Source of the DNA: Deferrisomatales bacterium | GTDB lineage: Bacteria > Desulfobacterota > Deferrisomatia > Deferrisomatales > JACRMM01 | Assembly: GCA_033551855.1 (NCBI GenBank) | Contig: JAWSUI010000013.1 | Span: 1-64,000, forward strand | DNA: 64,000 bases | Direction: 5' to 3' | In this document: piece by piece, positions 1 through 64,000 of the stretch | Layout of the letters: each line of letters begins with the position of its first letter | Position numbering within the stretch: position 1 is the stretch's first letter | Notes under the pieces: generated by a model | What the model was told of the DNA's origin: nothing | What the model saw: the letters and a program-made list of their open reading frames with translations, nothing else | The model's database searches: none | Made by a program: the position numbers and the translations under genes

Positions 1-33
1 GGGTTCAAGGTGGACGACGAAGCACGGGCTTGA

Positions 34-120
34 GCCGGCTTTCAGCCGCAGAGCACCGGCTTCAGCCGCCATCGGCGACTTTCAGTCGCAATCCTCCCTA
101 CCGGCTGAAGCCGGTAGGGA
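34..120. repeat. Cluster of four short palindromes (REP-like)
   Basis: CGGCT-TTC-AGCCG (36-48), CGGCTTCAGCCG (57-68), GCGACT-TTC-AGTCGC (75-89) and a perfect 11-bp stem TCCCTACCGGC-TGAA-GCCGGTAGGGA (95-120), directly after a TGA at 31-33. Confidence 0.65.
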
Positions 121-127
121 GTTGAGT

Positions 128-203
128 CTCCGCAGTCGCGCGTTGATGGCCACAATCACCGGGGCGGACATCAGCACTGCGCCCAGGCGGGAGTGAGCAT
201 CCA
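128..203 (-). pseudogene. Remnant of the C-terminal helix of a heavy-metal (Cu) P-type ATPase
   Basis: Minus strand reads ...LGAVLMSAPVIVAINARLRR, resembling the P1B-ATPase C-terminal pattern PAxGAVLMSxSTVIVAINARLL; no upstream gene body. Confidence 0.5.
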
Positions 204-489
204 TATATTGTTAGCAAGGGCCGTGCCAGCTCGATTGGGCATTCGACGCGAGCAGGAGGGGAGCGGGGTGGAGACATTCCCGCAACGCTGTTGAGATGTA
301 TCCATCTGCGAGCTCTTCAACTGGGGTCAGCCCGGTTCCCCGGCTGTGTCCGCGACCCGCCCGCGCGGGAACGCCCGGAGAAGACCGAGCGCCGGGACGA
401 TCAGTCACCCCCCTCGTGGGGTCAACCGAACGAGCAACGCAGCCAGCCCGGATGTATCGGCGCACGGATGCGCGAGGTATTCCCGGTTT

Positions 490-575
490 AGGATGGTCCT
501 CGATATAGACCACCTGCTCTGTTGGGACCTGGGCAATGTCGAGAGTCAACCGGTTAATGTCTTCGGCTGGTGTTT
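490..575 (-). pseudogene. Fragment of HAD-superfamily hydrolase
   Basis: PAEDINRLTLDIAQVPTEQVVYIED resembles the HAD motif III/IV region (KP..IFRLALDIAQV....VVYIED); the flanks are unrelated. Confidence 0.4.
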
Positions 576-701
576 TCAACCAGTACAAAACTCACCGGGG
601 TTCCCTATGGTTGGCTCAGCGGTTTCCCAACTGGAATCCAGACAGCCGTGCGCGATGACGACAGGAAACCGAAGCACTGGGGGCAGTCAGAGACCAGTCA
701 A

Positions 702-1088
702 TCAGGCTGATGCCGCCTCCGTCATGATTTTGACAACCGCGTCCTCCACTTCGTGCGCCACCCCTTCCAGTTGCGGCGCGTTGAACATCGCCAGAAGAGT
801 GGTTGGCTTCAAGGCAGCAAGAATGGTCTTACCGCCCTCCTCGTAAATGGAGATCCGGCATGGCAGTGCGGTGGAGACGCTCATGTTTTGCTCGAGGACC
901 TTCTTTGCTTGCTGCGGCTGACAGACCTCGAAAATCAGACACTCACGGGCCAATTCCACGCCCTTCTTCGCCATGGTCTCTTTGAGGTTGTGAACCTGCA
1001 TGACGCCGAAGTGATTGGCCTGGACGGCACCCTGCAGGGCAGCTGCGGCTTCGCTCACGGTTTTGTCAGTGGGTAATTGGATCAGCAT
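702..1088 (-). CDS. DUF302 domain protein
   Basis: 128 aa; IFEVCQPQQA...ALPCRISIYEEGGKT pattern; AAGGAAG RBS. Confidence 0.85.
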   Translation of the reverse strand: MLIQLPTDKTVSEAAAALQGAVQANHFGVMQVHNLKETMAKKGVELARECLIFEVCQPQQAKKVLEQNMSVSTALPCRISIYEEGGKTILAALKPTTLLAMFNAPQLEGVAHEVEDAVVKIMTEAASA

Positions 1089-1142
1089 CGACTTCCTTTC
1101 AGCGGAAACGGTTGGCTTCGCAGGTGGTTGGTGAACACTCGA

Positions 1143-1268
1143 TTATTTCTTGGACAGCTTGGTGATCACGACGACCAGCAGGACCACCACCAGTACGCCG
1201 ATCACCCCCCACAGCCACATCCCCCCGCCCATTCCTCCTACCATCCATCCCCCCGTCTGGTTCATCAT
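1143..1268 (-). CDS. 41-aa Gly/Met-rich single-TM small protein (not in ORF track)
   Basis: MMNQTGGWMVGGMGGGMWLWGVIGVLVVVLLVVVITKLSKK*, preceded by a strong AAAGGAGG RBS. Confidence 0.75.
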   Translation of the reverse strand: MMNQTGGWMVGGMGGGMWLWGVIGVLVVVLLVVVITKLSKK

Positions 1269-1628
1269 GAAGCCTCCTTTCGTTGCTTTCGTTGCGCTGC
1301 GACCAACCCACCACTGGGTAATCTAGGCCGTGAGCGGAGGCAGCCGTGGCGGCGTCGAGCGCGAGTGTGTCGGCTTTCACGGGCATGTCCGGCAGACCTC
1401 ATCCCTGGGAGCGGAAACTTAGGGCTTCCCTCAGGGGGCGCGCCTACCACGGCTCCTATTCTGCTCAGGACCATTGGCCTGTCCCCAACTCATCCGAACG
1501 GCCCAGGCGCAGCCAAGGCAGGCTGAAAAGGCCGCTGATTTCAGATGCGGCATTTCCAGCCTGGTTGGAGAGGAGATGGCGACGCCGTTGGTTTTTGTAC
1601 TCGGGAATCATTTCTGTCTTTCTTGGTG

Positions 1629-2072
1629 TTACTTTTTAGCATCCCCATGCTTTTCGCCCATCTCCTTCATCATCGGACACGATGCCATGGATTCCTTGCC
1701 CATCTGCATATGTTGCATCATGTGCTGCATCATCTTCTCTTGCATCTTGGCCATACGCGCATCCATCGCGATCCGCTTCTCCACCATGCTGGTGACGACG
1801 GCGGCGAGCAAGTCAACCTTTTGATCTTTCGGCGCGCTGTTCATTTTGGCGAGTTGCGCGGTCAGTTCAGCGTCCTGGGCCTTCATGTCTGCCATCATCT
1901 TTTGCTTCTCGGCCTGCATCTTCTGGCATCGGTCCATCATTTCTGCCGCGGTCATGTCCTTTTTCTCCATGTGCGAAGCGGACTGCGCTTGGAGAGGTGC
2001 CCAGATCGCCAGCGCCAAGACCAAGGCGAGGCTGGAACGGATGATGCGACTCGTACACGTTGGTTGTTTCAT
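1629..2072 (-). CDS. Met-rich exported coiled-coil protein (possible metal-binding, ZraP/Spy-like)
   Basis: Signal peptide followed by a helical Met/Lys/Gln-rich sequence (KMMQHMMQHMQM...CPMM); GAAGGAG RBS before the ATG at 2072. Confidence 0.75.
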   Translation of the reverse strand: MKQPTCTSRIIRSSLALVLALAIWAPLQAQSASHMEKKDMTAAEMMDRCQKMQAEKQKMMADMKAQDAELTAQLAKMNSAPKDQKVDLLAAVVTSMVEKRIAMDARMAKMQEKMMQHMMQHMQMGKESMASCPMMKEMGEKHGDAKK

Positions 2073-2109
2073 GTCATGCTCCTTCTTCTGATGGTTGCTG
2101 TGTTTTGCT

Positions 2110-2124
2110 GCAGGCGCCATGCCG
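2110..2124 (-). promoter_or_regulatory. Candidate sigma54 (-24/-12) promoter
   Basis: CGGCATGGCGCCTGC = GG-N10-GC, about 40 nt upstream of the 2072 start. Confidence 0.45.
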
Positions 2125-2267
2125 GATGGGGATTTTGAAGTTGCGTTGTTCTCGCGGCTCATCCCTCTGTGCGATTTCGGCGCTCGCTTCAGCAGGGATT
2201 CAGGAGCTCCTTCGAAATTCGCCCACGAGAAACCCCTCGTAGAACCGACAAGTTTCGCCGGAGCAGC

Positions 2268-2408
2268 TCATTTCTTCTGCATCGATTCCCCCGCCTTCTC
2301 GATGTCCTTGCCGGCGCCTCTCCAGGTATTGCAGCCGGTCAATGACGAGACCGTGCCCGCCAAGAGCGCGAGCAGGGTGACCGTGAGGATGACGGTGCGC
2401 GTCTTCAT
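2268..2408 (-). CDS. Entericidin A/B family lipoprotein
   Basis: Lipobox LTGC followed by NTWRGAGKDIEKAGE; AGGAG RBS. Confidence 0.85.
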   Translation of the reverse strand: MKTRTVILTVTLLALLAGTVSSLTGCNTWRGAGKDIEKAGESMQKK

Positions 2409-2473
2409 GGGGCGGCTCCTCGCAATGGGTGTGCCCCCGCCCGGGACGATTCCCGGGCGGCCGAGTGGGTCGG

Positions 2474-3037
2474 TCACTTCCCCTGGTAGCTGAACTTCTG
2501 TCCGCCCACGGACGCTTCGAGCATCAGGCCCGCCTCGTCCATGACGAAGACCGCCACGCCGTTGTTGAACTGGGTGTTGGCGCCGACGCCCGACTTGAGG
2601 CCGACGGCAGTAGCCTGGGCGTCGAACCCGAAGCGGCCCTGCTTGAAGGTCTCCACGGCTTCTGTGGTCTCGAAGGCGATGATCTGGGTGTAGGACTGGG
2701 CGCCGAGCTGGAGGCCGAGGGTCGCCTGGCTCAGATCGCAGTAGCCCACGACCACGCCCCCCTCATAGAGCACGCCCTTGCCGTAGGCCCCGCCGACGCC
2801 CGCGCCGGCCTTGCCGACGGAGGGAAAGACGGCGTAGCCCGCCGACTTGTTGAAGATGTTGACCAAGGTCGGGTCGGTCTTTTGCGCCTTGGCCAGAGCC
2901 ACGGCGGCATCCTTCTCGATGTCGGCCTTGCCCTCCACCGAACGGGGCGCCGTCGCACAGGCGCCGAGCGCGCCGAGCGCCAGCAAGCCGATCGCACCCG
3001 CCAAGACTGCTTTCCATCTCACCAATGATCTGTTCAT
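2474..3037 (-). CDS. YSC84/SYLF lipid-binding domain lipoprotein
   Basis: Lipobox LGAC; FPSVGKAGAGVGGAYGKG...GLQLGAQ...GLMLEASVGGQKF. Confidence 0.88.
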   Translation of the reverse strand: MNRSLVRWKAVLAGAIGLLALGALGACATAPRSVEGKADIEKDAAVALAKAQKTDPTLVNIFNKSAGYAVFPSVGKAGAGVGGAYGKGVLYEGGVVVGYCDLSQATLGLQLGAQSYTQIIAFETTEAVETFKQGRFGFDAQATAVGLKSGVGANTQFNNGVAVFVMDEAGLMLEASVGGQKFSYQGK

Positions 3038-3175
3038 GACTGCTCCTTTCTACGAGGACCGTGACCGGAGACTTCCCGGCTTCCGGTCGGAAACGGCAAA
3101 CACCTGCGATGCACCCTGCCGGCTACGGAGCCGACAGCCCCAGATGGCCCTGCCCCGTGCAGGAGCGGCGGCAGC

Positions 3176-3394
3176 TCACCGTAACGCCCTGCGGCCACCG
3201 ACCGCGAGCAGCAGCAGACCCGCCACCGCCGCCGCTATGCCGCCGATGATGTACCACATGGTGGTGTCGGTGAAGCGCCCCGTGAAGAACTCGCTCAACT
3301 GGTCCGCCACCGATTCCGATGCGTTCATCCCGACTAGGAACAGGACCACGCCTACCGCCAACAAGACGATTCCCGCGATTCGCTGAGAGCTCAT
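3176..3394 (-). CDS. DUF3185 family small membrane protein
   Basis: Two TM segments around SVADQLSEFFTGRFTDTTMWY; GGAGGG RBS. Confidence 0.8.
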   Translation of the reverse strand: MSSQRIAGIVLLAVGVVLFLVGMNASESVADQLSEFFTGRFTDTTMWYIIGGIAAAVAGLLLLAVGGRRALR

Positions 3395-3572
3395 GGTTCC
3401 CTCCATCGGTACGAGCTTCGGAAGGCTCGGGTGCGTTCAGAAAGCTCCGCCTCGGTGCATGGCCGGCGCCGTGAATGCTCTCGCTCCCCGCCTCGGCCCG
3501 TCGAGACGCCGTCGCCTGTCCTGGGTGCGGAGGCGGCGCCGCGAGTGGTGAGCTTCTGCACCTCGTCCAGTC

Positions 3573-3587
3573 GCAACGAACGTGCCA
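3573..3587 (-). promoter_or_regulatory. sigma54 promoter
   Basis: TGGCACGTTCGTTGC, an exact match to TGGCAC-N5-TTGC, upstream of DUF3185-YSC84-entericidin. Confidence 0.7.
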
Positions 3588-3812
3588 AGAACGGTGCCGG
3601 GGCTCCACGAGGGAAAAGTCGGTATCTTTAGGGCGAAAAGTGGAGGGTGAGCGCGCGGGTGCAGGAGGAGAGCCGCGGAGGAAAGCCGTCAAATGTTGCG
3701 GGCTGCCAGATGTGACGGGCCGCGTTTACGCGTTTACGCGGCCACTTGCCCTCTCTGCACGTCCTCCCTCGCTGAGCGGGGATGCCGCTTTGCCAAGGGG
3801 CCGCGGGCCATC

Positions 3813-4715
3813 CTATGCACGGGTCCGTGGGGACACCAGCGCCTCGAAGCCGGAGATCACCTCGAAGAGTTCGGCGTCGATGCCGCTTTGGCGCAGGCGG
3901 TGGAAGGTTCCCTGGAGATTCTCCAACAGCTCGTCGATGTTCCGATCGGCCCGCTCCATGGCCGAAAGCCGGCTCGCGTTCTCGCTCGCGAGGGATTCGG
4001 CGCAGGCCCGGAAGAGCGAGACGAAGAGATACTCGCGGAGGAGGGCGCGCAGGGTCGCGGTGCCGTCACCCAGCACCTCGGGCAGGTTTCCTGTAGGCCA
4101 GGGCCGGTCGGCCAGCTTCCGGAGCCAGGTTGCGTCCAGCGGCAGCAGGCGCTGATGGGCGGGGGCATAGATCGCCCCGGAGGTGGGGCGGTTGTAGAAG
4201 AGGTGGAGCTCGGCAGTCTCGTCCCGGCCGCGCGAGGCCTCGCTCTCCACGAGAATCTGCCCGACGAGCGAGGCGATGGCTTTCACCGAGCTCGGCACGG
4301 GGAAGAGACCCAGCAGCGACAGGCCCGCGTCGGCCAGGCGCGCCTGCACGCGCTCCCCGACGGCCCAGACCTCGGCCTCGGCCGGCGCCAGGGCCGCCAG
4401 CGCCTTGACCGCTGCATCGGCGACCACATCGTTGAACTGACCCACGAGCCCCTGGTCGGAGCCGAACACCACCGCGCCCACCGTGCGGGCCGCCGCTCGT
4501 CGTGTTTCGTCCGTTATCGCTACCGCTGGACCGGCGCTCCGGAAACACACGCCCAACCCCAGCTCTACGGCGCGGTAGTAGTCGCCCAACGCCAGCACCG
4601 ACTTCTCGTATTGTCCAATGCTCGAAGCAGCCACGGCCTTCATGGTCCGGACGACGCCTTGCAGATCCTGGGCGCCGCCGATCTTGCGGCGCAGACTGGC
4701 CGTGGTCTCGCTCAA
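3813..4715 (-). CDS. atpG: N-type ATPase gamma subunit
   Basis: VVRTMKAVAA, GSDQGLVGQFN, ASENASRLSAMERA, RQSGIDAELFEV; the TTG start overlaps the stop of the HPF gene. Confidence 0.95.
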   Translation of the reverse strand: MSETTASLRRKIGGAQDLQGVVRTMKAVAASSIGQYEKSVLALGDYYRAVELGLGVCFRSAGPAVAITDETRRAAARTVGAVVFGSDQGLVGQFNDVVADAAVKALAALAPAEAEVWAVGERVQARLADAGLSLLGLFPVPSSVKAIASLVGQILVESEASRGRDETAELHLFYNRPTSGAIYAPAHQRLLPLDATWLRKLADRPWPTGNLPEVLGDGTATLRALLREYLFVSLFRACAESLASENASRLSAMERADRNIDELLENLQGTFHRLRQSGIDAELFEVISGFEALVSPRTRA

Positions 4716-5089
4716 GACCTCTCCTTGGATTCCGGTTCCGGTGCGGATAGGTCAGGGCCTGCGCGGCGACTGTGTTTCTTGTCGTGTCGTCCGATGGTGC
4801 GCTCGATCAATCGGGCCAACTTGCCCGCGGCGCCGCTGACGGCGAGGTCCAAGCTCGTCGCCTGGTGCGTCACGGCGATGGGCTGGAGGCCCGCGAGGCG
4901 GGCCTCCAGCATGCAACGCATGTCCTCATGGCCGACCTTCTTGTCGCTGTTCTGGTCGCTCAGGTGGACTTCCACCCGCGTGATGAGATCGCTAAATCGG
5001 CTCAGGGCATCTTCCACGACGCCGCTGATCTCACCGATCAGATCCTCGTGAGCGTTGATGTTGGGACCCGTGTTGATTTGAATCTGCAT
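4712..5089 (-). CDS. HPF/RaiA family ribosome-associated protein
   Basis: MQIQINTG...ITRVEVHLSD...RCMLEARLAG..PIAVT..A.SLDLAV.GA..KL.R. Confidence 0.88.
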   Translation of the reverse strand: MQIQINTGPNINAHEDLIGEISGVVEDALSRFSDLITRVEVHLSDQNSDKKVGHEDMRCMLEARLAGLQPIAVTHQATSLDLAVSGAAGKLARLIERTIGRHDKKHSRRAGPDLSAPEPESKERS

Positions 5090-5117
5090 GGTGTTCTCCC
5101 TTGTGATGGGGGTGGGT

Positions 5118-6281
5118 TCAATATCGATAGGTGGCGGCCAGACCCGTCCGCACCGGCATCTGGTCGCCCGGTACGACCATCACCCGCCCTCCCATCCTCT
5201 CGACGAGCTCGCCCAGATCGTCGAGTGGGTCATCGACATGTGGCTCGTCGAGGCCAGGAACTTCCACCCGGCCCGTCGCGCCGTCAAGCCGGCCGGCCAG
5301 CTGGCGGTCGGCCTCGATCAGCAGCGTGGCCACCCGGCCGGCATGGGCCGCTTTGGCAACTTCCGCCAGGTCGTCACTGCCGAGCCCTTTGGACTTCGCC
5401 ACGGCGAGCTCGTCGAACAATATCGCCAGTTGCGCTTGATACTGCGGTTCGACTGCTTGCCACGCGCGTTTCCGAAGCTCATCGATGGGCAGAACATCGG
5501 GGTTGATCGTGAGTCCCTCCTCCATCAGAAAGGGGTTGTGGCTGACTTGGCGGAAAATATGGTGATGCTCCGGCAGCGCCGCCAGAAGCAACGGCAGTCC
5601 CGACGGCCGGGAATGGTGCTCCAGCACGGCGCGGTCGATGGCTCGGCAAAACCGCTCCATGTCGATCTCCACCTCGTCCTTCTTCCCGCCGTGGCCGTGG
5701 CGCATGGCCATGCTGGAGACACCGGTGCCACCATAGGAGGCGACGGTCAAACGCGGGTCGGTCAGCTCGTCGCCCAGCGCCTCGGTGATCGTCCGCGGGA
5801 CGCCAGGTGCCAGGTCGATCTCGTCGAGCGCGTCGCGGTTTCCCTCGAAGAGCTGAATCTTCTGGAGGCTCAACCCCAGAACCTGATAGCGACCGACCGT
5901 TTGGAGAAAGCGTCGCAGGGGCTTGGTGTGGAAGCTGTCGGCCACGACGGCCAGTTCGGCGACCGGCCGCTGCATCTGGAACACTCGAAGGAAGCTCGCT
6001 CCGCTCAGCACGGCCAAGCCGTCCAGGGTGTGGTTCCAGAAGTCACGATCGTCGGCGAGGGCTTCAAACGGTTTCAAGAGGAGCCGGACCTCGGCGTCCG
6101 GATACTTCTGCAGGAGCGATGCCTCGAGCTTCTGTACAAGATTTCCAAACCGGATCGGATCCTGCTGATTCTCGGGATGGTGCCGATGAGTCGGCTGGTA
6201 AAGCGAGAGGAGCGGCGGCGGCCGAACCAATGCGAGCTCGCGCAGGGATTCGATGGTGGGTAGCGCAATCTTCTGCGGCAT
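5118..6281 (-). CDS. Bacterial archaeo-eukaryotic release factor homologue (baeRF3-like)
   Basis: LSLYQPTHRHHPENQQDPIRF, VVADSFHTKPL, C-terminal GRVATLLIE...DDPLDDLGELV...GG.V..TGLAATYRY; no GGQ. Confidence 0.8.
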   Translation of the reverse strand: MPQKIALPTIESLRELALVRPPPLLSLYQPTHRHHPENQQDPIRFGNLVQKLEASLLQKYPDAEVRLLLKPFEALADDRDFWNHTLDGLAVLSGASFLRVFQMQRPVAELAVVADSFHTKPLRRFLQTVGRYQVLGLSLQKIQLFEGNRDALDEIDLAPGVPRTITEALGDELTDPRLTVASYGGTGVSSMAMRHGHGGKKDEVEIDMERFCRAIDRAVLEHHSRPSGLPLLLAALPEHHHIFRQVSHNPFLMEEGLTINPDVLPIDELRKRAWQAVEPQYQAQLAILFDELAVAKSKGLGSDDLAEVAKAAHAGRVATLLIEADRQLAGRLDGATGRVEVPGLDEPHVDDPLDDLGELVERMGGRVMVVPGDQMPVRTGLAATYRY

Positions 6282-6516
6282 GTCCTGTCTCCTTGTTTGG
6301 GGCTCAAGTAGACCAAGTTTTCTGCTAGGTCCGGTCTATGGTTCCGATTTGGATTCAGATTTCAGTTGCTTCTTGGTGTATTGAACGAGACCCAGCTTTG
6401 GCCTTGATCCCTCTGTAGGTTGGAAGCAAGGGAGAAATCCTTGAGGAGCAGGAATCTTGAACAATGCGTCGAGTTTTTCTCCAGGGAAATGGTGGGTCCG
6501 CTTCGCTTGACCCACC

Positions 6517-7908
6517 TTACGGTTCTCTCCACAAGTTTTCTCTTCCGGCTCCCGGTGGTTTCTCGGGCGGCGGGACGACCGGTCCGATTTCCAGGGTTTT
6601 GCGCGCTCGCGCCAGCCGGTTCACGAACCTTGCCCGGTCGTGGGGGGACGCGATGGTGCGTTCGGCCAGGTCGGCGACCCACTGCACCTTTTCCTGCACC
6701 GCCCGTCGCCGGCTCGGGCTGGGGGTCTGCCCGGAGACTACCTGCAGCGCGCCGACCGTCCGCGACAGGACGGCTACGTTGCCCGCGGCATTTTGCCGGA
6801 TCTGGTCGAAGGCTTCGTCGAGGAGGCTCTCGAAGCTCGGGCCTCGGGCCATCACGCGCAGCTCCCCCTGATCCAGCCAGTGGGGAGTCGCGATCCGGCG
6901 GGCAGCCAGCCGGGACAGGATTGCCCCCAGGTAATCGACGCACATCACTGCAGTCGTGGTGTCGTTGATGCCGGGAGAGAGGGCTTTCAGGGCGATGTCC
7001 ACGATTTGCCGGATGCCGAAGGCTGCGTCCTGCTCTACCGTGCGATGGCGGCTGACGACGTAGACCGCGTTCAACGCGGCAGCCGTCTCGCCGACCCACC
7101 CGTCGCGTCCGTCGGGATCCGCGATGGAAACCAGCGGTGCGCCCTCGACGACGAACTCGCCGATGCCACGTTCCATCCGCAGGATCCCCCCGTGCTTCCG
7201 GGCAAGAGCCAGGAGCGCGTCCGCGTCGATGGTCTCGATGTACCCGGTCTTCCTGGCCGGGACAGCAAACCAGGACTGGTTCTCGAGAGACGTTGCGAGG
7301 TCGCCGTCCGCTTCTTCGTCATCCTCGTCACCCAGCGCCACGGGATACAGGTGATCCACGGCCGCAATGGTCTCCTGTGCGGTTGCGGCCACGATGCTCG
7401 ACGCCTGGATGGACACGGAGATGTGGTGGATGAAGTAGATCAGGAAGGCGATCCCGACGAAGGCCAGGAGCAAGCCGGCCAGCACCGCCAGCGACGGGAC
7501 GAACCCCACCTCGTCTCCCGCGCGAATCGTCCGAAGTACCACCAGGCAGTAGGCGAAGATCCCGACGAACACCCCGAGAACCGACTGGGTGCCGCGGTCG
7601 CGCATGAAGTTGCGGATGACCCGCGACGTGTATTGGCTGGACGTCAAGGAGAGGGCCACCAGGGTGATGGAGAACACGACCCCCGCCACCGTGATCATCG
7701 AGCCGGCGACGGCCGTGAGCAGGCCGCGGGCCCCGGCCGCACCGGCGCCGAAGAGCAGCGGCCACCGTTCAGCAACCTGCAGATCGAAACTCGCGTCGAC
7801 GGTGATGAGGACGGTGGCGAGCACCACGGCGCCCAGCACGAATCCTGCGGGTACGAACCAGAAGCTCGACCTGATTTCCTGTAGTTTATAGCGTAGTCTT
7901 GTTAGCAT
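6517..7908 (-). CDS. DUF2254 membrane protein
   Basis: SFWFVP, FSITLVALSLTSSQY, QDAAFGIRQIVDIALKALSPGINDTTTA. Confidence 0.9.
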   Translation of the reverse strand: MLTRLRYKLQEIRSSFWFVPAGFVLGAVVLATVLITVDASFDLQVAERWPLLFGAGAAGARGLLTAVAGSMITVAGVVFSITLVALSLTSSQYTSRVIRNFMRDRGTQSVLGVFVGIFAYCLVVLRTIRAGDEVGFVPSLAVLAGLLLAFVGIAFLIYFIHHISVSIQASSIVAATAQETIAAVDHLYPVALGDEDDEEADGDLATSLENQSWFAVPARKTGYIETIDADALLALARKHGGILRMERGIGEFVVEGAPLVSIADPDGRDGWVGETAAALNAVYVVSRHRTVEQDAAFGIRQIVDIALKALSPGINDTTTAVMCVDYLGAILSRLAARRIATPHWLDQGELRVMARGPSFESLLDEAFDQIRQNAAGNVAVLSRTVGALQVVSGQTPSPSRRRAVQEKVQWVADLAERTIASPHDRARFVNRLARARKTLEIGPVVPPPEKPPGAGRENLWREP

Positions 7909-8244
7909 TGCTTCTTCTTTTTATATTTTCTGCGTTTGTTCTGTCGTGAATTTGTCAAAACAATGAGTGTTTGGAGACGGTGCCGAAGATTGACGTAATT
8001 AAAAGAACCCCCTGATGGCGAATCGGCCGCAAGATATAGTGTTCAAGCAGCGGGTTCCACTCCTATATATAGTTGTCGCGCCGCACGCGAAGGGGTTCTT
8101 TCAGGTTCATCAAGATTGAATTCGTCATTCAATAGCCATGCCTGCCGTGCTTTTTCCTCGACGACGGCGGCTTTCCCGTGCAAAGTCAGCATCCAGATGT
8201 AAGCGATCACATGGACTCGCCAAGTCATCAAGAGTATGAATGTA

Positions 8245-9179
8245 TCAGGACCGTGGATCCATGCTTTCAAACAACTTTTCGGCATCCTCCCTACGGCACA
8301 ATTCCGTTCCCGGCGTCATGACGGCTGCCGTGCCGGCGGCCACGCCGAACAGGACGGATTCCCGGAGCGAATTGCCCCGGGCAAGGCTCAAGACGATACC
8401 AGCCACCATGCTGTCGCCCGCCCCGACCTTGCTGACAATCGGCACGGTCGGCGGCACGATGTGTTCGGCGAGCTCCTCCGAAACCATCAAGGCGCCTGCC
8501 GCGCCAAGGGAGATGATCAGAACCTCGCACCGGCCGCTCCTGACCAATTTCTTGGCCTCTGCCCCGATCTGTGATTTCTCTTTGATATCCTCTCCGACCA
8601 ACTTCCTGAATTCACCGACATTGGGCTTGATCAGATACACCCCTTCCTGAATCGCCTTTTTTAGGCTTCACCCGAAACGTCGACGATCGCTCTTGCTCCC
8701 CGGGCCTTTCCGACGCGCGCCACCCGTGCATAAAAGTCAGCGGGCACACCGGGAGGAAGGCTCCCGCTGGCCACCAGATAATCGGGTGGAGGATCGATGG
8801 CTGATAGTTCCTGAAGAAATTGCTCCCATTCTTGTTTCAGGAGCTCGGGCCCCGGCATTCCAAAACGATACTGCTGGCCGGTGGATTCCTCTAAAATGAC
8901 AAGGCTTTCCCGGATCAACCCCTCAATGCTAAACGGTCGATGGTCGAGGCCCTCCTGATCCATGAGCTCTTGAAGCCTCTCTCCTGTCAGCCCGCCTGCG
9001 GGATACGGGAGTACGGATTCCCCGCCCAACTTCCGGATTGCCCGGGAGACATTCACTCCGCCCCCTCCAGGCTCAAAACGAGGGGGTTCGCAGTACAGTT
9101 TTTTCTCGGCCACCACATGCTCTACGCTTGAATTCTTGTCGATCGCTGGATTCTAGGTGATGGTTACGATAGTCTTCAT
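8245..9179 (-). pseudogene. PfkB / 1-phosphofructokinase-family hexose kinase, disrupted
   Basis: MKTIVTIT*NPAIDK (TAG at 9153-9155), PGGGGVNVSR, a frameshift at about 8661, then LIKPN...VGAGDSMVAG. Confidence 0.85.
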
Positions 9180-9327
9180 CGATGGCTATCCATGCCTTTA
9201 CCTGAGTGAGTACGTCTTTCGAAACAGCCATTCCGTTCCGCCGACCGCCTGCGTCTAATCTAATTCCGCAAAACGATGATGCAAATGACGCAAACAGGCA
9301 GCCCACGCCTTCTAAATGAATAGTTTT

Positions 9328-10341
9328 TTATCGGCCGATGAGCTCTGCAAAATCGACAAGACGGGCGGAGTAACCCCATTCGTTGTCATACCAGGCAAGG
9401 ACTTTGACGATTCTACTGTTCAGAACAATGGTGCTCTGTGCGTCGATGATGCATGAGTGGGGATCGCCGATGATATCCTGGGAAACGAGCGCCTCGTCCG
9501 TCACCCGCAGGATCCCTTGCAGGGGAGACCTCTCCGCTGCCTCCCGCAACGCTGCGTTAACCTGTTCGGGAGTCACGTTTTTATCCAGGGAAACCATCAT
9601 GTCGGTAACCGAGCCGTTGGGGACGGGAACCCGCATGGCCATGCCGGTGATCTTTCCCTGCAACTGCGGCAGGACCACTTCGGTGGCTTTGGCGGCGCCG
9701 GTGGTGGTTGGGATGATGGACAGGGCGGCCGCCCGGCCGCGGCGCCTATGGCGCGTTGGCATGTCCATCAACGACTGGCTCGAGGTGTACGCATGGACAG
9801 TGGTGAACATGAGAAACTGCACACCGAACGATTCGTGAAGCACCTTGGCTGCCGGCGCCAAACAGTTGGTTGTGCAGGAGGCCATGGAGACAATCTGATG
9901 GGATTCCGGTAGATAACTCTCCTCGTTGACGCCCAGGACAATCATTGCGTCGGCATCGTCGGAGGGGGCGGAGATGATCACGCGCCGTGCGCCCGCCTCC
10001 AGGTGGCCCGCAGCCTTGGCACGGCTGCGGAAGGCTCCGCTGCATTCGATGACAATATCCGCCCCCGTGTTCTTCCAGGGTATCTTTTTCGGGTCCGGGC
10101 TCGAGAAGAAAGGAATCGTTTGTTGGTCCACCTGGATCGTGTTTTCCTGTGCGGCAACCTTTCTTGGATACCAACCATGGACCGAATCATATTTGAGGAG
10201 ATAGGCTAGGTCTTCTAGGCTGGCCAGATCATTGATTCCGACGACTTGAAAGTTCTCTTTCTGGAGCAATTGTTTGAAAACCGTTCGCCCGATACGACCG
10301 AACCCATTGATTCCTACGCGGATGACTTCTTGTCTGTTCAT
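9328..10341 (-). CDS. gap: Glyceraldehyde-3-phosphate dehydrogenase, type I
   Basis: GINGFGRIGR, ASCTTNCLAP, WYDNEWGYS. Confidence 0.95.
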   Translation of the reverse strand: MNRQEVIRVGINGFGRIGRTVFKQLLQKENFQVVGINDLASLEDLAYLLKYDSVHGWYPRKVAAQENTIQVDQQTIPFFSSPDPKKIPWKNTGADIVIECSGAFRSRAKAAGHLEAGARRVIISAPSDDADAMIVLGVNEESYLPESHQIVSMASCTTNCLAPAAKVLHESFGVQFLMFTTVHAYTSSQSLMDMPTRHRRRGRAAALSIIPTTTGAAKATEVVLPQLQGKITGMAMRVPVPNGSVTDMMVSLDKNVTPEQVNAALREAAERSPLQGILRVTDEALVSQDIIGDPHSCIIDAQSTIVLNSRIVKVLAWYDNEWGYSARLVDFAELIGR

Positions 10342-10411
10342 GCGTTGTTTTCCTTTCGTGACATGTTGACAAATGACCAAACCAACAAAAAAGCCGCACT
10401 CTTCTCATGAC

Positions 10412-10573
10412 ACTGTCCCTGCTGCCGGCGACCAGCACGCTGCTTCGGCTGGACTCGGCCGCAGCCACGCCCACGATCAGGCTGGCGGTCGATACGATGC
10501 CGTCGTTGGCACCCAGGACGGCGGCGCGGAGCCAGCCGATGCGCTGTGTCCGGTGTCTTTCAACCATTGCCAT
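10412..10573 (-). pseudogene. N-terminal fragment of VIT1/CCC1 family transporter
   Basis: [35 protein letters not shown]...VLVAG, then similarity stops after about 50 aa. Confidence 0.8.
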
Positions 10574-12176
10574 GATGAAGGCTGTCCGGCTGGCCCGTGT
10601 CGGCTTGGGCCTGGTCTGGGGATCGCGACCTGGGCGTGGCTTCCGGTCTGGGCTGGAAGCGAGCCAGCGCCTGGCGGGCGAGGCGGAGGATTGCTTCGCG
10701 GTCCTCGCCGCTCAGTCTTGCGGCCGTATCAAGGCGTTTGTGCACCTCGGCTGGGATATCCGCCGCCGCCTCGCGCACGGCGTGCTCGGCTTCGGTCATC
10801 CGATCCAGCGGCACGGGGTCGAAGAGGTCCGCGGTCAGCGACAGCAGCACGGCGATTTGCGCGGGCACCGGCACCGGGGCAAACTCCGGCTGCTTGAGGC
10901 ACGCGCGAATGCGCCGTCCGTGCTCGATGATCTGGAGGGTGTCTTCGTCCAGGCGGGCGCCGAACCGGGCAAAGGTCTCCAGTTCCTCGAACTGGGCGTA
11001 GGCGAGCTTCAGATCGCCCGCCACCGCGCGGTACGCGGCCCGCTGTGCCTTGCCGCCGACGCGCGAAACGGACTTTCCCACATCGACCGCGGGCAGCACG
11101 CCCAGCTCGAACAGGGACGGGGAGAGGTAGACCTGTCCGTCCGTGATGGAGATCAGGTTGGTCGGAATGTAGGCGGAGATGTTCTGAGCCTCGGTCTCGA
11201 TGATGGGCAGGGCGGTCAGGGAGCCCCCGCCGAGCTCCTTGCGCAAGTGGGTTGCGCGTTCGAGCAGGCGCGAGTGGATGTAGAAGATGTCGCCGGGGAA
11301 GGCTTCCCGGCCGGGTGGGCGGCGCAGCAGGAGGGACAGCTCTCGATAGGCGCGGGCGTGCTGCGTGAGGTCGTCGTAGACGATGAGCACGTCGCGACCG
11401 GCTTCCATGAAATGCTCCGCGATGCTGGTCGCGGCGTAGGGCGCGATGTAGGCCAGGCCCGGCGGGTCGTTGCCCTCGGTCACGACCACGACGGTGTACT
11501 CCAGCGCTCCCTTCTCCCGCAGGATCGCCGAGGTCTTCGCCACGGAGGCGGCGCGTTGGCCGACCGCGCAGTACACGCACAGCACGTCCTGGCCGCGTTG
11601 ATTGAGAATCGTATCGAGCGCGATGGCGGTCTTGCCGGTCTGCCGGTCCCCCAGGATCAACTCGCGCTGGCCGCGTCCGATGGGGATGAGCGCATCGATG
11701 ACCTTGAGGCCGGTCTGGAGCGGCTCGGTGACCGGCGCGCGGTCCATGATGGGCGCGGCGGGGCGCTCGATGGGCAGGCGCGCGGCGGCGGCCACCGGCC
11801 CGCCGCCATCGAGCGGCCGGCCGAGAGGGTCGATGAGGCGCCCTAGCAGGCCGTCGCCCACGGCCACGTCCATGACCCGGCCCGTGCGCTCGACCTCGTC
11901 GCCCGCGTTCAGATGCCAGTACTCCCCGAGCAGCACCACGCCGACTTCGTCCGCGTCCACGTTGAACGCGATGCCGAACACGCCGCCGGGAAACTGCAAC
12001 AGCTCGTCGAACCCCACCCCGGGCAGGCCGGAGACCCGTGCGATGCCCGTGGAGACGCTGGTGATCGTGCCCACTTCGCGCGGCGCGAGTTGGGGCGCGT
12101 AGGTTTCCCTCACCCGGCGTATGCCGGCAAATGCCTGCTCGAAGACGTCCCGGAGGCTCTCGGGTTCCAGGCTCAC
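10560..12176 (-). CDS. atpA: N-type ATPase alpha subunit
   Basis: [43 protein letters not shown]. Confidence 0.97.
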
Positions 12177-13030
12177 GGGCTCCCCGTGTCGGTCTCGGGT
12201 GCTTGCGTTCCGAAAACGGACTCGGGGTCGGGCCCGGCCTCGGTCTTGGCTTCAGGCTCGGGTTCGGGCTTGCCCCCCTCTTTCAGGAGCTCGCCAACGC
12301 CCTTTTCCAGCGACGTCAGATACTCCGCGATGCTCCAGGCCACCTTCTGTCCATTGGTGGTGAGCTCGATCCCGCCGATCACCTCCGGCGCGGTCTCGAA
12401 CCGGAGCTGGATCTGCGCCGAGAAGGTTTCGTCGAGCGCACTCTGAATCGCAGCGCGTTGCGCCGCAGGCAAGGCGAACGCGCTGCGCACCAGCGCGGAA
12501 TCGGGTGCGGTCTTGAGGGCAGCGGCGAGGAGCTCCTTCTCGGGGCCGTCCAGCGCGCGCAAGCGGCGCGTGAACACCTCGCCCAGGCGTTCTTCCAGGC
12601 TCGTGGCGGCGAGATCCGTCAGCGCCTGGCGGGCGATGGCGAACACCTCCTGCTGGGCTTGGAGGCGGAGGGCTTGATTCAGATTGTGGGCCTCGTTCCG
12701 GAGCGCCTCCTGCCGTTTGGCACGCAAGGCGTCGGCTGCCTGCCGTGCTTCGTCGAGCAGGCGCTGACGTTCGGCCTCCGCCTCCTGTGTCGCCTGGCTC
12801 AGGAGTGCGGCGCGCTGTCGATCGAACTCCTGATTCTTCCGCTGGAACTCGCTGCGCTCCCCTTGTGCCTCGGCCCGTTTCGTTTCGGCGTCCGCGAGCT
12901 CCGCGGCGATGCGCTGCTCCCGCGCGTCGATGGCGTGGAGGATCGGCTTGTAGAGAAAGCGCTTCATCAACCACACCAGGATGAGGAAGTTGAGCGCCTG
13001 CGCACCGATGGTGAACCAATCGAAGAGCAT
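12173..13030 (-). CDS. atpF: N-type ATPase b subunit (long, b/delta-like)
   Basis: [26 protein letters not shown], coiled coil, C-terminal [17 protein letters not shown]. Confidence 0.92.
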
Positions 13031-13033
13031 GGG

Positions 13034-13315
13034 CTAGTTTCCCGCGGTCTGGGCGATCACGTGATTCCAGAACGGATTGGCGAAAAGGAGGATCATCGAG
13101 ACCACGAAACAGTAGATGGCCGTGGACTCGATCATGGCCAGGCCGACGAAGAGCGTTCGGGTGATGGTGGCGGAGGCGTCGGGCTGCTGGGCCAGCGACC
13201 CGAGCGCGGTCGAGACCGCCTTGCCCTCGCCCAGGGCCGGGGCCATGGTGCCGAACGCGGTGGTGATACCGGCGGTGACGATGGACGCCACCGCGATGAT
13301 CGTCATGCTATCCAC
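13034..13315 (-). CDS. atpE: N-type ATPase c subunit
   Basis: PALGEG...AQQPDA...GLAMIESTAIY. Confidence 0.95.
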   Translation of the reverse strand: MDSMTIIAVASIVTAGITTAFGTMAPALGEGKAVSTALGSLAQQPDASATITRTLFVGLAMIESTAIYCFVVSMILLFANPFWNHVIAQTAGN

Positions 13316-13339
13316 GGGGTCTCCTTTGGTTGTCGGGCT

Positions 13340-14053
13340 TCACGCCTGCCGTGCACCGATTCCGGCTTCGGCTTTCGAAGGCCTCGGCTTTCGAACCTGG
13401 GTGGCGGCCGCAATGTACACGGCGGCCAGGATACTGAAGATGTAGGCCTGCACCATCCCGGTGAGCAGACCAAGCGCCATCATGATGATCGGAAAGATGA
13501 AGGGGGTGATGGTGAGCAGGATGCCCAGGATCATCGCCCCGCTCATCATGTTGCCGAACAGGCGCACGGCCAGGGCGAGCGTGCGCGACAGCTCGCTGAT
13601 GACGTTGAACGGCAGCATGATGAACGTCGGCTGCACATAGTTCTTGAGGTAGCCGACCATGCCCTGCTCTGCGATGCCGAAGAGCGGCACGGCAACGAAC
13701 ACACACAGCGCGAGTGCCGCCGTGGTCGAGAGCGAGCCCGTCGGCGGCTGGTAGCCGGGGATCACGGTGAAGAGAGCGGACGTGGCAATGAACAGGAAGA
13801 GCGTCCCGAGAAAGCCCAGATACCTTCTCGGTTGGTCCAGTCCCACCTCCTGGATCTGCCCCTCGATCGCGGCGACGATGATCTCCAGCAGGTTCTGCCA
13901 GCGGGACCGTGCCAGGCCGGTGGAAAGGTTTCGCGTGACCAGCTTCGCACCCACGGCCAGCACGAGCATCACCCCCCAGGTGAACACAATGGTAGCGTTG
14001 AGCTTGAGAAAGCCCTGCTGCCAGAAGATGATCTCGTCAGGGCTGAGGCGCAT
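13340..14053 (-). CDS. atpB: N-type ATPase a subunit
   Basis: SELSRTLALAVRLFGNMMSG, VQAYIFSILAAVYI. Confidence 0.95.
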   Translation of the reverse strand: MRLSPDEIIFWQQGFLKLNATIVFTWGVMLVLAVGAKLVTRNLSTGLARSRWQNLLEIIVAAIEGQIQEVGLDQPRRYLGFLGTLFLFIATSALFTVIPGYQPPTGSLSTTAALALCVFVAVPLFGIAEQGMVGYLKNYVQPTFIMLPFNVISELSRTLALAVRLFGNMMSGAMILGILLTITPFIFPIIMMALGLLTGMVQAYIFSILAAVYIAAATQVRKPRPSKAEAGIGARQA

Positions 14054-14357
14054 GGCGGGCCACCTGCGGTGGCGGGTGATGGGGTTGGACTGGAGGGCCC
14101 GTCAGCCGCGTCACGGTGAAACGCGCGACGGCAAAGCCGAGGAGGCACGCCAGCAGCCGCTCCCAGTGCCCACCCCCGACAACGTGGAAACCCGCCAGGA
14201 CAATGGCCATCCGCAGCACGAAACTGCCGCAGAACCAGAGCGCCGGCCGCCGGGACGCAATGCCCTTGCGAACCGTCCACCACAGGCCGCCGAAGAACAC
14301 CCCCCCGAGCAAGGCGCCCGCCACCGAGGCCAGTGCCAACCCCGCAGTGTCATTCAT
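14037..14357 (-). CDS. atpR: N-ATPase AtpR subunit
   Basis: LLGGVFFGGLWWTVR...SFVLR; located between atpQ and atpB. Confidence 0.85.
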   Translation of the reverse strand: MNDTAGLALASVAGALLGGVFFGGLWWTVRKGIASRRPALWFCGSFVLRMAIVLAGFHVVGGGHWERLLACLLGFAVARFTVTRLTGPPVQPHHPPPQVARHAPQP

Positions 14358-14680
14358 CCGGATTCTCCTCTTCCTCCCGCATGGCCGAGCCTTCCCTCGC
14401 GACCCAGTGCCATGCGTTCAGGCAACCGATCGTGAGCCCGGCCACCAAGAGTGCCAGCGTCCAGGAAAGGCGGCCCGGGTAGTGTTTGTCCAACCAGAAA
14501 CCCAGCGCCGCGCCGAGCAGGGTCGGAATGGCCACCGACCAGCCCACGAGCCCCATCATGCCCAGGCCGAACCAGACTCCCCGCGTCGGGCTGCGCTGCA
14601 CCTTGAGCTTGCGCTTTGCCTTCGCGCCGACCTGCTCGGCAAAGCTCGGCCCCCGTTCCGGGGGTTTCCGGGCCGGCTCG

Positions 14681-14688
<8 letters not shown>
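14350..14688 (-). CDS. atpQ: N-ATPase AtpQ (AtpI/AtpZ-like)
   Basis: WFGLGMMGLVGWSVAIPTLLG...GCLNAWHWV. Confidence 0.85.
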
Positions 14689-16559
<1,871 letters not shown>

Positions 16560-16678
16560 TCACCCATCGTCAGCCTGGATCAGGTCCACGGGTCGCCTCC
16601 GGCAGCGATCCGTGGGTGTTGCCGGAGCGAAGAGTAGCAGGATGTCGGCTGTGTGCCAGAGGCGGCCGGGAGGGAGAT

Positions 16679-19348
16679 CTACACGAGCTCCTGTTCGATG
16701 CGGTAGACCCCTTCCCCCAGGTCCTGCACGACGGTGAAGCCGAGCTTCCTCGCTAGGCTCAGCATGCCCTCGTTCTCCGGGAGGACCATCCCCGTGATCC
16801 TCTTCAGGCCGCGCTCCCGCGCGATCTCCATGCCTACGCTCACGAGCTTGCGTCCCAGGCCCTGGCGCTGGTAGTAGTCGCCCACCACCACGGCGAGCTC
16901 GGCCTCTTCCCAGGCCGATGAGACATGGAGGTGGCACATGGCGAGGAGCCGCTCGCCCCCCGGGGGCTCCTCCATGGCCACCAGGGCGATCTGCCGGTCG
17001 TAGTCCACCTGGCAGAACCGGGCGAGCTGCTCGTGGCCCATGGTCTTGATGAGGTGGAAGAAGCGAAAGTAGATCGTTTTGGCCGAGAGCCCGTCGAAGA
17101 GCTCCTGGACCATCGGCTCATCCTCGGGGCGGATGGGCCGCACGAGCACGGGGGTGCCCGACGCCATGACCCAGTGGCGCTCGTACTGGGTGGGGTAGGG
17201 GCGAATGACCAGGTGGTCGGGGCTCTGCACCGCGGTGGGCTCGAGCAGCACCCGGCCATCCACCGCCAGGACGTCTTGTCCGGAGAGGATCAAGGGGTTG
17301 ATGTCGAGCTCGGCAATCTCGGGGAAGTCGGAGACGAGGTACGCCAGCCGCACGACCACTTCTTGCAGGAGCTCCAGGTTGGCCGGAGGCCGGTTGCGGT
17401 AGCCTTTGAGCAGCTGATAGACCTTGGTGGATTCGATGAGCCGGCGCGCCAGCAACATGTTCATGGGCGGCAGGCCGATGGCCTTGTCGCGCAGGATCTC
17501 CGTGAGAATGCCCCCCATCCCGAAGAGGACGGTGGGGCCGAAGTCTGCGTCCTTCTTGCTCCCCACGATCACCTCGTGGTCCACCCGCTCCACCATGGGC
17601 TGCAGGGTGACCCCCAGGATGTGGGCATCGGGCTTGTACTGGCGGGCGTTCTCCAGCACCTTCCGGTAGGCGGTGCGCACGTCTTCGGCTGTGTGCAGGT
17701 TGAGCTGGATGCCTCCGGCGTCCGACTTGTGGCTGATGTCCCGGGAGTGGATCTTCAAGACGATGGGGTAGCCGATCTCGTCCGCCCGCTCCACCGCCTG
17801 CTCCTCCGAGGTGGCGACCTCGGTGCGGTTGACCGGGATGCCGTAGGCGGCCAGGAGCCCCTTGGCCTCGGTCTCGGTGAGCAAGAGCTGCTTGCGGTCG
17901 AGGGAGGCCTCGACGATCGCCCGGGCCCGCTTGCGGTCGAACAGGAGGTTGGGGGGGAGGTTGGGCGGGGTCTCCTGGAGAAGCTCGAGGTTCTTCGAGT
18001 ACAGGTGCATGTACATGAGGGTGTTGACGGCGCGCTCCGGGGTCTCGAACACCGGCACGCCGGCCTCGTTCAGCGTCCGGATGCCCTCCGCCACGTCCAT
18101 CCCCCCCATCCAGACCGCGCAGGCCGGGGTCTCGGACGCCTGGATCACGGGCACGATCTCCCGGGCCGCGGCGGCCGGGTCGGTCATGGCCTGGGGGGCC
18201 AGCACCACCACCAGACCATCCACCTCGGGGGCGGCCAGGAGGATGCGGGCAGCGTCGCGGTAGCGCTCCGCGGGGGCGTCTCCCAGGATGTCCACGGGGT
18301 TGCCGCGGCTCCAGGCCGCCGGGAGCACGCCGTCGAGGGCCGCGATGGTCTCGGGCCCGAGCTCCGCCGGGGTGCGATTCCACTCGTGCAGGGCATCGGC
18401 CGTCATCACCCCGGGCCCTCCGGCGTTGGTCAGGATCGCGAGCCGTGGCCCCCGTCCCTTGCCTTGTTTGGCCAGGGCTTCGGCGCAGTCGAAGAGCTCC
18501 CCCAGGGTGTTCACCCGGATCACGCCGGCCCGGGCGAAGGCGGCGTCGTACACCTCGTCGTCTCCCACCAAAGAGCCCGTGTGGCTCGCCGCGGCCTTGG
18601 CGCCGGCGGCGCTGCGCCCCGCCTTGACCACGATGATGGGTTTCACGCGGCTCACCGCGCGGGCGGCGCTCATGAACTTTCGCATGTGGGTCAGGGCCTC
18701 CACGTAGAGCAGGATCGAATCCACGTCGGCCCGGTTGCCCAGGTAGTCCACGAGGTCGGCGAAATCCACGTCGGCCATGGCGCCGATGGAGACGAAGTGG
18801 CTGAACCCGATCTTGCCGGCCATGGCCCGGTCCAGGATGACCGTGCAGATGGCCCCGCTCTGGCTCAGGAGCGCCACGCGGCCCGGGTAGCACATGTGGG
18901 CGGCGAACGAGGCGTTGAGCTTTACCCCGGGAACGATGATGCCCAGGCAGTTGGGGCCCAGGAGCCGGATGCCGGTGCGGCGGGCGGTCTCCACGATCTC
19001 GGCCTCGACCCGGGCGCCCTCGCCCCCCACCTCGCGCCCCCCGGCCGAGATCACGATCGCCGCCCCGACCTGCACCTGGGCGGCCTCTTCGAGCACCGCC
19101 GGCACGTTGGCGATGGGGACCGCGATGATGGCCAGATCCACGCTCGCCCCGATGGCGGCGAGGTTCGGATGGCACGCAAGTCCCAGGACGTCGGGATACT
19201 TGGGGTTCACGGGATGAATGGGGCCGGCAACGCCGCCGCCCACCAGGTTGCGCAGGATCGCGTGCCCCACCGTTCCTTCCCGGGGCGTCGCGCCCACCAC
19301 CGCGACCGATCGGGGTTCGAAGAGTTTTTCGAGATTTCGGGTGCTCAT
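16679..19348 (-). CDS. ADP-forming acyl-CoA ligase (alpha+beta) fused to C-terminal GNAT (Pat/YfiQ-type protein acetyltransferase)
   Basis: GPNCLG, SQSGA, ASHTGS, HKSDAGG, ELDINPL, then RPIRPEDE...QRQGLG GNAT domain. Confidence 0.92.
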   Translation of the reverse strand: MSTRNLEKLFEPRSVAVVGATPREGTVGHAILRNLVGGGVAGPIHPVNPKYPDVLGLACHPNLAAIGASVDLAIIAVPIANVPAVLEEAAQVQVGAAIVISAGGREVGGEGARVEAEIVETARRTGIRLLGPNCLGIIVPGVKLNASFAAHMCYPGRVALLSQSGAICTVILDRAMAGKIGFSHFVSIGAMADVDFADLVDYLGNRADVDSILLYVEALTHMRKFMSAARAVSRVKPIIVVKAGRSAAGAKAAASHTGSLVGDDEVYDAAFARAGVIRVNTLGELFDCAEALAKQGKGRGPRLAILTNAGGPGVMTADALHEWNRTPAELGPETIAALDGVLPAAWSRGNPVDILGDAPAERYRDAARILLAAPEVDGLVVVLAPQAMTDPAAAAREIVPVIQASETPACAVWMGGMDVAEGIRTLNEAGVPVFETPERAVNTLMYMHLYSKNLELLQETPPNLPPNLLFDRKRARAIVEASLDRKQLLLTETEAKGLLAAYGIPVNRTEVATSEEQAVERADEIGYPIVLKIHSRDISHKSDAGGIQLNLHTAEDVRTAYRKVLENARQYKPDAHILGVTLQPMVERVDHEVIVGSKKDADFGPTVLFGMGGILTEILRDKAIGLPPMNMLLARRLIESTKVYQLLKGYRNRPPANLELLQEVVVRLAYLVSDFPEIAELDINPLILSGQDVLAVDGRVLLEPTAVQSPDHLVIRPYPTQYERHWVMASGTPVLVRPIRPEDEPMVQELFDGLSAKTIYFRFFHLIKTMGHEQLARFCQVDYDRQIALVAMEEPPGGERLLAMCHLHVSSAWEEAELAVVVGDYYQRQGLGRKLVSVGMEIARERGLKRITGMVLPENEGMLSLARKLGFTVVQDLGEGVYRIEQELV

Positions 19349-19811
19349 GGCCTGCCTCGATTTCGCGGTCTTGTTTTGAATCCTGCCAAGGAATGAAGAG
19401 TGCCGGTCCGTTGAGGACCTCGGCGCATTTCACGTCACGATCGTCCAGATTCTTGGCGCGGGTGGCGACCCGACTCGGGCGCTTTGCGCGGGCCCCCTGC
19501 GCAGCCGGCTTTCAAAACCGGTCGCTGCCGAGGGCCCGCCTGTGAGCTCGCCAGGCTCAAAATCGAAGAGTTTCAGGCGGGGGCGCGCCTCTCTTCCTCG
19601 CTCCGGTGGTCAGGTGTCCCAGGAGGGTATCTCCCCGGGACCTTGCGTCAACCGGTCCACGGATCGGCGTTCGCGTCCGCGAGACCACGGCCCGCCGCTT
19701 GCGGTCCCGAGAAGTCCCTGTAACGTCTGACACGTTAACCAACTTGGCCGCCGTCTTGGCGTTTCCGAGGGCTACTGCTCCTGGCCCCACTTGAGAAGAG
19801 GAGAGCATCCC

Positions 19812-20129
19812 TTGACCGGAGTCGCTCGCATCTCGCCCCAGGAAGCGCACGAGAAGGTCCAGAACGGGCAGGCCCTCCTCGTCTGCGCCTACGCAGAACC
19901 TTTGAGATTCCAGGCCTTGCAACTCGAGGGCGCGATCTCTCTCCAGGAGTTTCGGTCCCATGGGGCCTCGATGTCCTGGGATCAGGAGATCGTCTTCTAC
20001 TGCGCGTCCCCCGACGAGGAGATCGCCGCCGGCGAGGCGGCCAAGAGCATCGCCCTGGGATTTTCGAACGCCAAGGCGCTGCGCGGGGGCGTGGAGGGGT
20101 GGAAGGCCGCGGGGTACCCTCTCGTCTAG
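19812..20129 (+). CDS. Rhodanese-like single-domain protein
   Basis: ALLVCAY...LEGAISL...EIVFYCASP...ALRGGVEGWK.AG; TTG start after GAGGAG. Confidence 0.8.
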   Translation: MTGVARISPQEAHEKVQNGQALLVCAYAEPLRFQALQLEGAISLQEFRSHGASMSWDQEIVFYCASPDEEIAAGEAAKSIALGFSNAKALRGGVEGWKAAGYPLV

Positions 20130-20172
20130 CCGGCGTGCGGCTTCCTTGGCTGTCCGAACCAGGAATCGCGCG

Positions 20173-21645
20173 ATGGAAAGGGCTCTATTGAACGGCTTGG
20201 AACCGATGCTCGCCGCCTGGCCCTACCTGCTCGCGGCGCTCTACTCGGTGGTCTCCTTGACCGCGTCAGGCCACGCCGTGTTGCACAAGCGCGACACCCG
20301 CGCCGCCATCGGCTGGGCCGGGCTGATCTGGCTGACGCCGATCCTCGGTACGCTTCTCTACGTCTGGCTCGGGATCAACCGAATCGAGCGGCGCGCCCGG
20401 ACGCTGCGCACCCGGCGCCCGGCGTCGGGGCCACCCACGGGTCTGTGCGAGTGTTCCGCCGAGGTGCTGGAAAACGCGCTCACCGCGCAGGGGATCCACC
20501 TCGTCTCTCTGGTCCGGCTGGTGGGCAACGTGACGCGGGGGCCGCTGGTTGCCGGCAACCGCATTACACCCCTGGTGAACGGCGGCCAAGCCTACCCCGC
20601 CATGCTCTCGGCGATCGACGAAGCCTCGCGATCCGTCACCCTGACCACGTACATCTTCGAGAACGACCGGGCGGGCCGGCGCTTTCTGGAGGCGCTCCAG
20701 GGGGCGATGGCTCGGGGGGTGGAGGTGCGTCTGCTCCTCGACGACGTGGGGGCGCGCTACAGCTGGCGGCCGGTGCCGCGATTGCTCCGGGAGGCGGGCA
20801 TTCCCGTCGCGACGTTTCTCCCCACGCGCATCCCCTGGCGGTTCCAGTACTCGAACCTGAGGAGCCACCGCAAGATCCTGGTGGCGGACGGGGTCGTCGG
20901 CTTCACGGGCGGCATGAACATCTACGAGGGCAACTGCCTGGAGCTCGAGCCCGGCCACCCCGTCCAGGATCTGCACTTCAGGCTCACGGGGCCCGTGGTG
21001 GCCCAGCTCCAGGCGGCGTTCGCCGAGGACTGGGCCTTCTGCACCGGGGAGCCCTTGCAGGGGGCACCGTGGTTCGGGGAGCTGGAGCCCGCGGGCCCCG
21101 TGCTGGCGCGCGGGATCGCCGACGGGCCGGACGACGACTTCGAGAAGCTGCGCCTGGCGATCCTCGGGGCCATCGCCTGCGCTCGCGCGTCCATCCTCGT
21201 CGTCACCCCCTACTTCCTGCCCGATGCGTCGGTCATCACGGCCCTGAACGTGGCGGCCCTGCGGGGCGTCGCCGTGGACATCGTCCTGCCCGAGGAGAAC
21301 GACCTGCGGCTGGTCAAATGGGCTTCCACGGCCCTTCTGGGCCAGGTGCTGGAGCGGGGCTGCCGGGTCTGGTCCTCGCCGGCGCCCTTCGATCACACGA
21401 AGCTGATGCTGGTGGACGGGGTGTGGACGCTGCTCGGTTCCGCCAACTGGGACCCCCGGAGCCTGCGGCTCAACTTCGAGTTCAACGTCGAGTGTTACGA
21501 CCGCGAGCTCACGACCACGCTCACCGAGCACGTTCAGGGCAAGATCCGGCAGTCTCGCCCGGTGAGCCTGGCCGATGTCGAAGGGCGCAGCCTGCCCGTT
21601 AAGCTTCGAGACGGGGTGGCGCGCTTGTGCTCGCCGTACCTCTGA
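20173..21645 (+). CDS. cls: Cardiolipin synthase (PLD family)
   Basis: Two N-terminal TM segments; two HKD motifs (SHRKILVAD, DHTKLMLVD). Confidence 0.9.
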   Translation: MERALLNGLEPMLAAWPYLLAALYSVVSLTASGHAVLHKRDTRAAIGWAGLIWLTPILGTLLYVWLGINRIERRARTLRTRRPASGPPTGLCECSAEVLENALTAQGIHLVSLVRLVGNVTRGPLVAGNRITPLVNGGQAYPAMLSAIDEASRSVTLTTYIFENDRAGRRFLEALQGAMARGVEVRLLLDDVGARYSWRPVPRLLREAGIPVATFLPTRIPWRFQYSNLRSHRKILVADGVVGFTGGMNIYEGNCLELEPGHPVQDLHFRLTGPVVAQLQAAFAEDWAFCTGEPLQGAPWFGELEPAGPVLARGIADGPDDDFEKLRLAILGAIACARASILVVTPYFLPDASVITALNVAALRGVAVDIVLPEENDLRLVKWASTALLGQVLERGCRVWSSPAPFDHTKLMLVDGVWTLLGSANWDPRSLRLNFEFNVECYDRELTTTLTEHVQGKIRQSRPVSLADVEGRSLPVKLRDGVARLCSPYL

Positions 21646-21926
21646 CCCCCCCCGTGGCGAGCCGGCGTGTCCCTGCCCCAAACGGCCGGTGTGCCGGCTC
21701 GCGGGAACTCCGGTGCACAACAACATTGGCCCTGTGAGGGCAGTCCATGCCGGGACCCACCAGACGTTTAGCGGGTGCCGGGCTTTACACGGCACGGGAT
21801 CGCGGTATGGTGCTCCGGTACCGGAGGGCTCCCTCGCGGGCGACGGAAGGTGGCCGCCGCCGGCCGGGGGGTGATCGGCCCTGCGGCGCGGCGCGATTTC
21901 GGACCGCAACCGAGGAGGAGGCCATC

Positions 21927-22424
21927 GTGCAGGTCGTGCAGAAGATCACCCCCTGCCTGTGGTTCGACGATCAGGCCGAGGCGGCGGCTGCCTTCTACAC
22001 GGCGATCTTCAAGGACTCCCGGATCGTGGCCGTGAGCCGCTACGGAGAAGCCGGGCATGCGATCCACGGGAAACCTGCCGGATCGGTCATGACGGTCGAA
22101 TTCGAGCTCTGCGGGCAGGCGTTCACCGCACTCAACGGCGGCCCGGAGTTTCGGTTCAACGAGGCCGTCTCGTTCCAGGTGGACTGCGAGACGCAGAAAG
22201 AGCTGGACTACTACTGGGAGAAGCTCTCTGCCGGGGGGGACGAGACGGCCCAGCAGTGCGGCTGGCTCAAGGACCGGTACGGCGTCTCGTGGCAGGTGAA
22301 TCCCACGGCCGTGACGGAGTTGATCGGCGACCCCGACTCGGAAGCCTCGCAGCGCGCCATGGAGGCGCTGCTGCGCATGAAGAAGATCGACATCGCCGAG
22401 CTCCGGCGCGCGTATGCCGGGTAG
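21927..22424 (+). CDS. VOC/PhnB-like (3-demethylubiquinone methyltransferase-like) protein
   Basis: KITPCLWFDDQAEAAA.FY...ALNGGP.F.FNEAVS...CGWLKDRYGVSWQV; GAGGAGG RBS. Confidence 0.9.
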   Translation: MQVVQKITPCLWFDDQAEAAAAFYTAIFKDSRIVAVSRYGEAGHAIHGKPAGSVMTVEFELCGQAFTALNGGPEFRFNEAVSFQVDCETQKELDYYWEKLSAGGDETAQQCGWLKDRYGVSWQVNPTAVTELIGDPDSEASQRAMEALLRMKKIDIAELRRAYAG

Positions 22425-22457
22425 GAGAGGGCCTGGCTCCGTTCCCGAGGGTGCGCG

Positions 22458-22940
22458 ATGAAACGGGTTGGATGGGTCCTGGCTGTCGTCGTCCTGGCAG
22501 GGCTGCCCGGCAGCCCCTGGGGGCTCAACTGAGGGGGGGAGACCATCAGTCCGGGGGATCGCAAGGTCGGGGTGCGGGGGAGTTGCGGCGATCCCTCCTG
22601 GAGGGAGGAGCGCCTGGTCGAGACCGCGGAGAGGGCTTTCTCGACACCCCGGACCCGACTCTCCTGGACGGGCGCCGGACGGTCTCGACCATAGAAGATT
22701 AGGGGGTATCCATTTGAGTGCGGAAGGCACAAGATGTAGTGGTGCCTGTCCACCAGCTTGCGGCCACGTTCGTTCCCGAAGAGTAGCCCGGGCCGGGCGA
22801 AATTTAGCGCCCGTGCACGACGCCGAGCCCGTTGGCGTGCCCACAACCGGTAGTGTCCTGCGCACCGAAATGGATACCCCCTTTAGAAGATTGGGTCCAC
22901 AACGTCGGCCCCGCCCGTCTCCTGCACTTCCTCGCCCGGC
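22458..22940 (+). pseudogene. DUF2845-like exported protein, disrupted by nonsense codon, frameshift and MITE
   Basis: Signal peptide, then LN*GGETISPGDRK.V...CGDPSWREE; after removing the MITE the frame reads TIEDWVHNVGPARLLHFL, matching the family EW.YN.GP pattern. Confidence 0.7.
22701..22883. mobile_element. 183-bp non-autonomous MITE with terminal inverted repeats and 9-bp target duplication
   Basis: Perfect 15-bp IR AGGGGGTATCCATTT (22701-22715 / 22868-22882) extending imperfectly to about 42 bp; TAGAAGATT on both flanks (22692-22700, 22884-22892). Confidence 0.88.
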
Positions 22941-23331
22941 ACCGCGTGCTGGGCGGAGAGCCTCGCCAGGGAGGAGCGAGCCGGACTTCCTCCACTGCGG
23001 CGGGCAGCCCTCCTGTGTGAACGCGACAACCGCCGAGCACGGGTCCCCCCGGCGGCCCATCCCGCAGGTGCGCCGGCTGGCCGCGGCCCGTCTCGTCCGG
23101 CACCTCGGCGGTCCCCTCTCCCCGCCGAGGCACCAAGCGGTCTCGAGGCACGTTCGATCCGAGACGAAGTCGGTGCCGTCCGTGCGCCTCCCCGGGGGGC
23201 CCTCTCACGGGTGACAGGCTCGTGGGGCCCGAGCGAACCCGTCCTTACCCTTCACCGCCGACTCGGGTACTCTGGAGCTCAAGGGCGCCCTTCGGGGATA
23301 TCGGGGCCGGGGGTGGCGCAGGATCGAGGAG

Positions 23332-24981
23332 ATGGCTGCACGCGGGGCAGATGCGGGGACGACCCGGGAAATCGACGCCCTCCAGCGCCGGGTGGCGGAG
23401 CTCGAGTCGATGGTGGCCGAGCGCGACTCCGACCTGGCGGCGGCCAGCGCGCGGTTGTCGCGCGAAGCCCGGGAACGGGAGCAGGCAGAAGCGGCCCGCC
23501 GGGAGAGCGAGCGCCGGGTTCGGGCGATCTTCGACCAGACCTTCCAGTTCATCGCCATGCTCGAACCCGACGGCACCGTGGTCGAGGTGAACCGCACGGC
23601 GCTGCGCTTCGCCGGGGCCGTACCGGCCGAGGTGCTGGGCCGGCCCTTCTGGGATACGCCGTGGTGGTCCCACTCGCCCCGGCTACAGGAGCGGCTGCGC
23701 CAGGCGGTGGCCTCGGCAGCCCGAGGAGAGTTCGTCCGCTTCGAGGCGACCCACCCGGGCCCCGGCGGCGCGGTCGCCTACATCGATTTCTCCCTCAAGC
23801 CGGTGAAGGACGAGACCGGGGAAGTGGAATTCCTGATCCCCGAGGGCCGGGATATCACCGAGCACAAGCGCGACGAGGCCCGCCTGCGCGAGCGCACCGC
23901 CGCGCTGGCTGAGTCGGAGCTCAAGTACCGCACCCTCGTCGAGAACGTGCCCCTCGTCGTCTACCGCCTGAGCCCGGACGGGGAGGTCCTCTTCGTGAAC
24001 CGGTTCGTCGAGGAGGCCTTTGGGTACAGCCCTGAGGAGGTGCTGCGCGATCCGGGCCTGTGGAGCCGCTGGGTCGATGAGGAGGACCGCCCCACGGTGG
24101 AGGGGTTTCGCGCCAAGGGCGTGCGGGAGGGCCGGGAGTTCCTGGCGGAGTATCGGGTGCGCCACCGGGAAGGGAAGACCGTTCACGTCTTGGATCACGC
24201 GATACCCAGCCGCGACGCCGAAGGCCGGGTATCCAGCGTGGGCGGCATCCTCCTGGACGTGACGGGTCGCGTGAAGCTGCGCAAGGAGAGGATGCGGGCC
24301 AAGGAGCTCGAGACCCTCAACGAGGTCGCCGCGCGGCTTGCCCACGAGTTCCGCAATCCCCTGACCTCCGTCGGTGGCTTCGCCCGGCGCCTGCTGGCTG
24401 GCCTCCCCCCGCAGGATCCGAACCGCCGACTGGTGGAGGTGATCGTCCAGGACGTGGCGCGCTTGGAGGCAATCCTGGGGGTCGTGCTCACGTACATCCA
24501 GCCCCTTGAGCTCGCCCTGTCCCCGACAGACCCCCGCCGGATCGTCGAGGCCGCGCTGGAGGCCATCAGAGGGACCGCCCAGGCCGCGCGGGTGCGGGTT
24601 GAGCAGAGCCCGGCGCCGACGGGCCTATGGATCTCCGCCGACGCGCCGCGCCTGGAGGCCGCGCTGGAGACCTTACTGCGCAATGCGCTGGCAAGCATGA
24701 AGGAAGGCGAGGTTCTGGCCGTGGAGAGCTGGGTGGAGGGGGACATGTTCCACCTGGCGCTGCGCTACCCCGCGCAGGCCGTATCCCCCGACGACATCGT
24801 CGATTTCTTTTACCCGGTCACCTCGCCCAGGATGCTGCAGCGTGCCGAGTGGCTCCCCATGTCGAAGGTCCTGGTCCACAAGCACGGCGGCACGCTCGAT
24901 GTCGCCCTGGACGAGCCCGGCCGCATCGTGCTGCGGCTGGCGCTTCCCCTCCTGAAGTCCTTACGCCCCGCAACGGCGTGA
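23332..24981 (+). CDS. PAS-PAS sensor histidine kinase-like protein with degenerate ATPase domain
   Basis: Two PAS/PAC domains; H-box AHEFRNPLTSVGGF; N-box LLRNA; no DxGxG. Confidence 0.85.
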   Translation: MAARGADAGTTREIDALQRRVAELESMVAERDSDLAAASARLSREAREREQAEAARRESERRVRAIFDQTFQFIAMLEPDGTVVEVNRTALRFAGAVPAEVLGRPFWDTPWWSHSPRLQERLRQAVASAARGEFVRFEATHPGPGGAVAYIDFSLKPVKDETGEVEFLIPEGRDITEHKRDEARLRERTAALAESELKYRTLVENVPLVVYRLSPDGEVLFVNRFVEEAFGYSPEEVLRDPGLWSRWVDEEDRPTVEGFRAKGVREGREFLAEYRVRHREGKTVHVLDHAIPSRDAEGRVSSVGGILLDVTGRVKLRKERMRAKELETLNEVAARLAHEFRNPLTSVGGFARRLLAGLPPQDPNRRLVEVIVQDVARLEAILGVVLTYIQPLELALSPTDPRRIVEAALEAIRGTAQAARVRVEQSPAPTGLWISADAPRLEAALETLLRNALASMKEGEVLAVESWVEGDMFHLALRYPAQAVSPDDIVDFFYPVTSPRMLQRAEWLPMSKVLVHKHGGTLDVALDEPGRIVLRLALPLLKSLRPATA

Positions 24982-25231
24982 CCGGCACGCCAGACCCCGA
25001 TGGGTCACTGGCAGTGCACTCAAGACGGGGTCTTCCGGGGAATGAAGGGTTTCCGCCCCCAAGGACGGCCCGGAGGGGGGCGGACACGGGCGAAGGTTCC
25101 TCCTCTCGGGGGAGGTGCTCTCTCCGGTTGCAGTGCAGCTGTCCCAACGGATGGTACGTTCCAATGGTCGAGAGCGAGACCGGAAGCCGAGTGCCCGGCC
25201 GGGGGAGGTGCCCGCGGAAAGGAGCGACGCC

Positions 25232-25853
25232 ATGTCTTCTCCCCTGCAAGGAAAGCCGAAGTACCTGCTGGAATACCCGCTGATCCAGGCCCTCCTCGGC
25301 AGGAGGTCGCGGCGGTTCTTCCTGGGGGCGGAGCTCCCCGACGGGGTTTTCGCCTACAAGTCGAAGCACGCGCCGGTGCCCCTGTCCGAGACCGAGAAGA
25401 TGCTCCTGGTGGCCGCGTGCGGGGGAAACACCTCCTGGCACCACATGATCTACCGGGGGGAGACGTACGTTCCCCATCTGTCCAACTACGCGGGTGCCGC
25501 CGGGGGGAGGGTGTTCCCGTCCGCCGCCGACTTTCACACCTCCCAGACCTTCTTCACCGACGACGACGGCCTCTACGTGCTCGACATGAGGGACGCTCCC
25601 GCATTCCAGGAAGGACGCGCGGGCGGTACGCTCCGCGGCCCAGGTCCACAGCGAGCGCTTTCGGGAGTGCGCGGCACTGCAGTGCCAGTACGTCTACGAC
25701 ACCTTCGGCAAGTTCCCCGGCACCGTGCCGTCCATGTTCCTCACCATGTACCTCCAGGCCCACCACCTGGACCTGGATTTCTACGACACCTTCTACCAGC
25801 CGGGCTCCTACCCGGAGACCCACCGAGACCACATGAAGAACTGGCACACCTGA
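25232..25853 (+). pseudogene. Conserved hypothetical (nitroreductase-like) gene with internal deletion/frameshift
   Basis: N-terminus LIQALLGRRSRRF...GRVFPSAA; a frame change near 25610; C-terminal FGKFPGTVPSM...QAHHLDLDFYD...WHT* in another frame. Confidence 0.65.
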
Positions 25854-26015
25854 AGGGGCGCTATCGGGGGTGGAGCGGGGGTCCAGGCAGCGGAAGTCGC
25901 GGGTATCGCTTCCGGCACCCAGCCTCAAAGGGGAAACCCCGGGACGGGCCGAGTCAACCCGCCGCGGAACAACCCAGGGAGGGGGTTTTCGGCACCCTGC
26001 TGGAAGTGGCGCAAG

Positions 26016-26044
26016 TTGACGGCCCCCCCCACCGCTGCTAAAAG
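26016..26044 (+). promoter_or_regulatory. Candidate sigma70 promoter
   Basis: TTGACG-17 nt-TAAAAG with extended -10 TG. Confidence 0.4.
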
Positions 26045-26162
26045 AAAGGCCCTCGCTCACCCCCCCCGGCGGAAGCCGGACAGCGGGCACGCAGACGGGT
26101 TCATCGGTTGGTCCATCAAGAGGACGTTCCGCGGCCCACAGCTTGTGAGGAGACGATCTCCC

Positions 26163-26432
26163 ATGACCGAACCTAGGGTTCCAGCTCCCGTACTCGTTTG
26201 CGATATTCTCCCGAAGATGTGCATTGGGTGCCGGCGGTGTGTTTCCTTGTGCACCTACGGCGCCATAACGATGGTGGATACATTGGATGGGGACAAAGCT
26301 TTCGTCGACCCTTCGCGTTGTCATGGAGACGGTCTCTGCAACTCCCTGTGTGCCACCGGTGCAGCTGTATTACGAGGTCAGACAAACGCAGATATTTTTC
26401 GCCAAATTGATTCTGCCTTTCGATCTGTCTAG
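26163..26432 (+). CDS. Ferredoxin-like protein resembling the HdrA/BamE C-terminal 2x[4Fe-4S] domain
   Basis: CIGCRRCVSLC and CHGDGLCNSLC motifs, ending IFRQIDSA; GAGGAG RBS. Confidence 0.75.
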   Translation: MTEPRVPAPVLVCDILPKMCIGCRRCVSLCTYGAITMVDTLDGDKAFVDPSRCHGDGLCNSLCATGAAVLRGQTNADIFRQIDSAFRSV

Positions 26433-26477
26433 TCAACACATGGTTGCACGGTTCGATTTTTCAGAAAGGCAAAGCCA

Positions 26478-27314
26478 ATGAGCACAGCATTTCGCCCTAG
26501 AATCATCGGCTTCGTCTGTCACTGGTGAGGATACGGGTCGGCAGACCTAGCTGGAGTTTCCAGACTACAATACAGCCCCGACATACGGTTGATTCGGGTC
26601 ATGTGCACCGGCCGAATCGATCTCGCCTTCGTGATCCGTGCTTTCGCCAAGGGAGCAGACGGAGTTTTCATTGCGGGCTGCCATCTGAACGAATGCAATT
26701 ACAGTACGCAGGGCAACTTCTATGCTCTTAGCATGGTGGCACTTTGCAAATTGATAATGGAAGAAATAGGAATAAACAAGGAACGGCTTTTCATCACACT
26801 AATATCTGGATCGGAAGGAAGCCGTTTTGCAGATGTCGTGAACGCGTTCAGCAAGAGAATATTTGAACTCGGCGCCATCGGGACGTCTGAAGGGATAGAA
26901 CAGGACGAGCTCGCGTCGCGACTCGACGAAGTAGCCAGGCTCGTTCCGTACATCAAAGTTGAAAAGAGCGACAAGCTTCAAACTCGCCTCGGGAGCGAAG
27001 AGGAGTACCAGCACCTGTTTTCTCGCGAGGAGGTGCAAGATCTCCTGCGCAGACCGGCTTCGTACTACATCGACCCCCAGAAATGCCAGGCGTGCACGGT
27101 TTGCGCCAAGAGGTGCCCGGTCGGGGCGATCGACGGCGGGAAGAACCTGATTCACGTCATCGACCAAGGGAAGTGCATCAAGTGCGGCTGCTGTCTGCAG
27201 GCGTGCCCGCCGCTCTTCAGTGCGGTCACGAAGCTGTCGGATGGACCCGTGCCGAGCCCGATCCCCGAAGACCAACGGACGATCACCAGAAAGAAGAAAC
27301 CGTCGGGCCGCTAG
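26478..27314 (+). CDS. Selenocysteine-containing MvhD/FlpD (BamF-like) protein fused to a 2x[4Fe-4S] domain
   Basis: MSTAFRPRIIGFVCHW-TGA(26526-26528)-GYGSADLAG...RVMCTGRID...GADGV..AGC...C; C-terminal CQACTVC..CP and CIKCGCC..CP. Confidence 0.85.
26529..26570 (+). promoter_or_regulatory. Candidate bacterial SECIS hairpin
   Basis: TAG-CTGGA[GTT]TCCAG-A-CTA stem-loop with the apical G 28 nt after the TGA; a second hairpin GGTC[GGCA]GACC lies nearer the TGA. Confidence 0.45.
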
Positions 27315-27464
27315 GTGTCGCCGGCGGCGGCCACCGGCCAGACACGTGGATTCGTCAACTCGAGATGGCCGTTCCCACCCGTGGTCCGTCAGTGCGAAGC
27401 GACGCGCGGGGTGACGCGGGCGGAGGGGTCCACCTATCGACACCCCGGAAGGAGAGGAGGCGGC

Positions 27465-27917
27465 ATGAAAGAGCAGCCCACGAACATCCGACTCATGAGG
27501 CCTGGGGACTTCGATGCCGTAGTGGCGATCGACGAGAGGATCCTCAAGACAGCGCGTCCGGAGTATTACGAGGTGAAGTTCGAGAAGATCGTCGAGTCGT
27601 CGGACTCCTTGCCCATATCCCTCGTGGCAGAGAACCGAGATGGCTCGGTGGTAGGGTTCGTGATGGGTGAGTTATATATGGGCCAGTACGGTATCTTCGA
27701 GAGTGAGGCCACGATTGACACGATCGGTGTCGATCCACAAGCCCAACAGCATAGTCTTGGCCGACAGCTTATCGATGCCTTTGTGGATCACGTGAGCAGA
27801 ATAGGTGTCAGAAAGATACGAACCCTCGTTTCCGCAGACGACAAGAAACTAACCAAGTTCTTCAAATCCAATCAATTCTCCCCATCCCGGAATGTGAACC
27901 TCGAACGGGCGCTGTAA
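27465..27917 (+). CDS. GNAT family N-acetyltransferase
   Basis: VVGFVMGELY.G.YGI...IDTIGVDP..Q..SLGRQL; GGAGG RBS. Confidence 0.88.
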   Translation: MKEQPTNIRLMRPGDFDAVVAIDERILKTARPEYYEVKFEKIVESSDSLPISLVAENRDGSVVGFVMGELYMGQYGIFESEATIDTIGVDPQAQQHSLGRQLIDAFVDHVSRIGVRKIRTLVSADDKKLTKFFKSNQFSPSRNVNLERAL

Positions 27918-28035
27918 GGGGGGGAGGCCCGGGGCGCCGCGGGGTCCGGTGGAAGCCGGCACGCCGGGTCTTCGGGTGGAAGGCCTTTGAGCGGGGCGAG
28001 CGGGCACCGGGGCCCCGCACACGAGAGGACACCCC

Positions 28036-28722
28036 ATGCGGCTGCGGAAGGAGCGCTCCCAGATCGTCCGCTTCGGGCAGCGCCTGCTCTCGGCCGGCCT
28101 CACCACCGGCTCCGGGGGAAATCTCAGCGTCTTTCGACGGGACGCGTCTCTCGTCGCGATCACCCCCAGCGGGGTGGAGTACCCGGACCTGAGGCCCGGC
28201 GACGTGGTGCTCGTGGACCCGGAGGGGCAGGTGCGGGAGGGCGCCCTGTGCCCCAGCTCGGAGCTGGCGTTGCACCTGGCCTTCTATGGGGCGCGGCCGG
28301 ACGTGGCCGCGGTGGTCCACACCCACTCCCCCTGGGCGGCCACGCTGGCCTGCCTGGGATGGGAGCTCCCGGCGGTGCACTACTTGGTGGGGTTTGCAGG
28401 GAGGAAGGTGCCCCTGGCGCCCTACGCGACCTTCGGCACGCCGGAGCTCGCACGAAACGCAGTCGAGGCCCTGGGGGACCGCAACGCGGTGCTGCTGGCG
28501 AACCACGGGCTGGCGGCGGTGGGCACCACCCTGGCGCAGGCATTTTCAGTCGCCGAGGAGATCGAGTGGGTGGCCCGGGTCTACCTGCAGGCCAAGGCGG
28601 TCGGAGAACCGGCGATCCTGCCGGACGAGGAGATGGGGCGCGTCGTCGAGCGGTTCCGCACCTACGGCCAGAGGGGAGAGGTCCTTTCCCGGGAGGACCG
28701 GCGGACGGGGCAGCAGCGATGA
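28036..28722 (+). CDS. Class II aldolase (L-fuculose-1-phosphate aldolase-like)
   Basis: GSGGNLS, ITPSG, PSSE..LH, VVHTHS, LLANHG. Confidence 0.9.
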   Translation: MRLRKERSQIVRFGQRLLSAGLTTGSGGNLSVFRRDASLVAITPSGVEYPDLRPGDVVLVDPEGQVREGALCPSSELALHLAFYGARPDVAAVVHTHSPWAATLACLGWELPAVHYLVGFAGRKVPLAPYATFGTPELARNAVEALGDRNAVLLANHGLAAVGTTLAQAFSVAEEIEWVARVYLQAKAVGEPAILPDEEMGRVVERFRTYGQRGEVLSREDRRTGQQR

Positions 28723-28828
28723 GGGCCTCCGGCAGCACCCCTTGCCCCGCCGGAGGCCGTCGCTAGAGTTTCGGTGCGGTATACGCGCTCGCCCAGCCAT
28801 TGGCCCGCCGCGAGAGGGAGGAAGCGCC

Positions 28829-29137
28829 TTGAAGGATCTGCACGCCATCTTCACCGAGTTCAAAGCCGAATTTCCGGGGATCCACGAGAAGGAGGCCGCC
28901 CTGGGCCGGGAGGTCCACCTGGCGGGGGGGCCCCTGGACGAGAGGACAAGGGCCCTCATCAAGGTAGCCGTCGCGGGCGCGTCCCGCCACGACCGCGCCC
29001 TCGAGACCCACCTGGCGAAGGCCCGGGAAGTTGGTGCGTCGGATGAGGAGCTCCGGCACGCCCTGCTCCTCCTCATTCCCACCTGCGGCTTTCCCACCTT
29101 CATGGAGGCGTACCAGGTGTACAAACGCGCCGGCTGA
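28829..29137 (+). CDS. Carboxymuconolactone decarboxylase (CMD/AhpD-like) family protein
   Basis: GPLDERTRALIK...H..KA...GASDEE.RHA.L...TCGFP; TTG start after GGAGG. Confidence 0.85.
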   Translation: MKDLHAIFTEFKAEFPGIHEKEAALGREVHLAGGPLDERTRALIKVAVAGASRHDRALETHLAKAREVGASDEELRHALLLLIPTCGFPTFMEAYQVYKRAG

Positions 29138-29242
29138 CCGCGCTTTCCCCGAGGCGCCCTGCCTCCCGGGCAATTGACCCGGGGCGGGACGATTGCTATC
29201 GTCCGGGCCTGCCCCCGCGGCACCCGCAGAAAGGACCGGACG

Positions 29243-30517
29243 ATGCAGGCGGCGCCCCCCACGAAGCAGAGCTCCTACCGCTGGCTGATCTTCTGGATCC
29301 TGGCGATCGGGTACGTCCTCGTCTACTTTCACCGCCTGTGCCCCGCCGTGGTCGCCGTGGACATGATGCGCGACCTGGGCGCCGGGGGAACCCTGGCCGG
29401 CCTGCTGGCCTCGGCATACTTCTACCCGTACGCCGCCATGCAGCTCCCGGCCGGCCTCCTGGCCGACTCCTGGGGCCCCCGTCGCACCATCACGGCCTTC
29501 TCCCTGCTGGCCTTCGCGGGTTCGGTGCTGCTCGGCCTCTCCCCATCGCCGGCCGGCGCGATCTTCGGGCGGGTCCTGGTGGGGCTCGGGGTCTCCATGC
29601 TCTTCGTCGCCACCATGAAGGTGCTCGCCGAGTGGTTCCGCCCGGGGGAGTTCGCCACCATGGCAGGAATCCTGATGGCCATGGGAGGCCTCGGGTCCCT
29701 CACGGCGGCGACGCCCCTGGCCGCTGTGAGCTCTTGGATCGGCTGGCGGATGTCCTTCGTGGCCGTGGGGTTCCTGACCTTGGGGCTCGCGGCCCTCGTC
29801 TGGCTCTTCGTGCGGGACCGGCCGTCGGACCTCGGGCTTCCCTCCCCCACCGCGGGCGCCGGGCCCGCCCCGGCCCCCATCCCTCTGGGGCAGGCCGTGG
29901 CAAAGGTCTTGCGCCACGGGCCGTTCTGGTTCCTGGCCGTGTGGTTCTTCTTCGAGCTCGCCATCTTCTTCGCCTTCGGCGGCCTCTGGGGTGGGCCGTA
30001 CTTGATGCAGGTGCACAGCCTCTCGAAAGCGGAGGCCGGCCGCATCCTGTCGATGCTCGCGGTGGGCATGATGGTGGGGAGCCCGTTGCTCGGCTGGGCC
30101 TCCAACCGCGTCTTCCGGGCGCGCAAACCCGTCATCGTCCTGTGTAGCGCTGTTACCCTCGGGATCACGGCGGTCCTGTACCTCGCCACCGCGGCGGTGC
30201 CGGTGTGGGCCCTCTACCTGCTGTGCCTGGGCCTCGGGATCTCCGCCAGCGCCGTGGTGGTCATCGGGTTTACCACGGCAAAGGAGCTCTTTCCGGTGCA
30301 GATGGCCGGAACCGCCACAGGCCTGGTGAATCTCTTCCCCTTCGCCGGGGGCGCCGTGTTCCAGCCGATCCTGGGGGCCGTGTTGGAAGCCCACGGCACG
30401 GTGGAGGGGGCCTTCACCGTAGCCGGGTACCAGGCGGCTTTTCTCGTGCTCCTCGGGTGCTCCGCCGTCGCCCTCGCGGCGAGCCTCGGACTTCGGGAGA
30501 CGATGAGCCGGTCCTGA
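29243..30517 (+). CDS. MFS transporter
   Basis: 12 hydrophobic segments; QLPAGLLADSWGPRR motif A. Confidence 0.92.
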   Translation: MQAAPPTKQSSYRWLIFWILAIGYVLVYFHRLCPAVVAVDMMRDLGAGGTLAGLLASAYFYPYAAMQLPAGLLADSWGPRRTITAFSLLAFAGSVLLGLSPSPAGAIFGRVLVGLGVSMLFVATMKVLAEWFRPGEFATMAGILMAMGGLGSLTAATPLAAVSSWIGWRMSFVAVGFLTLGLAALVWLFVRDRPSDLGLPSPTAGAGPAPAPIPLGQAVAKVLRHGPFWFLAVWFFFELAIFFAFGGLWGGPYLMQVHSLSKAEAGRILSMLAVGMMVGSPLLGWASNRVFRARKPVIVLCSAVTLGITAVLYLATAAVPVWALYLLCLGLGISASAVVVIGFTTAKELFPVQMAGTATGLVNLFPFAGGAVFQPILGAVLEAHGTVEGAFTVAGYQAAFLVLLGCSAVALAASLGLRETMSRS

Positions 30518-30710
30518 CCTCCGGGGCGGCGGGGTGGCCCCGCTGACCCCAGGCCGGCGAGCCCGGTTCCCCTGCCTCCCCGCCCGGCCCCTTCCGCCCG
30601 AGGTTTCCCGCGTCGCCCGGCCCCGGGGGCTTGCGCTTCCCGGAGACGGTGTTACAAGTGTGTTCAGGAGACACACCGGGCCCCAGGCCCCCTGGAAAGG
30701 AGAGAGGACC

Positions 30711-30941
30711 ATGGCGGACGTATACAAGTGCGAGAGTTGCGGCGCGGTGACCACTGAGAAGGGGCACCTGTGCAAGCCGCAGCAGGTGTCGGACAAGTGC
30801 GACTACTGTGGGGAGACCGCGCAGGACGCGCGGCACGTGTGCAAACCCATGCGCCAGAAGCTCGACTACGTGTGCGGCGGTTGCGGCCGGCCCGCGGAGC
30901 AGGCGGATCTGCTCTGCAAGCCGCAGAAGATGCCCGGCTGA
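30711..30941 (+). CDS. Small Cys-rich protein with three CxxCG-x7-(H/L)xCKP repeats
   Basis: CESCG..HLCKP, CDYCG..HVCKP, CGGCG..LLCKP; AGGAGAGAGG RBS. Confidence 0.8.
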   Translation: MADVYKCESCGAVTTEKGHLCKPQQVSDKCDYCGETAQDARHVCKPMRQKLDYVCGGCGRPAEQADLLCKPQKMPG

Positions 30942-31008
30942 GCCCTACGCGGAGCCCGTCGGCCAGAGCCCCCAAGCGGGGCTCTGTGCTTTTCCGGGTT
31001 CCGGTGGT

Positions 31009-33339
31009 TCACGCCTCGTACATGCCCCAGATCCCGCAGGGGCAAATCCCGGCGCAGAAACCGCACCCGATGCACCGGTCCGGATCCACGGCGTACTCGT
31101 ACCCGCCCCCCGAGAGCTCCCGGCGGGTGATGGCGCCCCCGTAGCAGGTCGCCTCGCACAGGCCGCAGTCCCTGCAGCTCGCGCACGACAGGCACTTTGC
31201 CCCCTCCCCCGAGCAGGTGCGCGAGAGGTCGCCTTGGCGGGCCCGCTCGTAGTACTGGAACCGGATGCGCTCGTAAGGGATGATCCGCTTGCTCTCCTCC
31301 TCGTACTCCGTCTTGGAGAGGAGGGCGTGAATGTAGCGGGCCACCTGGAGGCCCGCCCCGATGGCGTTCGTGATGAGGCCGGGCCTGGTCACGTCGCCGA
31401 CCGCGAACACCTTCGGGTCGGTTGTGCGTCCCACGCTGTCCACCCGCACGAAGCCCCGGTCCCGGTCCACGGGGGCAGGAAGGTAGTCGAGCTCCGGCGA
31501 CTCCCCGATGGAAATGATGACCACGTCGGCGGCCAGCGCGGTTCCGTCCTTGAAGTGGATCGTCCCGGAATCCCGGTCGTACCGGTCCGTGAACTTGGGG
31601 TACAGGATTTCTGCGCCCCTGGCCTTGGCCATCTGCTGCTCCTTGCCGAAGGAGGCCGGCTTCTGGATGTCGACCGCCGCCACCCCGGCGGCGCCGCAAT
31701 TGAAGGCCTCGATGCAGATGTCCATCCCCACGTTGCCCGCACCGATCACCACCACCTTCTTCCCGGTCAGGTCCATGGGGTTTCGGGCGTTGATCTCCTT
31801 GAGAAAGACGATGCCGGGCAACACGTGCTCGTAGCCCGGAAAGGGGATGGTCCGCGGCGAGTGGCACCCGCTGGCGAGGAGCACCACGTCGTGGGAGGCC
31901 CAGATCTCCCGGTACTTGACCGCGTCCACCTCACAGCCCGTGTGGATCTCGACCCCCAGGGAGGCGAAGCGGTCGATCTCCTTCTGCAGGATCTCCCTCG
32001 GCAGGCGATCCTCCGGGATGCAGTAGTAGATCTTGCCCCCGAGCCGCGGTTCCCTCTCGAAAAGGCTCACGCCGTATCCCCTGAGCGCCAGCTGGTACGC
32101 GGCGGAGATCCCGCCCGGCCCCCCGCCGATCACGGCGACCCGCTCCGGCCGGCGTGCCGCCGGCCTCGGGGCCGGGCGCTCCAGGCTCAAGCGGCCGAGG
32201 AACGAGACGTCCACGGGATCTCGCAAAAACTGCTGTCGGGAGCAGTAGTCCATGCACAGGTTCGGGCACACGTAGCCGCACACCGTCCCCGGGAAGGGTG
32301 AGTACTCGAGCACGAGGTCGAGGGCTTGCTGCTCTTGGCCGTCGCGGATGAGACGGGCCCTCTCGTGGGTGGGGATCCCGGTGGGGCAGTAGCCGGCGCA
32401 GGGGGGCGCATACTGGTCGTTTTCCCAGTGGGGCACCTGGCGCCGTCCCTCGCCGGTTGCGACGAACGGGAGAAGGCTCGTCTCGGTGTCCAGATAGTCG
32501 GCGAAGATGCCCCCGGCCCCCACCCCTTTCTCCCACACCCCCTTCCGGAAGGTGCTCACCGAGGGCCGATCGGCCCGGGCGCGCTGCTCGCGCTCCTCCG
32601 GGGTCAGGGCCACGACCTTGCGCCACTCGTCCCGGCTGCGGGTGAGGGACTGGTGGAAGCTCAGCCGATCGACGGCCTTGAGGAAGGGCTTGATGTTGCC
32701 TGTCAGCCACTCCCAATCGGCGTCGGTCAGGTCTCCGACACGGACGTCCTCTTCGCAGACCCCCTGAACCGGGCCCCGGAAGTAGACCGTCCCCCCCACC
32801 ATCCCCACACAGGGCCGATACCCCAGGATATTGTCCGGGTTGCGGGGGTTCACACCGCACACCACGGCCACACCCCCCGCCTTGAACTCGGCGAAGGAAT
32901 CACCCACGTCCCGGAAGTACCACGACTGGATCGGCTCGAACCGGGGGTTGTATTTGGTAAGGGTGTCGCACCGGGCCCCGCCGCCCCCCTGGACGTACAG
33001 CCGTCCCTGGGCTCCTGCGTTGTGTGCGCCGTTGGCGACGTCGCCGAGCACCGTGATGGTGGCGCCGGTGTTGAGCCAGCCCACGTCGTCGGAGGCGGAG
33101 CCCTCCACCACGATCTCGGTCCCCGCCATGGCCATGCCGCCCACCCGCTGCCCGGGGGCCCCGGTGACGCGGATCCTCACCGTCTCCCCCTGCGGCCAGA
33201 TGCGGCCGCCGATCCCGTGCTGGCCATCGGCCACCACCCGGATCCGGCGCTTGCCGCTGGCTGCGGCAGCCTGCACCGCGTCGTCGAGGTCCCGGGAGGA
33301 AACCCGCCGCCCCTTGATCTTGCCCTTGATCTCGATCAT
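31009..33339 (-). CDS. Glutamate synthase subunit: GXGXG domain + GltD-like FAD/NAD(P) oxidoreductase + ferredoxin
   Basis: GQHGIGG, AEFKAGG, PPC...CP, GGGPGG, VIGAGNVG, C-terminal CxxCxxC clusters. Confidence 0.88.
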   Translation of the reverse strand: MIEIKGKIKGRRVSSRDLDDAVQAAAASGKRRIRVVADGQHGIGGRIWPQGETVRIRVTGAPGQRVGGMAMAGTEIVVEGSASDDVGWLNTGATITVLGDVANGAHNAGAQGRLYVQGGGGARCDTLTKYNPRFEPIQSWYFRDVGDSFAEFKAGGVAVVCGVNPRNPDNILGYRPCVGMVGGTVYFRGPVQGVCEEDVRVGDLTDADWEWLTGNIKPFLKAVDRLSFHQSLTRSRDEWRKVVALTPEEREQRARADRPSVSTFRKGVWEKGVGAGGIFADYLDTETSLLPFVATGEGRRQVPHWENDQYAPPCAGYCPTGIPTHERARLIRDGQEQQALDLVLEYSPFPGTVCGYVCPNLCMDYCSRQQFLRDPVDVSFLGRLSLERPAPRPAARRPERVAVIGGGPGGISAAYQLALRGYGVSLFEREPRLGGKIYYCIPEDRLPREILQKEIDRFASLGVEIHTGCEVDAVKYREIWASHDVVLLASGCHSPRTIPFPGYEHVLPGIVFLKEINARNPMDLTGKKVVVIGAGNVGMDICIEAFNCGAAGVAAVDIQKPASFGKEQQMAKARGAEILYPKFTDRYDRDSGTIHFKDGTALAADVVIISIGESPELDYLPAPVDRDRGFVRVDSVGRTTDPKVFAVGDVTRPGLITNAIGAGLQVARYIHALLSKTEYEEESKRIIPYERIRFQYYERARQGDLSRTCSGEGAKCLSCASCRDCGLCEATCYGGAITRRELSGGGYEYAVDPDRCIGCGFCAGICPCGIWGMYEA

Positions 33340-33408
33340 CGGTTCTCTCCGGCTGTCACCGCTCTGCGCATGGGGTCGGCGGGCCGTCTTTCAACGGCCT
33401 GCTGATGT

Positions 33409-35064
33409 CTAGCACGCGTAGCCGATCTGCAACCGCTGCGCCACCGCAGGGTCGTCGATGCTCAGCCCGTCGGCCATCCCTATGGGAAGCTCCGTGGAGC
33501 GCCCCAGGGGCGCAAAGATCTTCTTCAGCTCCCGGTCGGCGGCCACAAAGATCTCCACCACCCTCTGGGCCACGGTGTCCGGATCCAGGCGGCGGTAGAG
33601 CCTGGGATCCTGGGTGGTGATTCCGCGGGGGCACTTGCCGGTGTTGCAGATGTTGCACCGGTTGCGCTCGTCCCCGAGGCACCCGGCAGCGGCCTGCATG
33701 ACGTACTTGGCACAGTCGACCCCCGACGCCCCCAGCATGATGAGCGCCGCCGCGTTGGCCGCCAGGTTCCCCTGCTTTCCCACACCACCCGCGGCAAAAA
33801 GGGGCAGCTCGTTCTGTTTGCCGATCTTCACGAGGGTCAGGTAGCACTCCCGGAGGTTCGAGGCGATGGGGTGCCCCATCTTGTCGAGACTCACGTTGTA
33901 GGCCGCCCCCGTGCCCCCGTCTTCCCCGTCGATGGTCAGCGCCGCGGCAAAGGGATTGCGAGCCAGGTTGTTCAGGACCGCCAAGGCGGTCTTCGTCCCG
34001 GAGATCTTCGGGTACACGGGAACCCGGAACCCGAAAGCCATCGACATGGAGGTGATCATCTTGGCGACCGCCTCTTCGATCGAGTACTTCGTCTGATGGG
34101 TGGGGGGAGACGCCAGGTCCACGAACTCCGGCACCCCGCGGATGCGGGCGATGAGCTTCAGGACCTTGCTGGCCATCAGCAACCCCCCGTCGCCCGGCTT
34201 CGCTCCCTGGCCGTACTTGATCTCGATGGCCGCCGGATCGCACTGCATCTCGGGCACGGCGCGCAGGATCTCGTCCCACCCGAAGTATCCCGAGGCGATC
34301 TGGAGGATGAAGTACCGCAGAAAGGGGCTCTTCAGGAGCCGGGGAGGCATGCCACCCTCTCCCGTGCACATCACCACCGGCAGCTTTTCGACCTCGTTCA
34401 GATACGCGATCCCCAGGGCGAGCCCCTCCCACATGTGGGGGGAGAGGGCGCCCACCGACATGCCGCCGATCCGGATGGGGAAGATCTCGCGGACCGGCGG
34501 AACAAAGGGGGTCCCGTCGGGAACGAGGTCCGAGCCCTCGATCCGCAGGGGGAGGTCCTCCGGGGGCAGGTTGCGGCCCAGGTAGGTGCGCACCCGGAAC
34601 TCGTGGCGGCCCGCGTCGAGCGCGGGGTCCGTGAGCATCGAGATCCGGGTGAACTTGAGCCGGTCCAGGGTCGAGGTCCCCGGGTCGTTGCGGCGCCCCC
34701 CCCGCTTGTACGGCTCCCCCCCCTGGGTGACGTGCCAGGGGAACTTGTGGGCGGGGTTGAACTCCGGGGCCACGGCGTCGTTCGGACACACCAGCCGGCA
34801 GGTGGCGCACCCCACGCATCGGCGCCGAATGTCGGTCACCTGGCGCACCCCCGAGACGACCTTGCGCACCGTCGTCGGAAGGGGGGACGGGCCCGTGGAC
34901 TCGACCACGCGCTTCTCGAAGACACCCGGCTCGATGGCTTTCACCGGGCAGACCGAGGTGCACCGGCCACACCGAGTGCACCGGGGATCCTTCCAGCGGA
35001 CGATGTAGGGGAGGTCGTTCAGGCTAAGCTGATGATTGACGTCGAGCCGTCCCGCTGATTCCAT
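33409..35064 (-). CDS. Glutamate synthase FMN-binding subunit with N-terminal 4Fe-4S
   Basis: MSVGALS, CTGEGG, QIASGYFG, EIKYGQGAKPGDGG, DGEDGGTGAA, CNTGKCPRGITTQ. Confidence 0.9.
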   Translation of the reverse strand: MESAGRLDVNHQLSLNDLPYIVRWKDPRCTRCGRCTSVCPVKAIEPGVFEKRVVESTGPSPLPTTVRKVVSGVRQVTDIRRRCVGCATCRLVCPNDAVAPEFNPAHKFPWHVTQGGEPYKRGGRRNDPGTSTLDRLKFTRISMLTDPALDAGRHEFRVRTYLGRNLPPEDLPLRIEGSDLVPDGTPFVPPVREIFPIRIGGMSVGALSPHMWEGLALGIAYLNEVEKLPVVMCTGEGGMPPRLLKSPFLRYFILQIASGYFGWDEILRAVPEMQCDPAAIEIKYGQGAKPGDGGLLMASKVLKLIARIRGVPEFVDLASPPTHQTKYSIEEAVAKMITSMSMAFGFRVPVYPKISGTKTALAVLNNLARNPFAAALTIDGEDGGTGAAYNVSLDKMGHPIASNLRECYLTLVKIGKQNELPLFAAGGVGKQGNLAANAAALIMLGASGVDCAKYVMQAAAGCLGDERNRCNICNTGKCPRGITTQDPRLYRRLDPDTVAQRVVEIFVAADRELKKIFAPLGRSTELPIGMADGLSIDDPAVAQRLQIGYAC

Positions 35065-36158
35065 ACCTCGATCTCCTCTGCCCCGGGGCGCACGCACACT
35101 AGGTCGTACTTCATCGGGAACACGTCTTTCTGCACGTCGCGGTCCGGAACGGCCGAGGCCAGGCCGCACACCTCGGACATCAGCCCCACCCGACCCTTGG
35201 TCCCTCCCACCACCCCGGGCCGCAGCTTCTTTGCGTCCTGGACCATGAAGACGGTTCCATCCCGGTCGCAGCCGATCACGCAGTTGGGCCCGTCGATGGT
35301 GAGCATCCGCAGGCTGCGCTTCACGAGCCGCAGGGCCTCACGGTCCTTGCGCCGACCCATCTCGCCGTCCTGGAGCGGGGTGATCACGTCCTTGTAGTAC
35401 TTGAGCGGATAGCCGAGACGGCACCGCAGATAGTGGAGAATGTGGGCGAAAACCTCGCTGTCCGAGTTGTACCCCATGTACGCCGGGTGACCCCGGCTCG
35501 TGAGGTACTCACGGATCGGGACGAACGCGGTGTTCTCCCCATTCGTCATGGTGAAGATCCCTTCGATGAAGAAGGGGTGACAGGCGTACAGATTGATCGC
35601 GTAGTTGGTATTCTGGCGCCCCTGGGCAAACACCGTCCTCGCCGGGATCGGCTTCTGGTCCAGGCCGAAGAACTCGCCCACCTCCAAGGGGTCCCCCACC
35701 TCCTTGAGCGTGACCACGTCGGGCCAGAAGCTGAAGACGATGATCGACTCGTCTGCCTCTCCCATGCGCCGAAGCTCCACCCGGGTCCGACTCAGGAGCT
35801 CCGCCTTCTCCTCCCAAGGACGGTCCTTCACCCAGTCGGGGTAGTCGAAGGCTTTGACGATGTAGCGCTCGCGCCGCTGGATCGTCATCCCGGGCCTGAC
35901 CCGGATCTGGGGGTCCCACAAGAGCTTGGTGCGGAACCCCTTGGCCACCATGTAGTCGTCGAGCTCGTAATACCCCTTGTCGGTGGCAATCGCCGACAGG
36001 ATCGGGAAGTCCTTGATGCCCTCGAACTCCCCCCCCAGGTCGCGGAGCGTCAGGCCGAGCCCCGACCCGTCGTGCCCCTCTTTCATGGTCTCGAGTGCCT
36101 GGATCGCCTCCATCGGGGAAAAGTACTCGGCAGACACCAGGGCACAGAGTCGACACAT
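35019..36158 (-). CDS. Glutamate synthase glutamine amidotransferase (Ntn) subunit
   Basis: N-terminal Cys2 (MCRL), GHDGSG, QGRQNTN, CHPF, NGEN, SDSE, LRPG. Confidence 0.88.
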   Translation of the reverse strand: MCRLCALVSAEYFSPMEAIQALETMKEGHDGSGLGLTLRDLGGEFEGIKDFPILSAIATDKGYYELDDYMVAKGFRTKLLWDPQIRVRPGMTIQRRERYIVKAFDYPDWVKDRPWEEKAELLSRTRVELRRMGEADESIIVFSFWPDVVTLKEVGDPLEVGEFFGLDQKPIPARTVFAQGRQNTNYAINLYACHPFFIEGIFTMTNGENTAFVPIREYLTSRGHPAYMGYNSDSEVFAHILHYLRCRLGYPLKYYKDVITPLQDGEMGRRKDREALRLVKRSLRMLTIDGPNCVIGCDRDGTVFMVQDAKKLRPGVVGGTKGRVGLMSEVCGLASAVPDRDVQKDVFPMKYDLVCVRPGAEEIEVWNQRDGSTSIISLA

Positions 36159-36265
36159 GTTGGGTCTCCTTCCCGTGATCTTTCGCGGCAGCCCCGCCGG
36201 CCGCCGGTTCCCGGAGCTCTCAGCCAGGTGCCGACGGCTCCGGAGGGTAGCCTGGGGACGATTTT

Positions 36266-36280
36266 GCAGGGACCGTGCCA
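36266..36280 (-). promoter_or_regulatory. sigma54 promoter of the glutamate synthase operon
   Basis: TGGCACGGTCCCTGC(A), GG-N10-GC. Confidence 0.7.
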
Positions 36281-36343
36281 ACATCGACGCACCGCGAAAT
36301 ACCGCTGGCTTTCGCCGAGTCGGGAGAGGGGGGGAGTCGCCCA

Positions 36344-36539
36344 TGCCTACATTTAAGGCATACGTGCGGCCCCAAGTCCAGCCGGGCCGCACAAGGAGGA
36401 AGAATCCCGGGGGGACGCTGCCCATATAGCGAGCAACGCCCGTGGGCGGATACCGGAAGGAAGCCGCAGACGAAACAGGCCTAGAGAGGACTGGACGGAA
36501 ACAGATGAGGAGAAGGATGGCGTGCTCAATAAATAGGCA
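36344..36539. promoter_or_regulatory. Three 17-bp TGC-N11-GCA sites (NtrC-type enhancers)
   Basis: TGCCTACATTTAAGGCA (36344-36360), TGCCCATATAGCGAGCA (36419-36435), TGCTCAATAAATAGGCA (36523-36539); AT-rich cores in GC-rich DNA. Confidence 0.6.
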
Positions 36540-36574
36540 CACCCAGGAACAGCCCGCAGACGCCGCCCGGAGGG

Positions 36575-36892
36575 TCAGGAGCGGGGGCGGCCCTCCCGCT
36601 CGGCAATCCCCGAGGTCCCGAAGCGCCGCTCCAGCTCCTGGGACACGCGCTCAGGGGGAATACCGCGGGAGCCCAGCAGCACCAAGCAGTGAAACGCGAG
36701 ATCCGCGAGCTCCGACACCAAGGCCCGCTCGTCTCCGGATTTGGCCGCCAGCAGGGTCTCGACCGCCTCTTCGCCGACCTTTTGCAGGATCCGGTCTTCG
36801 CCCTTGTCCAAGAGACGGCAGACGTAAGAGTCGGCCCGAGGGGCGGCCTTGCGGTCGAGGATCACGGAATAGAGGCGGTCGTAAATGGACAT
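36575..36892 (-). CDS. hisE: Phosphoribosyl-ATP pyrophosphatase
   Basis: SY...L..KG...KVGEEAVE...E.ADL.FH. Confidence 0.92.
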   Translation of the reverse strand: MSIYDRLYSVILDRKAAPRADSYVCRLLDKGEDRILQKVGEEAVETLLAAKSGDERALVSELADLAFHCLVLLGSRGIPPERVSQELERRFGTSGIAEREGRPRS

Positions 36893-36999
36893 GAGGCGGA
36901 GTCCTTCGAAGCGGTCGGCGGGAGCCCGAACGGACGTCCGCGGGCGTTCCCGGAGTGGGGCGGCCGGGGGGCCGCCTCGTCGCCTTCACCCTTGCCGTG

Positions 37000-37767
37000 T
37001 CACATCCGCACCGGAACCCCTCGGGAGGCCAGAAGGCGCTTCACGTCCCCGATGGTGAGCTCGCGGAAATGGAAGATGCTCGCCGCCAGCGCGGCATCGG
37101 CCCCGCCGGCGGTGAGGGCCTCCCACATGTGTTCGGCGTTCCCCGCACCCCCGGAGGCGATGACCGGGATCTCCACCGCGTCGGACACTGCCCGGGTGAG
37201 GGGGATGTCGAACCCGTCCTTGGTCCCGTCGGCATCCATGCTGGTGAGGAGAATCTCCCCCGCGCCGAGGGCCTCCATCCGCCGGACCCACTCCAGGGCG
37301 TCTCTGCCGCTCGGGCGCCGACCCCCGTGGGTGTAGACCTCCCACCCCTCCTCCGCTCCGGGGCCTCGCCGCTTGGCATCGACAGCCACCACGATGCACT
37401 GGGAGCCGAACCGACGCGAAGCCTCCTCCACGAAGGCGGGCCGATGGACGGCCGCCGTGTTCACCGAGACCTTGTCGGCCCCCGCCAGGAGCAGGTTGCG
37501 CACGTCCGCGATCTCCCGGACCCCCCCCCCCACGGTGAGCGGCATGAACACCCGCTCCGCGGTGGCCCGTACAACCTCCAGGATGATGCCCCTCTCGTCG
37601 CTGGAGGCCGTGATGTCCAGGAAGGTGAGCTCGTCGGCGCCCTGGGCGTCGTAGAGCTTCGCAGCCTCCACGGGGTCGCCTGCATCCCGGAGGTTGACGA
37701 AGTTGGTACCCTTGACCACCCGCCCGGCGTTCACGTCCAGGCAGGGAATGATGCGCTTGGCGAGCAT
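37000..37767 (-). CDS. hisF: Imidazole glycerol phosphate synthase cyclase subunit
   Basis: [38 protein letters not shown]. Confidence 0.97.
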
Positions 37768-37798
37768 GGAGAGGATCCGTTGCGGGAGGGGCCGGCGA

Positions 37799-38536
37799 CT
37801 ACGCCCCCCCTCCCCTGCGGGCAAGGGAGATGGCGGCGGCCAGGTCGAGGGTGCCCTCGTAGAGCGCGCGCCCCGTGATGACTCCCACGACCCCGTCGGC
37901 CTCCAGGGGCAGCAGGCGCTCGATGTCCTCGAGATCGGAGACGCCCCCCGAAGCGATCACCGGGGCGCCGGACCGCCGGGCGAACTCCGCGGTGGCCTCG
38001 CGGTTCACCCCCGTCTGCATCCCGTCGCGCTCGATGTCGGTGAAGACGAACCCGGCAGCACCCTGGTCCGCCAGGGCCTGGGCGAGATCCACTGCCCGGG
38101 TCCGAGAGACCTCGGCCCATCCTCGCACGGCCACCCAGCCGTCCCGGGCATCGATGCCCACCAGGACCCGACCGGGATGGGACGCGGAGAGCCGACCCAC
38201 CAAGGCGGGATCCTCGAGGGCGGCGGTCCCCAGGATCACGTAGTCCAGGCCCTCGCCGAGAAGCCGCTCAGCCGTCGCCTGATCTCGGATGCCGCCCCCG
38301 AGCTCGAGCTCCACGTCCACCGCCCGGCGCACCGCCCGCACCGCCGCCAGGTTCTCGGGGCGGCCCGAAAAGGCTCCGTCCAGATCCACCAAGTGGATCC
38401 GCGCGGCCCCGAGCCCGACCCAACGTCGGGCCACGGCGGCCGCATCGTCCCCGTAGACCGTTTCGTCCTCCATCCGGCCCTGGCGCAGGCGCACGCACTG
38501 CCCGGCCTTCAGATCGATCGCAGGGATCACGATCAC
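37799..38536 (-). CDS. hisA: ProFAR isomerase
   Basis: [29 protein letters not shown]. Confidence 0.96.
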
Positions 38537-39177
38537 GATGCACCCTCCCGAACGGCCTTCTGCCAGAAGGCCCGCAGGATCGCCAGGCCCACCCGCTGGC
38601 TCTTCTCCGGGTGGAACTGGCAGGCGTAGAGGTTACCCCGCGCCACGCTCGAGGCGAACTCCATGCCGTAGGTCGTCGTGGTGGCGACGACCTCCGCATC
38701 CTCCGGGACGGGGAAGTAGGAGTGGACGAAATAGACGTGATCGCCCTCGACCACGTCGGCCAGCACCTCCGGCTCCTGGACTTTGTGGAGCGTGTTCCAG
38801 CCCATGTGCGGGACCTTCAGGCGGCGGCCCCCTTCGGCCAGATCCCGGGGGAAACGCACGACTCGCCCCCGCAGGATGCCAAAACCCCGGGTGTGACCGT
38901 GTTCCTCGCTCTCCTCGAAGAGGAGCTGGTAACCGACACAGATGCCGAGGAAGGGGATCCCCGCCAGGATCCGGTCCCGCACCGGCTGGGCCAGGCCGAA
39001 GCTCTCGAGCTTCGCGATGCAGTCTCGGAAGGCGCCCTGGCCCGGGAGCACGAGACCCCTGGCCTCCCGAACCCTGCCCGGATCCCGGGTCACCTCCGCC
39101 TGCGCCCCCAGGGACTCGAAGGCCTTCTGCACGCTGCGCAGATTGCCCGAGTCGTAGTCGACAATCACGACGGACAT
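38533..39177 (-). CDS. hisH: Imidazole glycerol phosphate synthase glutaminase subunit
   Basis: DYDSGNLRSV, LGICVG, PHMGWN, YFVHSY, QFHPEKS. Confidence 0.96.
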   Translation of the reverse strand: MSVVIVDYDSGNLRSVQKAFESLGAQAEVTRDPGRVREARGLVLPGQGAFRDCIAKLESFGLAQPVRDRILAGIPFLGICVGYQLLFEESEEHGHTRGFGILRGRVVRFPRDLAEGGRRLKVPHMGWNTLHKVQEPEVLADVVEGDHVYFVHSYFPVPEDAEVVATTTTYGMEFASSVARGNLYACQFHPEKSQRVGLAILRAFWQKAVREGAS

Positions 39178-39274
39178 CGGTGATCCGCGGTGCGATGGGG
39201 GTTTCCCCTTCCGTGCCGGCGGCGCTCCGCGGTCTCTCCTCTCGGGCCGCCCCGCCCCCCTCCACCCGACCCCG

Positions 39275-39862
39275 TCACAGGCTCCCCTTCGTCGAAGGCA
39301 CACCTTGTCGTCGCGGCTCCCCCCGAGTGGCCCGGTCGAGTGCACGGCCAAAGGCCTTGAAGACCGCCTCGATGACGTGGTGGGCGTTTCGCCCCGACTC
39401 GACCCGCACGTGCACGGTAGCCCCGGCTGCCCGGGCGAACGCCTCGAAGAACTCCCGGAAGAGCTCGATGTCGACCTCCCCCACCTTTCCCGGCGCGAGG
39501 CCGTCGTCGTAGGAGAGGTGGGTCCGGCCCGAGAGGTCGAGCACCACGTGCGCCAGGGCCTCGTCCATGGGCACGGTCGCCTCCCCGTACCGCGCGATCC
39601 CCACCCGGTCGCCGAGAGCCTCGGACACGGCCTGCCCCAGGCCAATGCCCACGTCCTCGATCGTGTGATGGAAGTCCACGTGGAGGTCACCGGAGGCAAG
39701 GACGCTGAGGTCGAAGAACCCGTGAACCGCCACGTGGGTGAGCATGTGGTCGAGGAACCCCACGCCGGTCTCGGCCTGGACCGTCCCGTCGCCGTCGAGC
39801 CCGAGACGGACGTGGATGTCCGTCTCCCGTGTCCGGCGTTGCACCTCAGCCGTTCTGCTCAT
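39275..39862 (-). CDS. hisB: Imidazoleglycerol-phosphate dehydratase
   Basis: GFLDHML, DFHHTIED, PMDEAL, NAHH..EA.FKA, PSTKG. Confidence 0.97.
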   Translation of the reverse strand: MSRTAEVQRRTRETDIHVRLGLDGDGTVQAETGVGFLDHMLTHVAVHGFFDLSVLASGDLHVDFHHTIEDVGIGLGQAVSEALGDRVGIARYGEATVPMDEALAHVVLDLSGRTHLSYDDGLAPGKVGEVDIELFREFFEAFARAAGATVHVRVESGRNAHHVIEAVFKAFGRALDRATRGEPRRQGVPSTKGSL

Positions 39863-41216
39863 CGGTCCTCCTTCGGGATCGGCGGGAGCGCTCCAGCCCT
39901 TCCCCGCCCCCCGAGGCCCCAGGCTGCCCCGAGAGCCTCATTTCGACGGCCCGGGCATGGGCCTCCAGGCCCTCCATGCGGGCGATGTGGGCCACCTGAC
40001 GGCCCAGTTGCCCCAGCGCTTCGGCCGAGAAGGAGATCACGCTGGAACGCTTGACGAAGTCTTCGACCCCCAGGGGGGAAAAGAACCGTGCGGTGCCGGC
40101 CGTGGGGAGCACGTGGTTGGGTCCCGCGGCGTAATCCCCCAGGGCCTCCGGGGTGTGGTGGCCGAGGAAGATGGCCCCCGCGTGGCGGATGCGCCCCAGG
40201 AGGTCCCAGGGGCGCTCCACGGCCAACTCCAGGTGCTCCGCCGCGAACTCGTTGGCCAGGTCGCAGGCCTGCTCGAGGGAACCCACCTCCAGGATGCCGC
40301 CCCTCTCTTCCCAACTCCGCCGGGCCGTGCCCTCGCGGGGCAAGAGCCGCAGTTGCGCCTCCACCTGCTCCGCCACCCGGGCGCCGAAGGCCGCGTCCGT
40401 CGTCACCAGGACCGCCGTGGCCTGCTCGTCGTGCTCGGCCTGGCTGAGGAGGTCTGCTGCGACGTGCGCCGGGTCCCCGGAGCCGTCGCTCACCACGAGG
40501 ATCTCGCTCGGGCCCGCCACCATGTCGATGTCCACTCGGCCGTACAAGAGACGCTTGGCCGTGGCCACGTAGATGTTCCCCGGCCCGACGATCTTGTCCA
40601 CGGCCGGAATCGTCGCCGTGCCGTACGCCAGGGCGGCAACGGCCTGAGCCCCACCCACACGGTACACCTCCCGGACCCCCACGAGCCACGCCGCCCCCAG
40701 GACGTGCGCGTTGGCCGTGCCGCCCGGGGTCGGGGTCACCATGGCCAACCGTTCCACGCCGGCGACCTGGGCCGGGATGGCATTCATCAGCACGCTGGAG
40801 GGATAGCTCGCCTTGCCGCCGGGAACGTACAGACCCGCCGACGCCAGGGGCGTGACCCGTTGCCCCAGGAGCACCCCCTCTTCCTCCACGAACCAGGACC
40901 GGTCCCGCTGGCGCTCGTGGAAGGAACGGATCCGACGGGTCGCCAGCTCGAGGGCCTTCCGGTTTTCGACCGGGAGCGACAGCCAGGCCCTCTCCAGGGC
41001 CTCCGGGGGCACCGCCAGCTCCCTCGGCGAGAGCTCGACCCCGTCGAACCGGGCCGTGTACTCCAGCAGAGCCGCGTCCCCCCGATGCGCAACCGCCTCC
41101 AGGATGGGCCGCACCGCTTCCTCCGCCGCCGCGCCGTCCTGGCCTCCGCCGCGGGTCGCGAGCCGGCGCCAGGCCTCCTCGTAACCCGGCCCTCCCAGTC
41201 GGTGGATCGGCATCAT
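39846..41216 (-). CDS. hisD: Histidinol dehydrogenase
   Basis: GLYVPGG, GPGN.YV, AGPSE, SQAEHD, GDYAAGPNHVLPT. Confidence 0.96.
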   Translation of the reverse strand: MMPIHRLGGPGYEEAWRRLATRGGGQDGAAAEEAVRPILEAVAHRGDAALLEYTARFDGVELSPRELAVPPEALERAWLSLPVENRKALELATRRIRSFHERQRDRSWFVEEEGVLLGQRVTPLASAGLYVPGGKASYPSSVLMNAIPAQVAGVERLAMVTPTPGGTANAHVLGAAWLVGVREVYRVGGAQAVAALAYGTATIPAVDKIVGPGNIYVATAKRLLYGRVDIDMVAGPSEILVVSDGSGDPAHVAADLLSQAEHDEQATAVLVTTDAAFGARVAEQVEAQLRLLPREGTARRSWEERGGILEVGSLEQACDLANEFAAEHLELAVERPWDLLGRIRHAGAIFLGHHTPEALGDYAAGPNHVLPTAGTARFFSPLGVEDFVKRSSVISFSAEALGQLGRQVAHIARMEGLEAHARAVEMRLSGQPGASGGGEGLERSRRSRRRTDEQNG

Positions 41217-41854
41217 GCGGACTCTCCCAGTCGGTCCCGAAAGGCTCGGATCAGCCCCGCAATGGCCGCGGTTCGGGTCTTCATGCTCGCCCGGTTCACC
41301 ACCAGGCGGCACGTGGACTCCAGGATGGTCTCCACTTCCACCAAGCCGTTCTGGCGCAGGGTCTCCCCCGTGCTCACGAGGTCCACGATCTGCTCGGACA
41401 GCCCCACCAGGGGGGCAAGCTCGATGGAGCCGTAGAGCTTGATGATCTCCACCTGGATGCCCTTGACCCGAAAATGGGCCTCTGCCAGGCGGGGGTACTT
41501 GGTCGCAACCCGCACCCGCGACCACGCGCCGGCCCCCCGGCACGACGCCCCGGCGGGTTCGGCCACCACGAGGCGGCAGTACCCGAAGCCCAGGTCCAGG
41601 GGCTCGTAGACTTCGGGTTCCTGCTCCAGGAGCACGTCCTTGCCGGCGACACCCAGGTCCGCCGCCCCGTGCTCCACATAGGTGGCCACGTCCTGGCTGC
41701 GCACCACGAGGAACCGGTAGCCGGGGACGTCGAAGACGAGGCGCCGGGAGTCGTCCAAGACGTGGGTACAGGGGACCCCGCAGCCCTCCAGCAGAGCCAG
41801 GGTATCGCGCAAGATCCTGCCTTTCGGCAGGGCGAGAGTCAAGCGATCGGCCAT
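41213..41854 (-). CDS. hisG: ATP phosphoribosyltransferase, short form
   Basis: LALPKGR, RVATKYP, GSIELAP..GL...IVDLVSTG.TL; about 213 aa. Confidence 0.95.
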   Translation of the reverse strand: MADRLTLALPKGRILRDTLALLEGCGVPCTHVLDDSRRLVFDVPGYRFLVVRSQDVATYVEHGAADLGVAGKDVLLEQEPEVYEPLDLGFGYCRLVVAEPAGASCRGAGAWSRVRVATKYPRLAEAHFRVKGIQVEIIKLYGSIELAPLVGLSEQIVDLVSTGETLRQNGLVEVETILESTCRLVVNRASMKTRTAAIAGLIRAFRDRLGESA

Positions 41855-42058
41855 GTCGGGATTCTCCACCTGGGCAAGAAGGCCCCCCCACGTCCACCAG
41901 CAGCCTTCAGGTGGGGTCGGGACGCTCCGGGGTGCCGCCGCGAGCCGCATCGACCGAAGCAGGGAACCGGGGGAAACCGGTGCCCCTCGGCACCCGGGCA
42001 CCCTCGGCGACAAACCTTCGAAAGGCAACAGACCTGGCCGCGCAGCGTAGGGGCTCGT

Positions 42059-43315
42059 TCACTCCTGAATCCGCCGGATGCGGGCACCCAGGCCCGAGAG
42101 CTTCGTCTCCAGGGACTCGTAGCCCCTGTCCAGATGGTAAACCCGGGAGACCACGGTGGTGCCCCGGGCCACCAGGCCCGCCAGCACCAACGCAGCACTG
42201 GCCCGCAGATCGGTGGCCATGACCCGAGCCCCCGAGAGCCGCTTGACCCCCCGGACCACAGCGCTCGCACCCTCGGCGGTGATGTCCGCCCCCATCCGGT
42301 TCAGCTCGGGCACGTGCATGAAGCGATTCTCGAAAACCTTCTCCGTGATGACCGAGAGGCCCCGCCCCGAAGCCATGAGGGCCATGAACTGGGCCTGCAT
42401 GTCCGTGGGGAAGCCCGGGTACGGGCTGGTGCGCACGTCGACGCTGCGGGCCGGAGGACGGCCCCTGAGCGCGATCCCGCCGGCCCCACAGCCCTCCACC
42501 TCCGCCCCCGCTTCCCGCAGCTTGAACGCCAGGGCATCCAGGTGGTCGAGCCGTGCACCCTGCACGGTCACCTCGCCCCCGCACAGGGCGGCAGCCGTGA
42601 GCAGCGTCCCCGCCTCGATGCGGTCCGGGATGGGCTCGTGGTCGAAGGGTCTCAGCTCCTCGACCCCCTCGATCTCAAGAAGGTCCGACCCGGCCCCCCG
42701 GACCCGGGCGCCCATCTGCTGCAAGCACTCCAGGAGGTCGACCACCTCCGGTTCCCGGGCCGCGTTCTCGATCACCGTGGTACCCCTGGCCAGGGCTGCC
42801 GCCATGGCGAGATTCTCCGTCCCGGTGACGGTCGGCAGGTCCAAGACGATCCGGCCGCCCACCAGACGGTCCGCCTCCACCTCCACGTATCCGTGCTCCA
42901 GGCGAACCGTGGCACCCAGGGCCTCGAGCCCCTTCAAGTGGAGGTTGATGGGCCGCGCGCCGATGGCACAGCCCCCGGGCAGGCTCACCCTGGCCCTCCC
43001 GAAACGGGCCACCAGGGGACCCAGAACGAGCACCGATGCCCGCATGGTCTTGACCAGGTCGTAGGGCGCGTCCCTCCCGGCCAACTCGGAGGCGTCTACC
43101 GCGAGCCCCCCTTTCTCCGAGGTGACACGGGCCCCCAGGTGCCCCAGCAGGCGACTGAGGGTACGCACATCGGCCAGGGCAGGGACGCGGGGAAGCCGGC
43201 TCGTCCCCGGGGCCAGCAGGGCTGCCGCCATCAGCGGCAGGACCGCGTTCTTCGCCGGGCTGACCGCCACCCCCCCATTGAGGGGCACTCCGCCTTCCAG
43301 GACGAGGGCATCCAT
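42059..43315 (-). CDS. murA: UDP-N-acetylglucosamine 1-carboxyvinyltransferase
   Basis: [45 protein letters not shown]. Confidence 0.97.
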
Positions 43316-43362
43316 GGGCCTCTATCCTCTTCTCGACACGGGTGCCCCCCGAAGCCGTCCCC

Positions 43363-44217
43363 TCACGTACCGCGCCTCACAGCAAGGGCGACCCGGGGCC
43401 GACCCGCGGGGTCGAGAACGATTGCCGGTTCCTCGTAGCTGCCTTCCCCCTGGATCAGCCCGATGACCTCGCCTTCCTGGCCGGTGCCGAACTCCAGGGC
43501 GAGGAATCCCCCCCCCGCGAGATGGGCGGGCGCCTGCTCGACGATCCGCCGGATGACCCCGAGGCCGTCGTCCCCTCCGTCCAGGGCGAGCCTGGGGTCG
43601 AAAATCGCGACCTCCGCCTCCAGCCCCGGGATTTCCGCCGAGGGAATGTAGGGGGGGTTCGAGACGACCGCGTCGAAGAGGTCTCCGGCCAGGGGTTCGA
43701 AGAGATCACCTGAGCGCAGGTCCAGGCGCAGGCCGAGGCCGCTGTGCGCGACGTTCGCCTGGGCCACCTCGAGAGCGCTCTCCGACAGGTCCACCCCCAC
43801 GCCGCTCCAACCGGGTCTCTCCCGCAGGAGAGCGACGGCCACCGCCCCCGACCCGGTCCCCAGATCCGCCAAGCGGCCCGCTTCCCCCATGCGGCCCAGG
43901 GCCGCCGCCACCAGGGTCTCCGTCTCCGGGCGCGGAACGAGAACCCGCCCGTCCACGAGGAAAGGAAGCGACCAGAACTCCCGGACCCCGGTGATGTGGG
44001 CCACCGGCTCCCTCCGGGCCCTGCGGCGCACGGCCTCCCGATACGCGTCCACCTCTGCCGATGCGAGGGGGCGGTCGAACTGGAGGTAGAGCTGAATCCG
44101 AGTCACCCCGAGCACGTGGGCCAGGAGCACCTCGGCATCCAGGCGGGGGCTCTCGAACCCCCTGTCGCCCAGGTACCGGGCGGTGCGCCGCACCAGTTCG
44201 AGGGGGAGGTGCTCCAC
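43363..44217 (-). CDS. prmC: Release factor glutamine methyltransferase
   Basis: VLVPRPETE, DLGTGSG, SNPPY. Confidence 0.95.
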   Translation of the reverse strand: MEHLPLELVRRTARYLGDRGFESPRLDAEVLLAHVLGVTRIQLYLQFDRPLASAEVDAYREAVRRRARREPVAHITGVREFWSLPFLVDGRVLVPRPETETLVAAALGRMGEAGRLADLGTGSGAVAVALLRERPGWSGVGVDLSESALEVAQANVAHSGLGLRLDLRSGDLFEPLAGDLFDAVVSNPPYIPSAEIPGLEAEVAIFDPRLALDGGDDGLGVIRRIVEQAPAHLAGGGFLALEFGTGQEGEVIGLIQGEGSYEEPAIVLDPAGRPRVALAVRRGT

Positions 44218-44220
44218 CCC

Positions 44221-45288
44221 TCAGCCCTCCCCGCGGGCCAAGGCCTCTGCCTGGGCCTCGGCCGACAGGGCCTCGACCAGGGGATCCAGGTCGCCCTCCA
44301 GGATACCCTCCAACCGGTGCAGGGTCAGATTGATCCTATGGTCCGTGACACGGTTCTGGGGGAAGTTGTATGTGCGGATCCGCTCGCTCCGGTCCCCGCT
44401 GCCCACTAGGGTTCGGCGTTCATCGCTGCGCTCACGGTCTGCCGCCTGCTGGGCGGCCTCGAACAGCCTCGCCCTGAGGATCTTGAGCGCCCGCGCGCGG
44501 TTCTTGTGCTGGGATTTCTCGTCCTGGCAGCTCACCACGATACCCGTGGGGAGGTGGGTCAGGCGCACTGCCGACTCGGTCTTGTTCACGTGCTGGCCAC
44601 CCGCCCCTCCCGCGCGGAACACGTCCATCTTTAGGTCCTCCGGCCGCACGTCCACATCCACTTCGTCGGCCTCCGGGAGCACCGCCACCGTGACCGCCGA
44701 GGTATGGATGCGCCCCCCGGCTTCGGTCTCCGGCACCCGCTGGACCCGGTGGGCACCACTCTCGAACTTGAGGCGGCCGTAAACCCGATCCCCCCGCAAG
44801 AGCGCGACCACCTCTTTGAGCCCGCCGATCCCGGTGGGATTGGCGCTCAGCTCTTCCACCGTCCAGCCCTTCCGTTCCGCGTACCGGCAGTACATGCGGA
44901 AGAGGTCCGCGGCGAAGAGAGCCGCCTCCTCTCCCCCGGTGCCGGCACGCACTTCCAGGATCACGTCCTTCTCGTCCAGCGGATCCTTCGGGAGGAGGAG
45001 GGTCTTGAGTCGGGAGGTGGACTCGGACAGAAGCGAGTCGGCCTCCGCCAGATCCTCCCGGGCCAGCTCGCGAAGCTCGGAGTCGGCCAGGAGCGCCTGG
45101 GCCTGCTCCACTCGGGCCAGGAGACCCCGATACCTTCGGACTTCCTCGGCCAACTCCTGGAGCTCCGCGTGCTCTCGGGTCAGGCGACGGTACGCCTCCA
45201 GGTCCGAGAGGGCTCCCGGGTCGGAGAGCTCTCGGTTGAGCCTCTCGAAGCGGTCCTCCACCTGGGCAAGCTTGGCCGTGAGATCCAA
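44221..45288 (-). CDS. prfA: Peptide chain release factor 1
   Basis: [22 protein letters not shown] (PxT), [17 protein letters not shown]. Confidence 0.97.
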
Positions 45289-45311
45289 CGCGGCCTACCT
45301 GGGCGCTGCCT

Positions 45312-46007
45312 TCACAGCGCCTCTCCGAGCTCTCGCCGGACCTCTTCGGGTCGGCCGCAGGAGTAGGCGCCCTCGGGGCACCGCCCCGCAACGCATCCCG
45401 GTCCGGATGCCTCGAAGAGCCTCGGCGCGAGGGGGCGGACGGCCCGGAGCATTTCCAGGGCGAGGGCACGAATCTCCCACTGGGCCCTGCTGCACAGGCG
45501 GAGGGCGAAGAAGTGTCGGAGCTCGCGGGCGTTCATGGAAACCACGATCTTTGTCTCGCAGGCGTTGGGCAGGATGTAGCGGGCGTCCTCCGGGGCGACG
45601 CCCTCGTCCACCAGACGTGCATAGAATGCCCAGAGGTCCTGGAGCTTTTCGCGAAAAGCCGCCCCGTGGGACGGATCCCTCTCCACGGTCGGAGGGACCA
45701 CTGCCCGCACCTCCCGCAAGGTCACGTAGCGCTGGCTCTGCTGGGAGTAGGACGCGAGCCGGTGCCGCACCAGTTGGTGGGAGCAGGCGCGGCTGATCCC
45801 CTCGACCCCTACGACGAAATGGGCGTGCTCCAGCGCTGAGAGGTGCCCCATGGCTCGCAGCTTCGAGAGGAGAGCCCCCACCTCTCCGTCGCAGAGGTCT
45901 CGGTGCAGCTCCCCTATGCCGCGGGCGGAGTAACACAGCCGCGCCGCCAGGGCCACGGTGCGCTCCGGGTCCGGCGTGTGGCTGAGGACCCGGGCCGAGG
46001 GGCCCAT
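45312..46007 (-). CDS. thyX: Flavin-dependent thymidylate synthase
   Basis: ISRACSHQLVRHR.ASYSQQSQRY, ARYILP, AQWEIR. Confidence 0.95.
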   Translation of the reverse strand: MGPSARVLSHTPDPERTVALAARLCYSARGIGELHRDLCDGEVGALLSKLRAMGHLSALEHAHFVVGVEGISRACSHQLVRHRLASYSQQSQRYVTLREVRAVVPPTVERDPSHGAAFREKLQDLWAFYARLVDEGVAPEDARYILPNACETKIVVSMNARELRHFFALRLCSRAQWEIRALALEMLRAVRPLAPRLFEASGPGCVAGRCPEGAYSCGRPEEVRRELGEAL

Positions 46008-46013
46008 CGCGCT

Positions 46014-46217
46014 TTACTTCTGCTTTCCGTACTTGCGGAGGAAACGATCGACACGGCCCGCCGTGTCGAGCATCTTCTCCTTCCCCGTGTAGAACGGGTG
46101 GCACTCCGAGCAGATCTCGGTCTTGATGTCGGCCTTCGTGGACCGGGTCTCGAAGGTGTTGCCGCAGGTGCAGGTCACCACGGCTGTCGCGTACTTCGGG
46201 TGGATATCTTCCTTCAT
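46014..46217 (-). CDS. rpmE: 50S ribosomal protein L31 (Zn-ribbon form)
   Basis: MKEDIHPKY...CTCG...[10 protein letters not shown]...GRVDRF; GAGGAG RBS. Confidence 0.97.
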
Positions 46218-46629
46218 GGCGTCTCCTCGACAAGGCCTGGAGGGCTCAAAATGGCGAGAACGGTAGAAGATAGCACTGCCTGCCCGGCCAGGGCAAGATG
46301 CGCGAGGCCTGCGTGTGGAGAGCAGATGGTCTGTCCGTCTGGCGGATGGCGCAGTGCAGCGCAAGGGGCTGGCCCCGCGGTCTCCGGAGGCCGTGGCTCC
46401 GAGGCGCTCCGGAATCCGCCGCCGCCTTGCGGGGTGGGGTCCGGGAGCCCCGAAGAGCAGCCCCGTTCCGCATGCACCTACCCGACGAGGCCGGCGCAAT
46501 CGGGTGAAGCCCGGCGCACCGGGGCCTGCTGGCACACTCCTTCGAATTGCTGCGGATTGCGGGGCGAAACGCAGGGTCTCCCGGACTCCGCTTGCCACGC
46601 AAGCAGGGAGTCCTGGAAGAACGGCGCGT

Positions 46630-46665
46630 TTGACAACCGCGTTTGGTTGTGCATAAATAGAACAA
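46630..46665 (+). promoter_or_regulatory. Candidate rex promoter with overlapping Rex-like operator
   Basis: TTGACA at 46630-46635; AT-rich TTGTGCATAAATAGAACAA at 46647-46665 (imperfect, one base longer than TTGTGAA-N4-TTCACAA). Confidence 0.4.
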
Positions 46666-46695
46666 GCTTTCTGCGGCCCGAAGGAGGCCTTTGAC

Positions 46696-47334
46696 ATGCC
46701 CAAGCACCCCAAGGTCCCCGAGGCGACGATCAAGAGGCTGTCGATCTACATGCGGGTCTTGAAAGACCTGGAGAAGAAGGGCGTCAACGTCATCTCCAGT
46801 GCCGAGCTGGCGGAGATCTGCGGGGTCAACGCCGCGCAGATCCGCAAGGACCTGACCTACTTCGGCGAGTTCGGCATCCGCGGAGTGGGGTACTACGTGA
46901 AGGAGCTGCACTTCGACATCCGCAAGGTTCTCGGTCTCAACCAGAGACGGAACGTGGCGCTGGTCGGCGTGGGGAACCTGGGGCGGGCCCTGCTCACGTA
47001 CCGGAACTTCTCGGAACACGGGTACAACTTCGCAGCGGCCTTCGACGTGGACGCGGCGAAGATCGGAACCCTTCTGCCCGGCGGGATTCGCATCGAATCG
47101 ATGGATGACCTGCCCCGTGTGGCAGCCGAGAAGGAGATCGAGGTCGCCATCATCACCACGACTGCCGACGCCGCCCAGGCGGCGGCAGAGAAGGTCGTGG
47201 CCGCGGGAATCAAGGGCATCCTCAACTTCGCCCCGACCCAGCTGCACGTCCCCGAGGGAGTCAAGGTGAAGAAGGTCGACCTCACCACCGAGTTCGACAA
47301 CCTGGTGTACCACCTCTACTCCCGGTCTCGTTGA
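46696..47334 (+). CDS. rex: Redox-sensing transcriptional repressor Rex
   Basis: [42 protein letters not shown]. Confidence 0.96.
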
Positions 47335-47344
47335 GGCAGCATCG

Positions 47345-48562
47345 ATGACGCAGTGGGTCCTCGACAACCCCGAAGCCGTCTCCTCCGCAGAGATCGTCGT
47401 GGGGATCCCCTCGCGCAACGAGGCGGACGCCATCGCCTACCCGGTCGAGCAGGCCTCCCTGGGGCTCACCCGATTTTTCAGGGGGCGCAAGGCCGTCATC
47501 GTCAACTGCGACAACGCGAGCCCCGACGGGACCCGCGAGGCGTTCTTCGCCGCGCCCTGCGAAGTGCCGCGGCTCTACGTCTCCACTCCCCCGGGGGTCA
47601 CCGGGAAGGGGAACAACTTCAAGAACCTGTTTCGCCTCGTGCGAGACCTCGGGGCCCGCGCCGTGGTCGTGGTCGATGCGGATCTCAAGAGCATCACGCC
47701 GAAGTGGATCAAGCATCTCGGCGAGCCTCTCCTCGACGACTTCGGGTTCGTGGCGCCGCTGTACCTCCGCCACAAGTACGACGGCACCATCACCAACAAC
47801 ATCGCCTACCCTTTGACCCGAAGCCTTTACGGGCGAAGGGTCCGCCAGCCCATCGGCGGGGACTTCGGCTTCTCCGGGGACCTCGCGCGCACCTATCTCG
47901 AGCACCCCACGTGGAACGAGGACGTCGCGCACTTCGGGATCGACGTCTGGATGAGCACCCTGGCGATCTACCACCGCCAGCCGATCACCCAGGCGTTTCT
48001 GGGCCGGCCGAAGGTCCATCGGGCCAAGGATCCCGCTTCCGAGCTGGGCCCCATGTTCCGTCAGGTGGTGGGGACGATCTTCCACCTCATGGAGGCCCTG
48101 GGCTCTTTCTGGGGGGGAGTCCGCTGGAGCCGGCCCACGGCCATCTTCGGCTTCGGCCTCGGGGAGACGGAATTGCCCCCCCCGGTGAGCGTGGACCTCG
48201 AGGCCCTGTACACGCGGCTCCACGACGGCAAGACCGCGTATGCCGAGGTCTGGAAGGAAGCCCTGGCGCCGGTCACCCACGGGAAGCTACAGGAGGTCCT
48301 GGGTATGGACCTCGGGCACTTCGAGCTCCCCGCAGCCCTCTGGGCACAGGTGCTCTTCGACGTGGCGGTGGCATGTCGCGACCGGATTCTGCCCCGGGAT
48401 CACCTGGTCGATGCGCTGGCACCTCTGTACTTCGGCCGCACCCTGTCCTTCGTGCGGGCAACCGAGGGGATGGCGCCTTCCCAGGCGGAGGAATATGTGG
48501 AGGAACAGTGCCAGGCCTTCGAAGAGGCCAAGCCGTACCTGCTCGAGCGATGGGGCGGCTGA
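47345..48562 (+). CDS. GT-A glycosyltransferase (glucosyl-/mannosylglycerate synthase-like)
   Basis: GIPS.NE, GKG, VDADL, P.Y.RHKYDGTITN, RQPIGGDF, FGID.WM. Confidence 0.8.
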   Translation: MTQWVLDNPEAVSSAEIVVGIPSRNEADAIAYPVEQASLGLTRFFRGRKAVIVNCDNASPDGTREAFFAAPCEVPRLYVSTPPGVTGKGNNFKNLFRLVRDLGARAVVVVDADLKSITPKWIKHLGEPLLDDFGFVAPLYLRHKYDGTITNNIAYPLTRSLYGRRVRQPIGGDFGFSGDLARTYLEHPTWNEDVAHFGIDVWMSTLAIYHRQPITQAFLGRPKVHRAKDPASELGPMFRQVVGTIFHLMEALGSFWGGVRWSRPTAIFGFGLGETELPPPVSVDLEALYTRLHDGKTAYAEVWKEALAPVTHGKLQEVLGMDLGHFELPAALWAQVLFDVAVACRDRILPRDHLVDALAPLYFGRTLSFVRATEGMAPSQAEEYVEEQCQAFEEAKPYLLERWGG

Positions 48563-48630
48563 GTGGGATCCGGTCGCCGGGCAACCGGAGCCGCTTGCTG
48601 TGGCGGCTCCTGTGCCGAAAGGAGTAGCTC

Positions 48631-49002
48631 GTGGCTCGCATTCTGATCGTGGACGACGAAGAGCACATCCGCACCCTCTACACCCTCGAGCTCGAGGACG
48701 ACGGGCACTCCGTGGTGGCCTTGGCGTCCGGCAAGAACCTCGTGAGTGAGATCGAGCGTTTCCGGCCCGACGTGGTGGTCTTGGACATCAAGATGGTGGA
48801 CGTGAGCGGTCTCGACGTCCTCCAGGAGGTGCGCACCCGCTACTACGACCTCCCCGTCATCCTCTGCTCGGCCTACGGCTCGTACAAGGGAGACCTCAAG
48901 AGCATCGCCGCAGACTACTACGTGGTGAAGTCCTCCGACTTAACAGAGCTGAAGAAGCGCATCGCGGCAGCCCTGGAAGCCGGCATCCCCCCGGAGGGGT
49001 GA
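48631..49002 (+). CDS. Single-domain response regulator
   Basis: ILIVDDE, LDIKM, SAY, VVKS. Confidence 0.92.
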   Translation: MARILIVDDEEHIRTLYTLELEDDGHSVVALASGKNLVSEIERFRPDVVVLDIKMVDVSGLDVLQEVRTRYYDLPVILCSAYGSYKGDLKSIAADYYVVKSSDLTELKKRIAAALEAGIPPEG

Positions 49003-49120
49003 GCCCCGCCTGACCCCGCGGGGAAAGGGCGCCGGAGGCCTGAGGCCCTGGCGCCGCCCCGCCCCCGCCGGGATCCCGAACCCAGCTCCCCGCCGGATGG
49101 GGGACCTCCCGAGAGGCCGT

Positions 49121-49732
49121 ATGGTCAAGTACATCGCGGTCGCCGGGAACATGGGAAGCGGCAAGTCCACCCTGGTGGAGTTCCTTTGCCGGCGGTACCC
49201 CCACATCCGCCCGTTCTACGAGCGCAACGAGGAAAACCCCTACCTCGAGGACTTCTACCGGGACATGGGACGGTGGGCGTTCCACTCCCAGGTCTATTTT
49301 CTCACGCTCAAGTTTCGGACCCACCAGGAGCTCGACGCCTGCCCCCAGACCGTGATTCAGGACCGCACGATCTACGAGGACGCGGAGGTCTTCGCAGAGA
49401 ATCTCCACCGACGGGGATTCCTAGGGGGAAGGGACTACGAGGCCTACCGAAGGCTCTACGGGACCATCCTGCGAAGCATCGACCCGCCGGACCTGCTGAT
49501 CTACCTCAAGTCCGGCCTGCGCACCATCCGCAGGCGCGTCCGGCTGAGGGGGCGCGCCTGCGAGGGCGCCGTGGACTCGGCCTATCTCCGGGACCTCAAT
49601 CGCCTCTACGACCGCTGGCTCGCTACCTACGACCTTTCCCCCGTGCTCGTCCTCGACGCAGACCGCCTCGACTTCCTCAACGATCTGGTGGATCGGATCG
49701 AGATCCTGGAAACCATCGAGAGGCACCTGTGA
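49121..49732 (+). CDS. Deoxynucleoside kinase
   Basis: GNMGSGKST, QDRTIYED, PDLLIYL, RGR..E. Confidence 0.92.
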   Translation: MVKYIAVAGNMGSGKSTLVEFLCRRYPHIRPFYERNEENPYLEDFYRDMGRWAFHSQVYFLTLKFRTHQELDACPQTVIQDRTIYEDAEVFAENLHRRGFLGGRDYEAYRRLYGTILRSIDPPDLLIYLKSGLRTIRRRVRLRGRACEGAVDSAYLRDLNRLYDRWLATYDLSPVLVLDADRLDFLNDLVDRIEILETIERHL

Positions 49733-49760
49733 CGGACCGGCCAGCAGAGGGGTCCGGCCT

Positions 49761-51089
49761 TCAGGGCGGAGCCCCCGTCCATCGTCCCCTCCAAGCCTCC
49801 AACGCGGCCAAGGCCCGCCGGGCCTTCTCCTCCTTGACAGCCCGCTTGTCCCGGCTGCGCACTCCCAAGGCGGGCAGGAGTCCGAAGTTCATGTTCATGG
49901 GCTCGAAGGGCCGGGAGGGCGAGGCGGTGACATGGCCCACCAGGGCGCCCAATGCCGTCTCGGCAGGCAAGGGGTCCGGAGTGCGCCCCCCCAGCCGGAG
50001 GGCCAGGTTCAGGCCCGCCCAGAGGCCCATCCCCGCGCTCTCCAGATATCCCTCCACCCCGGTGATCTGCCCGGCGAGTTGCAGCCGCGGGCTGCGTCGC
50101 AGGCGCAGGTAACGGTCGAGGAGGCGGGGGCCGTCCACGTAGGTGTTGCGGTGCAGGCTGCCCAGGCGGTGAAAGCGGGCGTTGGCGAGGGCGGGGATGA
50201 GGCGGAAGACGCGCTCCTGCTCCGGGTGGGCGAGCTTGGTCTGGAACCCCACCAGGTTCCACCGTTCCCCGGCCGCGTCCTCCCGGCGCAGTTGGACCAC
50301 GGCGTAGGGGCGCAGGCCGGTGCGGGGGTCTTCGAGCCCCACCGGCTTCATGGGACCGAACAGGAGCGTCTTCGGGCCCTTCCCGGCCAGGGTCTCGATG
50401 GGTTGACAGGCCTGGAAGACCCTCTCCTCTTCGAAATCCCGCGTCGGGACCGTACGGGCGGTGACGAGCGCCTCGAAGAAACGGTCGAACTCCTCCCGGG
50501 TCAGCGGGCAGTTGAGATAGTCGTCTCCCCCCTTCCCGTAACGGGAGGCTGCGAAGACTGCCCCTCGGTCCACCGAGGCTCCCTCCACGATGGGGGCCAT
50601 GGCATCGTAGAAGTAGAGGGAATCGGTACCGGTGACTCGGCCGAGGGCGTTGGCGAGCCGCTCCGTGGTCAACGGTCCGGAGGCCAGGATCACGGGCCCG
50701 TCGGCGGGAATCTCGGTCACCTCCTGGCGGATGATCTCCACCAGGGGTTCCGCCTCGAGCCGGGCCGTGACGTCGCGGCTGAAGGCCTCTCGATCGACCG
50801 CCAGGGCCTGGCCGGCCGCCACCCGGACGGCGAGGGCCGACTCCAGGAGGACGGAGCCCAGCCGGGTCAACTCCTCCTGGAGCAGCCCGGAGGCCTGTCC
50901 CAGGCCCATCGCCTTGAAAGAGTTGGAACAGACCAACTCGGCGAGGGCACCGGTCCGGTGGGCGGGTCCGAAACGGAGCGGCCGCATCTCCACCAGGCGC
51001 ACGGCCATGCCGCAGCGCGCAAGCTGCCACGCGGCCTCGCACCCTGCCAGACCCCCGCCCACCACCGTGGCGGCCGGGCCCGTGCTCAT
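49761..51089 (-). CDS. trmFO: Folate/FAD-dependent tRNA m5U54 methyltransferase
   Basis: GGGLAGCEAA, AELVCSNS, FGPMKPVGL, HRNTY, AGQITGVEGY. Confidence 0.95.
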   Translation of the reverse strand: MSTGPAATVVGGGLAGCEAAWQLARCGMAVRLVEMRPLRFGPAHRTGALAELVCSNSFKAMGLGQASGLLQEELTRLGSVLLESALAVRVAAGQALAVDREAFSRDVTARLEAEPLVEIIRQEVTEIPADGPVILASGPLTTERLANALGRVTGTDSLYFYDAMAPIVEGASVDRGAVFAASRYGKGGDDYLNCPLTREEFDRFFEALVTARTVPTRDFEEERVFQACQPIETLAGKGPKTLLFGPMKPVGLEDPRTGLRPYAVVQLRREDAAGERWNLVGFQTKLAHPEQERVFRLIPALANARFHRLGSLHRNTYVDGPRLLDRYLRLRRSPRLQLAGQITGVEGYLESAGMGLWAGLNLALRLGGRTPDPLPAETALGALVGHVTASPSRPFEPMNMNFGLLPALGVRSRDKRAVKEEKARRALAALEAWRGRWTGAPP

Positions 51090-51160
51090 CCCCACGCGCT
51101 CGCCGTCCCGTCCGGGTCGCGCCGCGGCGAAGGGCCCCCGGAAGCCTTGGGATTCACCCG

Positions 51161-51715
51161 TCACAACTCCCCGGGACCGAACGGAAGGCCCCCGAAGATT
51201 TTCCGCTCCACCTTCCGGGTCGCCTCCCAGTTTTGTCGGATCCGCCCTTCCGCCTGGGGGTACCTCCCCCCGTACCTCACCACAAGATCCTCGAAGCGCT
51301 CCGCGAGGGAGACCACCTCATCGTGGCGAACGCGCTTGTCGCTGTAGTTGAGGACCTCGGCCTCGGTCACGGGGCCCCGGGGATCACACGGGCCGAGCTC
51401 GACGTGGCGTTCCACGAGGGCGGCCACGGCGAGGTAGCCCTCCCGCCGGAGCACCGCCCCGCCTTCCACCGCGTGGTCCCGATGGCTGGCGAGGCAATCC
51501 GCCTTGGCGATGTCGTGAAGCAGAGCTGCCGCCTCCAGCAGAGCGAGGTCGAGGTGCTCACCGTGGGATGCCAGGGCCCGGGCCAGTCGCAGTGCGACCC
51601 GCGACACCTGTTCGCTGTGCCGCCGGATGTGGGCCGGGACTCGGTGGAGATCGAGAAGCCGCTCGCACTCCGCCCGGTCGGGCACGGGACAGCGACCCTC
51701 CGGCCCGAAGGTCAC
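51161..51715 (-). CDS. HD-domain protein
   Basis: HIRRHS..V, ALLHDIAK, YSDKRV. Confidence 0.85.
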   Translation of the reverse strand: MTFGPEGRCPVPDRAECERLLDLHRVPAHIRRHSEQVSRVALRLARALASHGEHLDLALLEAAALLHDIAKADCLASHRDHAVEGGAVLRREGYLAVAALVERHVELGPCDPRGPVTEAEVLNYSDKRVRHDEVVSLAERFEDLVVRYGGRYPQAEGRIRQNWEATRKVERKIFGGLPFGPGEL

Positions 51716-51719
51716 CCGG

Positions 51720-53669
51720 TCACCGCTTGAGGAACTTCAGGGCCTTGGCCACCAAGGTCTCCGGATCGAGACCCATCCGCCGCCGAACCTCCCCCGGAGA
51801 CCCGGAGACGCCGTAGTGCTCGACACCCATCTTCAAGAGGCGACACGAGATGCCGCGGGCGGCAATACAGTTCGCCACCCGCGACCCCAGGCCGGTGTGG
51901 ACGTTGTGGTCCTCGTAGGTGATCACCCGCCCCTTGCGCAGGCACTGGAGCAGCACCGGGTCGACGGAGGTATCCAGGGACTTCGGACACGACACGTGGA
52001 GCACCGACGGCTCCATGGCGCGCTCCCGCAAGACCCCCCAAGCCTGGAGGGCGTGGGCGAGCATCTGGCCCGTGACCAGGATGACCCCGTGGTCCCCGGG
52101 CCGCACAAGGTCGAGCCTTCCGTAGCGGAACTCGTATCCATCGCCAAAGAACGGCTGTCCCTCCAGGTCGGTGACGATGGGCGTCGCCTCGCCGCCAAGC
52201 CCGAGCACCCAGTTCCCGGCTTGGCCCAACAGGTGCCGGAAGACGCGGTCAGCCTGGTTGGCGTCAGCAGGAAAGACGGCGCGGAACCCGAGCAGGCTGT
52301 CCAGAAGGCTGAGGTAGTCGATGCATTGGAGGGCCTTGCCGTCCTCGCCCCCGTCCAGCCCGAGGTGCGTGAGGACGACCTTGAGGTGGGTCCGATTCAA
52401 GTCGTTCAGCCGGAGCTGATTGTAGGCGCCGTCAAGGCCGAACACGCCCTTCCCCACGAACACGGTGACGACTTCCTCCAGGCTCAAGGCGCCCGAGGCG
52501 GTGACGGCCGCCTGATCCTGCACCCCGAAGGGGAAGTAACTGTCCCGGTTCTCCCGGGCGAAGCCCTCGGTGCCCACCGCGCTGGGAAGGGCCGTGTCCA
52601 CCACCGCCAGGGGGCAGGCCCCATCCCCCCGGTTCCTCCCCCCCACGTCCCGGAGCGCCTCCCCGAAGGCCTTCCAGGTCTCGAGCACGGTCCCCGCAGG
52701 ATACGACGCCGGCTCCCCGACGTCGGGGACCGGCACGGTGGCCGCCTCCTCGGCGATCTCTAGGTCGAACTCGCCGAAGGCGGCCCGGTAATCCGCCGCC
52801 TCCGAGAGGTCCCCCTCGAGGCGGAGCTCCCGCAGCGCCTCCTGGTACTCCTCCTCGGTCAGAGCCCGCTCGTGGTACTCGGGGTTGTTCTCCATGAAGG
52901 AGACCCCGCTTCCCGCCGTCGTGTGCGCCAGGATCAGCACGGGCGCGCTCTGGATCTGGATCCCCCGTCGCAGCGCCTTGTAGATCTCGTTGTGGTCGTG
53001 GCCGCTGATCTCGATGACGTCCCAGCCGTCCGCGATGTACTCGAACTTCACATGCTGTGGCGTGAGCTCCGAGCCGCGGGACACCCCCTGGCCGCCGTTG
53101 AAGTCCACGATCGCGGTGATGTTGTTCAGGCGATACCGCTTGGCCAACCTTCGCGCCTCCGCCACCTGGCCCTTGAGCTGCTCACCGTCGCTCATGGCCA
53201 CGAACACGTTGTACTTGAGGTTGTTCAACCGAGCGGCCAGGGCAAACCCGCAGGCGGCGGACAGGCCTAGGCCCAACTGGCCGCCGGTCCACTCCACCCC
53301 CGGCACCGTGCGCTCGAGGTTGCCTTCGAAGATGCTCCCGGCCTTGCGAAAGAGGGCGATCGCGTCGTCGAGGTCGAAGAAGTCCAAGCGCCCGAGGGTC
53401 CCGTAGAAGGCGGGCGCGGAGTGGGCGTGGCCCACCACGATCCGGTCCCTTCGGGGCTCTTCCGGCTGGGAGGATCTCAGGGACGCGGCCGAGAGGAGGG
53501 TGACATAGAGGTCCACCGAGGAGAGGCTTCCCGCCGGGTGCCCGCTGTCGGCCAATCGGATCATTCGCAGCACGTCCCCCCGCACCGCCCGCGAGAGGGT
53601 CCGCAGATGGCGGATCTGCTCCGGCGTGAGCTCCTCCTCCCGAAACCCCTTCGCAATCTGCATCGGCAT
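51720..53669 (-). CDS. Transketolase homologue with substituted catalytic residues
   Basis: SGHP, SDGE...DFN ThDP motif and three-domain layout; but EGN, GVQD and GEDGKALQ replace EGH, GxxE and GEDGxTHQ. Confidence 0.85.
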   Translation of the reverse strand: MPMQIAKGFREEELTPEQIRHLRTLSRAVRGDVLRMIRLADSGHPAGSLSSVDLYVTLLSAASLRSSQPEEPRRDRIVVGHAHSAPAFYGTLGRLDFFDLDDAIALFRKAGSIFEGNLERTVPGVEWTGGQLGLGLSAACGFALAARLNNLKYNVFVAMSDGEQLKGQVAEARRLAKRYRLNNITAIVDFNGGQGVSRGSELTPQHVKFEYIADGWDVIEISGHDHNEIYKALRRGIQIQSAPVLILAHTTAGSGVSFMENNPEYHERALTEEEYQEALRELRLEGDLSEAADYRAAFGEFDLEIAEEAATVPVPDVGEPASYPAGTVLETWKAFGEALRDVGGRNRGDGACPLAVVDTALPSAVGTEGFARENRDSYFPFGVQDQAAVTASGALSLEEVVTVFVGKGVFGLDGAYNQLRLNDLNRTHLKVVLTHLGLDGGEDGKALQCIDYLSLLDSLLGFRAVFPADANQADRVFRHLLGQAGNWVLGLGGEATPIVTDLEGQPFFGDGYEFRYGRLDLVRPGDHGVILVTGQMLAHALQAWGVLRERAMEPSVLHVSCPKSLDTSVDPVLLQCLRKGRVITYEDHNVHTGLGSRVANCIAARGISCRLLKMGVEHYGVSGSPGEVRRRMGLDPETLVAKALKFLKR

Positions 53670-53731
53670 CCCACCTCCCTAACGATGGAAGACGGCCCGG
53701 GCCGCCCGGGGCCGAGGGTTTCCCCGACCCG

Positions 53732-54064
53732 CTACTCGTCCTCGTCCTCCTCCTCGTACTCCTCCTCGGCCTCTCCCTCGTCCTCCTCTTCCTCCCGCTC
53801 CTCCTCGGCCTTTCTCGCCAACTTGGACTTACGGAGCTGCCGAATTCCTCGCGCAACCACACGAGCGGGGTTGTCCACGTCCTCGAGCTCGTCGCTGTCT
53901 ATGTACTCCGCGATCTCCTCGGCAACTTCGGTGACGAGCTCCGGGTCCGAGAGGTCCTCCCAGGAGAACTCCATGTCCTCTATGGGCTCCCCGTCGCAGT
54001 AGAAGGCAACCCCGTCCTCGTCGTACACCGCATCGATGGTCGGAAGAATGCGCTTCCTCGGCAT
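53732..54064 (-). CDS. Highly acidic hypothetical protein
   Basis: 110 aa with a Glu/Asp tail; GAGGAGGAG RBS. Confidence 0.75.
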   Translation of the reverse strand: MPRKRILPTIDAVYDEDGVAFYCDGEPIEDMEFSWEDLSDPELVTEVAEEIAEYIDSDELEDVDNPARVVARGIRQLRKSKLARKAEEEREEEEDEGEAEEEYEEEDEDE

Positions 54065-54344
54065 GGCTCCTCCTCGTTCGATGGCCGCCCTGGGCCCGAA
54101 AAGCGCCCGAACATACCACCCACCCCCAGGGATGACAAGCGCGGCCGAGCGTCCAGCCGGCCCTCACCTCTCTGGCCGGCGGGGTTCGGTCAGCGATCCC
54201 GCGCTGCCCCAAGGGCCTCGCCGATGGGGGCTCGTCCACTGGCGGCAGCGAGCGCTTGCCGTCCCCGGTTTCCCTCGGGGCCGGCACCCAGGCCGACGCG
54301 GTCCGCCTCGGCACCGCACCGCCGGCGGCGTCGGCGATCGGCCG

Positions 54345-54383
54345 TTAGGTTCTGACACGGAATACCCGTGTCAGAACCCTTAG
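54345..54383. repeat. Perfect 13-bp inverted repeat flanked by TTAG direct repeats
   Basis: GGTTCTGACACGG-AATAC-CCGTGTCAGAACC (54348-54378); TTAG at 54345-54348 and 54380-54383. Confidence 0.7.
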
Positions 54384-55912
54384 TCGGCTCTCGGCCCCAA
54401 GCCTGCCCGGCGAAACTGCAAGGCCTCGAGGACGTGGGCCCGCCCCACCCCCTCGGCGCCCTCCAAGTCCGCGATGGTGCGAGCCACCTTGAGGGCCCTC
54501 GTGTAGGCCCGGGCGGAGAGACCCAGTCGGTCCATGGCGTGCTCCAGTAGATTCCGGGCATCCGCCGAGGGAGAGCAGTGCCGGCGGACGGCGGCAGCCG
54601 AGAGGTGGGCGTTGCAGTGAAACGTCCGGCCCGCGTACCGCGTGGCCTGGCGCTGCCTCGCCACAGCCACCCGCTCCCGCACGGCGCCGGACGACTCGTC
54701 GCCGGAACCTCCCGCCATCTCCCGGTACCGAATGGCCGGGACCTCGGCGTGGAGGTCGAAGCGGTCCAGGAGGGGACCCGACACCCGGGCACGGTATTTC
54801 CGAATCGCCGAGGGGCTGCAGGTGCACTCGTGCTGCAGGTCGCCGTGGTACCCGCACGGGCAGGGGTTCATGGCCGCGACCAGCATGAAACGGGCAGGGA
54901 ACGTGACGCTCGTGGCGGCTCGGGCGATGGTGACCGCGCCGTCCTCGAGCGGCTGACGAAGCACCTCGAGCACGTGCTTCTTGAACTCGGGGAGCTCGTC
55001 GAGGAAGAGCACCCCATTGTGCGCGAGGCTGATCTCCCCGCAGCGGGGGATCGTGCCGCCCCCGATCAGACCGGCGTCGGAGATCGTGTGGTGGGGCGCG
55101 CGGAAGGGCCGCCGCACGACCAGTGGCCCTTCTCCGTCCTGCACCCCCATGACGCTGTAGATCCGGCTGGTCTCCAGGGCCTCGTCCCAGGTCATCTCCG
55201 GCAGGATCGTGGGCAGGCGGCGGGCCAGCATGGTCTTCCCGGACCCCGGGGGGCCGACCAGGAACACGTTGTGCCCCCCCGCCGCCGCGATCTCCAGGGC
55301 CCGCTTCACGTGCCCCTGCCCCCGGACCTCGTCGAAGTCCTCTTCGTACTCGTCTTGGCGGCCGAAGAGACGATCCCGGTCCAGCCGCGCCTCGGCCAGG
55401 CCGCCCCCCCGCAGGCCCTCCACCACGTCGGCCAGGGTGTCCACGGGGTACACGGCCAGGTCCTTGACCACGGCCGCCTCCGCCGCGTTCTCCCGGGGGA
55501 CGCAAACGCCGTCGAGACCGAGCCGGCGCGCCTCCATGGCGATCGGCAGGACCCCCTTGACCGGCCTCACCCGGCCGTCGAGGGAGAGCTCTCCGAGCAG
55601 GAGAACCCTCTCCAGCCCCCGGATCCCCAACTGGGGATCTGTGGCGAGAATCACCACGGCCACAGGAAGGTCGAAGGCCGCACCCTCCTTCTTCACGTCG
55701 GCCGGCGCCAGGTTCACCGTGATCCGCTGGGGCGGGAAGGCGTACCCCGAGTTTCGGATGGCCGACCGGACGCGGTCCTTGCTCTCCTTGACCGCGTTGT
55801 CCGGAAGCCCGACGAGGGTGAAGGACGGCAGCGCCCGCGCGACGTCCACCTCCACGTCCACCCGGTAAGCGTCGACGCCGAACACGGCACCGGAAATCGC
55901 CGATGAAAGCAC
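54380..55912 (-). CDS. comM: YifB/ComM Mg-chelatase-like AAA+ ATPase
   Basis: VGLPD.AVKES, ITVNLAPAD, GPPGSGKT, LFLDELPEF, AMNPCPCG, SGPLLDR. Confidence 0.93.
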   Translation of the reverse strand: MLSSAISGAVFGVDAYRVDVEVDVARALPSFTLVGLPDNAVKESKDRVRSAIRNSGYAFPPQRITVNLAPADVKKEGAAFDLPVAVVILATDPQLGIRGLERVLLLGELSLDGRVRPVKGVLPIAMEARRLGLDGVCVPRENAAEAAVVKDLAVYPVDTLADVVEGLRGGGLAEARLDRDRLFGRQDEYEEDFDEVRGQGHVKRALEIAAAGGHNVFLVGPPGSGKTMLARRLPTILPEMTWDEALETSRIYSVMGVQDGEGPLVVRRPFRAPHHTISDAGLIGGGTIPRCGEISLAHNGVLFLDELPEFKKHVLEVLRQPLEDGAVTIARAATSVTFPARFMLVAAMNPCPCGYHGDLQHECTCSPSAIRKYRARVSGPLLDRFDLHAEVPAIRYREMAGGSGDESSGAVRERVAVARQRQATRYAGRTFHCNAHLSAAAVRRHCSPSADARNLLEHAMDRLGLSARAYTRALKVARTIADLEGAEGVGRAHVLEALQFRRAGLGPRAD

Positions 55913-56075
55913 GCCTTCCTCCCCCGGCCGCCGGACGGCGGCCCGCCCCTGGCCCCCCCAACGCTCGCGCAATCTACCCAAAGGCCCCGGGGACCGCAAG
56001 AATCCCAGGACAGCTCCCCTCTTCCCACGCAGAACCGCCTTTACAGCCCGGTCGGGGCCCGCGTAGAGTCCACCC

Positions 56076-56924
56076 ATGGCGCCCAAGCCCTCTTTTCCGC
56101 CGGGAGCCTTGGCGGTAGTGGCCCTGCCCCTGGGGAATCCGGCCGACATCACCCTGCGAGCCCTCCAGGTCCTGGCCGAGGCGGACCTGGTGGCCGCGGA
56201 GGACACCCGCACGGCCGGCCGTCTCCTGGCCCGCCACGGGGTCAGGGCGCCGCTGCTCTCCTACCACGACTGGAACGAGGACCAGCGGGCGCCCGCACTG
56301 ATCGGGCGCCTGGAACAGGGCCAGCGGATCGCCCTCGTCTCGGAGGCAGGAACCCCGGGGATCTCGGATCCGGGATACGACGTGGTGCGCCTGGCGCGAC
56401 AGCGCGGCATCCCGGTTTTCCCCGTGCCGGGGCCCTGCGCGGTCACGGCATTCCTGAGCGTCTCCGGCCTCCCCACGGACGCCTTTTCCTTCTTCGGCTT
56501 CCCCCCCAGCCGCCCCCCGCGCCGGCGGGAGCTCTTCCACTCCCTCTCGGACCGCCGCGAGACCCTCGTCTTTTACGAGTCCCCTCGGCGGGTCCTGGCT
56601 GCCCTGGCCGCCGCCGAGGAGTCCTTCGGGGACCGGGAGGCAGCCCTCGGCCGCGAGCTGACCAAGCCCCACGAGGAGGTTCTCTTCGGGACGCTCTCCT
56701 CGTTGCAGGAGGCGCTCGCCCCCCGCGCCCGGGTGCTGGGGGAGGTGTGCTGGGGGGTGCGGGGGGCCCAGGCCGTCCCGCCGCGGCCCGACGAGCCCTC
56801 CGCAGCCGCCCTCCAAGAGGCCGCGGGCAGCGGCCTGCCGCCCCGGGAGGCCGCCCGCGTCCTCGCCAAGCGCTCCGGGCTCTCCGTCAAAGAGGCCTAC
56901 ACCCTCCTCCTCCGACGCCGCTGA
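56076..56924 (+). CDS. rsmI: 16S rRNA C1402 2'-O-methyltransferase
   Basis: PLGN..DIT.RA, AEDTR, AGTPGISDPG, FYESP.R, RELTK.HEE. Confidence 0.95.
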   Translation: MAPKPSFPPGALAVVALPLGNPADITLRALQVLAEADLVAAEDTRTAGRLLARHGVRAPLLSYHDWNEDQRAPALIGRLEQGQRIALVSEAGTPGISDPGYDVVRLARQRGIPVFPVPGPCAVTAFLSVSGLPTDAFSFFGFPPSRPPRRRELFHSLSDRRETLVFYESPRRVLAALAAAEESFGDREAALGRELTKPHEEVLFGTLSSLQEALAPRARVLGEVCWGVRGAQAVPPRPDEPSAAALQEAAGSGLPPREAARVLAKRSGLSVKEAYTLLLRRR

Positions 56925-57108
56925 GTGACTCCGTGCGAGAGAATCCTGGCGGGGGGTTCACTGCAAAGGGCAGAGTTGAGGGGAAGCTTGCTGAAGGTGG
57001 CCATACGACCGCCTAATCGGGCCGCCGCAAGCACGCGGCAGCATACGGCGACCCGGCAACAAGGTGGGGTCCGGGTCCACTTGAATGACTTCAGTGCAAC
57101 GCATGGAA

Positions 57109-58308
57109 TCAAGTTCTATGTGGCTGGATCGAAGCCTCGACCGCATCAGACGGTGTAATTGCTCGGTTTGGGCAAAGGCGAATGCATACTCCGCAATTCA
57201 AGCATCGCTTCGTATCTATCGAAATGCCCTCGGGAGATTCTGACAATGCCAGGCAAATCCCAGGCATCAAACAGAGCCCACATCTAGTGCATTTCTCGTC
57301 GATTACAGATAAATCAACGCGTCTGCGCACAATACTTTCAGCTGGAACCACGTATTGCAGGGCGGCGCCGACAAAATCTGCAGGGGATCCATACCCCGCC
57401 TCCTTCATAAATGTGGAGATGCCTTCGTTGATTTTGTCCAGGACCGAGAATCCTCGAACTAGTATGGAAGAACAAATTTGGACTGCAGATGCCCCCCACA
57501 TCATCATCTGCACTGCCTCTTCCCAACTCGAGATGCCGCCGCAACCCAGAACTGGGATCGAAACCGCACGGGAAACGTCCGCGACGGCACGGCACGCAAT
57601 CGGGAACAGGGGGGAACCGGTCAGAGTGCCGAAGCTGTGACCGCTTGAGGTCAAATAGGTCGGCCTTCCACCCTTACGGATGTCGATCTCCGGCGCCGCC
57701 GGGAATCCATTGATCACCACAACGGCGTCAGCCCCGGAGAGCTCGCACATACGCGCCACCTCTGCGATATCCGCCACCTGCGCGGTCAGCTTGCACAGCA
57801 CCGGCACGTTTACAGCAGACTTCACTGCACGGGTAACTCTTCCCGAGTCCACAGGCGACTGGGCCACAGACCTAGCCGAGGACCGCCCCGGCAGGTTGGG
57901 GCATGAGAGATCCAACTCGACGGCTTGGGCTCCTGCTTCTTGCAGCCCCACGGCACCGCGTTGCCAGGCCATCTCATCGGCGGCGGGAGCGAGAAGGTTG
58001 GCGATGATCGTCAGGTCGGTCTCGCGCCGAGCCCGTCGCACGAGCGCGCGTGCTTCATCGAGCGAGAGCCTCCTGTCGCCTGCGGAGACGATACCGCCTG
58101 TCCCTGGGCGTACGATCACATCGGGGTGGGACTGGCGACTCTCACCGACCATGGCCATCTTGGTGCTGACTCCCCCTGCCCCCGCCGCTGCGGCCTTCCC
58201 GATTCGGATCATGTCACCAGTCAACACACTGGACGCGACGATACACGGGCTTGCCAGGGTCAATCCGGCGAAGTGCACTTCCAGGGGGCTGCGGCAACGC
58301 TCCTCCAT
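57109..58308 (-). CDS. Dihydroorotate/dihydropyrimidine dehydrogenase (PreA-like) FMN protein with C-terminal 4Fe-4S
   Basis: ELDLSCPN, KLT, GCGGI...GASAVQI, CTRCGLC, CLNCGVC..CP. Confidence 0.85.
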   Translation of the reverse strand: MEERCRSPLEVHFAGLTLASPCIVASSVLTGDMIRIGKAAAAGAGGVSTKMAMVGESRQSHPDVIVRPGTGGIVSAGDRRLSLDEARALVRRARRETDLTIIANLLAPAADEMAWQRGAVGLQEAGAQAVELDLSCPNLPGRSSARSVAQSPVDSGRVTRAVKSAVNVPVLCKLTAQVADIAEVARMCELSGADAVVVINGFPAAPEIDIRKGGRPTYLTSSGHSFGTLTGSPLFPIACRAVADVSRAVSIPVLGCGGISSWEEAVQMMMWGASAVQICSSILVRGFSVLDKINEGISTFMKEAGYGSPADFVGAALQYVVPAESIVRRRVDLSVIDEKCTRCGLCLMPGICLALSESPEGISIDTKRCLNCGVCIRLCPNRAITPSDAVEASIQPHRT

Positions 58309-58326
58309 GTCTACTCCCGGACTGCG

Positions 58327-59136
58327 TTAGCCCTCGCTTCCCATACGAACGAGCCGACTCATCCCCAAGGGCACCTCGGGCGGCGGTGCGAGAGTGCGCA
58401 AGAGCGTGCAGTCGCAACCTCTTGCGCCCAAGTCTCCTTCCAGATAGGAAATCCCAAGCTGCCACAGCGCCAGCCAAATGCTGCAGATGTTGCTGGAAAG
58501 AACTGGTTTCTTCAACTTCTCTTCGAGATAGCGAATCACGCCAATCGTCCGCAGGTTGGTGCAGCTAATAAATAGACAATCGGAATCCCTCGTGTCCACA
58601 GACAAGGCAAACCTATACACTTCTTCATCGCTTAATCTTCCGATCATGCTGTTTGTGAACTCGCTATCGGCGGTATCTTCGTAATATCCTCGGACATTCG
58701 ATACGTGAAAACCAAAATCCCGCAGGGCTATAGATTCTATCTCATTTATTTTCCTCGTATACGGCGTCGCCAGAGCCAAAGTCCTGACTCCCAGGACACG
58801 GAACGCCTCGACCACTGCCGTCGTGGTTGTGATCGCTGGAACCCCTGCCGTGGCCGCGATCGCGGCGCAGATCCCTTCGTCGTATCCCCTGCCCTCGACC
58901 ATGCTGCCGACCGTGCAGCCGAACACGATCAGGTCCGATAGCCCTTCCGCGGAAAGGTCCACAGAGGCCCTCCTGACGTGCTTCTTGAGGTCTCGGAGCC
59001 CCCGCTCGTCCGGCGTAAACGCAATCCGGGTCGCGTACGCTTCGACCCCATTCGGACACAGGGCCCTCACCTCCGGCTCGAAGGTCGTGTTGCTCGACGG
59101 GACGATCAATCCGATTCGGCCTCGCCACCCATACAT
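58327..59136 (-). CDS. Maleate isomerase / Asp-Glu racemase / arylmalonate decarboxylase family protein
   Basis: IGLIVPSSNTT.E, FGCT.GS, ATPY, FISCTNL, KPVLSSN (both catalytic Cys present). Confidence 0.88.
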   Translation of the reverse strand: MYGWRGRIGLIVPSSNTTFEPEVRALCPNGVEAYATRIAFTPDERGLRDLKKHVRRASVDLSAEGLSDLIVFGCTVGSMVEGRGYDEGICAAIAATAGVPAITTTTAVVEAFRVLGVRTLALATPYTRKINEIESIALRDFGFHVSNVRGYYEDTADSEFTNSMIGRLSDEEVYRFALSVDTRDSDCLFISCTNLRTIGVIRYLEEKLKKPVLSSNICSIWLALWQLGISYLEGDLGARGCDCTLLRTLAPPPEVPLGMSRLVRMGSEG

Positions 59137-59325
59137 CGATTCCCTCTCCGGGGCACTTCCCCCAATGCGGTTCTCGTCTTCCCCCGCAACCCTTTTTCAC
59201 TCCCCGACATCACCCTGTGAGTAGACTCGTTACGTCACCGACGGTGTCCACCCGCCCCCGTCACCGGCTTCCTTGCGGGAGATGAACGGAGGTCATCGGC
59301 AACTTTGGGGCTCCCTCAGCGCGGG

Positions 59326-60120
59326 TCAGCCCAAGAACTCCATGATTGCTCGGGCGAACGCCTCCGGCATCTGATCCACCATGGGAACCATGCCTCCTTC
59401 TAGTTCTCCCGTGACGCTGTTCCTGATGCTGAGGGCCAGGGGGACCATCCGGGGGTACGAAAAGGGATCCTCGGTGCCGCACAGGACAAGCGTGGGGGCC
59501 CGAATCAGGGGGGTCCTTTCCTCCATCCTGTACTCGTTGACGGCACGATGTCCTTCCTCCACGCGGTCCCATACGGTGAGGGCATCCCTCACGAACCTGG
59601 TCAGGAGATCGGAACGGTCCTTCGGGTAGAACGCCCTCCGCCGCCGCCAGAGCTCGGTCAGGTGGCTGCCATCCGGTCGGGTCTCCACCTCATCGATGGG
59701 GGGTCTGGTCTTGCGTCGCTCTCGGTCCTCGGCATCCACCCACGGGGTCGATGAGAGGACGAGCTTGTCTACTCGCTCCGGGTGAGAAGCGGCGACCTCG
59801 ATAGCGACGCACCCGCCGGTGTGATGCCCCACCAATGCCGCACGCCCAATGCCCAAGGCATCCAGGAGGCGGATCACTCCGCGGGCATACCCTGTTATGG
59901 AGACCGGCCCCGCAGGACGGTAGGAATCCCCGAAACCTACGGTATCCATGGCAATGGCCCGAAATCTTGCCCCCAGGATCGGGAGTACCTCCCGGTACTC
60001 GTCCCAGGAGCGCGGCGTCTGGTGCAGCAGCAGGACCGGAGGGCCACTTCCCGCTTCGGCGTAGTGAATCTGCCCCTCCGGGGTATCCGCAAAGCGTCTG
60101 CGAGCGCCAGGCGATTCCAC
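59326..60120 (-). CDS. Alpha/beta-hydrolase-fold protein, non-canonical active site
   Basis: HY.EAG.GPP..LLHQ, D..GFGDS, elbow GHHTGG, PTLVL.G.ED; no C-terminal catalytic His. Confidence 0.85.
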   Translation of the reverse strand: MESPGARRRFADTPEGQIHYAEAGSGPPVLLLHQTPRSWDEYREVLPILGARFRAIAMDTVGFGDSYRPAGPVSITGYARGVIRLLDALGIGRAALVGHHTGGCVAIEVAASHPERVDKLVLSSTPWVDAEDRERRKTRPPIDEVETRPDGSHLTELWRRRRAFYPKDRSDLLTRFVRDALTVWDRVEEGHRAVNEYRMEERTPLIRAPTLVLCGTEDPFSYPRMVPLALSIRNSVTGELEGGMVPMVDQMPEAFARAIMEFLG

Positions 60121-60163
60121 GTCGTCACCTCCGGCGGAAGAGTCAGGGTATCGAGGAAATCCT

Positions 60164-61309
60164 TCACGGTCCGGCAGCCAAATCAACGGCCATCCGAACG
60201 GCTGCAGCCATGGACTCCGCGGGCTGTAGGTTGGGCAGGGGATTCTCGCGAAGGATGGCACGCCCCTCCTCCCCATTCCTCCCCTGAAGGCAGGCCACCA
60301 CCGGAACACGGAGCGCCCCCTCCTCCCCAAGCGCTGAAACCACTGCCAGGATCTTCTCGGCAATCACGTCGCAGCGAACCCCTCCCCCGAAGATATTCAC
60401 GAGGATCACCCTGATCCTCGGATCCTCCAGAATGAGCCGCAAGCCATCCGCCACTCCGTTCTCAACGATGCGCGCCCCGCAGTCCAGAAAGTTCCCCGGC
60501 CGGGCCCCGGCTAGGGCCAGTTGGTCCATCGTAGCCATGGTCAGTCCTGCCCCGTTGGACAGGATGCCAACTTCCCCTTCGAGCTCCACGAAGGCGAGAC
60601 CATACTTTTTCGCCCGGTCCTCGCGCCCCGTTCCCTCGTTTCGCGGCAACTCGGGGTGTCGGAAGAGCGCCGATGAGTCCGTGGAGAGTTTTCCATCTGC
60701 TGCAATCAACCTCCCGTCATGGAGCAGAACCAAGGGGTTTATCTCGGCGACCTCCGCATCGACAAACCAGAACAGATCATAGAGCCGGTGTGCGATGGAG
60801 ATGACGCCCTCGCGCCACGCGCCGGCTACCCCGGCATCGGCTAAGGCCGATCGCATGCGGTGGGTCCAGAAACCATAGCGAGGATCCAGTGGGATTCTAA
60901 CCAGCTCCTCGGGGTGCGCGCCGACAAGTTGCTCGATGTCCATGCCGCCGCGTCTGCAGAAGAGGATCACCGGGCTTCTGGCATCCGGATCCGCGACGAC
61001 CGACAAATAGTGCTCGGAGGCGATCTCAAGTCTTTCCTCGACCAGGACCCCCTTCGACTCTTCGCCTCGAATCCGACGTACCAGGAGCTCCTCGGCGACC
61101 TGCCGCGCCTCTTCCGGCGTCGATGCGAACCCAACTCCGCCGGCCTTGCCGCGACCGCCCGAGAGCACCTGGGTCTTCACGACGCACGGCCGCTTAAGCC
61201 TGGCCGCTTCCTGTGTCGCTTCCTCTGCCGAGACGCAAAATCGCCCTTCCGGCACTGGAACATGGAACCGGCGGAAGAGGTCCTTGGCTTGGTGCTCGTA
61301 CAGCTTCAT
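60164..61309 (-). CDS. Succinyl-CoA synthetase beta-like subunit
   Basis: LYEHQAK, GGRGKAGGV, AEINPL, NGAGLTMATMD, NFLD.G, VNIFGG. Confidence 0.9.
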   Translation of the reverse strand: MKLYEHQAKDLFRRFHVPVPEGRFCVSAEEATQEAARLKRPCVVKTQVLSGGRGKAGGVGFASTPEEARQVAEELLVRRIRGEESKGVLVEERLEIASEHYLSVVADPDARSPVILFCRRGGMDIEQLVGAHPEELVRIPLDPRYGFWTHRMRSALADAGVAGAWREGVISIAHRLYDLFWFVDAEVAEINPLVLLHDGRLIAADGKLSTDSSALFRHPELPRNEGTGREDRAKKYGLAFVELEGEVGILSNGAGLTMATMDQLALAGARPGNFLDCGARIVENGVADGLRLILEDPRIRVILVNIFGGGVRCDVIAEKILAVVSALGEEGALRVPVVACLQGRNGEEGRAILRENPLPNLQPAESMAAAVRMAVDLAAGP

Positions 61310-61488
61310 CTTCCGTCTCCTGTGGACTCTTCCGACCTTTGCGGCACCCTGCCGTTCTTTCCCCGGCGAGGCGGAAGAGCAAACGAATCCTCGCGATTCG
61401 CCGTCAGGGAAGACCTGCCGAGCCGATTTCTCGTCAGGGAAGTGTCCAGCGGGCGCTGCTCACCAGTCTCGCCGTAATCTCTGTCGGC

Positions 61489-62958
61489 TCAGCATGGAGC
61501 TGCCGTCTCAGCCCCCAGCCTGGTGCCATCGTCCTGAATTTGAGGCTCATGCAGTGAACCCGCCTTTTCAAATCGCGCCCTGAGCAACGGTCGGTGACTC
61601 GGGTGTGCACACCCTTCGATGATCCTTACGGCCCTCTCTCTCGGGTCCGTGCCCCTAAGATCCGCCCATCCCTGCTCCGTCACGAGCACGTCCACCTCGT
61701 GTTCCGTGTGGTCACAGTGGCAGACTCGCGCGGTCACGGCGGATACGGCTCCTGCTCTTGCCGTTGAAGGAGTGGCGAAGACAGAAACCAGAGCATTTCG
61801 AGCGTACTCTATGGACCCTCCGACGCCGCTTACCAGTTTCCCGCCTTCCAGATGACTGGAGTTTGCGTGGCCGTAAACATCCACCTCTATGGCCGAGTTG
61901 ATCCCAATGCAGCCCAAGCGGCCGATCACCTCGGGGCTTGCCACCACGTCTACCGGTCTGATGATGAGCCGCTCTCGAATGGCCTCTAGATGTCGAGGCA
62001 ACCTCTCCAACACAGCCGCAGAGAGAAACAGGCCCGAGCCGGACACGGCTTCGATCCTGCCCGCTTCGAGCAGTTGCAGAGCTGCGTCGCCCAGAAGGGG
62101 CGAATGGAGCGAAATCGGCCCCCAGGGACCCTCGGTCATGGCCTCGACGACGGCATCTCCGAGCGCCCCCAGCCCCACCTGAAGGGGCGGCAGGGGCTTC
62201 GGCAGTCGGCCCTGATGCCACTCACCCTCGAGGAAGAGGCGAAGATTTCTCGCAATCGTCTCTTGCACCTCCCCGATGGGAGCGGGGGCAATCGGGTCCG
62301 GGGCCTCGTCGCTCTCCACGACGGCGACGATCTTTTCGGGATCGACGGGGATTCGGGGGACACCGACCCGGTCCAGCGGTTTCAATATCGGAATGGGCTT
62401 GGTCCGAGGGGGTGGGTCCAATACGAGGACGTCGTGGATTCCCTCCAATCCCAGGGGAAGCCAGTGGTTGACTTCCACCACCACGCGGTCCGCGAGGGCC
62501 ACCATGGTGGGTGCGTCGCCCAGGCACAGGCTGGGAATCAGGGTCCCGTCCTCAGCGATCCCCGCGACCTCAACGACGGCCACGTCGGGCCGGCCGAAGG
62601 CCCCGCTTCGCGCCTTTCGGCAGAATGCGCTGACTCCCCAGTCTGCGTAGGAGACCTGCCCTTGGTTGATGGCCTGGGTGAGATCCGGGTTCGCCTGCAT
62701 TCCCAACCTGCGGCGAAGTGCTCGGGCGCGTGCCAGGGCGCCGTCGACCGGATCACCCAGGGGAGCGATGGACCAGAGACACAATTCCCCCACGACACCA
62801 GCCTCTGCCCGTTCGGTCAGGGCCCGGAAGAAGGCTCGAGGATACCCTCCAGTGGTCGTCCCGGTGGTTGCCACCGTCCACCCGGATTGAACGAGGGCGG
62901 CGGCGTCTTCCGGGCTGCGCCGAACGCGTTCCAGTGCAGGGCATAGAATCCGGCTCAT
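61489..62958 (-). CDS. Acetyl-CoA hydrolase / succinyl-CoA:acetate CoA-transferase homologue lacking the catalytic Glu
   Basis: EGIHD, IPI....DRVG, PEVIGRLG..INSA.EVD.YG.ANS, DHTEH.VD.LVTEQG.ADLRG, AHP; HSPLLGD replaces YxEVIQD. Confidence 0.85.
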   Translation of the reverse strand: MSRILCPALERVRRSPEDAAALVQSGWTVATTGTTTGGYPRAFFRALTERAEAGVVGELCLWSIAPLGDPVDGALARARALRRRLGMQANPDLTQAINQGQVSYADWGVSAFCRKARSGAFGRPDVAVVEVAGIAEDGTLIPSLCLGDAPTMVALADRVVVEVNHWLPLGLEGIHDVLVLDPPPRTKPIPILKPLDRVGVPRIPVDPEKIVAVVESDEAPDPIAPAPIGEVQETIARNLRLFLEGEWHQGRLPKPLPPLQVGLGALGDAVVEAMTEGPWGPISLHSPLLGDAALQLLEAGRIEAVSGSGLFLSAAVLERLPRHLEAIRERLIIRPVDVVASPEVIGRLGCIGINSAIEVDVYGHANSSHLEGGKLVSGVGGSIEYARNALVSVFATPSTARAGAVSAVTARVCHCDHTEHEVDVLVTEQGWADLRGTDPRERAVRIIEGCAHPSHRPLLRARFEKAGSLHEPQIQDDGTRLGAETAAPC

Positions 62959-63833
62959 GGCTTACGGCCCAGAGCCTCGCCGACCCGCAGCGCCACTTCT
63001 TCAGGGGTCCGGGCCACCGGGACCCCGGCTCCCTGGAGTGCCTGCTCCTTGGAAGCATAGGAGCCGCGTCCGCCTGAGATGATCGCCCCGGCGTGGCCCA
63101 TTGCCTTCCCCTCGGGGGCGGTGCGACCCGCGATGATGGCGACCACTGGCTTGCTCACGTGAGCAGCGATGTACTCCGCCGCCTCTTCTTCGCAGCTGCG
63201 GCCAATCTCACCCACCAGCACGATGGCCTCTGTCTGCGGGTCGGCCTCGAAGCGCTCCAGCATGTCCACGAAACCCACGCCGGTGATAGGGTCCCCTCCG
63301 ATTCCGACGCACGTCGTTTGCCCGAGACCGGCCAGGGTGAGGGCGTGGGCCACCGCGTAACTGAATGTGCCGCTCCGGGAGACAAGGCCGACGGGCCCTG
63401 GCATGTAGATCGAACCCGGCAGGAAGCCGATCGAGCAACCGTCGGTAGAGAGAAGGCCCGGGCTGTTGGGACCGATGACCGTGGCTCCGCAATCCCGGAT
63501 CAGAGGCATGAGGAGCATCATGTCGCGGACCGGAACCCCTTCCACCACGGCCGCCACGAGAGGGATTCCTGCCTCCAAGTCCTCGGCGATCGCCTGGGCC
63601 GTGTAAGGACCGGGAACGAAGGTGATCGCGGCGTCGGCACCCCCGTGGCGAACCGCCTCGGCTACCGTGTCGTAGACGGGGACGCCATTTACGGTGCTCC
63701 CACCGCGCCCCGGCGTGACGCCGGCGACGATGCGGGTGCCATATTCGAGCATCCTGGCGGTGTGGTAGCGGCCGAAGGTACCTGTGATGCCTTGGGCGAC
63801 GACGCGGGTGTTTCGGTTGACGAGGATGCTCAA
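62955..63833 (-). CDS. Succinyl-CoA synthetase alpha-like subunit
   Basis: MSILV...QGITG, GVTPG, IGPN.PG, SRSGT, GIGGD, GEIG, MGHAGA (phospho-His). Confidence 0.92.
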   Translation of the reverse strand: MSILVNRNTRVVAQGITGTFGRYHTARMLEYGTRIVAGVTPGRGGSTVNGVPVYDTVAEAVRHGGADAAITFVPGPYTAQAIAEDLEAGIPLVAAVVEGVPVRDMMLLMPLIRDCGATVIGPNSPGLLSTDGCSIGFLPGSIYMPGPVGLVSRSGTFSYAVAHALTLAGLGQTTCVGIGGDPITGVGFVDMLERFEADPQTEAIVLVGEIGRSCEEEAAEYIAAHVSKPVVAIIAGRTAPEGKAMGHAGAIISGGRGSYASKEQALQGAGVPVARTPEEVALRVGEALGRKP

Positions 63834-64000
63834 GACGTGTCCTTCCTGGGCGCATTCCCCAGCCTTCGCGTCCAGAGGCGTACCTGCGCGATGCGACGCT
63901 CGGGAGCCGCGACCCTACTTTTCGCGCCTCCCCCTGGCTTCGCTTCGCAATTGTTGGGTTTCCCGCTCATCCACGGCATGGTCCTCGTCCAGAGCGACCC

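Follow-up and report, generated by a model that had tools for sequence, protein, structure and literature searches.

An eight-gene operon that runs over the end of the window, the 64,000-nt stretch of DNA analyzed here (positions 1 to 64,000 of contig JAWSUI010000013.1, assembly GCA_033551855.1, from a Deferrisomatales bacterium called G000 in comparisons), is a horizontally acquired island in foreign, lower-GC DNA. Judged from gene context, chances are about even that it encodes an accessory route that imports an oxindole acid, opens its lactam, forms a CoA ester and feeds into the iaa pathway, with free 2-oxindole-3-acetate as the most likely substrate. A TRAP transporter would import an auxin-derived, oxindole-type lactam acid, the ATP-dependent lactamase HyuAB would open the lactam to yield (2-aminophenyl)succinate, and this product, as a CoA thioester, would be handed to an iaa-type pathway of anaerobic indoleacetate degradation, whose genes lie elsewhere in this genome, on contig C15.

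All eight genes lie on the minus strand in the order hyuA, hyuB, sucD-like, CoA-transferase-like, sucC-like, α/β-fold, isomerase-like and DHODH-like. Both hyuA (65805-67865; Pfam Hydantoinase_A, 4e-97) and most of hyuB, the β subunit gene of an ATP-dependent hydantoinase/lactamase (3' end at 63915-64000, reaching contig position 65738; Hydantoinase_B, 1.4e-166), lie beyond the window, which holds the six distal genes. These encode a SucD-like CoA-binding subunit (62955-63833, 292 aa), an AarC/YgfH-type CoA-transferase homologue (61489-62958, 489 aa), a SucC-like ATP-grasp subunit (60164-61309, 381 aa), an α/β-hydrolase-fold protein without the canonical triad (59326-60120, 264 aa), a two-cysteine isomerase/racemase of Amdase/maleate-isomerase type (58327-59136, 269 aa) and, last in the operon, a DHODH/PreA-like flavoprotein (57109-58308, 399 aa). 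The α/β-fold ORF extends to 60363, with a GTG at 60120 as its likely start; the sucD-like and CoA-transferase-like genes share 4 nt at the stop of the former and the start of the latter, and the intra-operon gaps include two of 179 and 189 nt among several short ones. The hyuA start was assigned, and predicted promoter-like sites were located by sequence. Divergent from the operon, a GntR/FCD regulator gene (68250-69020, plus strand; Pfam GntR and FCD) and the dctPQM TRAP transporter genes (69013-72096, plus strand; Pfam DctP/Q/M) also lie outside the window. A preliminary description of this DNA had reported six co-oriented genes, whose coordinates and strand are as given above and whose named families agree with Pfam and NCBIfam; its suspicion that the operon continues was borne out by hyuA and hyuB past 64000, and the transporter and regulator genes that it envisaged there are present. 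It had also placed the start of the operon right after rsmI. That gene is indeed there (56076-56924, plus strand; TIGR00096, 198.9 bits, cut-off 167.9), but it is convergent with the 3' end of the operon, which consequently terminates at rsmI and does not begin there.

The low GC noted earlier is equally evident. GC content is 0.70-0.74 before position 57000 and 0.53-0.68 after it within the window; with the part outside included, the range is 0.50-0.68, compared with a genome value of 0.696. The drop falls in the intergenic stretch where native rsmI and the island converge (56925-57108). The low-GC stretch continues to at least contig position 76000, and a public contig of 12.5 kb covers 56860-60500 and continues past it, spanning the boundary. 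No orthologue of the α/β-fold protein was found in 40 relatives searched, the top match being 37% identical over residues 6-125 only. Gene layout and GC content thus support the earlier proposal of a single catabolic operon in foreign DNA, and ring opening, also proposed, is a likely step given the ATP-dependent lactamase/hydantoinase genes at the head of the operon. The presumed anaerobic lifestyle fits as well: the host looks anaerobic, since no haem-copper oxidase scored above the cut-off in its genome, which is rated 100% complete.

The α/β-fold protein is one of three proteins in which altered motifs, noted in the preliminary description, were confirmed. Its nucleophile elbow reads GHHTG, the catalytic-histidine position reads GGM and HQTP replaces HGxP; aligned to CarC (1j1i), the serine faces His100 and the histidine faces a methionine. 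H99, H100 and other residues are invariant across 33 aligned homologues, and in these sequences the elbow and histidine changes that abolish the triad are invariant or nearly so. An AlphaFold model (pLDDT 92.7) shows a generic α/β-hydrolase fold with a cap domain, for which Foldseek returned enol-lactonase, epoxide hydrolases and dehalogenases at a TM of ~0.8 and identities of <=27%. Lacking both nucleophile and catalytic histidine, the protein probably does not act as an ordinary amidase; it may instead carry out a non-hydrolytic proton-transfer or hydration step. The literature may already give this gene an iaa name.

Its homologues point to auxin. Among 80 loci that contain homologues of 51-77% identity, 57 also include signature genes of auxin (indoleacetate) breakdown, of the anaerobic iaa type or the aerobic iad type. 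Aerobic iad marks alone (iadA/B, Rieske α/β, thiolase, cyclase) occur in 40, hydantoinase or iaa marks alone in 16, and both kinds in one. The 23 loci without auxin marks, 10 of them <=7.2 kb, count against the preferred reading; none of the annotated loci holds a pyrimidine or hydantoin utilization set. Individual loci bring parts of the island together. HyuA (64-73% identity) adjoins the α/β-fold gene in eight loci, with TRAP, isomerase-like and DHODH-family paralogue genes. Locus L029 reads ACAD-GntR-B12-mutase-HyuA-HyuB-α/β-PaaK ligase-Mo hydroxylase, L030 reads SucC-SucD-CoAT-α/β-ligase-Mo hydroxylase-HyuA, and L114 reads SucC-SucD-CoAT-HyuA(65%)-HyuB(70%)-DctPQM, while in L113 SucCD and a CoA-transferase homologue (CoAT) without the catalytic glutamate are found together with the mutase, HyuAB and the Mo hydroxylase.

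HyuA has the three-domain organization and, together with HyuB, the architecture of the hydrolytic branch, as judged from Pfam domains and nearest structures; the nearest solved relatives are caprolactamase (6yra) and N-methylhydantoinase, ahead of carboxylases. The two-subunit HyuA/HyuB architecture is shared with CapAB, N-methylhydantoinase and 5-oxoprolinase, but the island proteins differ from these systems in gene context and score 617 bits (CapA-like) and 293 bits, far short of the CapA and CapB equivalog cut-offs of 1000. HyuAB of the island type is always accompanied by a CoA-activating system: the island and L114 have SCS plus CoAT, L013 and L048 an AMP ligase. A constant CoA-activating partner fits a lactamase that acts on the free acid, as such a route would need CoA activation. 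The nearest solved binding protein (4mnc) is only 28% identical to DctP, a point against the preferred reading.

The isomerase-like protein matches Pfam Amdase (1.1e-26) and no NCBIfam model at its cut-off. Among solved structures it is closest to maleate isomerase (2xec, E 1.5e-18). The two catalytic cysteines, which in maleate isomerases sit on facing domains, and the motifs PSSN and TPY are aligned with those of the Nocardia enzyme; C74 and C192 are invariant in all five orthologues. Similarity to maleate isomerase and arylmalonate decarboxylase is nonetheless low, and the gene context points to an aryl-substituted substrate; the protein might racemize or isomerize the C3/arylsuccinate center. 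The DHODH-like protein combines Pfam DHO_dh (2.5e-29) and Fer4, with a C-terminal ferredoxin domain of the 2x[4Fe-4S] type, and reaches 195 bits against NCBIfam PreA, below the cut-off of 335. Pig DPD is its closest solved relative (residues 534-835 and 922-997); the cysteine of the DHODH-type LSCPN motif is retained and a valine is aligned with DPD Cys671. It thus shares the FMN barrel, the LSCPN cysteine and the PreA-like di-cluster ferredoxin domain with class 1B DHODH (PyrDK) and PreA, from which it differs in scoring below all equivalog cut-offs and in having no adjacent PreT or PyrK; a PreT-like gene is absent from the operon genes. Sister modules carry a PyrK/PyrD-type paralogue in its place, and on metagenome contig L095 a 71% identical homologue adjoins an α/β-fold homologue. 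In the oxindole route, this flavoprotein could work on a succinamate-like Cα-Cβ bond beside the lactam carbonyl.

The idea of the preliminary description, carried further, would make the substrate an N-heterocyclic acid without aromatic character, for example a 5-substituted hydantoin, a dihydroorotate/orotate-like ring, a cyclic imide or 5-oxoproline. Ring reduction would then fall to the DHODH-like enzyme and ring opening to HyuAB, with racemization by the two-cysteine enzyme as hydantoinase processes have it. The α/β-fold protein would take off an amide or a carbamoyl group, leaving a dicarboxylate for the SCS paralogue to handle. Caprolactamase models are the best matches of HyuA/B, the DHODH/PreA family normally comprises pyrimidine-ring enzymes, the Amdase/Asp-Glu/hydantoin racemase superfamily is known beside hydantoinases, and organic acids of many kinds are served by TRAP and GntR/FCD systems. 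The unlikely amidase, the prevalence of auxin marks in the surveyed loci, the lack of pyrimidine or hydantoin utilization sets in those annotated and the recurrence of the SucCD/CoAT trio beside aryl-type mutase, Mo-hydroxylase and PaaK-ligase genes all speak against such a substrate, which we regard as rather improbable. The earlier analogy to maleamate and pyrimidine degradation loses ground for a related reason: with marker genes in auxin-degradation loci and a complete iaa-type cluster on C15, it is outweighed in likelihood by an oxindole substrate.

A possible, if less favored, substrate is another aromatic lactam or an intermediate further along auxin/tryptophan breakdown; dioxindole-3-acetate, 2-oxoindolin-3-ylidene-acetate, isatin/isatinate or a quinolinone carboxylate would be candidates. 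Here the DHODH-like protein would reduce or form an exocyclic or ring C=C bond, the isomerase-like protein would set its geometry and the α/β-fold protein would hydrate or dehydrate. The redox enzyme speaks for this alternative. Since a route from 2-oxindole-3-acetate has no obvious redox step, it leaves the conserved DHODH-family gene unexplained, and the module does conserve a dedicated DHODH-family paralogue distinct from housekeeping pyrD, with two DHODH-family copies each in genomes G041, G042 and G044 and the PreA-like form in G000. Conservation of both maleate-isomerase cysteines is in keeping with it, as is the descent of the α/β-fold family from the epoxide-hydrolase/dehalogenase branch, which activates water, and its occurrence in aerobic iad loci beside genes of the cyclase family and genes resembling those for 2-oxoacid:ferredoxin oxidoreductase. 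Against it, L114 manages with HyuAB, SCS, CoAT and TRAP only.

The oxindole route further calls for CoA chemistry, in which the SCS paralogue and the CoAT homologue might together make or reposition the thioester. The latter has the two-domain AcetylCoA_hydro fold (PF02550 and PF13336) and scores 467 bits against TIGR03458 (cut-off 659). It shares its full-length fold with AarC and YgfH (ScpC), matching solved members (2g39, 4eu3) at E ~1e-95 to 1e-105. The catalytic glutamate of family I CoA-transferases, Glu294 in AarC, forms the enzyme-CoA thioester. In the alignment, this residue (YSEV) falls on LHSPLL, with a proline at the catalytic position, whereas the remaining subfamily has alanine, serine or glycine; the subfamily also has GS[IVL]E[FY] instead of GGSGDF. 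The glutamate is missing from 47 of the 121 aligned sequences, including all 38 closest database homologues, and the Glu-less gene invariably lies beside an SCS paralogue or a mutase in the loci examined. The SucD-like subunit passes TIGR01019 (378.7 bits, cut-off 353), keeps the active-site phosphohistidine (MGHAGAI) and shares 53% identity with its housekeeping counterpart on contig C26. Its SucC-like partner passes NF001913 (377.2 bits, cut-off 370) and is a paralogue of the C26 housekeeping SucC with 40% identity. Both glycine loops, which in the SucC β-subunit face the succinate/phosphohistidine site, are changed (FLDCGARI for FLDVGGGA and NIFGGGV for NIFGGI), as they are in all four cluster-type SucC paralogues, while the housekeeping copy is intact. 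Supplying or forming a CoA thioester is thus a more plausible task for the SCS paralogue than the substrate-level phosphorylation put forward in the preliminary description.

Whether such proteins are functional bears on a further alternative, namely that two unrelated modules, hyuAB-sucD-CoAT-sucC and α/β-isomerase-DHODH, share a mosaic island in which some of the proteins with lost residues are decaying. The two parts do occur apart, as L114 is without the second and L013-L015, L026 and L095 are without the SCS/CoAT trio, and the two wide gaps within the operon are in keeping with this. Likewise, no α/β-fold protein was detected at E<=1e-40 in G075 and G308 (none of five entries), which hold the SCS-CoAT-HyuAB-TRAP set, a point against the preferred reading, and the island is thus a fusion of two sub-modules able to work apart. 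Unrelatedness and decay, on the other hand, we consider improbable: all genes are intact and co-oriented, with the 4-nt overlap and the short gaps; terminator-like sites are no more numerous in the operon than in shuffled sequence (4 versus a mean of 4.3); and L030 links SucCD-CoAT directly to the α/β-fold gene. Conservation of the substitutions in the 33 α/β-fold and 38 CoAT homologues, with identities of 45-77%, is a sign of selection rather than decay.

The pathway that the oxindole route would feed is present in the host. Contig C15 carries a complete iaa-type cluster at native GC, with an IaaL-like CoA-transferase, an IaaF-like ACAD (71% to L020), ETF, a B12 mutase (70%), HyuAB, two PaaK-type ligases, a Mo hydroxylase and TRAP genes; the island HyuA shares 41% identity with its C15 counterpart, and HyuB 31%. 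Five other module genomes have an iaa-type cluster too, with an IaaF-like gene and adjacent mutase in three of them, and all five module genomes tested have the Mo hydroxylase (55-63% identity), the mutase (68-73%) and the IaaL-like protein (59-64%). As IaaL is kept in all module genomes, the SCS/CoAT pair is not a simple IaaL replacement. The iaa-type mutase clade is common in the phylum (85 of 400 sampled genomes), so co-occurrence with the mutase is weak evidence; the genomes are also mutually related.

No description of this gene set was found in the literature searched, in line with the earlier suggestion of an undescribed pathway; the auxin loci and the C15 cluster, by contrast, tie the island to known pathways. 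The α/β-fold family, at 51-57% identity, is common to the island and the aerobic iad/adg auxin-degradation locus of Variovorax, Achromobacter and Bradyrhizobium; its gene adjoins iadR-iadA in Variovorax and lies within the locus in Bosea and Bradyrhizobium. A Variovorax Rieske system converts IAA to 2-oxindole-3-acetate (bioRxiv 10.1101/2022.11.01.514793), and this first product of the iad/adg route is the substrate proposed here for the island. Unlike iad/adg, the island has no Rieske dioxygenase, IOR-like IadAB or MarR, and its host has no haem-copper oxidase. Hydantoinases of the iaa type are predicted 2-oxoindoleacetyl-CoA γ-lactamases (PMC5214803), and IaaL transfers CoA between succinyl-CoA and phenylsuccinate, also intramolecularly (PMC8360864).

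Like the iaa cluster of Aromatoleum aromaticum and A. evansii, the island has a hydantoinase-type lactamase, a GntR-type regulator, binding-protein-dependent uptake and, presumably, CoA-thioester chemistry on an arylsuccinate, and iaa-type clusters elsewhere (L029, L030, L113) contain island marker genes. IaaF is a decarboxylating ACAD, IaaL a family III CoA-transferase and IaaB a PaaK-type ligase. The island lacks all three, together with the Mo hydroxylase and the B12 mutase (IaaGH), all of which are on C15, and adds the SCS paralogue, the Glu-less CoAT homologue, the triad-less α/β-fold protein, the two-cysteine isomerase-like protein and the DHODH-like flavoprotein.

The low-GC operon close to the end of the window is best filed as a variant within auxin catabolism that carries three uncharacterised enzyme subfamilies. 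The contig that carries it, JAWSUI010000013.1, is 81,057 bases long and belongs to a 4.24-Mb assembly comprising 132 contigs at 69.6% GC. Six intact open reading frames lie on the minus strand from 57109 to 63833, and Pfam and NCBIfam place them in the families named in the preliminary description, which confirms the co-oriented genes noted there. They encode a SucD-like protein (TIGR01019, 378.7 bits against a cut-off of 353), an AarC/YgfH-type CoA-transferase homologue (467 bits against 659), a SucC-like protein (NF001913, 377 bits against 370), an α/β-hydrolase-fold protein, an Amdase/maleate-isomerase family protein (58327-59136) and a DHODH/PreA-like flavoprotein that ends in a ferredoxin domain (195 bits against 335 for the PreA model). 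The neighbouring rsmI is a real gene and is convergent with the last gene of the operon, which therefore ends beside rsmI rather than starting right after it, as had been proposed. The suspicion that the operon continues past the window was borne out by hyuB (63915-65738) and hyuA (65805-67865), the two subunits of an ATP-dependent hydantoinase/lactamase, which lie upstream on the same minus strand. The hyuA start follows a GGAGAGG ribosome-binding site, itself preceded by a promoter-like TTGACC-16-TACAAT. Both subunits match caprolactamase models best, yet fall far under those cut-offs; among solved structures, caprolactamase and N-methylhydantoinase come nearest, with ketone carboxylases ranking lower. 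The transporter and regulator that were to be sought beyond 64000 are also present, as a GntR/FCD regulator and a TRAP system (dctP, dctQ, dctM) divergently transcribed from the operon. The closest solved relative of the TRAP binding protein is PDB 4MNC, whose ligand we take to be benzoylformate.

The lower GC content of this DNA was evident from the outset and is now quantified: at about position 57000 it drops from 0.70-0.74 to 0.53-0.68, and it remains low as far as contig position 76000 or beyond. No orthologue of the α/β-fold protein was found in the 40 relatives searched, which returned generic α/β hydrolases only, the best of them matching at 37% identity over just residues 6-125. Homologues at 63-77% identity occur instead in Desulfobacteraceae, Syntrophorhabdales and Chloroflexota assemblies, and at 51-60% in Variovorax, Bradyrhizobium, Reyranella, Bosea and Caldarchaeum. 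One public sequencing run contains this DNA, and in it a 12.5-kb contig spans 56860-60500 and beyond; the 3' end of rsmI is therefore physically joined to the island, with the limit that this run may itself be the source of the assembly. Another contig of the run skips 338 bases inside rsmI (56502 to 56841) at a depth of 24.7, against 13.3 for the full form, and it seems that part of the population has a truncated rsmI or that a close strain differs there. The low-GC DNA goes on past the TRAP genes (contig positions 72290-81000) with what looks like a separate, second acquired catabolic set. Its genes encode an epimerase/erythronate-dehydrogenase-like protein, a 582-residue 3-hydroxyacyl-CoA dehydrogenase with 280 unassigned residues at the N-terminus, an ABC transporter of the branched-chain type, a β-keto-acid cleavage enzyme (BKACE) and a regulator of the cupin-HTH type.

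Three of the operon's proteins belong to conserved subfamilies, each without residues that its family needs. Across 33 aligned homologues of the α/β-fold protein, the nucleophile elbow invariably reads G-H-H-T-G, the catalytic-His position is occupied by G-G-M, HQTP replaces the HGxP oxyanion motif, and further cap residues (His, Arg, Tyr, Asp and Glu) never vary. In the alignment with CarC, the Ser of CarC falls on His and the His of CarC on Met. The predicted model is confident and shows a generic α/β-hydrolase fold without a close solved relative; likewise, a search of the ESM Atlas returned only generic α/β-hydrolase names. In the CoA-transferase homologue, Glu294 of AarC (YSEV), which we take to be the residue carrying the CoA thioester, aligns to Pro, and in the L030 protein to Ala. 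Glu is present at this position in 74 and absent from 47 of 121 aligned sequences, and all 38 of the closest homologues (45-76% identity) lack it. These 38 also share GS[IVL]E[FY]AR at the site of GGSGDFAR. A literature search for CoA-transferases without the catalytic glutamate found nothing. The SucC paralogue has changed VGGGA and GGI loops, presumably at the succinate site; the change is seen in all four cluster-type copies, and the housekeeping copy encoded on another contig has both loops intact; a literature search on the succinate site of these synthetases gave no match. Judging from these residues, the annotations "α/β hydrolase", "succinyl-CoA:acetate CoA-transferase" and "succinate-CoA ligase β" are probably wrong on mechanism. 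The remaining proteins retain key residues, namely the active-site His of the SucD-like protein, both cysteines of maleate isomerase and the LSCPN cysteine of the DHODH-like protein, which has Val at the position of DPD Cys671. The isomerase-like protein is also extended at its C-terminus by about 25 residues, which its four aligned orthologues lack. Complex prediction for the SucD-like and CoA-transferase-like proteins gave no answer, with both scores at zero, and is neutral on binding.

The genomic company of the α/β-fold gene points to auxin catabolism. A search with the α/β-fold protein returned 80 loci, and mapping hallmark proteins onto them showed that 40 carried only marks of aerobic auxin degradation (iad; iadA/B-like oxidoreductase, Rieske α/β, thiolase, cyclase), 16 only hydantoinase or anaerobic indoleacetate (iaa) marks, and one both kinds; of the 23 without marks, 10 were 7.2 kb or less. 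For instance, the gene adjoins iadR-iadA in Variovorax and lies inside a Rieske/ligase locus in Bosea and Bradyrhizobium (iad gene names follow passages of PMC9613470 and PMC12852158). In Variovorax-type loci, those of Variovorax ureilyticus (L040, 7832-10792) and about 30 other Comamonadaceae loci, it follows an octopine-dehydrogenase-like/3-hydroxyacyl-CoA-dehydrogenase-like gene and sits just outside iadR-iadA. A racemase adjoining it in one Bosea locus has no detectable similarity to the island's isomerase-like protein. On the anaerobic side, Pfam annotation of selected loci showed that L029 is a textbook iaa-type cluster enclosing the α/β-fold gene, and that L030 has the order SucC-SucD-CoA-transferase-α/β-fold-PaaK ligase-Mo hydroxylase-HyuA. 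By Pfam, a module that recurs in Desulfobacteraceae assemblies runs GntR, PyrK-like, PyrD-like, α/β-fold, (sometimes AOR), isomerase-like, HyuA, HyuB, DctPQM and AMP ligase, its HyuA and HyuB sharing 64-73% identity with the island copies. In four loci (L014, L015, L017, L026) the AOR-family (aldehyde:ferredoxin oxidoreductase) gene separates the α/β-fold gene from the isomerase-like one, and it may connect this module with indole-3-acetaldehyde or some other aldehyde. Being common to aerobic and anaerobic auxin loci, the α/β-fold family offers a handle on a step that both routes share.

The other island genes also recur elsewhere. Among 400 genomes sampled from the phylum, 7 have a close homologue of the CoA-transferase. 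At L113, mutase-B12-DctMQP-SucD-SucC-CoA-transferase (Glu-less) stands opposite GntR-HyuA-HyuB-Mo hydroxylase; L114 reads SucC-SucD-CoA-transferase (Glu-less)-HyuA (65%)-HyuB (70%)-DctPQM; at L115 a mutase adjoins a CoA-transferase with Gly at the Glu position. A genome search did not find the α/β-fold gene in G075 or G308, and the island therefore unites two sub-modules that can also be found separately. The PyrDK-type genes that adjoin the α/β-fold gene in sister modules might have been housekeeping pyrimidine genes; this is ruled out by three genomes (G041, G042, G044), each of which has a second copy elsewhere in addition to the module copy, and the module DHODH-family gene is a dedicated paralogue. 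A metagenome scan with the DHODH-like protein found two true relatives only, both on short contigs. On one metagenome contig (L095) a PreA-like gene (71%) directly adjoins an α/β-fold gene (74%).

The host also encodes a complete iaa-type cluster outside the window, at native GC with GC3 above 0.9 (contig C15, 1100-24118). It comprises a family III CoA-transferase (IaaL-like), an acyl-CoA dehydrogenase-type protein (71% identity to the IaaF-like gene of L020), ETFαβ with an ETF-QO-like protein, a split B12 mutase (70% identity), a second HyuAB, two PaaK-type ligases, TRAP genes and a three-subunit Mo hydroxylase. Next to the hydroxylase lies yqeB (343 bits, cut-off 220), which serves the selenium-dependent maturation of the Mo cofactor, and this adjacency hints that the hydroxylase depends on selenium. 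Other module genomes likewise carry an iaa-type pathway on contigs apart from the module. The Mo hydroxylase (55-63% identity), B12 mutase (68-73%) and IaaL-like protein (59-64%) occur in all five tested, and an IaaF-like gene with adjoining mutase in three. Since 85 of the 400 phylum genomes sampled have a member of the mutase clade (61-92% identity) and the module genomes are mutually related, this co-occurrence is only modest evidence; aryl-type acyl-CoA mutase clusters are common across the phylum. The universal IaaL-like gene among these five genomes rules out the synthetase and CoA-transferase pair as its replacement. The host genome has no haem-copper oxidase above cut-off and two HGD-D family genes, which fits an anaerobe.

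Auxin and 2-oxindole-3-acetate, its inactive oxidation product, are abundant plant signals. To our knowledge, the early steps of oxygen-free auxin breakdown have never been shown biochemically, and the first anaerobic intermediate was reportedly identified as 2-oxo-IAA by Ebenau-Jehle in 2012. In Variovorax, the Rieske system converts IAA to 2-oxindole-3-acetate, with anthranilate as the end product, according to 10.1101/2022.11.01.514793. Together with the reported anaerobic intermediate, an oxindole acid would thus be common to the aerobic and anaerobic routes. The canonical route uses CoA esters from the first step (PMC8360864), and iaa-type hydantoinases are predicted 2-oxoindoleacetyl-CoA γ-lactamases (PMC5214803).

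The idea in the preliminary description of an undescribed pathway that reduces or opens a cyclic substrate is partly supported; the operon is foreign and reaches past the window, and it is best placed within auxin catabolism. One rather doubtful reading of the whole is that the island gives 2-oxindole-3-acetate and related oxindole acids, plant- or microbe-made, a CoA-independent and so far undescribed entry into anaerobic auxin catabolism, using three repurposed scaffolds. The assignment of an oxindole acid as substrate, taken by itself, has about an even chance. In the favoured mechanism, the TRAP system would import the free acid under GntR control, and HyuAB would spend ATP to hydrolyse the lactam to (2-aminophenyl)succinate. 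A free-acid route, unlike the canonical one, needs activation at a later point, and a CoA-activating system always accompanies island-type HyuAB, either the synthetase with the CoA-transferase homologue (island, L114) or an AMP ligase (L013, L048). The product would then join the IaaL, mutase and IaaF steps encoded on C15. In the more doubtful reading, the synthetase paralogue, with a widened acid pocket, would activate (2-aminophenyl)succinate, and the glutamate-less homologue would move CoA from one carboxyl of the arylsuccinate to the other, the substrate's own carboxylate standing in for the missing glutamate. The α/β-fold protein probably performs proton transfer or hydration; in the more doubtful reading, its His-based, nucleophile-free site would make it a tautomerase or hydratase acting on the oxindole. 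Literature searches joining phenylsuccinyl-CoA, oxindole-3-acetic acid, hydantoinase and DHODH, or using the gene names iaaA/iaaC/iaaK, gave nothing relevant. The island and the modules of uncultured sulfate-reducer relatives hold concrete candidate genes for free-acid entry.

Two further roles are inferred in the same way. The two-cysteine protein may racemise the C3 centre or isomerise an arylmaleate-type double bond, and hydantoin racemases, partners of hydantoinases, are a model for the former. The DHODH-like enzyme would fit the succinamate-like carbonyl-Cα-Cβ-carboxylate skeleton of the oxindole acid, the same skeleton as that of dihydroorotate.
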